Positions 1-64,000 of a stretch of 64,000 nucleotides of DNA are shown one piece after another. Each line of letters starts with the position of its first letter. The stretch's first letter is position 1. The notes beneath the pieces are model-generated. The model had not been told where the DNA came from and searched no databases. It saw only the letters and a program-made list of their open reading frames with translations. A program made the translations under genes and the position numbers. Source of the stretch: Alphaproteobacteria bacterium (GTDB taxonomy: Bacteria > Pseudomonadota > Alphaproteobacteria > MPNO01); NCBI GenBank assembly GCA_965248835.1, contig CBDFLJ010000001.1, positions 2,176,001-2,240,000 on the forward strand, in the 5' to 3' direction.

Positions 1-309
1 CATCTGTTCGATGTTTCCCCGCGCGCCTTCGTGCCCCCGCCCAAGGTCGACTCCAGTGTCATCGCCTTGGCCCCGCGCGCCGAGCCCCTGGCCCCGGCCC
101 GCTTCGAGACCCTGGAGCGGGTGACCGCGGCGGCGTTCGGCCAAAGACGCAAGATGCTGCGTTCGGCGCTCAAGAGCCTGGTTGCGGCTCCCGGGCCATT
201 GTGCGCCGAAGCCGGGATCGAACCCACCGCCCGCGCCGAGACGCTCCCGGTGGAAGCATTCTGCGCGCTGGCGCGCGCGCTGGGCTCCGACGTCGCAACC
301 GAAAAATGA
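1..309 (+). CDS. rsmA: 16S rRNA m6,2A dimethyltransferase, C-terminal part (5' end outside window)
   Basis: Frame open from base 1: [18 protein letters not shown]...[14 protein letters not shown]...RAETL, typical KsgA C-terminus. Confidence 0.93.
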
Positions 310-342
310 CCATCGCAGCGATCTTCCCCGCGCCGAGCGGGC

Positions 343-1017
343 TCAGCTTTCCTCGTTGAGCCCCATGTCCCAGAACCGCGCCTCCAGCATCGTCGCGCGG
401 CGGAACGTGGCCAGGAGATCCCCGAAGCGGCCCGGCCCGGCGCGCTCGGCTTCCAGCCGGTCGAGGCTCGCCATCGCCGATGCCGCAACCGCCTGGTACT
501 CCTCCCCGGCATAGGTATCGATCCATTCGCGGTACGGGTTGGCGGCATCGGGAGCCTGCTCGGCCAGGACGCGGCTGCCGATCAGCGCGTAGCCGACGAC
601 GCACGGCGAGAGCGCGACATGCAGGTCCAACAGGTCGCCCGCCATGCCGCGTTCCAGGACGTAGCTGGTATAGGCCAAGGTGGCGGCCGCCGCCGGCGTC
701 GCGGCAAGCTCCGCCTCCTCGATGCCCCAGCGGGCGCAGAAGCCGATATGGAGGCCCATCTCGCTGTCGAGGATGGCCGAGACCATGGCGGCCGCCTCGC
801 GGATCGCGGGCAGGGTATCGGCCTTGCAGGCGGCAAGCGCATAGGCGCGCGCGAGGTGGATCAGGAAGATGTAGTCTTGGACGAGGTAATGGCGAAAGGC
901 GCTCTCGGCCAGCGTGCCGTCGGACAGCCGGGCGATGAAGACGTGCCCGGCATAGGCGTGCCATTCCTCGGGGCAGCCCGCCACCAGACGCCCGAACAGC
1001 CCGGCCGGCTCGATCAC
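343..1017 (-). CDS. tenA: Thiaminase II / TenA family protein
   Basis: FRHYLVQDYIFL, ALSPCVVGY, NPYREWIDTY, LEARFWDM motifs. Confidence 0.9.
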   Translation of the reverse strand: MIEPAGLFGRLVAGCPEEWHAYAGHVFIARLSDGTLAESAFRHYLVQDYIFLIHLARAYALAACKADTLPAIREAAAMVSAILDSEMGLHIGFCARWGIEEAELAATPAAAATLAYTSYVLERGMAGDLLDLHVALSPCVVGYALIGSRVLAEQAPDAANPYREWIDTYAGEEYQAVAASAMASLDRLEAERAGPGRFGDLLATFRRATMLEARFWDMGLNEES

Positions 1018-1021
1018 CGTA

Positions 1022-1354
1022 TCAGCCCTCCATGTGGTTGACGGTTTCCAGCGGCAGGCGCAGCTTCAGCCCGTCGAGCGCATCGGTGACGACGATCTGG
1101 CAGCCCAGCCGCGATGTCGGGCTCACCCCCCAGGCGAGGTCCAGCATGTCCTCCTCGTCATCGCTGGGCTCGGGCAGACGGTCGAAATCCGCTTCGTCCA
1201 GGATCACATGACAGGTCGAGCACGCCATCGAGCCCTCGCAGGCGCCCTCGATATCGATGTCGTTCTCCCAGGCGATCTCGAGCACCGTCTTGCCGGCCGA
1301 GACCTCAAGCACCCGCCGCGTCCCGTCGGGCAGGATGAAGCTTACCCTCGGCAT
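1022..1354 (-). CDS. fdx: Adrenodoxin-type 2Fe-2S ferredoxin
   Basis: GACEGSMACSTCHV...EEDMLDLA...SRLGCQ. Confidence 0.93.
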   Translation of the reverse strand: MPRVSFILPDGTRRVLEVSAGKTVLEIAWENDIDIEGACEGSMACSTCHVILDEADFDRLPEPSDDEEDMLDLAWGVSPTSRLGCQIVVTDALDGLKLRLPLETVNHMEG

Positions 1355-1381
1355 GGCACGGCGATGATCGGACGCTTCCGG

Positions 1382-2497
1382 TCAGGCCGCCCGCGCACCG
1401 GCGCGGTTCCGCAGCACGGCCCACGCCGCGGCGTAGCGGTCGAGGTCGTCATCGGTCGTCGCCCAGCCCATGCTGACGCGGACGGCGCTGAGCGCCAATG
1501 TCTCGGGCAGCGCCATCGCGGCAAGCACATGGGGGATTTCGACCTTGCCCGACGAACAGGCCGAGCCGGCGCTGATCGAGATGCCTTCGAGATCCATGGC
1601 GATCACCTGGGTCTGGCTGGCAACGCCGGGCATGGTGAGCTTGGAAGTGTTGGGCAGCCGCGGTGCGGCTTCGCCGATCACCACCGCATCGCCGGCGATC
1701 CCCCGGAGCCGCGCCTCCAACCCGTCGCGGCGCGCGTCGAGCGCGGCGAAATCCTCCAGCTTCGCCGCGGCGATGCCGGCGGCCACGCCATAGCCCACGA
1801 TGCCCGCGACGTTCTCGGTCCCGGCGCGCAGGCCACGCTCCTGGCCGCCGCCGTGGATGAAGCGCGCGATGCCGTCAGCGTCGCGGACCACCAGCGCGCC
1901 GACGCCCTGCGGTCCGCCGATCTTGTGGGCGGATAGCGCGTAGGTGTCCGCGCCCAGCGCAGCGACATCGACCGGGATCTTGCCGGCCGCCTGCACCGCG
2001 TCACAGTGGAGCACCGCGCCGTGCGCATGGGCGATCCGCGCGACCTCGGCAACCGGCTGGATGACGCCGGTCTCGTTGTTGGCCAGCATGACCGCGACCA
2101 CTGCCGGCGCATCGTCTTCGGACAGCATGCGCTCAAGCGCGGCCAGGTCGACGGTGCCGTCGGGCAGAGACGGGATCTGCCGGGCGCCGTCGGCGGCGTA
2201 GAGCACCGACTCGTGCTCGATCGCGGCGACCAGCACCCGCCGGCGTGCGGCCGCGCGCAGCGCCTGGTTGTTCGACTCGGTGCCGCTTCCGGTGAAGACC
2301 ACGGACTCGGGCTCGGCGCCGACCAGCGCCGCCACCGACGCGCGGGCATCCTCGATCTTGGCGCGCGCCGCCCGGCCGTCGGCATGGATCGAAGACGCGT
2401 TGCCGCCCTCGCGCAGGGCCACGGCCACGGCGTCGACGACTTCAGGCCAGACCGGCGCGGTGGCGTTGTAGTCCAGATAGACCCTTTGAGCCATCAT
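1382..2497 (-). CDS. iscS: Cysteine desulfurase (IscS/NifS class V PLP enzyme)
   Basis: YLDYNAT, SAHKIGGP (PLP Lys), SAGSACSSG (catalytic Cys); start 2497 or 2494. Confidence 0.88.
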   Translation of the reverse strand: MMAQRVYLDYNATAPVWPEVVDAVAVALREGGNASSIHADGRAARAKIEDARASVAALVGAEPESVVFTGSGTESNNQALRAAARRRVLVAAIEHESVLYAADGARQIPSLPDGTVDLAALERMLSEDDAPAVVAVMLANNETGVIQPVAEVARIAHAHGAVLHCDAVQAAGKIPVDVAALGADTYALSAHKIGGPQGVGALVVRDADGIARFIHGGGQERGLRAGTENVAGIVGYGVAAGIAAAKLEDFAALDARRDGLEARLRGIAGDAVVIGEAAPRLPNTSKLTMPGVASQTQVIAMDLEGISISAGSACSSGKVEIPHVLAAMALPETLALSAVRVSMGWATTDDDLDRYAAAWAVLRNRAGARAA

Positions 2498-2722
2498 CTG
2501 CACCCAGGGTTGCGGAGGCGAGCAAGCGCTCGGCGGGCGGGTGAATTTGGAGGCTTGAAATTTCGTCCCGCGGTCATGGTATAACGCGCTCGGTCGTCAC
2601 CATTCTCGGCACTCGGTTCCTGCCGACCGGCCGACCCGCGCGAGCACTCTAAGGCTGCGCCATGAGCTGTCAACCGCCCGGAAAGGCAGCGGTCAGCGAG
2701 GCGAGGAGGATCGGGACCCCAA

Positions 2723-3385
2723 ATGCCAGAGGTCATATTCAACGGTCCGGAGGGACGGTTGGACGGCCGCTATCATCACGGCAAGCTGCCCGGCGCGCCG
2801 ATCGCCATTATGCTTCATCCGCACCCGCAATATGGCGGGACGATGAACAACAAGGTCGTCTTCCAGATATTCCAGGCCTTTACCAAGCGCGGATTCTCCA
2901 CGCTGCGGTTCAATTTCCGCGGCGTCGGACGCTCGCAGGGTGTCTATGACGAGGGGTTGGGCGAGCTCAGCGACGCCGCAGCGGCGCTCGATTGGCTGCA
3001 GTCATGCAACCCGAACGCTTCGCAATGCTGGATCGGCGGGTTCTCGTTCGGCGCCTGGATCGGCATGCAGCTCCTGATGCGCCGGCCGGAGATCACCGGC
3101 TTCATTTCCATCGCCCCGCCCGCCAGCATGTATGATTTCACCTTCCTCGCGCCGTGCCCGGCATCGGGGCTGTTCATCCATGGCGATGCCGACGAGGTGG
3201 TCCCGCTGGAGTCGGTCTCCACGCTGGCGGAAAAGCTGTCCGCCCAGCGCGGTATTACCATCGACTACCGCGTGCTGCCGGGCGCCAACCACTTCTTCCA
3301 CGACCATATCGAGGTGCTGAGCGCGCAGATCGACGACTATCTGGACGCGAACTACGTCCCGACCCCGGTCGAAAGCGTCGACTAA
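2723..3385 (+). CDS. Alpha/beta hydrolase, divergent from the cysteine desulfurase
   Basis: HPHPQYGGTMNN, RFNFRGVGRS, GFSFG nucleophile elbow, GANHFF. Confidence 0.9.
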   Translation: MPEVIFNGPEGRLDGRYHHGKLPGAPIAIMLHPHPQYGGTMNNKVVFQIFQAFTKRGFSTLRFNFRGVGRSQGVYDEGLGELSDAAAALDWLQSCNPNASQCWIGGFSFGAWIGMQLLMRRPEITGFISIAPPASMYDFTFLAPCPASGLFIHGDADEVVPLESVSTLAEKLSAQRGITIDYRVLPGANHFFHDHIEVLSAQIDDYLDANYVPTPVESVD

Positions 3386-3409
3386 CGCGGGTTCGTATCC
3401 GAAAATGCT

Positions 3410-4480
3410 CTACGGCCGGAACAGGCGTCCGCCGGTCATCGGCGTCGGGACGCCGGTCGTGCTCGGCAGGCTCAACGGCAGGCCGCGCAGGCTGCGCACC
3501 GCGAGATAGGCGAACGCCTGGGCCTCGATGGCATCGCCCGACCAGCCCTGGCTCTCGACCGGCAGGCACGGCACGCCGAGCACGGCGGCCAGACGCGCAA
3601 TGATCTGACGGTTGTGCCGACCGCCGCCGGTGGCAAGCAACAGGCGCGGCGCGGCGGGCAGGTGTTCGAACGCGCGCGCGACCGCCCGGACCGTCACCTC
3701 GACCAGGCTGGCCGCGCCGTCGGCCGCGGGCAGTTCGGCGACCGGCGCGAGGTCGAAATCGAGACGGTCGAGCGATTTCGGCGGCGCCCGGTCGTAATAG
3801 GGATCGGCGAGATATCGGGCCACCGCCGCTGCGTCCGGCCGCCCCGATGCCGCGAGCCGCCCGCCCTCGTCATACCGCGCGCCGGTATGGCGCTCGGTCC
3901 ATTGATCGATCAGCCCGTTTCCCGGTCCCGTGTCAAAGGCGATGGGAGGCACCTGTTCGCCGATCCAGGTGAGGTTCGCGATGCCGCCGATGTTGAGCAC
4001 CGCGACAGGCTTTTCAAGGGGTGCGGCGAGCGCGGCGTGGAACAGCGGCGCCAACGGCGCGCCCTGGCCGCCAGCGGCGACATCGGCGGCGCGGAAGTCG
4101 CACACCACGGGGAGCCCAAGTGCGGAAGCCAGCTTTGCGCCATCGCCGATCTGTAGCGTCAGACGGTCCCTGGGGCGGTGATCGACCGTATGGCCGTGGA
4201 AGCCGATCAGGTCGACGGGCCGATGTCCGGCAACCAGCGCGCGCACGGCGTCGGCGTGGCGGCGCGTAAGCTCCGCGGCGACGGGTTCCAGGCCGGCGGT
4301 CCTGCCCAGCCGGTCGGCGAGCCGGCGGCGGAAATCATCGGGATAGGGTGCGGTGAGCCATGGGCCGAACGCTGCGATGGTCTCGCCGTCGGTCTGGATC
4401 AGCGCCGCATCGATGCCGTCGAGGGAGGTGCCGCTCATCAGCCCGAGGGCCCAGAGCGGCTCCGGCCCGTCGGCCGTCAA
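3410..4480 (-). CDS. anmK: Anhydro-N-acetylmuramic acid kinase
   Basis: GLMSGTSLDGIDAA, GFHGHT, GGQGAPLAP, NIGGIAN, FDTGPGN; TTG start at 4480 overlaps upstream stop (TTGA). Confidence 0.92.
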   Translation of the reverse strand: MTADGPEPLWALGLMSGTSLDGIDAALIQTDGETIAAFGPWLTAPYPDDFRRRLADRLGRTAGLEPVAAELTRRHADAVRALVAGHRPVDLIGFHGHTVDHRPRDRLTLQIGDGAKLASALGLPVVCDFRAADVAAGGQGAPLAPLFHAALAAPLEKPVAVLNIGGIANLTWIGEQVPPIAFDTGPGNGLIDQWTERHTGARYDEGGRLAASGRPDAAAVARYLADPYYDRAPPKSLDRLDFDLAPVAELPAADGAASLVEVTVRAVARAFEHLPAAPRLLLATGGGRHNRQIIARLAAVLGVPCLPVESQGWSGDAIEAQAFAYLAVRSLRGLPLSLPSTTGVPTPMTGGRLFRP

Positions 4481-5346
4481 ACTTCCGGGTCCGTCGACAG
4501 GTAGTGGTCGATGATCTCCGATCCGGTGGCGCACCACACGCCCTCGTGGCCGCAGATATACGCCAGCGCGGAGTCGAGCGCGTGGATCCGGTGCGGGACC
4601 CCGATGATGAACGGGTGCAGGCAGATCGCCATCACCCGGCCGGACTCCGCGCCCTCGCGGTAGAGCACGTCGAACTGGCGGCGTATCATCGCCTCGAACT
4701 CGTCCGAACTCCTGCCCTGGCGCATCATCTGGGGCAAGTCGTTGATCTCGCCCGAATAGGGGATCGAGGCAATGCGCCTGCCGCCCACGTCCATCAGGTA
4801 GGGCTGGTCGTCGTTGATCCAGTCCGCAACATAGTCCGCGCCGGCGTCGATCAGGTTCTCCAGCGTGTGCCAGCTCTCCTGCAACCCCGATGACAGCCAG
4901 CCGCGCGGCCGCCTGCCTGTGGCCGCCTCGATCCGCTCGAAGGTGCGCATGACCACCGCCCGCTCCTCGTCGGGCTCCATCAGGTGCAGATAGCGAGAGT
5001 TGCTTTCGTTGTGGCCCATGAACTCCCAATCGAGCGCCTTGGCGTCCTCGATGATTTCCGGATAGTCGTCGCACACCTCGCTGTTGAGCGCGACGGTGCC
5101 ACGCACCCCGTGTCGGGCCATCACCTCCATCATGCGGAAGATGCCGACCCGCGCGCCGTAGTCCCGCGGCGCCCAGTTTATGATGTCGTGCGCTTTGCCG
5201 GTGCCGCCGGGCACCGGCTCGTCGAGCGGGAAGATCTCGATATTGGGGATCACCCACAGCGCCAGGCGCGCCCCGCCCGGCCATTCTAGCTTGGGTCGCC
5301 GATTGATGGGGACATAGCGGAAGGGTCCGTAGCGCTGCGGTTCCAT
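4477..5346 (-). CDS. Polysaccharide deacetylase (CE4, PuuE/allantoinase-like)
   Basis: WPGGARLALWVIPNIE, RDYGARVG, EFMGH, DDQPY, ICLHPFIIG. Confidence 0.85.
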   Translation of the reverse strand: MEPQRYGPFRYVPINRRPKLEWPGGARLALWVIPNIEIFPLDEPVPGGTGKAHDIINWAPRDYGARVGIFRMMEVMARHGVRGTVALNSEVCDDYPEIIEDAKALDWEFMGHNESNSRYLHLMEPDEERAVVMRTFERIEAATGRRPRGWLSSGLQESWHTLENLIDAGADYVADWINDDQPYLMDVGGRRIASIPYSGEINDLPQMMRQGRSSDEFEAMIRRQFDVLYREGAESGRVMAICLHPFIIGVPHRIHALDSALAYICGHEGVWCATGSEIIDHYLSTDPEV

Positions 5347-5432
5347 GGGCGGTCTCCCTTTGCGGCGAAGCGGCGATGTTACCCCGGCCCCGGCTGTTTT
5401 CCCAGCCGGTCGGGTTGTGCTAAGGAGCGCCC

Positions 5433-6689
5433 ATGACCGGCCACCGATCGGACTTCATGCGGACCGTCGCCGCGCGCGGCTTCGTCCATCAATGCACCGA
5501 CGCCGAGGGGCTCGACGCTCTGCTCGCCGAAGAACCGCCCAAGGTCTGCTATATCGGCTTCGACTGCACCGCCGACAGCCTGCATGTCGGCTCGCTGGTG
5601 CCGATCATGCTGCTGCGCTGGTGGCAGCACTGCGGTCACAAGCCGATCGTGCTGATGGGCGGCGGGACGACCAAGGTGGGCGACCCCTCGGGCAAGGACG
5701 ACACCCGCCAGCTCCTGGACGAGGCGCAGATCGCCTGCAACATGGCGGGCATCAAGCGCGTCTTCGCCCAGTTCCTCACCTTCGGGGACGGGCCGACGGA
5801 TGCGGTGATGATTGACAACGCCGATTGGCTGGACGCGCTCGCCTATATCGCGTTCCTGCGCGAATACGGCCGCCACTTCTCGGTCAACCGGATGCTGGGA
5901 TTCGACTCGGTCAGGCTCCGGCTCGAGCGCGAGCAGCCGCTGAGCTTTCTCGAGTTCAATTACATGGTGCTCCAGGCCTACGACTTCCTGGAGCTCAGCC
6001 GCCGGACCGGATGCGTGCTCCAGATGGGTGGATCCGATCAATGGGGCAACATCGTCTCGGGCATAGAGCTCGGCCGCAGGCTGGACGGCGTGCAGCTCTT
6101 CGGGCTGACCTCGCCGCTGATCACCACCGTTTCGGGCGAGAAGATGGGCAAGACCGCCGGCGGCGCGGTCTGGCTCAACGCCGAACGGGTCAGCCCTTAC
6201 GACTACTCCCAATTCTGGCGCAACACCGCCGATGAAGACGTCGGGCGCTTCCTGCGGCTTTTCACCACCCTGCCCGAGGACGAGATCGCCCGGCTCGAAG
6301 CGCTGGAGGATGCCGAGATCAACCAGGCCAAGAAGGTGCTGGCCCGGGAATGCACCGCACTGTGCCACGGCGCGCAGGCGGCGGACGAGGCGGCCGAAAC
6401 CGCCCGGGCGACCTTCGAGGAGGGTGCGCCAGGGCAGGGCTTGCCGCGCCTGGCGTTGCCGCGTGCCGAACTCGCGACCGGCATCCCGGCCTTCGAGATC
6501 CTGCAGCGTGCCGGCCTTGCCGGGTCCAAGGGCGATGCACGGCGGCTGATCCGCGGCGGCGGCGGGCGGCTCAACGACCGGCCGTTCGCCAACGAGATGC
6601 AGCCGGTCTCGCTCGCCGACCTCTCGGCCGAGGGGATCATCAAGCTTTCGGCCGGCCGGAAGAAGCACGTCATCGTCGAGCCCGCCTGA
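5433..6689 (+). CDS. tyrS: Tyrosyl-tRNA synthetase
   Basis: [31 protein letters not shown]-terminal S4 domain. Confidence 0.97.
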
Positions 6690-6708
6690 AGCGTGTTCCG
6701 AACAAGCT

Positions 6709-9700
6709 CTAATTCGGTAACGCCGCGTCAGGCAAGGCCGCGCCGTCTTCCGGCGCGCCGGCAGGCTGGCCGATGCCCTTCAGCAGGCCGCGCAGGAACC
6801 CCGGCGCGAGCACGGCCAGCGGGTTGAAGCCGAAGCGCGGCCGGTCAAGCGATCCTGCGACGTTGAAGGTCGCCGCGAACAGCCCGCCGCCCTTCTCCGG
6901 CGAGAACAGGAGGCCGAAGCCGGGAATGTTGCCCATCGCGGAGTTGATCGTATAGGCCGGGATGAGCGTGCCGCGGACATCGATCTTCCGCCCCTGCAGA
7001 TCGATGGTGCCGCGCCCGGTCATGCCGAACTCGCGGCCCAGCGCCCTGCCGTTCCTGATGCGGATCCGCGCGCCGTCATAACGGAAGGGGAGATCCAAGC
7101 GGTGAAATTGAACGCCGGCCCCGTCGAGGCTTTTCTTCAGCGTCCCGAACGAGGCAACGCCCAGTGCTCCGGCAAGCGCGGGCACATCGGCAAGCACGAA
7201 GTCCTTGACCAGCAGCCGGCCGCGCCACGGCTCGTCCGGTTGCCGGGTCGGCCGTTCGGCATTCAGCGACAGCCGGCCGCCGCGGATGCGGTCTAGGATG
7301 CCGAGGATCTTGAACGTCCGCCCGGCATCCAAGCTGTCGATCCTCAGCCGCCGGCCGGGCGGGCCGGCGTTATAGGCGATCTCGATCGGCTTGGCGTTGG
7401 GGAACCGTCCGTTGATCAGGATCTTTCGCCATCCGCCCCGGTCGCGTTGCAATTCCACCCGCGCGGCCGCGATGGGCTGACCGGGGCGCAGCACCAGACG
7501 GCCCAGACTCGCGTTCACGCGGAGCGATGGGAGCGCGTCGTCGGACGGCCGGTTCACCCGTCCAATCAGCGGCGAGGCATCGAAGCGCCGCCCGGTCGCC
7601 TCAATCGTCCAGCCCGCCGGGCCATCGCGGACAATCCGCCCACCCAGATCGATCCGATCGCCGATCACCAGGCGCGCGATGTCGATCGACGCGATCCCGC
7701 CCTCGCGCATCATCGTGATGGTCCCGGATGCCTTCAGATCTGCGGCCGCGATGCGGTCGAGCCGCACCGACCGAACGGTATCGCCGTCATAGGCCAACGC
7801 GAACGTCGCCTCCGCCGCGCGACCCGGCGGCTTGCGCCAATCGAGCGCGGCGATTTCCAATGCGCTGCCGCCCAGATCCAGCCTGCCCGAGGCGGACCGT
7901 GTTCCGTCGGGAGCAATCGTGTAGGAGGCCGCGAGGTCGACCGGCCCGGTCACGATCGGTGCCAAATCGATGCCGAGCCGCACGCGGTCGGCCTCATCCA
8001 GGCGCGCGCGCACGTCATAACGGCTGCGGAACGGACCCAGACCGTCGAAGCGTTCGCTCCAATCGACGTCGGCGGCGATCTCGGAGATGCGGGCCTTGCC
8101 GGAGATCCGCATGCCTCTGCCGTCGATCACGGCCGAGAACGAGCCGCCGGCAAGATCGTGCCCGAGGAACGTTTCGGGGATCGACAAGGCTTCGAGCCGC
8201 GCGTTGGCACCGATCTCGACATCGTCGAAGGCGAGCGCGGCGATGGCGGGAAATCGGGCGGTGATCCTCATCGCCGCTCGACCCGCAACGCGGGCAGGCG
8301 TCAGCCCCAGCCGGCTGGGGTAGCCCAAGCGCGGGTGATCGAGGATCTCCAGCACGCTCCACAACGGCCCGCCGATGGCGGCGTCCACCGAGATCTCGGC
8401 CTTGCCCGAGGACAGGCCGGTAATCGAGACCGTGCCGTGTTCCACCTCGAGCGCCCGCAGAAATCCGCGTTTGATGGCGATTTCCGCCCGGTCCGGTCCG
8501 ATCTCGACCGATGCGTCGATATCGACGATGGGCTCCAGCGGCCGCAGATAGTGGACCCGCGTGCGGGTCAGACCGAGCGTGACCCTGGCGCGGACGAGTT
8601 CCGGCGCGGCGTCGGCCGCCGGCAGGCGCACGGCGAAGTCGGCGTTCAGGTCCTCGATCCTGCCGCGGTCGAGGTTCTCGGCGATCCAGGCCCTGGCGCC
8701 CCGCGCCACACCCGGCGGCCAGTAGCGGGGCAAGATCTCGAAGTTCATTCCGCTGAGGCCTGCGATGCCTGAGGCGAGGGCATCGCCGCCGATGCCGCTG
8801 ATCTTTCCGTTCAGCGTGAGCCGCGGGCCGCCGAGGTCGATCTCCATCTGGTCGAAGCGCAACAGACCGGCCGCGGCCTCGAAGGAACCGGTAGCACTGA
8901 ACGCGGTGAGATCGAATTGGTGGCGGCCGAGCGCCGCATGGCTCGCGGTGCCGGCACCGCCGGCGAGCGTGAAGCGAACCGCCTCGACGGCGCCCCGCGG
9001 GTCGATCCGCGCCCTGATCGTGCCGCCGACCGGCACCGCCAGCCCTCGCAGGTGCTCTGTCGGCGGCACCGCCCGAGCCAGGCCGCGGGCGAGGAGGTCG
9101 GGCCTCGCCCCGCCGAGATTGGCGACGATGTCGATTGTACCGCTGGCGGCGTCCCGGCCGAGCGTGCCCTCGACCGAAGCCCGCGCCGGGCCGAGCCGGG
9201 CCTCGAACTCGAAGCTCGCCCGCAGACCGCCGTCACCGTTGATGATCACCGCTGCGGCACGGGGGGCCGTCCAGGTCAGGCCAAGCCGCCGATCATCGAT
9301 CCGCAGGCGCGCACGCTGGATGCCGATTCGCCGGAGTCCCGCCCAGGGACCCGTGCCTTCGCGCAGGTCCGTCAGGTCGGCGAGACCCAGCGGCATGATC
9401 GCGCCGTCCGGGCCGGAAAGGCCGAGCGTCACCGCGCTGTCCACTTCCCGCGTGATGGTCACGTCCGGGCCGATCAAGCCGAGACGAGTCGGCCGGATCT
9501 CGCCTGCCAGCAGCGAGCGGAAGGCAAGGCTGACGGAAACTTCGGGGATGGTTGCCAGCACCCTGCCCTGCGTGTCGCTGACGCTGAGAGCGATCACCCT
9601 GATTTCCAGCGGCCGGTGCCAGCCGCCCCAGGTGAGCACGACATCGCGGATCCGCACCCTGTCGGGCACCGCGATCCCGGCCAGGGCCTGGTCGAAATAG

Positions 9701-9828
9701 GGCTTGGCAAAGCCCAGGGAGACCGGACCCTGCGACAGCCGCCAGGCGCCGAGCCCGGCCAACCCGCCGGCCGCGAGCAGGCCGACCAGAATCAAGTCGA
9801 TGCAGATGTGGGTGAACCGGCGGATCAC
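6709..9828 (-). CDS. AsmA-like / YhdP-type (DUF3971, AsmA_2) envelope protein
   Basis: N-terminal TM, WRLSQGPVSL, C-terminal GTLIPAYTINS...NPLAVLAPGFLR; position between tyrS and glnE. Confidence 0.82.
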   Translation of the reverse strand: MIRRFTHICIDLILVGLLAAGGLAGLGAWRLSQGPVSLGFAKPYFDQALAGIAVPDRVRIRDVVLTWGGWHRPLEIRVIALSVSDTQGRVLATIPEVSVSLAFRSLLAGEIRPTRLGLIGPDVTITREVDSAVTLGLSGPDGAIMPLGLADLTDLREGTGPWAGLRRIGIQRARLRIDDRRLGLTWTAPRAAAVIINGDGGLRASFEFEARLGPARASVEGTLGRDAASGTIDIVANLGGARPDLLARGLARAVPPTEHLRGLAVPVGGTIRARIDPRGAVEAVRFTLAGGAGTASHAALGRHQFDLTAFSATGSFEAAAGLLRFDQMEIDLGGPRLTLNGKISGIGGDALASGIAGLSGMNFEILPRYWPPGVARGARAWIAENLDRGRIEDLNADFAVRLPAADAAPELVRARVTLGLTRTRVHYLRPLEPIVDIDASVEIGPDRAEIAIKRGFLRALEVEHGTVSITGLSSGKAEISVDAAIGGPLWSVLEILDHPRLGYPSRLGLTPARVAGRAAMRITARFPAIAALAFDDVEIGANARLEALSIPETFLGHDLAGGSFSAVIDGRGMRISGKARISEIAADVDWSERFDGLGPFRSRYDVRARLDEADRVRLGIDLAPIVTGPVDLAASYTIAPDGTRSASGRLDLGGSALEIAALDWRKPPGRAAEATFALAYDGDTVRSVRLDRIAAADLKASGTITMMREGGIASIDIARLVIGDRIDLGGRIVRDGPAGWTIEATGRRFDASPLIGRVNRPSDDALPSLRVNASLGRLVLRPGQPIAAARVELQRDRGGWRKILINGRFPNAKPIEIAYNAGPPGRRLRIDSLDAGRTFKILGILDRIRGGRLSLNAERPTRQPDEPWRGRLLVKDFVLADVPALAGALGVASFGTLKKSLDGAGVQFHRLDLPFRYDGARIRIRNGRALGREFGMTGRGTIDLQGRKIDVRGTLIPAYTINSAMGNIPGFGLLFSPEKGGGLFAATFNVAGSLDRPRFGFNPLAVLAPGFLRGLLKGIGQPAGAPEDGAALPDAALPN

Positions 9829-9918
9829 GGCCTTGGCCGAGCCGCTTGACCGCCGCGGTTCGGCCCCTCACCTTCTGGGCGGCCTTGCGCGCAGGCGCGG
9901 CCACTTGGAGAGACAAGG

Positions 9919-12888
9919 TTGACGATCATCGCGCGCGACTTCCTCACGGAGGCCGCGATCCGGCCTCGGCCGGCCGACAAGGCGGCGGTCGCGCTGGCCT
10001 TCCAGCGCTGGGACGAAGAGGCCGAGTCCGCCGGCGGCGAGACCGCTGAACACGCCCGGGCGATCGCTGCGGACGCTGACGGCCATGCGTTGCTGTCTGC
10101 GCTCTTCGGCAACAGCCCATATCTCACACAATGCGCCGTCCGCGACATCGGGTTCGCTTGTGAATTGCTTGCCGAGGGGCCTCGATCGGCATGGGATCGC
10201 ATGGTCGCGACGCTGGCCTCCGTACCGCCGCAGCATGCGGATACCGATGAAATAAAGAACACGTTACGACTCGCCAAGAGGCGATCTGCGCTGGCCACCG
10301 CCCTGGCCGATCTTTCAGGGGTCTGGTCGGTCGAACAGGTCGGGGAGGCGCTCAGTGCGTTTGCCGAGGACGCGCTAGGCCTTTCGGTCCGCCATCTGAT
10401 CGCCAGGGCGGCGGCGGCCGGCGAATTCGCCGGCGGCGTGGCCGACGAGGACCCGGCGCGCGGCTCGGGTTGGATCGTGCTCGGCATGGGCAAGCTCGGC
10501 GGCCGCGAACTCAACTATTCGAGCGATATCGACCTCGTCGTGCTCTACGACGACGAGGTCGCCCGGTACACCGGCAAGACCAGCCTGCAGCAATGCATGG
10601 TCCGCATGACCCGGGACCTGGTCCGGATGATGGCGGAGCGCACCGCCGCCGGCTACGTCTTCCGCACCGACCTGCGGCTGAGGCCCGATCCCGGCTCGAC
10701 CCCGGTGGCGATCTCGACCCGGGCGGCGGAGACCTATTACGAAAGCGCCGGTCAGAACTGGGAACGGGCGGCCATGATCAAGGCGCGGCCGGTGGCCGGC
10801 GACATCGCGGCGGGCGAGGCGTTCCTGGAGATCCTGCGTCCGTTCATCTGGCGCAGGAACCTCGATTTCGCCGCGATCCAGGACATCCACTCGATCAAGC
10901 GCCAGATTCACGCCCAGCGCGGCGGCTCGTCCATCGCGGTGGCCGGGCACAACATCAAGCTCGGCCGCGGCGGCATCCGCGAGATCGAGTTCTTCGCCCA
11001 GACCCAGCAGCTCATCTGGGGCGGGCGGCATCCGGACCTGCGGCCGCGGGCGACCTGCGATGCGCTGCGTGCGCTCGCCGCCTCCGGGCAGCTGGAATCG
11101 ATCGTCAGCGGCCGGCTGATTCAGGCCTATCGCTTCCTGCGCCGGCTGGAGAACCGGCTGCAGATGGTCGACGACCAGCAGACCCATGCGATACCCGAGG
11201 CCGAGGCGGCGCTCGACGGGATCGCGGCGATGATGGGCCATGGCGACGTGGCCGCGTTCCGCACCGCGCTCCTGGAGGAGTTGCGCGCCGTGGAGTCGCA
11301 CTACGCGGTGCTGTTCGAGAAGAGCCCCGACCTGTCGGGGCCCGGCAACCTGGTCTTCACCGGCGCCGATGACGACCCGGAGACCCTCAAGACGCTCGAG
11401 CGGCTCGGCTTCCGCGACCCCGCCATGGTCGCCGGCCGCATCCGGGTCTGGCATCACGGACGCTACGCCGCAACCCGCAGCGCGCGCGCGCGAGAGCTCC
11501 TGACCGAACTGATCCCGACGATCCTGGAGAACTCCTCGCGCACGATCGACCCGGACGCGGCGCTGTTGAAGTTCGACGACTTCCTCAGGGCGTTGCCGGC
11601 GGGCGTCCAGCTCCTGTCGCTGTTCAGCAACAACCCGGCGCTGCTCGCGCTGGTGGCCCGGATCATGGGCAGCGCGCCGCGGCTCGCCGACTGGTTGAGC
11701 CGCCATCCCATCCTGCTCGACGGCGTGCTCAGCAGCGATTTCTTCGACGCGACGCCGACCGAGGCCGCCCTGGAGGGCGCGTTGGCGGGCGCGCTGGCCC
11801 AGGCCCGCGATTTTCAGGACGTGCTCGACATCGCCCGGCGCTGGAACAACGACAGGACCTTTCAGGTCGGCGCCCAGATCCTCGACGACCGGATCACGGT
11901 CGAAGATGCCGCCGGGGTGCTGTCCAACGTCGCGGCGACGGTGATCCGAGCGATTCTACCGGCGACCGCCCGCGAGTTCGCGCGCGCCCACGGCGCGGTG
12001 CCGGGCGGCGCGTTCGCAGTCGTGGCCTTCGGCAAGCTCGGCGGGGCGGAGCTCATGGTCGGCTCCGATCTCGATTTGATGTTCGTCTACGACGCGCCGG
12101 GCGAGGTCGCCGAATCGGACGGCGCGAAACCCTTGGCGAGCCCAGCCTATTTCGCCCGGCTTTGCCAGCGCTTCATCGGCGCGATGAACGCGCCAACCGC
12201 CGAGGGCCGGCTTTATGAGATCGACATGCGGCTTCGCCCGGCCGGCGCGGCCGGCCCCATCGCGACCTCGCTGGCGGCGTTCACCCGCTACCAGGAGAGC
12301 GATGCGTGGACCTGGGAGCATATGGCGCTCACCCGTGCCAGGGTGATCGCCGCACCCGCGCCGCTGGCCGCCCGGCTCGAAACGCAGATCAGGGCTGTGC
12401 TGACCGCCGAGCGCGATGCGGCCGCACTGGCGCGCGCGGTCGCGGACATGCGCGCGCGAATGGCCCGCGAGCACGGCGCCAAGGACTGGTGGGTGATCAA
12501 GCACTATCGCGGCGGGCTGATCGACATCGAATTCATCGCCCAATACCTCCAGCTCCGGCACGCCGCCGTCCACCCGGAGGTTCTGGCACCGAACACCGCG
12601 GACGCGCTGGCCCGGCTTGCCGCCGCCGGGGTGCTCGACGGCGCCACGGCAACCGAGCTGATCGAAGCGACGCGGTTGTGGCGCCGTCTGCAGGGCGTCT
12701 TGCGGCTCGCCTTCGGCGGCGGCTCGGGCGGGCGCGAGGCGTCCGCCGAGCGCCGGGGTTTCATCGCCCACGTGGTCGGGGCCGAAGACTTCGCCGATCT
12801 GGAGCGCCGGTGCATCGAAGTCGCCGCGCGCGTGCGGGCGCATTTCACGGCAATAGTCGAGGCGTCGGCGCGGCGGTCGCCGTCCTGA
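9919..12888 (+). CDS. glnE: Glutamine synthetase adenylyltransferase/deadenylase
   Basis: Two NTase domains: GMGKLGGRELNYSSDIDL and AFGKLGGAELMVGSDLDL; DLRLRP / DMRLRP. Confidence 0.95.
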   Translation: MTIIARDFLTEAAIRPRPADKAAVALAFQRWDEEAESAGGETAEHARAIAADADGHALLSALFGNSPYLTQCAVRDIGFACELLAEGPRSAWDRMVATLASVPPQHADTDEIKNTLRLAKRRSALATALADLSGVWSVEQVGEALSAFAEDALGLSVRHLIARAAAAGEFAGGVADEDPARGSGWIVLGMGKLGGRELNYSSDIDLVVLYDDEVARYTGKTSLQQCMVRMTRDLVRMMAERTAAGYVFRTDLRLRPDPGSTPVAISTRAAETYYESAGQNWERAAMIKARPVAGDIAAGEAFLEILRPFIWRRNLDFAAIQDIHSIKRQIHAQRGGSSIAVAGHNIKLGRGGIREIEFFAQTQQLIWGGRHPDLRPRATCDALRALAASGQLESIVSGRLIQAYRFLRRLENRLQMVDDQQTHAIPEAEAALDGIAAMMGHGDVAAFRTALLEELRAVESHYAVLFEKSPDLSGPGNLVFTGADDDPETLKTLERLGFRDPAMVAGRIRVWHHGRYAATRSARARELLTELIPTILENSSRTIDPDAALLKFDDFLRALPAGVQLLSLFSNNPALLALVARIMGSAPRLADWLSRHPILLDGVLSSDFFDATPTEAALEGALAGALAQARDFQDVLDIARRWNNDRTFQVGAQILDDRITVEDAAGVLSNVAATVIRAILPATAREFARAHGAVPGGAFAVVAFGKLGGAELMVGSDLDLMFVYDAPGEVAESDGAKPLASPAYFARLCQRFIGAMNAPTAEGRLYEIDMRLRPAGAAGPIATSLAAFTRYQESDAWTWEHMALTRARVIAAPAPLAARLETQIRAVLTAERDAAALARAVADMRARMAREHGAKDWWVIKHYRGGLIDIEFIAQYLQLRHAAVHPEVLAPNTADALARLAAAGVLDGATATELIEATRLWRRLQGVLRLAFGGGSGGREASAERRGFIAHVVGAEDFADLERRCIEVAARVRAHFTAIVEASARRSPS

Positions 12889-12910
12889 CGTCGGGCGATC
12901 GGCCGCCCGC

Positions 12911-13930
12911 TCAGTGCCGCCGCGGCAGCTTCATGTAGTCGTAACGGTCGCCCGCCTTCACCCGCACCGACAGCACGTCGTCATCACGCAGCACCGTGAA
13001 CCGCAGCGCGGCGCCGGGTCCGCCGGCCTCCCATAGCGTGCGGTAGTAATGGCCGAGCCCGCTGACCGCGACGCCTTCCAGCGACAACACGACATCGCCG
13101 GGCTCCATGCCGGCCTGGTCGGCCGGGGCGTTGGGTGCGACCCCGGTGACGATCAACCGGCCCGCGGCCTCGCCGACATACATGCCGAGCCAGGGCCGTC
13201 CCGCGCGCTCGGCGCGTCCGGTCCGGACCATCGAGCCCTTGATCGGCGCCAGAAGGTCGATCGGCACGAACATGTTGCCGGGGACCACATCGCCGCCGTC
13301 CACCGAGTGCTCGATATAGAGCGAGCCGGTGCCGACCAGCCTGCCGGCCCGATCGATCAGCGCCGCGCCGCCCCAAAAGGGGTGCATGGGCACGGTGTAG
13401 ATCGCCTCGTCCAGCATGTACTCCCAAGCGCCGGCGAACTCGTGGATCGAGACCACCTGGGCGGCGATGGCATGGCTCGCCCCGCCGAACGAGGCGACGA
13501 CCACCGGATCGGCCTCGGCCAGTTCCGCCGACCGGCCGACCTCGATCGGCGGGATATCGAGCGGCTCCAGGGCGCGGACCATGCCGAAACCGGTCTCGTG
13601 GTCATAGGCGATCGGCTCGGCGCGGATCGTGCGGCCGTCGCGCGGGATAAGAAAGACCGTTTCCGCCTCGCTGACCAGATAGCCGATGGTGAGCACGAGC
13701 CCGTCGGCATCGATCAGCACACCGTTGCCCTCGCGCTCGGTCCCCAGGATGGTCGCGGTGAACGCACCGGTCGGCACCTCGGCATGCAGCTTGAAGACCG
13801 CGCCGAGCACGCCGTCCAGGTCGTAGTCGAGCTTCGCCGGGTCGGGGTGAGGCGCGCCCTGCAGAGCCGGATGCAGGACATCAAGCACCCCGTGGGGCCG
13901 GCGGCCGTTGGCGCGTTCGATGCCGGTCAT
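12911..13930 (-). CDS. S1C trypsin-like protease-fold protein with PDZ domain
   Basis: GNGVLID..GLVLTIGYL, GGAALIDRAGRLVG, RPWLG + PDZ; catalytic triad not evident. Confidence 0.8.
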   Translation of the reverse strand: MTGIERANGRRPHGVLDVLHPALQGAPHPDPAKLDYDLDGVLGAVFKLHAEVPTGAFTATILGTEREGNGVLIDADGLVLTIGYLVSEAETVFLIPRDGRTIRAEPIAYDHETGFGMVRALEPLDIPPIEVGRSAELAEADPVVVASFGGASHAIAAQVVSIHEFAGAWEYMLDEAIYTVPMHPFWGGAALIDRAGRLVGTGSLYIEHSVDGGDVVPGNMFVPIDLLAPIKGSMVRTGRAERAGRPWLGMYVGEAAGRLIVTGVAPNAPADQAGMEPGDVVLSLEGVAVSGLGHYYRTLWEAGGPGAALRFTVLRDDDVLSVRVKAGDRYDYMKLPRRH

Positions 13931-14122
13931 GGCTCCACGCCGGAGCGCGTGCGGTTGCGCCGTTCCATGGAAGCAGGCTAGCGCCTGGCCGCGGCCGCGA
14001 CAAATGCATTATTCACCGGCCGGCTTGCCCCTTGGGGTCCCGTGGCACGAGATGTCGGGCTGGAAGCCGGGCCGACCGGAACCCTTGACAAGCGCCGTGT
14101 GCCCGGGGACAAGCCTCGGGTC

Positions 14123-15187
14123 ATGGATTTCGGAGTGAGTTTCGCGAGCGCGGCGGAACATTGGCGCGTGGCCAAGCGGGCCGAGGCGCTGGGGTTCAGC
14201 CACGCGTGGTTCTCCGACACCCAGCTCCTCAACGCCGACGTGTTCGTCGCCATGGCCGCGGCGGCGATGGAGACCACGAAGATCCGGCTGGGCAGCGCGG
14301 TGGTGGTGCCGTCCAACCGGATCGCGCCGGTCACCGCTAACGCGCTTGCTTCGCTCAACAAGCTCGCCCCGGGCCGGATCGATTTCGGCATCTCGACGGG
14401 CTTCACCGCGCGGCGAACGATGGGCCTGGGCGCGGTGAGCCTGGCCGAGATGGAGGACTATATCGAGATCGTCCGCGGCCTGCTCGATTGCCGGACCGTC
14501 GAATGGACCGGCGAGGGCCGCCGCCGCAAGGTGCGGTTTCTCAATCCCGAGCTCGGCCTGATCAACACCACCGATCCGGTCCGGCTGCACGTCTCGGCGA
14601 TGGGCTCGAGGAGCCGACGGCTGACCGCTCGGCTGGGCGCCGGCTGGATGAGCAGCATCCCCGGGCTCGACTACGGCACCGCGGCGATCGCAGACATGCA
14701 GGCGGCCTGGGCCGCGGCCGGGCGGCCGGCGGCGGCGCTGTATTCGACCGCAATCACCGGCGGCTGCGTCCTGGCCGAGGGCGAGCCTTTCGACAGCCCC
14801 AAGGCGAAGGCGCTCGCCGGTCCCGCCGCCGCGGTGACCCTGCACAACCTGGTCGAGCAGGAGCGGTTTGGAAGCATCAGGCTCGGCCTGCCGGCGGCGC
14901 TGGAAGATCTCCTGGACCGCTACCGGGCGCTCTATGAGTCCTACGAGCCGGAGGATGCGCGCTACCTGACTCTCCACCGCGGCCACCTGCTGTTCCTGAG
15001 ACCGGACGAAGAGCCGCTGATCACCGCCGATCTGATCAAACACACCACGATCACCGGCACCAGGGCGGCGCTGCGCGAGCAGATCCGGGCTCTGGAGCGC
15101 GCCGGGTTCAGCCAGTTCTCCTGCCATATCCGATACGGCCACGAGTCCTCGATCGAGGACTGGGTCGATGTCATCGAGGGGCTCTGA
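14123..15187 (+). CDS. LLM-class flavin-dependent oxidoreductase
   Basis: MDFGV...AEALGFSHAWFSDT, TTKIRLG, LAPGRIDFGI. Confidence 0.85.
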   Translation: MDFGVSFASAAEHWRVAKRAEALGFSHAWFSDTQLLNADVFVAMAAAAMETTKIRLGSAVVVPSNRIAPVTANALASLNKLAPGRIDFGISTGFTARRTMGLGAVSLAEMEDYIEIVRGLLDCRTVEWTGEGRRRKVRFLNPELGLINTTDPVRLHVSAMGSRSRRLTARLGAGWMSSIPGLDYGTAAIADMQAAWAAAGRPAAALYSTAITGGCVLAEGEPFDSPKAKALAGPAAAVTLHNLVEQERFGSIRLGLPAALEDLLDRYRALYESYEPEDARYLTLHRGHLLFLRPDEEPLITADLIKHTTITGTRAALREQIRALERAGFSQFSCHIRYGHESSIEDWVDVIEGL

Positions 15188-15233
15188 GCTCGGACGCGGC
15201 CCGGTCGGCGCGACGTGCCTGGATCCTTGCCGC

Positions 15234-16365
15234 CTATTGGGCGGTCGGCGGCTGGGCGGTTGATCCGGCGCCGAGCCGCGCCGCCAGCGCGGCGGTCATG
15301 AAGTCGTCGAGGTCGCCGTCGAGCACAGCCTGCGGGTTGCCCTTCTCGACGTTGGTCCTGAGGTCCTTGACGATCTGGTAGGGCTGCAGGACGTAAGAGC
15401 GGATCTGGTGGCCCCAACCGATCTCGGACTTTGCCTCGTGCTCGGCCTGGGCCTCGGCCTCGCGGCGTTGCAGCTCCCGCTCGTAGAGCCGGGCGCGGAG
15501 CATCGTGAAGGCGGCTGCCCGGTTCCTGTGCTGCGACCGGTCGTTCTGGCACTGGACGACGATCCCGGTCGGCAGATGGGTGATTCGCACGGCGCTGTCG
15601 GTCCGGTTGACGTGCTGGCCGCCGGCGCCCGAAGCACGGTAGGTGTCGATCCGCAGGTCCTTCTCCTCGATCTCGATGTCGATATTGTCCTCGATCACCG
15701 GATAGGCCCAGACCGAAGCGAAGCTGGTGTGGCGCCGGGCGCTGGCGTCGTAGGGCGAGATGCGCACCAGGCGGTGGACCCCGCTTTCGGTCTTGAGCCA
15801 GCCATAGGCGTTCTCGCCCTTGATGCGCAGCGTGGTCGATTTGATCCCGGCCTCCTCGCCCGGACTTTCTTCGATCCATTCGACCGAGTAGCCGTGCGCC
15901 TCGGCCCAGCGGGTATACATCCGCGCCAGCATCTCGGCCCAGTCCTGCGATTCGGTGCCGCCGGCACCGGCATGGACCTCCAGGAAGCTGTCGTTGCCGT
16001 CGGCCTCGCCCGACAGCAGGCTCTCCGCTTCGAGCCGGGCGGTTTTGGCGTGCAGGTCGAGCAGCGCGGCCTCGGCCTCGGCGACGATCTCGGCGTCGTT
16101 CTCGGCTTCGCCCAGCTCGATCAACTCGCGGTTCTCCGCCACGCCGCGCTCCAACGCCAAATAGCGCTCGAGCGCGGCCTCGAGCCGGGTACGCTCGCGC
16201 ATCACCTCGCGCGCGCTGCCGGGATCGTTCCAAAGATCGGGGGCTTCCGCCCGCGCGTTCAGTTCGACCAAGCGTGCCTGCGCGGCCTCGGGGTCAAAGG
16301 TGCCTCCTCAGCAGCGCCAGGGACTGCTCGATATCGCTCAGGACGGATTCGATTTCGGCTCGCAT
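15234..16365 (-). CDS. prfB: Peptide chain release factor 2 with programmed +1 frameshift
   Basis: [23 protein letters not shown] then CTT TGA C; [21 protein letters not shown] in second frame. Confidence 0.96.
16293..16308 (-). promoter_or_regulatory. prfB frameshift site AGGAGG-CAC-CTT-TGA-C
   Basis: Internal SD 3 nt upstream of slippery CTT TGA C on minus strand. Confidence 0.95.
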
Positions 16366-16401
16366 TGGATGGGCACTCAGGGGCAGACGGATTTCGCGAC
16401 C

Positions 16402-18858
16402 TCAATATAGGTCGCGCCGCGTCTCGGGTGTAGCCTGGATCATCCTGGCCGGATCTTCACCGCCGCGCAGCACCGTGCCCGGCCGGACGGGCTCGGTGCC
16501 GGGCTTGAAGGCCTCCAGGATCACCCCGTCGCCGCCGGCGGGCGCGACCAGCCCGGTCCGGGCATCGACACGGACCAGCCGGATGCCGGGCGGGATGCGG
16601 AACGGTATCGCGGGCCTGCCCTCGAGCGCGCCCTGCATGAAGTCGCGGAAAATCGGCGCGGCAACCGTCGCGCCGGACTCGCGCGGCCCCAGCGACCGCG
16701 GCGTATCGAATCCGACATAGACACCGACCGCGAGATCGGGCGTGAACCCGACGAACCAGCTATCGAAGCTCTGGTTCGTCGTTCCCGTCTTGCCGGCAAC
16801 CGGTTTGCCGACCGCACGGACCCGCCGCCCGGTGCCGCGCTGGACGACGCCTTCGAGCATCGAGACCACCTGGTAGGCGCTGCGCGGATCGGCGACCTGC
16901 TCGCGGGTATCGGGGGGCACCGGCTCGCCCTGCCCGGCCCAGGCGACCTTGCGGCAGCCATCGCAGGCGCGCTCATCGTGGCGGAACACCGTCCGTCCGT
17001 TACGGTCCTGGACCCGGTCCAGGAAGGTCGGCTCGATCCGCTTGCCGCCGTTGACCAGAATGGCATAGGCGGTGGTCAGCCGAAGCAGCGTCGTCTCGCC
17101 TGCGCCCAGCGCCATCGACAGCATGCGTGGAAGATGATCGACCACGCCCAGCCGCTCGGCATATTCGGCGACCGTCTCGATGCCGATCCGCTGGGCGAGC
17201 CGGATGGTCATCAGGTTGCGTGAACGCTCGATGCCGATCCGCATCGGACTCGGCCCATAGAACCGCTTGGAATAGTTGGATGGCTTCCACTTGCCGAGGC
17301 CCGGCCCCTGGTCGATGACGAACGGCGCATCGAGGATCGTGCTGGACGGTGTGAACCCGTTGTCGAGCGCGGCGAGATAGATGAAGGGCTTGAAGGCCGA
17401 GCCCGGCTGGCGCTTTGCCTGGGTGGCGCGGTTGAACTCGCTCGCCGCGTAGCTGAAGCCGCCCGACAGGGCGAGCACGCGCCCGGTATGGGGATCGAGC
17501 GCCACCAGCCCGCCGCCGACATCGGGGATCTGGCGCAGGTCGAAGTCGGAGACTTCCTGCGGTTCGGACCCGACGGCCGCGGCCTGTTCGTCCGTCCTTT
17601 CCGGCGGCGGGGCGCGTTCGACCAGCACGATGTCGCCGCGCGCCAGCACGTCGGCGGCGCTCCTTACCCGCCGGCCGAGCGTCTGGCCCTCCAGCCGCGG
17701 CCGTGCCCATTTGAGCCGGGCCAGCGGGATGCGGCCAAATTCGCCGGTGGCCAGCCGGATGGAGGCCGCATCCGTACCGGCCCCAACGACGACGGCGGGA
17801 ATCCAACGGGCCGGAAGGCCTTCCAGCGCGCCGGGCTCGAGCTGCGGAGCGAGCGGCAGGTCTGCATCGCCCCGGGCAACCGGGCCGCGCCAGCCGTGGC
17901 GGCGGTCGTAGGCGATGATGCCCTCGCGCAGCACCCGGTCGGCGATCGACTGGAGACGCGGATCGAGCGTGGTGCGGACCGACAACCCGCCGCCATAGAG
18001 CTGGGATTCGCCGAATTTCTCCGCCAGCTGGCGGCGGACCTCCTCGACGAAATATTCGGCCTTGGCGATCTTGATCGGCTCGACCTCGCGCAGCACGACC
18101 GGGCCGGAACGCGCCTGGGCCGCTTCGACCTGGGTGATGTATCCGTCCTTGAGCATGCGACCGATGACATAGTCGCGCCGCGCCCGCGCCGCGCCCGGGC
18201 GGCGATGGGGGTTGTAGTTGTTGGGCGCCTTGGGCAGCCCGGCGAGGAAAGCGGTTTCGGCCAGCGTCAGCTCGTCGAGCGGCTTGTTGAAATAGTTGAG
18301 CGCCGCCGCCGCAACGCCGTAGGAACCGAGCCCGAGATAGATCTCGTTGAGGTAGAGTTCCAGGATACGCTGCTTGGTCAGCGCGCGCTCGATCCTGAAG
18401 GCCAGGATGACCTCCTTGATCTTGCGCTTGTACGACAGGACGTTGGACAGCAGGAAGTTCTTGGCGACCTGCTGGGTGATGGTCGATGCGCCGACCGGCC
18501 GGCGGTTGGAGCCGATTCGCATGACGTTCTTGTACGCCGCGCTCAGAATCCCGGGCAGGTCGATCCCGGGATGGTCGAAGAACGTCTTGTCCTCGGCCGA
18601 GATGAAGGCGGTTATCACCCGGCGCGGGATCGCAGCGACCGGCACGAAGACCCGCTTCTCGGTGGCGAACTCGGCGAGCAGCCGGCCGTCGCCGGCGTGG
18701 ACGCGGCTGACCATCGGCGGCTCGTAGTCGGCGAGCTGGGCATAGTCCGGCAGTCCTCTGCCAAAACTGTAGGCCAGCCAGGCAAGGATGCCCACGCCGA
18801 TCACGCAGATTAGCCCCGCTGTCAGCGTGAGACTGCCGAGCGCCCTCAGGATACGCAT
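16402..18858 (-). CDS. mrcA: Penicillin-binding protein 1A
   Basis: SAEDKTF, GASTITQQVAKN; SAFK, SRN, KTG transpeptidase motifs. Confidence 0.95.
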   Translation of the reverse strand: MRILRALGSLTLTAGLICVIGVGILAWLAYSFGRGLPDYAQLADYEPPMVSRVHAGDGRLLAEFATEKRVFVPVAAIPRRVITAFISAEDKTFFDHPGIDLPGILSAAYKNVMRIGSNRRPVGASTITQQVAKNFLLSNVLSYKRKIKEVILAFRIERALTKQRILELYLNEIYLGLGSYGVAAAALNYFNKPLDELTLAETAFLAGLPKAPNNYNPHRRPGAARARRDYVIGRMLKDGYITQVEAAQARSGPVVLREVEPIKIAKAEYFVEEVRRQLAEKFGESQLYGGGLSVRTTLDPRLQSIADRVLREGIIAYDRRHGWRGPVARGDADLPLAPQLEPGALEGLPARWIPAVVVGAGTDAASIRLATGEFGRIPLARLKWARPRLEGQTLGRRVRSAADVLARGDIVLVERAPPPERTDEQAAAVGSEPQEVSDFDLRQIPDVGGGLVALDPHTGRVLALSGGFSYAASEFNRATQAKRQPGSAFKPFIYLAALDNGFTPSSTILDAPFVIDQGPGLGKWKPSNYSKRFYGPSPMRIGIERSRNLMTIRLAQRIGIETVAEYAERLGVVDHLPRMLSMALGAGETTLLRLTTAYAILVNGGKRIEPTFLDRVQDRNGRTVFRHDERACDGCRKVAWAGQGEPVPPDTREQVADPRSAYQVVSMLEGVVQRGTGRRVRAVGKPVAGKTGTTNQSFDSWFVGFTPDLAVGVYVGFDTPRSLGPRESGATVAAPIFRDFMQGALEGRPAIPFRIPPGIRLVRVDARTGLVAPAGGDGVILEAFKPGTEPVRPGTVLRGGEDPARMIQATPETRRDLY

Positions 18859-19012
18859 GGCGGCATCGGATTTCCGTGTTTCGCCGATCCGGCCCCCATC
18901 GGCGATCTAGACCGAAGTATGAGCGCAAGGGCTGGGGTCATGCAAGCGGGCTGACCGGTGTGCGATGGCGCGCGATCGACAACCGGGGCCACCGCAACCG
19001 GTTTCCCGTCCC

Positions 19013-21811
<2,799 letters not shown>

Positions 21812-22039
21812 CGATGCTCCTTGAACGGGTTGGTCGGGCGCTCCGGAACCGAACGTGAACCCGCACCGATCCACAGATAAGGTGGCGCCGTGGCCCTGTC
21901 AACGCGAGCCCGCGGCCGCGCCGGCCAAACAGAATGACCGTGGAACCGAATCGGCTATGATGCGGCTCCGGCGGGCCGCCGGCCCGGCCGGAGCGCGGCC
22001 CACGCTTCCGCGACGCGACACCGCCGAAAAGGACGCTCG

Positions 22040-22939
22040 ATGCTTGATTTTCCATTGTTGCGCGTGGCATTGCGCGCGGCATCGCTCGCGGCCGCGATCC
22101 TGGTCGCCGCCCAGGGACAGGTGCTGGCCCAAGACAGCCCGTCCAGCGCCGGCGCACCCGCCGATCCGGTGGTCGCCAAGGTGGGCGACCGCGAGGTCAG
22201 GCTGTCCGAACTCGTTGCGCTACGGGACACGCTGCCCGAACAAGTCCGCCAAGTGCCGCTGGAGCGGCTGTTCACGGCGCTGCGGCGCCAGATCATCGAT
22301 AGCGTGCTGATCTCCCACGCCGCCGAGGCGTCCGGCATCGACCGCGAGCCGGAAGTGGCCCGCCGGCTTGAAGCCGCCCGGCAGACGACCTTGCGCGGCA
22401 TCTACGTGGCGCAGATCGTCCAGAACGCGATGACCGCGCAGGCGATGCGCGCGACCTACGAACGGCTCAAGACGCGCACCGCCGGCCAGTCGCAGATTCG
22501 GGCAAGCCACATCCTGGTGAACACCGAACGCGAAGCGCTCGCGGTGATTGCCGAACTCGCCCGACCGGGGGCGGATTTCGCCGCCCTCGCACGCGCGCGC
22601 TCGATCGGCCCGTCCGGCGCGAATGGCGGCGACCTCGGGTTCTTCGACCACGGCGCAATGGTCAAGCCCTTCGCCGATGCCGCCTTCGCGCTCGAGCCCG
22701 GACAGTTGAGCCCCAAGCCCGTGCGCTCCCAGTTCGGCTGGCACGTCATCAAGCTGGTCGCGCGCCGGCCGGTGCCGGTGCCGCGTTTCGAAGACGCCGC
22801 GGAGGCGTTGCGCGAGGAGATCGCCGAGCTCGCGATCGCCGGCCTGGTCCGCGAGCTTCGCGGCAAGATCCCGGTGCTGCGCTTCACGATCGACGGAAGG
22901 CTCGAACGCCCCAGCGGGATCCGGCGGGTCCCGCGCTGA
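22040..22939 (+). CDS. Parvulin-type peptidyl-prolyl isomerase, exported
   Basis: Signal peptide; RASHILV, NGGDLGFF, MVKPFADAAF, SQFGWHVIK. Confidence 0.9.
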   Translation: MLDFPLLRVALRAASLAAAILVAAQGQVLAQDSPSSAGAPADPVVAKVGDREVRLSELVALRDTLPEQVRQVPLERLFTALRRQIIDSVLISHAAEASGIDREPEVARRLEAARQTTLRGIYVAQIVQNAMTAQAMRATYERLKTRTAGQSQIRASHILVNTEREALAVIAELARPGADFAALARARSIGPSGANGGDLGFFDHGAMVKPFADAAFALEPGQLSPKPVRSQFGWHVIKLVARRPVPVPRFEDAAEALREEIAELAIAGLVRELRGKIPVLRFTIDGRLERPSGIRRVPR

Positions 22940-23022
22940 GCCCGCTTCGTGCGCGATAGACTCCGCGCGTGCCACGGGGCATAAGCCTCGCGGACGACGA
23001 CGGCCGACCAGGAACGCCGAGA

Positions 23023-24252
23023 ATGGCGAACATTTCACCGCTCGCGCCGGATCGGTTCCCGGCGCTTGCCCCCGTCCCCGGGGTCCGGCTTGCCACGGGC
23101 TCCAGCGGGCTGCGCCATGCCGGCCGCGACGACCTGCTGCTGGTCGCGCTCGATCCGGGGACGACGCTCGCCGGCGTGACGACACGCTCTCGCACTGCGG
23201 CCGCGCCGGTTCGGTGGACCCGCGAGGTCCTGGCCCGGGGCCGCGCCGGCGCCCTGGTGGTCAATGCCGGCAATGCGAACGCGTTCACCGGCCGGTACGG
23301 TACGGCCACGATCGCGCGTACCGTCGAAGGCGCCACTTCGCTGCTCGGCTGCCCGGGCGAGCACGTCGCGGTCGCATCGACCGGGGTGATCGGCGAGCGG
23401 CTCGACGGAGCACGGATCGCCGCCGCCCTGCCCGACCTGTCGCGGCGGCTTTCGCCCGGAGGCTGGAAGGCGGCGGCGGATGCCATCCGGACCACCGACA
23501 CATTCGCCAAGGGTGCCGGCGCGACCGCCGAGATCGGCGGCAAGCGGGTCACCATCAGCGGTATCGCCAAGGGCTCGGGCATGATCGCCCCGGACATGGC
23601 GACGATGCTGGCCTTCGTGTTCACCGACGCGGTGCTGGACGCACCGGTCCTCGACCGGCTGCTGCGCGCGGCGGCAGACGCGTCGTTCAACGCGATCACC
23701 GTCGACGGCGATACATCGACCAGCGACATGGCGCTCCTGTTTGCGACCGGCCGGGCGGGGAATCCGGCGATCGCCGACTGGCGGGACGCCAGGCTGCGGC
23801 CGTTCAGGAAGGCGCTGGGCGAGGTCTGCAAGGCGCTTGCCCATCTCATCGTCCGCGACGGCGAGGGCGCGACCAGGTTCGTCACGATCGCGGTCAGCGG
23901 CGCGGCGTCCGCCCGCGCGGCGCGGCGTATCGGCCTTGCGGTCGCCAACTCGCCCCTGGTCAAGACCGCGATCGCCGGCGGCGACGCCAACTGGGGCCGG
24001 GTGGTGATGGCCGTCGGCAAGGCAGGCGAGCGGATCGACCCGGATGCGCTGGCGATCTCCATGGGCGGGGTGCAGATCACCAGGGGCGGCGCGGTGATCG
24101 CGGGTTACGACGAAGTTCCGGTCACCGCCCACCTCGCCGGCGCCGAGATCTCGATCGGTATCGATGTCGGCGTCGGGCGCGGCCGGGCGGTGGTCTGGAC
24201 CTGCGATCTGACCCACGGCTATATCGACATCAATGCCGACTACCGAAGCTGA
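23023..24252 (+). CDS. argJ: Ornithine acetyltransferase / N-acetylglutamate synthase
   Basis: NAGNANAFTG, TTDTFAK, KGSGMIAPDMATML, DGDTSTSD, YIDINADYRS. Confidence 0.96.
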   Translation: MANISPLAPDRFPALAPVPGVRLATGSSGLRHAGRDDLLLVALDPGTTLAGVTTRSRTAAAPVRWTREVLARGRAGALVVNAGNANAFTGRYGTATIARTVEGATSLLGCPGEHVAVASTGVIGERLDGARIAAALPDLSRRLSPGGWKAAADAIRTTDTFAKGAGATAEIGGKRVTISGIAKGSGMIAPDMATMLAFVFTDAVLDAPVLDRLLRAAADASFNAITVDGDTSTSDMALLFATGRAGNPAIADWRDARLRPFRKALGEVCKALAHLIVRDGEGATRFVTIAVSGAASARAARRIGLAVANSPLVKTAIAGGDANWGRVVMAVGKAGERIDPDALAISMGGVQITRGGAVIAGYDEVPVTAHLAGAEISIGIDVGVGRGRAVVWTCDLTHGYIDINADYRS

Positions 24253-24652
24253 ACCGCCGATGGTGCTGGTCGCCGCGGCCGCGCTGATCGATCAGGACGG
24301 CCGCGTCCTGATCGCCCGCCGCCCCGAGGGCAAGGCGATGGCCGGGCTGTGGGAATTCCCCGGCGGCAAGGTCGCGGCCGGCGAGACGCCCGAGGCCGCC
24401 CTGATCCGCGAGCTCGCCGAGGAGCTCGGCATCGACGTCACCGAGCGCTGTCTGGCGCCCTTCACCTTCGCCTCCCACGCCTACGAGACCTTCCATCTCC
24501 TGATGCCGCTCTATGTCTGCCGGGTGTGGGAAGGCTCGGTCACCCCGCGGGAGGGCCAGGCGCTGAAATGGGTCCGGCCAATGCGGCTCGGCGACTACGA
24601 GATGCCGCCGGCCGACAGGCCGCTGGTCGCAATGCTGCGGGATCTGCTGTGA
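24233..24652 (+). CDS. mutT: 8-oxo-dGTP diphosphatase (Nudix)
   Basis: GLWEFPGGKV...ALIRELAEELG Nudix box; start 24233 or 24260. Confidence 0.9.
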   Translation: MPTTEAEPPMVLVAAAALIDQDGRVLIARRPEGKAMAGLWEFPGGKVAAGETPEAALIRELAEELGIDVTERCLAPFTFASHAYETFHLLMPLYVCRVWEGSVTPREGQALKWVRPMRLGDYEMPPADRPLVAMLRDLL

Positions 24653-25899
24653 ACGGCGCCTCGGCGCGCGCCTGGTCGATCGTCGCCATGACGTTCTGTG
24701 CTCTGGGCCTGACCTTCGCCTCGCGCTCTTCGGTCGGCGTGCTGATCCCGACCTGGGAGGCCGAGCTCGGCTGGGCGCGGGCCGTCAGCTCGACCGGCAG
24801 CTCGCTGGTGCTGGTCGTCATGGCGGTCGCCTCGCCCTTGGCCGGCAACCTGATCGACCGGTTCGGTCCGCGCGGCGTGATGGCCGGCGGGCTGGCGATC
24901 GTCAGCGCAGCGATCCTCGCGACCTCGGCAATCTCGCTCGAATGGCAGTTCCTGGTACTGTTCGGGCTCATCGGCGGCATCGGGTACGGCGCGGTCTCGC
25001 TGCCGCTGGTGGTCACGATGATGGCGCAGATCTTCGATCGCCACCGGGGCATGGCGACCGGGATCGCGATCTCGGGCTCGACGGCAGGCCAGCTTCCGGC
25101 GCTTACGCTGCTGGCGCTCCTGATCGGTGCCTGGGGTTGGCGCGGCGCCTATGTGAGCTTCGGCCTGGCGATCCTGGCGATGGTACCGCTGACCTGGGCG
25201 CTGCTCGGAGCCTCGGCGGCGGCACGCAAACGGCGGGCGGCCGTGCCCGAGGGTGCGCAGGTCTCAGCCGACATGCCGCTTGCCGCCAAGATCGGCTTCT
25301 TGATGCGCAACCGGACCTTCGTGCTGTTGCTGACTGCCTTCTGGCTGTGCGGGTTTACCACCGCGGGGGTCTTCGACGTCCACTTCGTGCCCTATGCGGT
25401 GAGCTGCGGCTTTGCGCTGGTCGACGGGACCGCGGCGCACGGTGTCCACGGCGTCGGCAACATGCTGGGCCTGATCCTGTTCGGCTGGCTGACCGACCGG
25501 GTCCATCGCGCCCGGTTGCTGGCGGCGATGTTCGCCGCCCGGGCATTGCTGTTCGTGATGCTGCTCGAGGTCGCCGGCAACATCGAACTCCTGTTCTTCT
25601 TCGCGCTGGCCTTCGGGATCCTCAACTTCTCGACCCTGCCGCCGATCGCCAGCCTTGTCGCAAGCCACATCGGGGTCAGGATCATGGGCTTGACGATGGG
25701 CCTCCTGTTCGGCGGGCATTCGATGGGAGCGGCAATCGGGGCGTTCTTCGGCGGCTACATGTTCGACCTGATGGCGCGCTACGAATGGGTCTGGTTGACC
25801 TCTATCGGGCTGGCGCTCCTGGCCGCCGTCTTCGCCATCCTGATCAGGGAAGAGCCCGACGGAGACCACCCGCGCTGGGGCGTCGCGGTGCCGGCCTGA
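24649..25899 (+). CDS. MFS transporter
   Basis: GNLIDRFGPR and GWLTDRVHR motif A copies, about 12 hydrophobic segments; GTG overlaps mutT stop. Confidence 0.88.
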   Translation: MNGASARAWSIVAMTFCALGLTFASRSSVGVLIPTWEAELGWARAVSSTGSSLVLVVMAVASPLAGNLIDRFGPRGVMAGGLAIVSAAILATSAISLEWQFLVLFGLIGGIGYGAVSLPLVVTMMAQIFDRHRGMATGIAISGSTAGQLPALTLLALLIGAWGWRGAYVSFGLAILAMVPLTWALLGASAAARKRRAAVPEGAQVSADMPLAAKIGFLMRNRTFVLLLTAFWLCGFTTAGVFDVHFVPYAVSCGFALVDGTAAHGVHGVGNMLGLILFGWLTDRVHRARLLAAMFAARALLFVMLLEVAGNIELLFFFALAFGILNFSTLPPIASLVASHIGVRIMGLTMGLLFGGHSMGAAIGAFFGGYMFDLMARYEWVWLTSIGLALLAAVFAILIREEPDGDHPRWGVAVPA

Positions 25900-25995
25900 A
25901 GCATGCCCGGGACACGCCGGGCCGGCCTTGCGGTTGCCCGCGAAATGGCGGCGCGATAGGTATTCGCACCGCCGATCATGTCCGGGGGACTGCAG

Positions 25996-26430
25996 ATGCC
26001 CGACGCGAAGCCGTTTTTCACCAACATCCATGAGGCGCCGACGCGCCGGATGAAGCTCGGCCGCGGCACCGGCATCAAGCTCATCAACCCCGAGACCGGC
26101 TGCCGCAAAGTCGACGTCCACATCAACATCATCAACGACGACAGCGGCCCCGGGGAGGTTCACTTCCACGAAAACGCCGACAACGTCTACATCGTCCTGG
26201 AGGGCGTTCTGGAAGTCGTCGCCGAGGGCAGGCGACACCTCCTGAAGAAGGACGACGTCGGCTATGTCCCGGCCGGGGTGGTCCACACCGCCGGCAGCGC
26301 GGGCGGGCACGGCCCCACCCGTGTCATCGAGATCTATGCGCCCGGCGGCTATGACTTCCACGAGGTCGAAAGCTTCGAAAACCCGGTGGAGGTCAATTCG
26401 CCGACCGAGAGGCGAGTGCCATGTATCTGA
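25996..26430 (+). CDS. Cupin domain protein
   Basis: HFHENADNVYIVLEG...VPAGVVH. Confidence 0.85.
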   Translation: MPDAKPFFTNIHEAPTRRMKLGRGTGIKLINPETGCRKVDVHINIINDDSGPGEVHFHENADNVYIVLEGVLEVVAEGRRHLLKKDDVGYVPAGVVHTAGSAGGHGPTRVIEIYAPGGYDFHEVESFENPVEVNSPTERRVPCI

Positions 26431-27452
26431 GGAACACTTGGTATTGCGCCGCCGTTTCGGCAGAACTCGGCCGCACACCGCTCGGCCGCACTTTCCTGGG
26501 CGAGCCGGTCGCGATGTACCGCACTACTGACGGCACGCCGGTCGCGTTCGAGGACCGCTGCCGCCACCGCCGCGCGCCGCTTTCGAAGGGCCGGGTCGAG
26601 GGCGATCGGCTGCGCTGCGGCTATCACGGCTTCCTCTATGACGCGACGGGGGCGTGCATCTGGGTGCCGGGCCAGGCCGGCGTGCCGCCGGGGGCACGCC
26701 TGCGCACCTATCCGCTGTGCGAACGGCACGGCTTTGTCTGGATCTGGATGGGTGACACGGCGCTCGCCGGCGACGCCACGGTCCCCGACTTCCGCTGGAA
26801 CGATGACCCGGAATGGACGGCGGTCAGGGGCTATCTCCCGGTCGCGTGCGGCTACCTGCTGCTGGTCGACAACCTTCTGGATCTGTCGCATCTCGCATTC
26901 CTGCACATCAAGACGATCGGCAGCACCGAGGACACCGATCCGGAGCTGCGCTGGGACCGCGGGGCAGGCTTCGTGCGCGGCACGCGGGTGGCCCCGAACC
27001 TGTCGCCGTCTTCGCGCATGCGGGGCGAAGGCATCACCTGCAACGTCGACCAGGTCAAGGTGATGACCTACACCCCGCCGGCGAATGTCGTGATCGAAAT
27101 CACGACCACAGAGGCCGGCCTCGAGCCGGGCGCGCTGCCCAGGGTGAACCAGCGCCTGATCATCCTTGACGCCATGACGCCCGAGACCGAGACGAGCTGT
27201 CACTACTTCTGGGGCGGCTGCCGCGACTACGACACCGACGACGATGCGCTGACCGCGTTCCTGCAAGAACGGTTCGTGGAGGCATTCATGGAAGACACGG
27301 ACATGCTTGCTGCTGAGCAGCACATCATCGACCTCGACCCGACCGCGCCGCAGGTCGACGTGATCGGCGACGCGGGCGGGCTGCAGGCGCGCAGACTGCT
27401 CGAAGGGCTAATCGCCGAAGAGGGCAAGGAGCGGATCGCGGCCGCCGAATAG
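26421..27452 (+). CDS. Rieske non-heme iron oxygenase alpha subunit (VanA-like demethylase)
   Basis: DRCRHRRAPLS...CGYHG Rieske ligands; NLLDLSHLAFLH mononuclear Fe site. Confidence 0.9.
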   Translation: MYLRNTWYCAAVSAELGRTPLGRTFLGEPVAMYRTTDGTPVAFEDRCRHRRAPLSKGRVEGDRLRCGYHGFLYDATGACIWVPGQAGVPPGARLRTYPLCERHGFVWIWMGDTALAGDATVPDFRWNDDPEWTAVRGYLPVACGYLLLVDNLLDLSHLAFLHIKTIGSTEDTDPELRWDRGAGFVRGTRVAPNLSPSSRMRGEGITCNVDQVKVMTYTPPANVVIEITTTEAGLEPGALPRVNQRLIILDAMTPETETSCHYFWGGCRDYDTDDDALTAFLQERFVEAFMEDTDMLAAEQHIIDLDPTAPQVDVIGDAGGLQARRLLEGLIAEEGKERIAAAE

Positions 27453-27616
27453 CGCCACGGCATCGTCTGCCGAAAAAGGGCCTCGGGATGCACGCGGACA
27501 GGGCCGACGCGATCCGATTGGAACACGCAAGGCGCCTTGATCGCCGGACCACGCCGGAGACGTGCCCGAAAGGCCCGACAACCCGCCGCGCTGCAGCGCC
27601 TTTCTCGGCGGGCGGG

Positions 27617-28321
27617 TCAATCGGCGAACGGCGCCAGCGCGGCCAGAAATTGCTCGGCGCTTGCCCGCCAGGAGAAGCGTTCCGCATAGGCCCGGCAGAC
27701 ATCGAGTGAAACCGTCAGCGCCGCGGCGACCGCACGCCCGAGATCGTCATCGAGACAACCCACCGCATGTCCGGCGATGACGTCGCGCGGCCCGGGCACC
27801 GGATAGGCGGCGGCCAACGCCTCACCGGTCTTGACGCCGAGAAACCGGGTCTGCGGGTATTGCCTCCGGAGCGAGGCAAGCTGCGGACCCTCACCCACGA
27901 CGTGCTTGGTCCCCGGAGAATCCAGCGCCAGGAAGTCCTCGATGTTCTTCTCCACGGCGACGCGTCCGACATAGAGCTGGATCGGGCGGGCATCGGCGGT
28001 GCCGTTCCTGGGCCGGGGGCGAAAAAGCGCCAGATCGACGCCGCGCGACCAGATTGCGGTTTCCCCGAAGCCGCGCGCGGACAGGTCCGCGGCGAGCGTT
28101 CCGGTCGCGACCATCATTCGGACCGCCGGCCTGTGGAACCGCCGGATGACGGCGTAGCTCCATGCGACCGGCAGCCGGCAGCGGGCATGGACGTATTCGG
28201 GGAACCGCGTGTGAAAGGATGTCGTGAAAGGCAGGCCGCGGGCCAGGCTGTACGAACGCGCGGCCCAGCCCAACGGCCCTTCCGTGGCGATATGGATCGC
28301 TTCAGGGGCGAATGCATCGAT
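27617..28321 (-). pseudogene. GT4 glycosyltransferase (Agt-like), N-terminally truncated with internal deletion
   Basis: IHIATEGPLGW, TTSFHTRFPEY, YVGRVAVEKNI present; no start; segment between ALAAAY and PVPGP missing. Confidence 0.8.
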
Positions 28322-28990
28322 CCAGCGAGGCGGCGCTCGCGGCTTCTCCGCCGATCTCTGGAAGCCCTGGCCGCGATGGGCTGCAGGGTCGATGTCGCCG
28401 TCGCGGTCGCCGGCGGCAACGGCACCATCAGCGAAGCGGTCAACGGGCTTGGCCGCGGCGCACCCCCGATCGGGATCATCCCGTTGGGCACCGCCAACGT
28501 CCTTGCGATCGAGGTCGGCCTGCCGGTCCGAGCCGGCACGATCGCGGCGACGATCGCCAACGGCGAGGCCACACCGGTGACGACCGGTCTGGTCAACGAC
28601 CGGCGTTTCATCCTGATGGCGGGGATCGGCCTGGATGCCAGCGTCGTGGAGACAATCGACCTGGCGCGCAAGCGGCGGCTCGGCAAGATGGCCTATGTCT
28701 GGCAGGCACTCCGCGAAGGCCTGCGCTATCCTTTCCCGCGGTTCGATGTCGAGATCGATGGACGCCGCATCGTCGCGCCGTCCCTGATCGTCGCCAACGG
28801 GCGGCATTATGCCGGCTCTTTCGTGTGCGCACCCGATGCCGGGCTCGAACGCGACAGGCTGGAGGCGTGCGCCTTCACGCGGTTCGGCGCCGTCAACGCC
28901 TTGCGCTACGGACTGGCCCTGACGAGCGGGCTGCCCGCCCGCCTGCCGGACGTCGTGATCCAGCCGGCGGCGCGGATCGCCCTCCGTCGG
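28316..28990 (+). pseudogene. Diacylglycerol/lipid kinase family, eroded
   Basis: VAGGNGTISEAVNG (GGDG to GGNG), IIPLGTANVLA, FILMAGIGLDA, VANGRHYAG; start and C-terminus missing. Confidence 0.72.
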
Positions 28991-29019
28991 CTGTCATCAA
29001 AGTTTCACAAAAATTTCAT
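28991..29019 (+). promoter_or_regulatory. Pho box, three half-sites upstream of pstS
   Basis: CTGTCAT (28991), GTTTCAC (29002), ATTTCAT (29013) at 11-bp spacing with A-rich 4-nt linkers. Confidence 0.85.
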
Positions 29020-29124
29020 TCCCATGACGCCCGCGGGGTGTAGCGGATAGGGACTTCGAAGCGGCGAGGGAATGGATCGCCGCCCGGCGGAGATCTCAGA
29101 CCTCACACCGATGACGGAGACATC

Positions 29125-30165
29125 ATGAACAGAATTGCGTTGCTGGCGGCGACCGCTTTGGCGTCGCTCGCACTCGTCTCGGGCGCCCAGGCGCGCGATC
29201 AGATCAGGATCGTCGGCTCCTCGACGGTCTTCCCCTTTGCCACGACGGTCGCGGAGACCTTCGGCAAATCGACCGACTTCAAGACTCCGGTGGTCGAAAG
29301 CACCGGTTCCGGAGGCGGGCTGAAACTGTTCTGCTCGGGCCTCGGCGTCAGACATCCCGACATCACCAACGCCTCGCGCCGAATCAAGAAGTCCGAGGTC
29401 GAGCGCTGCGCCAAGAACGGCATCCGCGCGATCACCGAGATCAAAATCGGCTATGACGGAATCGTGCTTGCCAACGCGAAGTCGGTCCCGCAGGCGAACA
29501 TCTCGCTGAAGCAGCTCTTCCTCGCGCTGGCCAAGACCGTGCCGGCGAACGCCGATGGCTCGATGCTTCGGGAGAACCCCTACCGGATGTGGTCGGACAT
29601 CGATCCCGCGCTGCCGAAAAAGAAGATCGAGGTGCTGGGACCGCCGCCGACCTCGGGCACACGCGATGCGTTTGTCGAGGTCGCCATGGAGGGCGGGTGC
29701 AAGACCTTCCCCGCCATCAAGGCGATGAAGAAGGCCAACAAAAAGAAGTACAAGGCCCTGTGCCACGGCATCCGTGAGGACGGCGCCTTCATCGAGGCGG
29801 GCGAGAACGACGTCCTGATCGTCCAGAAGCTCGTCGCCAACCCGAATGCCTTCGGGATCTTCGGCTACAGCTTCCTGGACTCCAACACCGACCGCGTCCA
29901 GGGCACGGTGGTGAACGGCGTCGCGCCGGAGTTCGAGACGATCTCGTCGGGCAAGTACCCGGTCTCGCGCTCGATGTACTTCTACGTCAAGCAGGCCCAT
30001 GTGGGCGTCATCCCCGGCATCAAGGAGTATGTCTCGGAGTTCACCAGCGAGCGTGCCTGGGGGCCCGACGGCTATCTGGTGGACAAGGGGCTGATCCCGC
30101 TGTCCGACGCCGACCGCAAGAAGATCCGCGCGGCGGCGATGAGCGGCGCCAAGCTGTCCATGTAG
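29125..30165 (+). CDS. pstS: Phosphate ABC transporter substrate-binding protein
   Basis: Signal peptide, IRIVGSSTVFPF, STGSGGG, GPPPTSGTRD. Confidence 0.95.
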   Translation: MNRIALLAATALASLALVSGAQARDQIRIVGSSTVFPFATTVAETFGKSTDFKTPVVESTGSGGGLKLFCSGLGVRHPDITNASRRIKKSEVERCAKNGIRAITEIKIGYDGIVLANAKSVPQANISLKQLFLALAKTVPANADGSMLRENPYRMWSDIDPALPKKKIEVLGPPPTSGTRDAFVEVAMEGGCKTFPAIKAMKKANKKKYKALCHGIREDGAFIEAGENDVLIVQKLVANPNAFGIFGYSFLDSNTDRVQGTVVNGVAPEFETISSGKYPVSRSMYFYVKQAHVGVIPGIKEYVSEFTSERAWGPDGYLVDKGLIPLSDADRKKIRAAAMSGAKLSM

Positions 30166-30254
30166 CCGGATAATTCCGTGCGCCGGTCGGTAAAGCCTGC
30201 CGGCCGGCGCACACATTTGTGGTATTGCTGCGCACGGCGGTCGGACCGGACCAG

Positions 30255-31637
30255 ATGTCACCCATAACGCTCATCTTCGTCCTCGGCGGGCTGACGATCT
30301 TCAGCTTCTATTTCGGCCGGCGCCGGGCCTTCGTCCTTGCCGGCGGAAGACCGCGCGACTTGCATTCGCGTCCGAGCTATTACGGCCTTTACGTCGCGCT
30401 GTGGTGCGCCATTCCGGCGCTTGCGATCGCCATTTTGTGGCTGGTGCTCCAGCCGGCGCTGACCGAAAGCCTGATCATCGCAGCGCTTCCGGAAACCAAG
30501 CAAAACCTGCCGGCCGACCGGATGTCCCTGCTGCTCAACGACATTCGCAATGTCGCCTCCGGCAGCATCGCAAGCGATGCGCGCGATCCCGACGTCCAGG
30601 CCGCCGCCAGACACCTGGCCAGGCTGACCGCGACCGGGCACACGGCGCTGTTCGCCGTCGGCATCGCGGTCGCCGTCATCGGGCTCGCGTTCGCCCGCCG
30701 GAGGGTCTCGCTATCGCTGCGCGCGCGCAACCAGGTCGAGCGCGTGGTCAACGTGCTGCTGATCGCGTGTTCCTCGATCGCGATCCTGACCACGATCGGC
30801 ATCGTCCTGTCGCTGGTTTTCGAATCGATCCGGTTCTTCGGCGAGGTGCCGTTCTTCGACTTCCTGTTCGGCCTGGAATGGAGCCCGCAGACCGCGCTCC
30901 GCGCCGACCAGGTCGGCTCGACGGGCGCGTTCGGCGCGATCCCGCTGTTCGCCGGTACATTGCTGATTACCCTGATCGCGATGTTGATCGCCGTGCCGGT
31001 GGGCCTGCTTTCGGCGATCTATCTGTCGGATTACGCCGACCATAGGGTGCGCAGCGTGATCAAGCCGCTGGTAGAAATTCTGGCCGGCATCCCGACGGTG
31101 GTCTACGGCTTCTTCGCAGCGCTGACGGTTGCACCGCAGCTTCGCGGGCTGGGCGAAGCCCTTGGCCTGGATGTCGCCTCGGAGAGCGCGCTGGCCGCCG
31201 GTGCGGTCATGGGCATCATGATCATCCCGTTCATCTCATCGTTGTCCGACGACGTGATGAACGCGGTGCCGCAATCGCTGCGCGCCGGCTCGTTCGCCCT
31301 GGGGGCGACGAAGTCCGAGACCATCAAGCGCGTGATCCTGCCGGCGGCCCTGCCGGGGATCTTCGCCGCCTTCCTGCTGGCGGTCAGCCGGGCGATAGGC
31401 GAGACCATGATCGTCGTCATGGCCGCCGGGCTGGCGGCGAATCTGACCGCCAACCCGTTCGAGGCGGTCACCACGGTGACCGTTCAGATCGTCACCCTGC
31501 TGGTCGGCGATCAGGAGTTCGACAGCGCCAAGACGCTCGCCGCCTTCGCGCTCGGTTTGATGCTGTTCTGCATAACCCTGGCGATGAACGTGATCGCACT
31601 TCACGTCGTGCGCAAATACCGGGAACAATATGACTGA
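30255..31637 (+). CDS. pstC: Phosphate ABC transporter permease
   Basis: EILAGIPTVVYGFF, SRAIGETMIV. Confidence 0.95.
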   Translation: MSPITLIFVLGGLTIFSFYFGRRRAFVLAGGRPRDLHSRPSYYGLYVALWCAIPALAIAILWLVLQPALTESLIIAALPETKQNLPADRMSLLLNDIRNVASGSIASDARDPDVQAAARHLARLTATGHTALFAVGIAVAVIGLAFARRRVSLSLRARNQVERVVNVLLIACSSIAILTTIGIVLSLVFESIRFFGEVPFFDFLFGLEWSPQTALRADQVGSTGAFGAIPLFAGTLLITLIAMLIAVPVGLLSAIYLSDYADHRVRSVIKPLVEILAGIPTVVYGFFAALTVAPQLRGLGEALGLDVASESALAAGAVMGIMIIPFISSLSDDVMNAVPQSLRAGSFALGATKSETIKRVILPAALPGIFAAFLLAVSRAIGETMIVVMAAGLAANLTANPFEAVTTVTVQIVTLLVGDQEFDSAKTLAAFALGLMLFCITLAMNVIALHVVRKYREQYD

Positions 31638-32943
31638 AGCCCTGCAGGTGTGGGGATCGGGGAGCGACGGCGGGCAGCTGGCACTCGGCCAGGCGCGCCT
31701 GAGGCGCCGCTACGCCGCGGAACGACGGTTCAAGATCTATGGGATGGTCGCGGTCGCGATCGCGATGGCCGCGCTGCTGTGGCTGCTGATCAGCATCATC
31801 TCCAAGGGCTATAGCGCGTTCACCCAGACCTATCTGAGCCTTGAAGTGAACTTCGACCCGGCCGTGCTGGGGATCTCCGAAGCCTCGTCTGCCCAGGCGC
31901 TGAACCGGGCGAATTTCGGCGGGCTGTACAAGGCCGCGCTGCGCGAAGCGTTTCCGGACGTGCGGGGACGCCGTGCCAAGCGCGCCCTATACGCCCTGCT
32001 CAGCTCCGGCGCCGAGCAGGATCTGCGCGATGCGATCCTGGACGACCCGTCGATCCTGGGCCAGCGCCGGTCGATCTGGTTGACCGCCTCGGACCAGGTC
32101 GACATGCTCATGAAGGGCAATATCGACCGCAAGCTGCCCCAAACCGAACGCCCGGTGAACGACAAGCAGATCGCATGGATCGACAAGCTGGAGTCCACCG
32201 GCGGGGTGGAGCAACGGTTCAACAAGCGGTTCTTCTCCGCCGGCGCCTCACGCGAGCCGGAGCTTGCCGGCATCTGGGGTGCCGTGGTGGGATCGCTGTT
32301 CACGATGCTGGTCACGCTGCTCCTGGCGTTCCCGATCGGTGTCTCCGCAGCGGTCTATCTCGAGGAGTTCGCGCCGCAGAACCGCTGGACCGACTTCATC
32401 GAGGTCAATATCAACAACCTCGCCGCCGTGCCCTCGATCGTTTTCGGGCTTCTCGGGCTGGCGGTGTTCCTCAACGTCTTCGGGGTGCCGCGCTCCGCCC
32501 CGCTAGCCGGCGGCATGGTGCTGGCGCTGATGACGCTGCCCACCATCATCATCGCCACGCGCGCGGCGCTCAATGCGGTGCCGCCCTCGATCCGCGAGGC
32601 GGCGCTCGGGGTGGGCGCGTCCAAGTTCCAGGTCGTCAACCACCACGTGCTGCCGCTGGCGCTGCCCGGCATCCTCACCGGGACGATCATCGGCATGGCC
32701 CAGGCGCTCGGCGAGACCGCCCCGCTGCTGATGATCGGCATGGTCGCCTTCATCGTCGACATTCCGACCAGCCCGGTCAGTGCAGCCACCGTCCTGCCAG
32801 TGCAGATCTTCCTGTGGAGCGACATGCCCGAACGGGCCTTCGTCGAGAAGACCAGCGCCGCGATCATGGTGCTGCTGGCGTTCCTGGTCATCATGAACGC
32901 CTTGGCCATCTTCCTCAGGCGTCGTTTCGAGCGCCGCTGGTAG
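31630..32943 (+). CDS. pstA: Phosphate ABC transporter permease
   Basis: NNLAAVPSIVFGLLG, REAALGVGAS, AQALGETAPL. Confidence 0.95.
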   Translation: MTEALQVWGSGSDGGQLALGQARLRRRYAAERRFKIYGMVAVAIAMAALLWLLISIISKGYSAFTQTYLSLEVNFDPAVLGISEASSAQALNRANFGGLYKAALREAFPDVRGRRAKRALYALLSSGAEQDLRDAILDDPSILGQRRSIWLTASDQVDMLMKGNIDRKLPQTERPVNDKQIAWIDKLESTGGVEQRFNKRFFSAGASREPELAGIWGAVVGSLFTMLVTLLLAFPIGVSAAVYLEEFAPQNRWTDFIEVNINNLAAVPSIVFGLLGLAVFLNVFGVPRSAPLAGGMVLALMTLPTIIIATRAALNAVPPSIREAALGVGASKFQVVNHHVLPLALPGILTGTIIGMAQALGETAPLLMIGMVAFIVDIPTSPVSAATVLPVQIFLWSDMPERAFVEKTSAAIMVLLAFLVIMNALAIFLRRRFERRW

Positions 32944-32971
32944 GCAGGAAATGCATGGGGGGCGGTGAGGA

Positions 32972-33805
32972 ATGAACGATTTGAGCGCGACGGCGAAGCT
33001 CGACTACGGCGCGGATGCGGCCAGCCATGCGGAGCGTCGAAACGCGCCGGCCGTCAAGGTCGAGGCACGCCAAGTCTGCGTCTTCTACGACGACAAGCAG
33101 GCACTCGTTGATGTCGACATCGACATCCCCGAGAATCGGGTCACAGCCCTGATCGGGCCTTCGGGCTGCGGCAAGTCGACGTTCCTGCGCTGCATCAACC
33201 GCATGAACGACGTCATCGACGGCTGCCGCGTCACCGGCACGATCCTGATCGACAGCGTCGACGTCTATGACAGATCCCTCGACGTCGTGCAGCTCCGCGC
33301 CCGGATCGGCATGGTCTTTCAGAAGCCCAACCCGTTTCCCAAGTCGATCTTCGACAACGTCGCCTACGGGCCGCGGATCCACGGCCTGGCCGCGACCCGC
33401 GGCGAGCTCGACGACATCGTCCATTACAGCCTGGAGCGCGCCGGGCTGCTGGAGGAGGTCAAGGACCGGCTGATGGAATCGGGCACCGGCCTGTCCGGCG
33501 GCCAGCAGCAGCGCCTGTGCATCGCCCGCGCGATCGCGATCAGCCCGGAGGTAATTCTGATGGACGAGCCCTGCTCGTCGCTCGATCCGATCGCAACGGC
33601 GCGGATCGAGGAGTTGATCGACGAGTTGCGCGAGAACTTCACCATTGTGATCGTCACCCACTCGATGCAGCAGGCGGCCCGGGTCTCCCAGAAAACCGCC
33701 TTCTTCCATCTCGGCAACCTCATCGAGGTCGGCGCGACCGAGGAGATCTTCACCAACCCCAAGGATGACCGCACCCAGGGTTACATCACCGGGCGGTTCG
33801 GCTGA
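32972..33805 (+). CDS. pstB: Phosphate ABC transporter ATPase
   Basis: [37 protein letters not shown]. Confidence 0.97.
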
Positions 33806-33866
33806 GGCGATGACCGTTACGCGCGCTTCGGGATCCGAGCAGCTAGACGTTTGAAAGGATCGGGCA

Positions 33867-34583
33867 ATGGACGCCGAGCACATCGTCAAGTCCTACGACG
33901 AGGAGCTCAAGGACCTCAACGACACCATCGCGCGGATGGGCGGGCTGACCGAGGTCCAGATCGCGCGCGCCATCGAGGCCCTGGTCAATCGCGACCCCGA
34001 CCTCGCCAAGCGGGTGGCCGACAGCGACGAAGAGGTCGATGAGCTCAACCACGAGATCGACATCAAGGCGACCCGGATTCTGGCGCTGCGCCAGCCGATG
34101 GCGCTGGACCTGCGCAACGCGGTCGGGGTGCTCAAAATCGCCTCCGATCTGGAGCGCATCGCCGATTACGCGGCCAACATCGCCCGGCGCTCGATCGCAT
34201 TGTCCGAGGTCGCTCCGGTGCGGCCGGCCCATTCCATCCCCCGCATGGGCCGGCTCGTCCAGCAGATGATCAAGGACGTGCTCGACGCCTATATCGAGCG
34301 CAACGCCGACAAGGCGATGGTGGTGTGGACCTCCGACCGCGAGGTCGACGAGATGTACACCTCGCTGTTCCGCGAGCTCCTGACCTACATGATGGAAGAC
34401 CCGCGCAGCATCACGCCCTGCACCCACCTTCTGTTCATCGCCAAGCACATCGAGCGCATGGGCGATCACGTCACCAACGTCGCCGAGACAATCCATTTTC
34501 TGGTCCACGGCACGCGCATGCGCGCCGCGCGCCCGCGCGGCAGGACCAGGGACCACGAGATCCACCATGACGAGCGCTGCTGA
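33867..34583 (+). CDS. phoU: Phosphate signalling protein
   Basis: HIVKSYDEEL, RQPMALDLR, DLERIAD, IERMGDHVTNVAE. Confidence 0.95.
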   Translation: MDAEHIVKSYDEELKDLNDTIARMGGLTEVQIARAIEALVNRDPDLAKRVADSDEEVDELNHEIDIKATRILALRQPMALDLRNAVGVLKIASDLERIADYAANIARRSIALSEVAPVRPAHSIPRMGRLVQQMIKDVLDAYIERNADKAMVVWTSDREVDEMYTSLFRELLTYMMEDPRSITPCTHLLFIAKHIERMGDHVTNVAETIHFLVHGTRMRAARPRGRTRDHEIHHDERC

Positions 34584-34601
34584 ACCGGCAATTGAGGCCC
34601 C

Positions 34602-35306
34602 ATGAAACCGGTCATCCTTCTGGTCGATGACGAGGCCGCTCTGGTCTCGCTGTTGAGCTACAACCTCGAGCGCGCCGGCTTCGACGTGCTCAGCGCGCCC
34701 GACGGCGAAGAGGCCCTGATGGTCCTCGCCGAGCGTCAGGTCGACCTGGTGCTGCTCGACTGGATGATGCCCTATATGAGCGGCATCGAGGTCTGCCGCC
34801 AGCTCCGGCGCCGACCCGCCACGCGGAATATCCCGATCATCATCCTGACCGCCCGCGCCGATGAGACCGACCGGGTGCGCGGGCTGAACACCGGGGCGGA
34901 CGACTATGTCTCCAAGCCGTTTTCGACCGAGGAGCTGATCGCGCGCATCCATGCCGTGTTGCGGCGCGTCCGCCCGGCGCTGGCCGACGAGCGCCTGGAC
35001 TATGGCGGGATCGAGATGGATCTCACCGCCCACCGGGTGACCCGGCACGGCCGCGGCGTCCGGCTCGGCCCGACCGAGTTCCGCCTGCTACGCTACTTCA
35101 TGGAGCATCCCGGCCGGGTGTTCTCGCGCAACCAGCTCATCGATGTCGTCTGGGGCCACGACATCTATGTCGACAGCCGGACAGTCGACGTCCATATCCG
35201 ACGGCTGAGAAAGGCGCTCAACGAAGACGGCGAGGACGATCTGATCCGAACCGTGCGCTCGGCCGGCTACGCACTCGAAGCACCCAACGCCGCGCGCGCC
35301 GTCTGA
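34602..35306 (+). CDS. phoB: Phosphate regulon response regulator
   Basis: LLDWMMP receiver, LGPTEFRLL, RTVDVHIRRLRK; follows phoU. Confidence 0.95.
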   Translation: MKPVILLVDDEAALVSLLSYNLERAGFDVLSAPDGEEALMVLAERQVDLVLLDWMMPYMSGIEVCRQLRRRPATRNIPIIILTARADETDRVRGLNTGADDYVSKPFSTEELIARIHAVLRRVRPALADERLDYGGIEMDLTAHRVTRHGRGVRLGPTEFRLLRYFMEHPGRVFSRNQLIDVVWGHDIYVDSRTVDVHIRRLRKALNEDGEDDLIRTVRSAGYALEAPNAARAV

Positions 35307-35337
35307 CCGGTCGCCGGACGGCTTGCTTACCGCCCGG

Positions 35338-35649
35338 CTACTCCGGCAGCGGTGGGACCGCGTACATTTGTGCCTGGGCGATCAGGACGCCGACATCGAC
35401 CTGGGCGCGCAGATCGGGCTCCCGTCCATTCAAGGCGCAATATTTCCGGAGCACGGAGTCGAAGGCTTGATCGAACCTGCCGGTGTCGCGATAGGTCCGC
35501 TCATAGATGCCCTTGAGGATCCGGAAATCGTCCGAACGGATCTCCAGGCTTCCACCGCCCCGTCGCTTGCCGAGGAACAGCGGTCCGTGCGGCGCGGTGA
35601 AGAATGCCTCGCGTGCCGGCGCGGCCGTGTCTGCGCGTTCATACCCCAT
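35338..35649 (-). CDS. Hypothetical protein (103 aa)
   Basis: ATG preceded by GGAGAA; fills gap downstream of aquaporin; no family recognised. Confidence 0.5.
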   Translation of the reverse strand: MGYERADTAAPAREAFFTAPHGPLFLGKRRGGGSLEIRSDDFRILKGIYERTYRDTGRFDQAFDSVLRKYCALNGREPDLRAQVDVGVLIAQAQMYAVPPLPE

Positions 35650-35703
35650 GGCCGTTCTCCGTGCCTTCGAGCCCGCCTTTGCCGTAAAGACGCACCGGGT
35701 CGG

Positions 35704-36435
35704 TCAAGCCGCTGGCGGGCGAGACCGGGGCGATCGCGCCGCGGTCGCGGACCCCTCGGTCCCGGACTCCCGTGCCGGCTTGGTCAGCCAGCCGAAGACC
35801 ACCGTGGCAACGATCGCGCCCAACAACTCCGCGGCGATAAAGGCCGGCGTGTCGACCGGCCGGATCCCCGAGAAGCTATCGGTGAACATCCGGGCGATCG
35901 CGACCGCCGGGTTGGCGAACGACGTCGAGGAGGTGAACCAATAGCCGGCCGAGATGAACAGCCCCACCGCGTAAGGCACCGCCGCGGGCCGCGCGCGCAG
36001 ACACCCGAGGATCGTTGCGACGAGCCCGAAGGCGGCAACGAATTCGGCGAGCCATTGGCCGGCACCGGTTCGCACGTTGGTGGAGGCGGCAAGCGGCGCA
36101 AGGTCGAACATCAGGTGCGCGATCACCACCCCGCACACCCCGCCGACGAGTTGTGCAAGCACATACAAGCCGGCGTCTCTTTGGCTCAGTGCGCGTTTCA
36201 GCGTGAAGGCGAGCGTGACCGCCGGGTTGAAATGGGCACCCGAAATGTCGCCGAAGACCAGGATGAGAACGATCAGGATCGCGCCGGTCGCCAGCGTGTT
36301 GGCCAGCAGCGCGATCGCGGCGTTCCCATCGGCCAGCCGCTCGCCCATGATCCCCGATCCGACCACGGTCGCGACCAGGAATGCGGTGCCGAGCCACTTG
36401 GCGAACAGGCGGGCCGGCAGGGAGAACCGTGCCAT
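35704..36435 (-). CDS. MIP/aquaglyceroporin of arsenic-resistance type (AqpS-like)
   Basis: SGAHFNPAVT and WFTSSTSFANPAV; directly after arsC. Confidence 0.88.
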   Translation of the reverse strand: MARFSLPARLFAKWLGTAFLVATVVGSGIMGERLADGNAAIALLANTLATGAILIVLILVFGDISGAHFNPAVTLAFTLKRALSQRDAGLYVLAQLVGGVCGVVIAHLMFDLAPLAASTNVRTGAGQWLAEFVAAFGLVATILGCLRARPAAVPYAVGLFISAGYWFTSSTSFANPAVAIARMFTDSFSGIRPVDTPAFIAAELLGAIVATVVFGWLTKPARESGTEGSATAARSPRSRPPAA

Positions 36436-36441
36436 GAGGGT

Positions 36442-36951
36442 CTAGACGCGCACGGGCGGTTTCTGACCGATCTCGTCGAGGCGCTTCTGCAGGCTCAGCC
36501 TGTCCAGCGATTCCATCGGGAGATTGACGAAAATATCGATCCGATTGCCGATCTGGCGGTAGATGTCCGAGAAGTGGGCCGAGGTCCCGGCTTCGGTCCC
36601 AACGAAGGAAGCGGGATCGGGGAACCCCCAATGGGCGGTCATCGGCTGGCCCGGCCATACCGGGCAGACCTCGCCCGCGGCGCCGTCGCAGACCGTGATC
36701 ACGAAGTCGAGCGGCGGCGAGGCCGCGGTTGCGAATTCCTCCCAGCTCTTCGAGCGCAGGTTCCCGGTGGGGTGGTTGAGCCGGCGCAGCAGCTCGAGCG
36801 TGTGCCGGTTGATCGCGCCGGTCGGGCGGCTGCCGGCGCTGTAGGCCTTGAAGCGGCCGCCGCCCAGCCGATCGAGGATCGCCTCGGCCATCACGCTGCG
36901 CGCCGAATTCCCGGTACACAGGAACAGCACGTTATGGATCTTGCTCGCCAC
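36442..36951 (-). CDS. arsC: Arsenate reductase, LMW-PTP/thioredoxin type
   Basis: NVLFLCTGNSARS, VITVCD, EVCPVWPGQPMTAHWG; GTG start with GGGGA SD. Confidence 0.9.
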   Translation of the reverse strand: MASKIHNVLFLCTGNSARSVMAEAILDRLGGGRFKAYSAGSRPTGAINRHTLELLRRLNHPTGNLRSKSWEEFATAASPPLDFVITVCDGAAGEVCPVWPGQPMTAHWGFPDPASFVGTEAGTSAHFSDIYRQIGNRIDIFVNLPMESLDRLSLQKRLDEIGQKPPVRV

Positions 36952-37056
36952 GACCGCCGCATTCCCCTGTTGACCCGTCCGGATACATCGCTGGCCGAAG
37001 CTTGTCCTCCCTTTGTCCGGCGAGCGAGGGTGTTCGCCTGAATCAACCATGTCATT

Positions 37057-37074
37057 GTTACAGCCAGATGACGG
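37057..37074 (-). promoter_or_regulatory. Putative Pho box upstream of arsC
   Basis: Minus strand CCGTCAT-CTGG-CTGTAAC, one mismatch per half-site vs CTGTCAY-N4-CTGTCAY. Confidence 0.55.
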
Positions 37075-37291
37075 CGCTTTGGCATTCCCGGGACCGGGCG
37101 GCATTGCCGCGCCGATGCCGGTCTCGGACCGGCGCAGCAGGCGGCGGCGCGGCGAATGCATCTTCGAGGGATTCGGGTGCGGATTTCGCGCGCCGAAGAC
37201 TATGCCGGAACGCTTGCGCGCTTGTTAGGCGTCGCAATCAGCGGCGGCCACGCTATGACATCTTGCAGCAGGTTCCGTGACCTCGGCAGCA

Positions 37292-37378
37292 TGGTGCGGG
37301 CGGTGAGACTCGAACTCACACCTCCTTGCGGAGAACGGCTTTTGAGGCCGCCGCGTCTACCGATTCCGCCACGCCCGC
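37292..37378 (-). tRNA. tRNA-Leu (CAA)
   Basis: GCGGGCG acceptor stem, CT-CAA-AA loop, long variable arm, GTTCGAG T-loop, encoded CCA. Confidence 0.97.
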
Positions 37379-37405
37379 TTCAAGGCATCAGGATGCGTAA
37401 GGCAT

Positions 37406-37434
37406 TGTGTAAGGCTGCCCCGACGCGGTGTCAA
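37406..37434 (-). promoter_or_regulatory. Sigma70-like promoter of tRNA-Leu
   Basis: TTGACA (37434-37429), 17 nt, TACACA. Confidence 0.5.
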
Positions 37435-37494
37435 ACGCCAACATGTTCATATATTTGTCTTTTCCCGTGTCCGTTTGAACAGATTTTCGGGGTT

Positions 37495-37731
37495 GTGTGA
37501 CCTTGAGTGGTACAGGAGCTGCGGTAACCGGCTTGTCGCCGCCAGACTCTCGGCAGGCGCGGCGACAAGCCGGTTACCCACAGCTACCAGAGGCTCCAAC
37601 AACTCTTACACCACGCTGGCGCACCTTCGGTGCTAACCCGTTGAGGTAGGGTCGTTTTTCTCTCCCGTCGAAGCCGGCCAGGAACGGATTCTGCAACTGT
37701 CTGTTCCCCGGCTGCAACCGAAACCGGGAGA
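37495..37731 (+). ncRNA. Putative structured leader (RNA or ssDNA) upstream of tandem integrases
   Basis: Perfect 20-bp IR 37523-37542/37559-37578 with outer stems; long hairpin 37661-37731 covering the SD. Confidence 0.5.
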
Positions 37732-37736
37732 CATAG

Positions 37737-38858
37737 ATGCCCCACCTTACCCTCACCGAGGCCCGCGTCAGGGCGCTCACGCGCCGCAAGGCCGCCTACG
37801 ACATCCGCGACGGCCAGCTCAGGGGCTTCGGCGTCCGGGTGCTGCACTCGGGTCGGAAACGTTTCTTCGTCCACTGCCAGCATCGCGGAGAACGCGTCTG
37901 GAAGATCATTGGCGACGCCGGGACCATAACCGTGACAGAGGCGCGATCCCGTGCCGCCGAAATGCTTGCAGCAATCCGGCGGGGCGAGGACGCACCCTGC
38001 CGGCCCGACGAAACGCTCTTCGAGGCCGTCGCCGAGACCGTGTTCGAGCGCTACGCGCGGGTCTGGAAGGCCGGGACGCTTTATGTCAACCGGAGCTATC
38101 TCCGCAATCAGCTCCTGCCGCGCTTCGCGGGGCGCGCCATCGCCGATATCGACCCTGAGGACGTCCGCAAGTGGTTCGCCTCCCTGCGCGCGACGCCGGT
38201 CGCGGCCGACAGGTCCATGCCGGTTCTGTCCGTCATCATGAGAGAAGCGGAACGGATGGGCCTTCGCCCGGAGGGGTCCAACCCCTGCCGGGGCATCCGG
38301 CGCTATCGCCGGAAGGGGCGCGAGCGCTTCCTGTCGGACGACGAGATCCGCCGGGTCTCCGCCAGGCTGTCGGCGCATCAGCCTGCACAACCGCAACAGG
38401 TCGCCGCCATCCGGCTCCTTCTCCTGACGGGGTGCCGCAAGAGCGAAATCCTGACCCTGCGCTGGTCCGATTACCGCGAGGGACATCTCTTCCTGCGCGA
38501 TAGCAAGACCGGACCCCGAACCGTCTGGCTGTCGCAGCCGGCCAGGCGCATCCTCGACATGCTGGGGCGGACGAGCCCATGGGTCTTTCCGGCGTCGCGA
38601 ACGAACCGCCCCCGGAGCACGCAGTGGCTGCACAACTTCTGGCGCCGTCTCCGTAGGGAGACGGAGCTGTGCGATGTGCGTCTTCACGATTTGCGCCATA
38701 CCCATGCGAGCCTTGCACTGAGACAGGGCGAAACCGTCCTGGCGATCGGCAGGCTGCTCGGTCACCGGAATCCGGAGACGACGCTCAAATACACGCATCT
38801 GGCCGACACAATGGTTCGCGAAGCTGCCGAGACGGTCGGCGCCGTGCTGGAGGGCTGA
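37737..38858 (+). CDS. Tyrosine recombinase/integrase 1 with N-terminal arm-binding domain
   Basis: DGQLRGFGVRV..SGRKRF arm domain; TGCRKSEI, DSKTG, LHDLRH, LLGH, TLKYTHL. Confidence 0.93.
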   Translation: MPHLTLTEARVRALTRRKAAYDIRDGQLRGFGVRVLHSGRKRFFVHCQHRGERVWKIIGDAGTITVTEARSRAAEMLAAIRRGEDAPCRPDETLFEAVAETVFERYARVWKAGTLYVNRSYLRNQLLPRFAGRAIADIDPEDVRKWFASLRATPVAADRSMPVLSVIMREAERMGLRPEGSNPCRGIRRYRRKGRERFLSDDEIRRVSARLSAHQPAQPQQVAAIRLLLLTGCRKSEILTLRWSDYREGHLFLRDSKTGPRTVWLSQPARRILDMLGRTSPWVFPASRTNRPRSTQWLHNFWRRLRRETELCDVRLHDLRHTHASLALRQGETVLAIGRLLGHRNPETTLKYTHLADTMVREAAETVGAVLEG

Positions 38859-38861
38859 GGC

Positions 38862-40010
38862 ATGGCAAGCAAGGAACGCATGCGGCTTAGCGACGCCGCC
38901 GTCGCCCGCCATCGCCCCCGCGAGCGGGAATATACGGTCTGGGACACGCGCATTGCCGGTCTCGGCGTCCGGGTTCGACCGTCCGGTGGGCGGAGTTGGA
39001 TATTCCTGCACAAGACCGGCGGTGGGACTCGCAGGATATTCCTCGGTCAGGCGGAGCTGAAGACAGTCGAGGAGGTTCGCCGCGAGTGCCATGCGCTCGC
39101 GGCGGAACTCGGGAGCGAGGACAAGCCGGACAAGATCCGCCATGCTGTCCCGTCGTTCCGGGACTTCGTCGCCGGCACATGGAAAGAGGCCCATTGCGAC
39201 CGCTACAAGCCGTCAACCCAAAGGGGCGTGCGATCCATCCTTGCCGGGCAACTGCTGCCCGCCTTCGGATCGAAACCGCTGGACCGCATATCCCCGACAC
39301 AGGTCAGGCGCTGGTTCGACATATACAGCCGAACCGCCCCGGGCGGCGCCAACCGTGCTCTCGACCTTCTCCGGCAGATCATGAACGTCGCGGTTGCCTG
39401 CAGCCATATCGACACCAACCCGGCGCGCGGCGTCAAAAGGAACCGGCGCGCGGCGCTCACGCGGTTCCTGTCGCGCGAGGAGATCGCCCGCCTGCACCGG
39501 GTGCTGGACAGGCAAACCCGAAAGAGCAGCCGGCAGCAGGCCGACGTCATCCGTCTCCTGCTTCTGACCGGGTGCCGCAAGGGCGAAATCCTCCGCCTGC
39601 GCTGGTCCGCGGTCCAAGACGACATCCTTGTGTTGGCGGACAGCAAAACCGGGCCGAGAACGGTTCCTCTCAATACACAGGCCCGGCGCATCCTCGAACG
39701 CCAGCCGCGAGGCGCGAGCTCTTTCGTGTTTCCATCGCCGCGTGACCTGGCCCGGCCACGTGGTCCCAACCTCCCGCTCTGGTATCCGGTCCGGCGGGAA
39801 GCCGGCATCGAGGATGTTCGCCTTCACGACCTGCGCCATACCCATGCGAGCCACGCGGTGATGAACGGCGTGCCGGTGCCGGTCGTCTCGCGCCTGCTCG
39901 GTCACAGCAATGTGCGTATGACGCTGCGCTACGCCCATCTTGGGGACCGGGAAATCGAGGCGGCGGCCGAGAGGGTCGGGCAATCCATCGCCGCCATCAT
40001 GGGCATTTGA
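38862..40010 (+). CDS. Tyrosine recombinase/integrase 2, paralogue of integrase 1
   Basis: WDTRIAGLGVRVRPSG; TGCRKGEI, DSKTG, LHDLRH, LLGH, TLRYAHL. Confidence 0.93.
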   Translation: MASKERMRLSDAAVARHRPREREYTVWDTRIAGLGVRVRPSGGRSWIFLHKTGGGTRRIFLGQAELKTVEEVRRECHALAAELGSEDKPDKIRHAVPSFRDFVAGTWKEAHCDRYKPSTQRGVRSILAGQLLPAFGSKPLDRISPTQVRRWFDIYSRTAPGGANRALDLLRQIMNVAVACSHIDTNPARGVKRNRRAALTRFLSREEIARLHRVLDRQTRKSSRQQADVIRLLLLTGCRKGEILRLRWSAVQDDILVLADSKTGPRTVPLNTQARRILERQPRGASSFVFPSPRDLARPRGPNLPLWYPVRREAGIEDVRLHDLRHTHASHAVMNGVPVPVVSRLLGHSNVRMTLRYAHLGDREIEAAAERVGQSIAAIMGI

Positions 40011-40111
40011 CCGTGCGGTTGCCGGTGTCGATCCAAGCGGTTCCGCGAACCGTTGTGACCAATTGCAAGATGATTGATCGTTTGGTTAGCAGCCTCCGTT
40101 TAACACTCTGC

Positions 40112-40156
40112 CTCATAACCTGAAGGTCGTTGGTTCAAATCCAACCCCCGCAACCA
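40112..40156 (+). mobile_element. att core: 3' half of initiator tRNA-Met
   Basis: CTCATAACCTGAAGGTCGTTGGTTCAAATCCAACCCCCGCAACCA from anticodon loop to CCA; no 5' half upstream. Confidence 0.88.
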
Positions 40157-40159
40157 AAT

Positions 40160-40193
40160 AAAGCCCGTAACTTCAAATAGTTACGGGCTTTTT
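40160..40193 (+). terminator. Intrinsic terminator after the att core, probably bidirectional
   Basis: AAAGCCCGTAACT-TCAAAT-AGTTACGGGCTTT-TT. Confidence 0.8.
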
Positions 40194-40221
40194 CGTTTTG
40201 GCGCGCCAGCGCAATTTATGT

Positions 40222-40253
40222 CCGGGGGAGCACCGGGGGAGCAAGCGGGAGCA
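40222..40253 (+). repeat. Tandem 11-bp repeats, putative integrase arm-type sites
   Basis: CCGGGGGAGCA x2 plus AGCGGGAGCA, 65 bp from the att core. Confidence 0.6.
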
Positions 40254-40342
40254 TAATCCTGCACGTTTCTGCGCGACACCGCGCACGCCGCCCCGACTGA
40301 GATCGCGACGTTGGCGGCTTACCCGCCGACCTTGGCCAACGT

Positions 40343-43300
40343 TCAGAACCGCATCTGGCCGCGCAGCATCACAGCGTGATCCGCGGCGGCATCGTTGGCC
40401 GGCTCGCGCCGCGCGCCCTCGAAGCTCAGGTCGAACGCGGGCGCGATCTCGAAGCGAATACCGATCCGGTAACGTCGCGACCCTTCGTCCGCCAGCGCGA
40501 ACCCGCCATAGGGTGTCAGCAGCCCCTGGCCGCCGAGCGCGCCGAAGCCATAGCCGAGCTCGCCGTCCAGCCGCATCTGCGGGACGTTGTCATTGGCCGT
40601 CCCATCGTCGCTCGCCAGTTCGGCGACGTCCTGGTCCCACAGACGATCCACCCCGCTCGCCGTCTCGCCCCAGGCCGGGAAGAGGCTGAACGACAGTCCC
40701 CGCCCTTCGGCGCCCGGGTCGAGGCGGAGCGAGCCGCCGAGGCCCCATTCCCGGTAATCGCTCTGCCCCGCCAGCACCCGGCCGTTGCCCTCGATCGTCA
40801 GGCCCGAAGCCGGGTCGCGATAACGCAAGCTGCCGCCGATCTCGATGCCGGTGCCGGTGATCCCGTCGCCCCCGTCATGGCGCAGACCCAGCTCCAGGGA
40901 CGGCGTCAGGGACCCGCCCGAGGCCAGCGCCTGCTCGTGGCTGCCCTCCAGCGCCAGCCGCAGACGGTTGGCGTTCACCGTCTGCTGCGCGATCAGGCCG
41001 TCGTCGCCCTCGCCCTCGACCTCGACCTGCGCCCACGAGGCCTCGCCCTTGAGCATGAGCGTCGTCGTGCCGCCCGCGATCGGCGACTCATCGGTCATCA
41101 AGGGACCGCTCGCGCCCGCCGCCGCCGTCTTGAGCGTCGTGTCGCTGCGCCTTACCGGGTAGTCGGGGTCGCCATCGCGCACCTGCGCGTCCTCGATCTC
41201 GATATCGCCCCACCCATAGCCCACCGTCGCCCAGAGACCGAGACCCTGTGGCGAGGTCCAGCCCAGATAGGGATGAACGCTGGTCATCCGGCTCTGATAG
41301 TCGCCGCGCACCGGCGACGATCCGGTACCGTCGCTATAGTCGAATTCGCCGATCGAGCGCGACAGCGCGAGCCCGGTCAGGAGATCGTCGCGCAGGCATC
41401 CGTCGATGCCGATCTGGCCGGTCAGCACCGTGCCGTCCCAGGCGAAGGCGGACTCCGTGCTCTCCAGCACCTGCCGCTCGCCCCGGCCCCACACCACCGG
41501 CCCGCCGGCGCCGGGTGCCATGCCGTCGTTCACCGCCGCGAGCGGCAGCCGGAAGGACGAGCCAGCCAGCACGTCGTCGAGGGTGAGCGTACCGTCCTCG
41601 ATCGCCGGCGCGTTGGATCGCAGCGCGCCGGCGATGGTCGACCCGCCGGCCAGCGTGTAGGCGGCCGCCTGTTTGCCGCACGCCTCGTCCATGCGCGCAC
41701 CGATCGCCCGGTTGGTCACATCGGCGAGGGTCAGCGCGTGCTTGGAGAGAATCTCGTCGTTCAGGCGCCGGAAGCGCGCCTGGACCACGGCGCCTTCAGC
41801 GTCGATGATGGTCAGCGTGGCCGCGGCCGGCGCGCCTTTCGCCACGTCCGTGGGCAGGTCACCGAAGCCCAGCGCCACCCTCACGTCATGGAAATTGTCG
41901 TCTTGTTGGGCCTGTCCCGTGGCCTCGATGGTGAAGCTCCTGGTGGTGTCGCCCATCTCCTCGAATTTGAGCGTGACGGTCCCGGTCGCAGGATCCAAGA
42001 CATCCGGATCCGTAACCGTAACCGTATAGTCGGCCGCCACGGTCCGGCCCAGTGGGGTCACCGTGATCGGGATCTCCAGCGCGTCGGCCGCTTGCTTGCT
42101 CAGCTTCACCGTCACCCTGACCGGATCGCCGCCCTCTTCGACCGCATAGGCCGCGGCGCCGAAGCGCACCGAATACACCCGCACCACGCTAATGGCCATG
42201 GCGTACGCCACGCTGTCGCTCTCGCCGTCACTGACCTTGAACCCGAACGTCGCGATAGGATCGCCGTGCGCGTTCTCCGGCGGAGTGTAGAGGAGGTTGC
42301 CCGCTTCGAGGTCGGCCGGCGTCACCTGCGGGGGTGGGGTGACGCTGGTGATGGCCGCGCCGTTAAGCGACAGCGTCCCCCGGTCATTCCCCTCGTCATC
42401 CACGGGCGGCGAGGCGATCGTCACGTGGTGCAGTGTGTTCTCTTCGATGTCCGAATAGTCGAAGTCTTTCATCGTAAAGCGGTACGATTCGTTATCGTTC
42501 ATAGACACCTTCCCGTTGTAACCCGTGGGGGGGTTGTTGAACGGCGTGGCGTTGGCGGCGGATGCGTCGCCCTCGCCGGCATCGTTCATCGCGCGCACTG
42601 CCAACGTGTACTCGGTGCCGTTTTCCAGGCTGGGAACGGTGTATCCGGTGGCATTGGTCTGGCCATGGGCGCTGTTGGGGATGTTGGTGAAGCTATCGTC
42701 ACCGTTGATGCTGACCTGGTAGCCGGTGATGGTGCTGTCGTTCGGATCGGCCCACTCAAGCTCGACCTGGCGGTAACCCGGCCCGACCGAGGAAATCTCC
42801 GGGGCGGCCGGCGGCGCAATCGGCCTGGCGGTCACGGTGGATGCCGGGCCGTTACCGGGATCGTTTACCGCGCGCACCGCAAAGGTGTACTCGGTGCCGT
42901 TGGTCAGGCCGGTCACGATGTATCCGGTGGGGGGCGCATTGGGGTCGGTTACGGGGATGTTCGCCCAGTCAGTGTAGGTATTGTCGTCGCTGTTCCTCAC
43001 CTTCGAGCGGACCTGGTACTTGGTGATCGATCTGTCGCTCGGATCGTTCCATGCAAGCACCACCTGGCCGTCGCCCGGCGTGGCCGAGGAAATCGTCGGG
43101 GCGTCCGGCACCGCAATCGGTGTGGTCCCCACGCTGGAGGCTTTGCCGTCACCGGAAGCGTTCACCGCGCGCAGCTCAAACCCGTACGCGCTGCCGTTAG
43201 TCAGGCCGGTCACGGTGTAGGTGGTGGTGGTCGCACTGCTGCCGCCGATGTCGCTCCAGTCGCCGAAATCGGCGCCGCTCACCCTCTGCCGGTACTGATA

Positions 43301-60925: not shown

Positions 60926-61120
60926 ATGGCAACGAAAAATGCAGGGCTTCGAATCAGAGTCGAGCGCCCGCTTCGCGACATGTTCCTAGACGCGTGCCGC
61001 TCCGAAGACAAGCCTGCGGCGCAGGTGATACGCGAGTTTATGCGCGAGTATATTGCGAAGCGCCGGGCGGAAGCGCAAGGCTCGTTATTCGCCGGGGAGC
61101 CACTGAAAAAGAAACGATAA
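60926..61120 (+). CDS. Ribbon-helix-helix protein
   Basis: GLRIRVERPLRDMFLDACRSEDKPAAQVIREFMREY. Confidence 0.75.
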   Translation: MATKNAGLRIRVERPLRDMFLDACRSEDKPAAQVIREFMREYIAKRRAEAQGSLFAGEPLKKKR

Positions 61121-61124
61121 CCCT

Positions 61125-62999
61125 ATGGTAGAGCAACAACATTCGAAACAAAGGGAGCGCGTCGCGGGCGAATCGCCTTCTCTCCGCGACGAGCTTGTCG
61201 CCCAGCTCTGCCTTCTGACGCCGCAGGCGTTTACTGAAGACCGCGTCGATTTCGCGAAACTCCGCGAGATCCTCGGGGATCAAATCGATGACAGGCCGGA
61301 ACGGTTTTCGTTTACATGGGCCGGGCGGCGGGACGCCGCCGCGATACTGCAGGCCCCCACGAGCGCAACGCTGGTCCCCGATACGGATGAAAGCATCAAC
61401 TTTACGAAAGCGCAGCACGCCTTCATCGAAGGAGAAAACCTTGAGACACTCAAGGTTATCTACCGGGCATATTTCGGCCGAGTGAAGATGATCTATCTCG
61501 ACCCACCCTACAACACCGGCAATGATTTCATATACCCAGACAACTTCGCCGATCCGCTCGATCATTACCTGCGCATCACCGGACAGAAGAACGGCGACGG
61601 CGAGTACATGTCATCGGCCCCCGAGACGGGCGGGCGTTATCACTCCGCGTGGCTGTCGATGATATATCCGCGCCTTGTCATGGCGCGGCAACTCCTGGAC
61701 GAGGACGGCGTGGTCTGCGTCAGCATATCCGACCACGAGGTTGCGGCGCTCAAGTTCCTTCTCAACGAGATCTTCGGCGAGGAAAACTTCATCGCCCAGT
61801 TCGTATGGAAAAGTCGCAAGTTTCCGGACTCGCGCTCGACTATGCAGGTCTCGATCGATCATGAATACCTGCTCGCATACCGCCGCAGCCGCGAAGGTCT
61901 GTTCCGCGGCAGCGAACGCGACGAGACGAAGTTCCAGAACCCGGACGACGATCCGCGCGGCCCATGGATGAGCCGCAGCATGCTGGGGCTCGCCACGGCC
62001 GAGCAACGGCCAAATCTGCATTTCCCAATCACCGATTCCGCAACGGGCATCACGTATCAGCCGGCCGCGAACCGCGGCTGGCGGTACTCCAAAAACCGAA
62101 TGCAAAAGCTGGTCGATGAAGGATGTGTCCTGTTCCCGTCGAAACCCGATGGACGGCCGCGCGAAAAGAAATTCAAGAAGGACCTCCAGCATCAGTTCAT
62201 GGCGTTCCCGACGATTATCGACGACGTTCATACTTCGCACGGGACGGAGGAAGTCCGAGAAATTTTCGGCTTCCATGCGTTTGACTTTCCCAAGCCCGTC
62301 GAACTGTTACGCCGTTTCGTCGAACAGCTTTCCTTGGACGACGATATTGTCATGGATTTCTTCGCCGGTTCCTGTTCGACGGCCCATGCCGTCATGAAAC
62401 AGAACCGCATGGACGGCGGGCACCGCCGGTATATCTGCGTGCAGCTTCCCGAGCCAATGGACGCGGACAGCGAGACCGCGCGCCGCGGCTACAAGACCAT
62501 AAGCCAGCTCGGGCTTCACAGGATTCGCATGGCGGCGAAGATGCTCGCCGATGAGGAGAGCACGATGTTGGCCGACGGCAACGGCGATGTGGCCAATCTT
62601 GCCGTGCGCGTGTTCCGACTCGACGAATCGAATATCCGCCGCTGGATCGGCGTCGAGACCAAGGACGCCGAGGCATACGCGGAACAACTCGACGCTTTCA
62701 CCGACACCCTTGTGCCTGGCTGGAAGCCGGAGAACGTCATCTGGGAGATTGCGCTGCGCGAGGGCTACGCGCTCACCTCCGAGATCGAAAAACTCGAGCT
62801 GAATGGGCAGACCGTCTGGCGCGTGACCGATCCCGAACGCGAGCAAAACTTCCATATCTGCCTTGACGACACGCTCGGCACGGAGGTTGTTCGCACAATG
62901 GGGCTGACGCGCGACGACCTGTTCGTCTGCCGCGACGTCGCGCTCGACGACACGCTCGCCGCCAACTTGGCGCTCCAGTGCCGCCTGAAGGTCCTGTGA
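61125..62999 (+). CDS. mod: Type III R-M methyltransferase subunit
   Basis: IEGENLETLK, IYLDPPYNTG, HSAWLSMIYPRL, FDFPKP, DFFAGS. Confidence 0.93.
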   Translation: MVEQQHSKQRERVAGESPSLRDELVAQLCLLTPQAFTEDRVDFAKLREILGDQIDDRPERFSFTWAGRRDAAAILQAPTSATLVPDTDESINFTKAQHAFIEGENLETLKVIYRAYFGRVKMIYLDPPYNTGNDFIYPDNFADPLDHYLRITGQKNGDGEYMSSAPETGGRYHSAWLSMIYPRLVMARQLLDEDGVVCVSISDHEVAALKFLLNEIFGEENFIAQFVWKSRKFPDSRSTMQVSIDHEYLLAYRRSREGLFRGSERDETKFQNPDDDPRGPWMSRSMLGLATAEQRPNLHFPITDSATGITYQPAANRGWRYSKNRMQKLVDEGCVLFPSKPDGRPREKKFKKDLQHQFMAFPTIIDDVHTSHGTEEVREIFGFHAFDFPKPVELLRRFVEQLSLDDDIVMDFFAGSCSTAHAVMKQNRMDGGHRRYICVQLPEPMDADSETARRGYKTISQLGLHRIRMAAKMLADEESTMLADGNGDVANLAVRVFRLDESNIRRWIGVETKDAEAYAEQLDAFTDTLVPGWKPENVIWEIALREGYALTSEIEKLELNGQTVWRVTDPEREQNFHICLDDTLGTEVVRTMGLTRDDLFVCRDVALDDTLAANLALQCRLKVL

Positions 63000-63005
63000 G
63001 GCGCC

Positions 63006-64000
63006 ATGGAATTCCGCTTCGACGCAACGCAGGAATACCAGCTCGCAGCCATCGAAGCCGTCTGCGGTCTGCTTGAAGGGCAGGCCTATGTCCGCAGCGA
63101 GCTGATCATACCGGACAACGGCGCGTTCTCCGCGATCGCCAACCGGCTCGACTTGTCGGAGGATACGCTGCTCAAGAACCTCCATACGGTTCAGGAGGAC
63201 GCCGGGATAGAAGCCGACGACGGATTGAAGCTTATCACTGGTATGTTGCTCGACGAAGGTCCGGACGACAGGGACTCCGAGGTTCAGTTTCCAAACTTTT
63301 CCGTCGAGATGGAGACCGGGACGGGGAAGACCTATGTTTACTTGCGCACCTCGATGGAGATGTTCCGACGTTTCGGCCTGCGCAAGTTCATCATCGTCGT
63401 ACCGTCCGTGGCCGTGCGCGAGGGCGTTTACAAGGCGCTCCAGGTCACCGAAGCTCATCTCAACGCGCTCTACGACAATCCGCCGTACCGCTACTACGTC
63501 TACGATTCGGCCAATCTGAGTCAGGTGCGCCAGTTTGCGCTCTCCGACGGGCTCGAGATCATGGTCATGACCATCGACGCCTTTGCGCGCGCCGAGAACG
63601 TCATCCGCCAATCGACGGACCGGCTGCAGGGCGAGCGGCCGCTAAGCCTGATCCAGGCCAGTCGGCCCGTACTGATCCTCGATGAGCCACAGAACATGGA
63701 AAGCGAGAACCGCATTTCGGCGCTCGCCAGCCTGCACCCGTTGTTCGCGTTGCGCTACAGCGCGACGCACCGGAATCCCTACAACCTCATCTACGGTCTT
63801 ACGCCTTACGACGCCTACCGGCAGGGACTTGTTAAGCGGATCGAGGTCGCCTCAGTAATCGAAGACGTCGTTGCGCTTGAGACAACCAGAACCAGCCCTT
63901 CCTGCGCCTCGACGAGATCAAAATCCAGTCGAAGAAGCCCGCAGCGCGGCTCGGAATTCACAAGCTGATGAAAAGCGGTGCGATCAAGGAAACCGTGCTG
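63006..64000 (+). pseudogene. res: Type III R-M restriction subunit, frameshifted near 63870, runs off window
   Basis: VEMETGTGKTY, ILDEPQ, RYSATH; coding continues in another frame from 63881. Confidence 0.8.

Follow-up and report, generated by a model that had tools for sequence, protein, structure and literature searches.

What is the strongly folded, non-coding DNA that separates a tRNA gene from two adjacent integrase genes in this alphaproteobacterial genome, and does all of it belong to the integrases? In the window, that is, the whole 64-kb stretch analyzed here, this region occupies positions 37495-37736, between a tRNA-Leu(CAA) gene on the minus strand (37292-37378; called by ARAGORN, 59.9 bits with the Rfam tRNA model), which turns its 5' end toward the region, and the ATG of the first integrase gene, Int1, at 37737. 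An earlier note had treated these 240 nt as one structured sequence in front of the integrase pair and as the best candidate in the window for an undescribed component, and had offered three readings of it: a cis-acting translational switch, a discrete non-coding RNA partner of the recombinases, and a folded single-stranded DNA substrate resembling integron attC.

Two unrelated modules in front of the integrase genes

The structural features that had been listed for this region are all present where they had been placed. The perfect 20-bp inverted repeat (37523-37542 / 37559-37578) encloses a 16-nt loop and is extended, in the sequence as well as in the minimum free energy (MFE) fold, by AGCTG/CAGCT (37517-37521 / 37581-37585), TGGT/ACCA (37508-37511 / 37586-37589) and, outermost, GTGTGA/TTACAC (37495-37500 / 37606-37611), the last with one G.U pair. 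Downstream are the small hairpin GCACC-TTC-GGTGC (37621-37633), a T-run and a long imperfect hairpin, the rod (37661-37731), with the helices TCTCCCG/CGGGAGA, AGCCGG/CCGGCT and GGAACGGA/TCTGTTCC. The Shine-Dalgarno (SD) sequence GGGAGA (37726-37731), six nucleotides ahead of the Int1 ATG, is paired within the rod. Among the 11 inverted repeats of at least 16 nt detected in the 64-kb window (seed 12, arms no more than 80 nt apart), the 20-bp repeat is the only one with 100% complementarity. As plus-strand RNA, the segment 37480-37745 folds with -122.2 kcal/mol (z = -5.63; none of 200 shuffled sequences was as good), and the minus strand gives z = -3.96.

Contrary to the proposal of a single component, the 240-nt stretch is two independently repeated modules that lie side by side without relation, because matches in the same genome fall separately into the hairpin (query positions 139-241) and the leader (225-358), and most of the hairpin copies occur without integrases. 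The two modules overlap only at 37603-37619.

The hairpin repeat, which we denote module A (37517-37619), is a REP/MITE-like dispersed palindromic repeat that is independent of the integrase pair. An nhmmer search of the own genome yielded 4 full and 2 partial copies; those at C1:1362597, C1:1384887 and C2:2339156 are 82-94% identical to the query. In relatives, module A is multi-copy as well, for example, at 9 places in genome G018 and at 10 in G010 (genus g6). Of the 9 module A loci compared, 8, including L005 and L006, have no match to Int1 or Int2, and the remaining one (L007) retains only a 41-aa C-terminal integrase remnant. A module A copy abuts a leader only in the window and at locus L032. 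The large hairpin, which had been taken for part of an undescribed unit, is thus a generic multi-copy palindromic repeat. With REP/MITE-like repeats, it shares the strong palindromic character, the matches on both strands and arms that vary between aligned copies but remain complementary; it differs from them in its length of ~140 nt with a 20-27 bp stem, in a 27-nt tail common to the sequence just past an IS256-family transposase gene, and in its low copy number in the own genome.

A compact element with two integrase genes

Int1 (37737-38858, plus strand; 373 aa) is a P4-type tyrosine integrase with the Pfam domains Arm-DNA-bind_3 and Phage_integrase, in which the LHDLRHT...GH...Y residues are present. 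Its paralog, the P4-type integrase Int2 (38862-40010, plus strand; 382 aa), starts 3 nt past the Int1 stop codon. The arm-binding domain, PF13356, was detected in both proteins (E-values of 1.4e-11 for Int1 and 3.8e-7 for Int2). All 49 loci with a full-length Int1 also encode an Int2 homologue, ~6-19 nt past the end of the Int1 match (74 nt in L033). In other genomes, paralogous units begin ~120-140 nt before the Int1 ATG (at L028-31 and L033/34, the start lies further upstream) and end ~10-55 nt past the Int2 stop codon. Judging from these sequence comparisons, the element is a multi-copy, IS-like unit of ~2.4-2.5 kb that consists only of the leader and two tandem P4-type tyrosine integrase genes. 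A literature search returned no description of such a cargo-free two-integrase element, only RIT, BIM, Tn554 and ICE pairs.

The right side of the element is less uniform. In the subfamily to which the window belongs, Int2 is followed by a right-end segment (40011-40104, plus strand), with L033 diverging past GTTTAAC at ~40104, and then by a tRNA 3' fragment (40105-40156, plus strand) that comprises an anticodon arm with CAT, a T arm and an acceptor-CCA. This fragment, for which ARAGORN made no tRNA call, travels with the subfamily, being conserved past Int2 in L027, L034 and L059 too. Among the compared copies, neither a conserved motif nor a matching core was found at the right junction. Given the truncated copies and hybrid junctions, integrase-pair elements seem to drive rearrangements in alphaproteobacterial metagenome-assembled genomes (MAGs).

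A hairpin-rich sequence that folds on both strands beside two tyrosine recombinases brings to mind a folded single-stranded substrate of the integron attC or CTX phage attP type, and the paired TAAC/GTTA of the large stem had been cited in support. The inverse core and core at the base of attC stems follow the consensus RYYYAAC ... GTTRRRY. The stem CGGTAAC ... GGTTACC misfits this consensus and belongs to the unrelated repeat, outside the element. Furthermore, the integron-integrase and Xer models score far under their cut-offs (for TIGR02249, 30.0 and 39.1 bits for the two integrases vs a cut-off of 265), and the arm-binding domains, together with the IHF-like site described below, point to a duplex intasome. 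We therefore consider an attC-like or attP-like substrate extremely unlikely.

Conserved pairing of the Shine-Dalgarno sequence

We derived a covariance model, R1, from homologous upstream regions; its seed consisted of 26 leaders selected for having GTTGCA. R1 detected 82 leaders, 77 of them distinct, all of which end directly at an Int1-type start codon; most come from Defluviicoccus-like alphaproteobacterial MAGs. The window contains a single match (37609-37742, 83 bits), within which we delineate the conserved left-end leader of the element at 37619-37736 on the plus strand. At the gathering threshold, only the tRNA passes among Rfam models in the window, with no family for the leader or the large hairpin; in E-value mode, the best matches for 37380-37800 are miRNA-precursor models with 28-29 bits, compared to thresholds of 98-150.

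In the R1 helices, 92.2% of the cells are paired vs 30-61% when the partners are slid. The first helix is the terminal hairpin (37621-37633), with 96.6% of the cells paired in the 77 distinct sequences, a loop of ~3-5 nt across the alignments and one double change, from C-G to U-A. In the second helix, the anti-SD TCTCCC (37661-37666) pairs with the SD GGGAGA, and here pairing reaches 98.1% of the cells in the 77 distinct leaders, with double changes in 4 of the 6 pairs and 21 G.U combinations vs 5 A.C; in two copies at L047, both strands changed together, to CCTCCT and AGGAGG. The value for helix 3 is inflated by the choice of a GTTGCA-based seed: over all 77 leaders, it is 82% paired, and A.C is more numerous than G.U. 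In total, only 9 cells show double changes: the helices vary so little that covariation is scarce. Compared with shuffled sequences, the leaders show a median z of -3.05 on the plus strand and -1.80 on the minus strand, and a single hairpin without branches is predicted for 65 of the 72 distinct rod interiors (median z of -2.86). Thus, the rod is conserved among homologous elements, and its hairpin probably hides the Int1 SD through a conserved predicted pairing. The translational switch proposed earlier fits this rod, with its SD pairing and G.U-type changes; neither a switch ligand nor an alternative fold of the leader was found.

The hairpin could instead have arisen secondarily from GCAAC/GTTGC sites in inverted arrangement. 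Under this interpretation, the leader would be purely a DNA attachment arm. Protein-binding repeats in inverted and direct orientation, together with a purine-rich/pyrimidine-rich asymmetry, would produce the fold as a side effect, and the anti-SD match would be incidental. Several observations agree with this: RNAalifold applied to a plain MAFFT alignment of 73 leaders recovered just 6 pairs (-2.3 kcal/mol); the apical pairs, in fixed registers, are 66-69% paired vs 58-67% at a slide of +/-1, with no column-wise covariation; both strands fold below shuffled sequences; the GCAAC and IHF-like motifs are enriched; and the paradigm of an attL that overlies a promoter (PMC2951348) would apply. Against it are the nearly complete pairing of TCTCCC with GGGAGA, the joint alteration of both strands in the divergent L047 leaders, the excess of G.U over A.C in the SD helix, and apical stems that are unrelated in sequence yet form single hairpins. 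On balance, a pure attachment arm appears unlikely, even if it has to be taken seriously.

Other interpretations of the conserved blocks were discarded. An additional hairpin suspected after the terminal repeat, on the 5' side of the T-run, had seemed to covary by eye but was no better than the slid controls in three registers (50-72% paired vs 11-62%); a sigma-54 or sigma-70 reading of these blocks was dropped after inspection by eye, as was a 4-codon mini-ORF (GTG CTA ACN NNN TGA), the GTG of which is GTT in several copies. No sigma-70-like promoter was found within the leader and no terminator-like site in 37000-38000, where the sole promoter-like site (37428-37455) lies outside the leader.

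The element boundary and its targets

The left boundary of the element is sharp. Four copies in the own genome are 96-99% identical from 37603 onward, with unrelated flanks, and sequence identity between the window and L027, L059 and L083 starts at 37619. The intervening junction (37603-37618, plus strand) consists of the target-side motif CTCTTACACCAC, which is the tail end of module A and includes ACACC at 37608-37612, and a 4-nt patch (37615-37618) that varies among the otherwise nearly identical own copies. In 75 distinct upstream regions, conservation sets in at ACACC/CGCACC, and ACACC precedes CGCACC by 5-8 nt in 66 of 73 leaders. In having a short conserved target motif followed by a few variable bases, the junction resembles those of Tn916 and CTnDOT, the heterology-tolerant integrases of which act with coupling sequences.

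The targets seen include the module A repeat, IS256-family ends, IS3 orfA and sibling integrase genes; among the leader flanks, the 3' end of an IS256-family transposase gene (PF00872) and IS3 orfA (PF01527) were recognized. At L082, ACACG and the spacer derive from the interrupted integrase gene, and a second leader-plus-pair adjoins an integrase gene cut at its RHT codons. No reciprocal integrase fragment or junction was found at L082, so this is not a simple insertion. In the window, the tail of module A (CTCTTACACCAC...) would have served as the insertion target. No second half of the interrupted repeat was found in the window, where CTCTTACACCAC does not usefully recur and GGGGACACAAC is missing. 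The gene order around tRNA-Leu differs in G001, a genome of the same genus, which accordingly provides no empty-site comparison.

The junctions also bear on whether the leader acts in trans, as an RNA that serves the recombinases as a bridge-RNA-like guide or a structural cofactor. In favor of such an RNA, the sequence is conserved, structured and ~120 nt long, lies at the end of a multi-copy element that is nearest to the recombinases, is absent from Rfam and has GCAAC in the apical loop of 36 of the 77 leaders. The leaders of the window and L027, however, are 93% identical and adjoin different target-side motifs, CTCTTACACCAC and GGAATACACCTTAAC, so that variation with the target site, as envisaged in the earlier note, is not seen. 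The four own copies likewise combine the same rod with differing junction patches, the lack of a terminator leaves a discrete RNA undefined, and both recombinases belong to the ordinary heterobivalent tyrosine integrases. An IS110-type bridge RNA, the loops of which are complementary to target and donor and vary with the target, was rejected on account of the same 93%-identical leaders and of a recombinase that is not of the DEDD type. Altogether, we consider a trans-acting RNA extremely unlikely.

Candidate protein-binding sites in the leader

The block that follows the terminal repeat and precedes the T-run is a candidate IHF-like site rather than a hairpin. On the minus strand (37634-37644), it matches TCAR-N4-TTR, the core of the IHF consensus, and is followed by an A-tract at 37655-37659, the T-run of the plus strand. 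In 74 of the 77 distinct leaders, the core occupies the same position, and the full 13-mer is present in 27, compared to background values of 0.0019 and 0.00034 per 46 nt, respectively; the window leader has the core only.

The second motif is GCAAC, found in the window on the plus strand within 37693-37725: one copy in the apical loop (37693-37697), another at 37714-37718 and a degenerate GAAACC at 37720-37725. The leaders contain 0-5 copies of GCAAC and 0-2 of the inverted GTTGC, and 73 of 77 have a total of at least two motifs; in coding sequence, 0.12 and 0.08 copies, respectively, would be expected per 130 nt. A GCAAC-type site occupies alignment column 155 in 67 of the 77 leaders, and the 5' copy is inverted in 37 and direct in 16.

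These motifs have to be weighed against the possibility that the leader is solely an RNA cis-regulator, a 5' UTR hairpin hiding the SD, with blocks that are RNA motifs (a 5' stabilizing hairpin and a U-tract for S1 or Hfq) and without a role as a recombination site. The SD helix with its G.U-type changes and the better folding of the plus strand relative to shuffled sequences agree with this view, as does the varying loop of the first hairpin, a change more easily accommodated in an RNA hairpin than between the parts of a spaced protein site; IS200 and ISPpu9 provide precedents (PMC4513863, PMC8450116). A purely RNA-level function does not account for the onset of the leader exactly at the element boundary, the GCAAC copies in either orientation at the same place, or the conservation of the IHF-like core together with an A-tract in the right position; moreover, the arm-binding domains of both integrases require arm sites somewhere. 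We regard this possibility as unlikely.

A putative attachment arm that doubles as a translational brake

We lean, with modest confidence, toward a dual role in which the leader would be an attL-like recombination arm doubling as an SD-occluding leader. Two features of a lambda- or P4-type arm are present, namely, integrases with separate arm-binding N-terminal domains and a leader at the boundary of a mobile unit. As DNA, the leader would resemble the attL (P') arm of lambda- and P4-type systems, with the junction 5-8 nt past the target ACACC followed by the terminal inverted repeat CGCACC..GGTGC as a putative core-type site, the IHF-like site with its A-tract, and the GCAAC repeats as candidate arm-type sites for the Arm-DNA-binding domains of Int1 and Int2. 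Once transcribed, it would form the ~70-nt hairpin that places TCTCCC on the SD GGGAGA, and this occlusion would keep Int1 and the translationally coupled Int2 poorly translated. The protein binding, the mode of recombination and the repression in this scheme are what we infer from the anatomy.

A bolder scheme would have the arm-binding domains bind their own mRNA leader, with GCAAC in the apical loop and 3' strand, so that an RNA mimic of the arm locks the SD; the DNA would then be a one-sided att arm used by an XerCD-like heteromeric pair homing to ACACC-N6 sites carried by other mobile DNA, among them the RHT codons in sibling integrase genes. This we consider a long shot.

Comparison with known recombination modules

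The dual-role leader has its closest counterpart in the attL regions of P4- and KplE1-type modules. According to PMC2951348 and PMC7286903, attL overlaps the int promoter, Int is autoregulated, IHF sites lie upstream of P4-type int genes, and attL averages 80-170 nt. The likeness lies in a heterobivalent integrase whose N-terminal domain binds arm sites, in the ~120 nt from the junction to the int ATG, and in the putative order of core-type site, IHF-like site and repeated short motifs; Int autoregulation would be expected here as well. The differences are two tandem integrases instead of one, an element of only ~2.4 kb that is cargo-free and multi-copy, a short ACACC-N6 target instead of a tRNA 3' end, and the absence of a recognized promoter, with a long SD-occluding hairpin superimposed.

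In IS200 and ISPpu9 (PMC4513863, PMC8450116), the element end carries a long 5' leader whose fold covers the ribosome-binding site, and recombinase translation is low. The location of the SD in a conserved helix of an element-end leader is comparable, the repression here being predicted, and ISPpu9 also sits in palindromic repeats; those elements encode HUH or DEDD transposases and antisense sRNAs rather than tyrosine integrases. Adjacent, closely spaced tyrosine recombinase genes are also found in the XerCD-like pair of ICEPmu1/ICEMh1, in Tn554 (TnpA/TnpB) and in RIT trios, where the recombinases are thought to cooperate at element ends (PMC6861422, PMC3414803). Those recombinases reside in large ICEs, come with a third gene (TnpC) or form trios, whereas here both integrases are of the P4 type, each with an arm-binding domain, and the element comprises nothing besides the pair and its leader. 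The BIM, or bipartite module of Van Houdt et al., combines, according to PMC3414803, a tyrosine recombinase with a conserved non-recombinase, SMC-like protein; this identity was ruled out, both genes being integrases. With integron attC, CTX attP and the IS110 bridge RNA, the leader shares a structured nucleic acid beside a recombinase, and the defining features of attC and the bridge RNA were absent when tested.

Implications

What appeared to be a mystery RNA thus resolves into the anatomy of a compact, cargo-free, multi-copy element with two P4-type integrases and an arm of ~120 nt. With the 77 distinct leaders, a covariance model is at hand by which such elements can be annotated in alphaproteobacterial MAGs. 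Should the RNA-mimic scheme be true, the element would represent a tyrosine-recombinase pair with an RNA partner. If mobile, it would offer a minimal natural system for asking how two heterobivalent integrases work on a single shared site, what determines the choice of a short ACACC target, and in what way the same sequence can act as a recombination arm and as a translational brake.

Two repeats in front of the integrase genes

The structured stretch of about 240 nt in front of the tandem P4-type integrase genes is made up of two separate repeats lying side by side. On direct reading, all the features listed in the earlier note were found in place: a perfect 20-bp inverted repeat with outer extensions (37523-42/37559-78), the hairpin GCACC-TTC-GGTGC (37621-33), a T-run (37655-59) and a long imperfect hairpin (37661-37731), at the base of which TCTCCC pairs with the Shine-Dalgarno (SD) sequence GGGAGA, 6 bases 5' of the Int1 ATG (37737). 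The window holds 11 inverted repeats of 16 nt or more, and only 37523-42/37559-78 is fully complementary. The plus-strand RNA fold of 37480-37745 (-122.2 kcal/mol, z = -5.63) was matched by none of 200 shuffles, with z = -3.96 for the minus strand. When the same genome was searched with 37379-37736, the matches split into two classes: query positions 139-241, the big hairpin, recur at C1:1362597, C1:1384887 and C2:2339156 (C1 and C2 being the genome's contigs), and positions 225-358 recur at three more places with 96% identity. Relatives show the same split, with a match in 15 of 61 genomes, this one counted, 11 of the 12 genomes of genus g6 among them.

The big hairpin is a REP/MITE-like dispersed repeat, an ordinary kind, outside the integrase module. 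An HMM of this repeat found four full and two partial copies in the genome, with arms that vary in sequence and keep their complementarity, and several relatives carry multiple copies per genome, with matches on both strands. An integrase match is absent at 8 of the 9 hairpin loci checked, the other (L007) having a 41-residue integrase C-terminal remnant alone. Because the repeat is multi-copy and mostly occurs without an integrase, it is a dispersed repeat rather than a component of the integrase module. This bears on the suggestion that the stretch is a folded single-stranded DNA substrate, with the paired TAAC/GTTA as an attC-like feature of the integrase pair: the TAAC/GTTA stem sits in the unrelated hairpin repeat, integron-integrase models score Int1 and Int2 far below the cut-off, and the suggestion is not supported. 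The view of the 240 nt as one component of the pair is wrong: the leader, the right-hand ~120 nt, goes with the pair, the big hairpin does not. The hairpin is of a generic REP type. No Rfam family matches the leader or any other part of the stretch.

To the left of the hairpin repeat lie tRNA-Leu(CAA) (37292-37378, minus strand) and, beyond it, phoB and housekeeping genes. The sole sigma-70-like promoter match in 37000-38000 (GTGTCA-16-TATATT, 37428-37455, plus strand) sits in the interval from tRNA-Leu to the hairpin repeat, facing the integrases. In another genome of the genus (G001; locus L017, contig C98), tRNA-Leu and ~85 nt upstream are retained (compared with window 37291-37480), and the genes on both sides of it map to places ~0.83 Mb and ~2.03 Mb distant in the window genome. 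The tRNA-Leu locus is rearranged between the two genomes, with repeated elements near the breakpoints.

The integrase-pair element

The leader is, judging from sequence comparison, the left end of a putative mobile unit. Copies in the same genome show a sharp repeat start at 37603 that continues into the integrase genes, with unrelated left flanks; one extends to 39843, another to 39459, and a third is internally deleted. Int1 (37737-38858) and Int2 (38862-40010) each comprise an Arm-DNA-bind_3 domain and a Phage_integrase catalytic domain with the LHDLRHT...Y residues. When one genome per species was scanned with protein guidance, relatives of Int1 (65-96% identity) turned up at 66 loci. The hosts are mostly MAGs of Defluviicoccus, Rhodospirillales or unclassified alphaproteobacteria, and carry several copies each. 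Two of the loci with near-identical elements, L031 and L066, are on contigs that bear the labels Dehalococcoidia and Chloroflexota MAG, all other hosts being alphaproteobacteria; either horizontal transfer or mis-binning would account for this.

Across 75 distinct upstream regions, conservation sets in abruptly ~130 nt 5' of the ATG. Paralogous copies elsewhere delimit a unit from ~120-140 nt 5' of the Int1 ATG to ~10-55 nt past the Int2 stop, a core of ~2.4 kb with both flanks differing between copies. The upstream start is further out in two groups: the repeated unit takes in another ~470 nt in L028-31, consisting of an IS3 left end and orfA, and ~1.1 kb preceding the leader in L033/34. An Int2 homologue begins ~6-19 nt past the end of the Int1 match in 49 of 49 loci with full-length Int1; L033 is an exception, with a 74-nt gap and an Int2 match starting at residue 43. 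No right-end motif is common to the copies compared. In the L028-L031 subfamily (~3398-3880), orfA is cut at ...LEHELHTAQ, exactly at the leader start, and both ends are common to three chromosomal copies.

Tandem or multiple recombinases on record include RIT trios, relatives of Tn554 and BIM, in which an integrase is combined with an SMC-like protein (PMC3414803), as well as the XerCD-like pair of ICEPmu1/ICEMh1 (PMC6861422); none of these is a cargo-free pair with a comparable leader. Within the limited set of literature searched for tandem-integrase elements, no such pair came up, and the family looks undescribed.

About 95 nt past the Int2 stop lies a tRNA 3' fragment (CAT anticodon arm, T arm and acceptor-CCA, ~40105-40156; no ARAGORN call). 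Behind it come a hairpin that, with its T-run, resembles a terminator (40161-40195) and a 2785-aa minus-strand ORF with 17 fibronectin type III (fn3) repeats (40343-48700). Since the ~95 nt and the tRNA fragment accompany the pair in the window's subfamily (L027, L034, L059), this subfamily may have descended from a tRNA-integrating module; in L059, homology extends into the fn3 gene. The T-stem of the fragment is compensated in L034, and GCAACC, the repeated motif of the leader, occurs in its 3' end. The final ~640 nt of the fn3 ORF recur with 70-89% identity at C2:802873, C1:1001509, C2:505364 and C1:266585, the last adjoining a divergent integrase pair (C1:268848-271109).

RNA folding of the leader

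In a MAFFT alignment of 73 of the 75 upstream regions (L084 and L086, with long insertions, were excluded), RNAalifold found barely any consensus (6 pairs, -2.3 kcal/mol). Applied to 26 rows selected for alignability by their GTTGCA 5' strand, a selection that biases helix 3, it returned three helices. A covariance model built from these rows located the leader directly 5' of an Int1-type start at 82 places (77 distinct), with a single match in the window (37609-37742); a tighter threshold removed L084 and ten weak minus-strand matches. In the resulting alignment, 92.2% of the cells are paired, versus 30-61% with partners slid: 96.6% in the terminal helix GCACC/GGTGC, 98.1% in the anti-SD:SD helix (TCTCCC:GGGAGA) and 82% in helix 3 (GTTGCA/TGCAAC). 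Both-side changes occur at 4 of the 6 anti-SD:SD pairs, in few cells, and two divergent L047 copies carry the variant CCTCCT/AGGAGG. The non-Watson-Crick cells of this helix, which are not independent events, comprise 21 G.U and 5 A.C, and this excess favours pairing in the plus-strand RNA; helix 3 shows the opposite bias (31 A.C, 7 G.U).

Folded one by one, the leaders gave a median z of -3.05 for the plus strand and -1.80 for the minus strand. Of 72 distinct sequences, 65 fold the interior of the SD helix into a single hairpin without branches (median z -2.86), in which the apical stems differ strongly in sequence between subfamilies. In fixed columns, apical pairs were 66-69% paired, no gain over 58-67% at +/-1 slides, and the apical part therefore displays hairpin propensity rather than proven covariation. 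The cis translational switch proposed in the earlier note is compatible with the conserved anti-SD:SD helix. No promoter for the integrase genes was recognised at the leader, and a terminator search there was likewise empty. A 4-codon leader peptide (GTG CTA ACN NNN TGA, 37631-37645) is unlikely, with GTG changed to GTT in ~10 leaders; the frame coincides with invariant bases of the IHF-like block described below. A role of the leader as RNA only accounts for part of the data and seems improbable.

DNA motifs of the leader and its targets

In 66 of 73 leaders, the first invariant block, CGCACC, is preceded at a distance of 5-8 nt (mode 6) by an exact ACACC, and the other seven have near variants; beyond ACACC, these 73 show no upstream conservation except a pyrimidine at -1. 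ACACC belongs to the target side. At L082, a second leader and integrase pair adjoins an integrase gene that is interrupted at the R-H-T codons; the interrupted gene stays identical to its intact sibling (L081) through ACACG and ~5 further bases. Four near-identical copies in the window genome disagree at precisely the 4 bases that separate CACCAC from GCGCACC, a patch that behaves as a crossover or coupling segment would be expected to. The left flank is the hairpin-repeat tail in the window and L032, an integrase gene in L082 and, at other loci, the 3' end of an IS3-family orfA (PF01527) or sequence ~42 nt beyond the stop codon of a transposase gene of the IS256/Mutator family (PF00872). A discrete guide or partner RNA for the recombinases finds no support: the leaders of the window and L027 are 93% identical yet adjoin different target motifs, and no discrete RNA end was predicted.

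The IHF consensus is WATCARNNNNTTR. Of the 77 leaders, 74 carry an IHF-like core on the minus strand of the block after the terminal repeat, and 27 the full 13-mer (background per 46 nt, 0.0019 and 0.00034, respectively); the window copy has the core only. An A-tract is located ~8 nt from the core on its 5' side. Each leader also contains 0-5 GCAAC and 0-2 inverted GTTGC, with at least two motifs in all in 73 of 77, against 0.12 and 0.08 expected per 130 nt of coding sequence. One GCAAC copy is found in 67 of 77 leaders; a tandem second copy and a copy in the apical loop are each present in 36. The 5'-strand copy is inverted in 37 leaders and direct in 16, and this orientation independence argues for the repeats being a candidate protein site. 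A DNA-only leader, too, accounts for part of the data and is just as doubtful as an RNA-only one.

Truncations and possible junction products

In the window genome, copies c2 and c4 break off at the Int2 HDLRHT codons (~residue 327). In L082, Int1 is cut at residue 324 and the new leader begins right after the cut, and tblastn matches of Int1 or Int2 stop at residues 325-328 in L027, L032, L040, L067 and L079; in L027, where an in-frame-shifted copy of the same gene continues, the stop probably reflects a frameshift and not a junction. The HDLRHT codons (window 38673-38712 in Int1, 39813-39852 in Int2) are a possible recurrent breakpoint, with the sequence AYAC(C/G) plus ~7 nt, resembling the target of the element. 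At L007 (G000:C1:1384887-1385140), the hairpin-repeat tail ...GGGGACACAACC abuts a frameshifted integrase C-terminal remnant (residues ~324-364), a join that resembles what reciprocal recombination at the RHT site would leave. To the right of the truncated Int2 of c2 (G000:C2:644500-644774) is an apparent transposable-element end with a transposase C-terminus on the opposite strand, which, from the transposase motif, we take to be of the IS630 family.

A leader proposed to combine an att arm and an SD-occluding hairpin

In the published paradigm, attL overlies the int promoter, Int is autoregulated, and IHF sites lie upstream of P4-type int genes (PMC2951348, PMC7286903). The leader matches this order: over the ~120 nt leading up to the int ATG, the junction is followed by a core-type repeat, then by the IHF-like site and the short repeats. 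Both Int1 and Int2 have arm-binding domains. The predicted hiding of the SD resembles that in IS200 and ISPpu9, whose leaders limit translation in this way (PMC4513863, PMC8450116). The leader is thus a variant on two themes already described: the att arm that overlies the 5' region of int, and the IS leader that occludes the SD. The comparisons demonstrate that there are two modules, where the boundary lies, how the copies are distributed, and that the motifs and the SD helix are conserved; beyond these, we infer that the leader is the attL-type arm of the element, at which Int1, Int2 and IHF would assemble. Because the two half-sites around the spacer do not form a dyad, Int1 and Int2 perhaps act as a XerCD-like heteromer, and they would accept ACACC targets with a variable 5-8-nt spacer. 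In the transcript, the hairpin would hide the SD, limiting Int1 and the coupled Int2.
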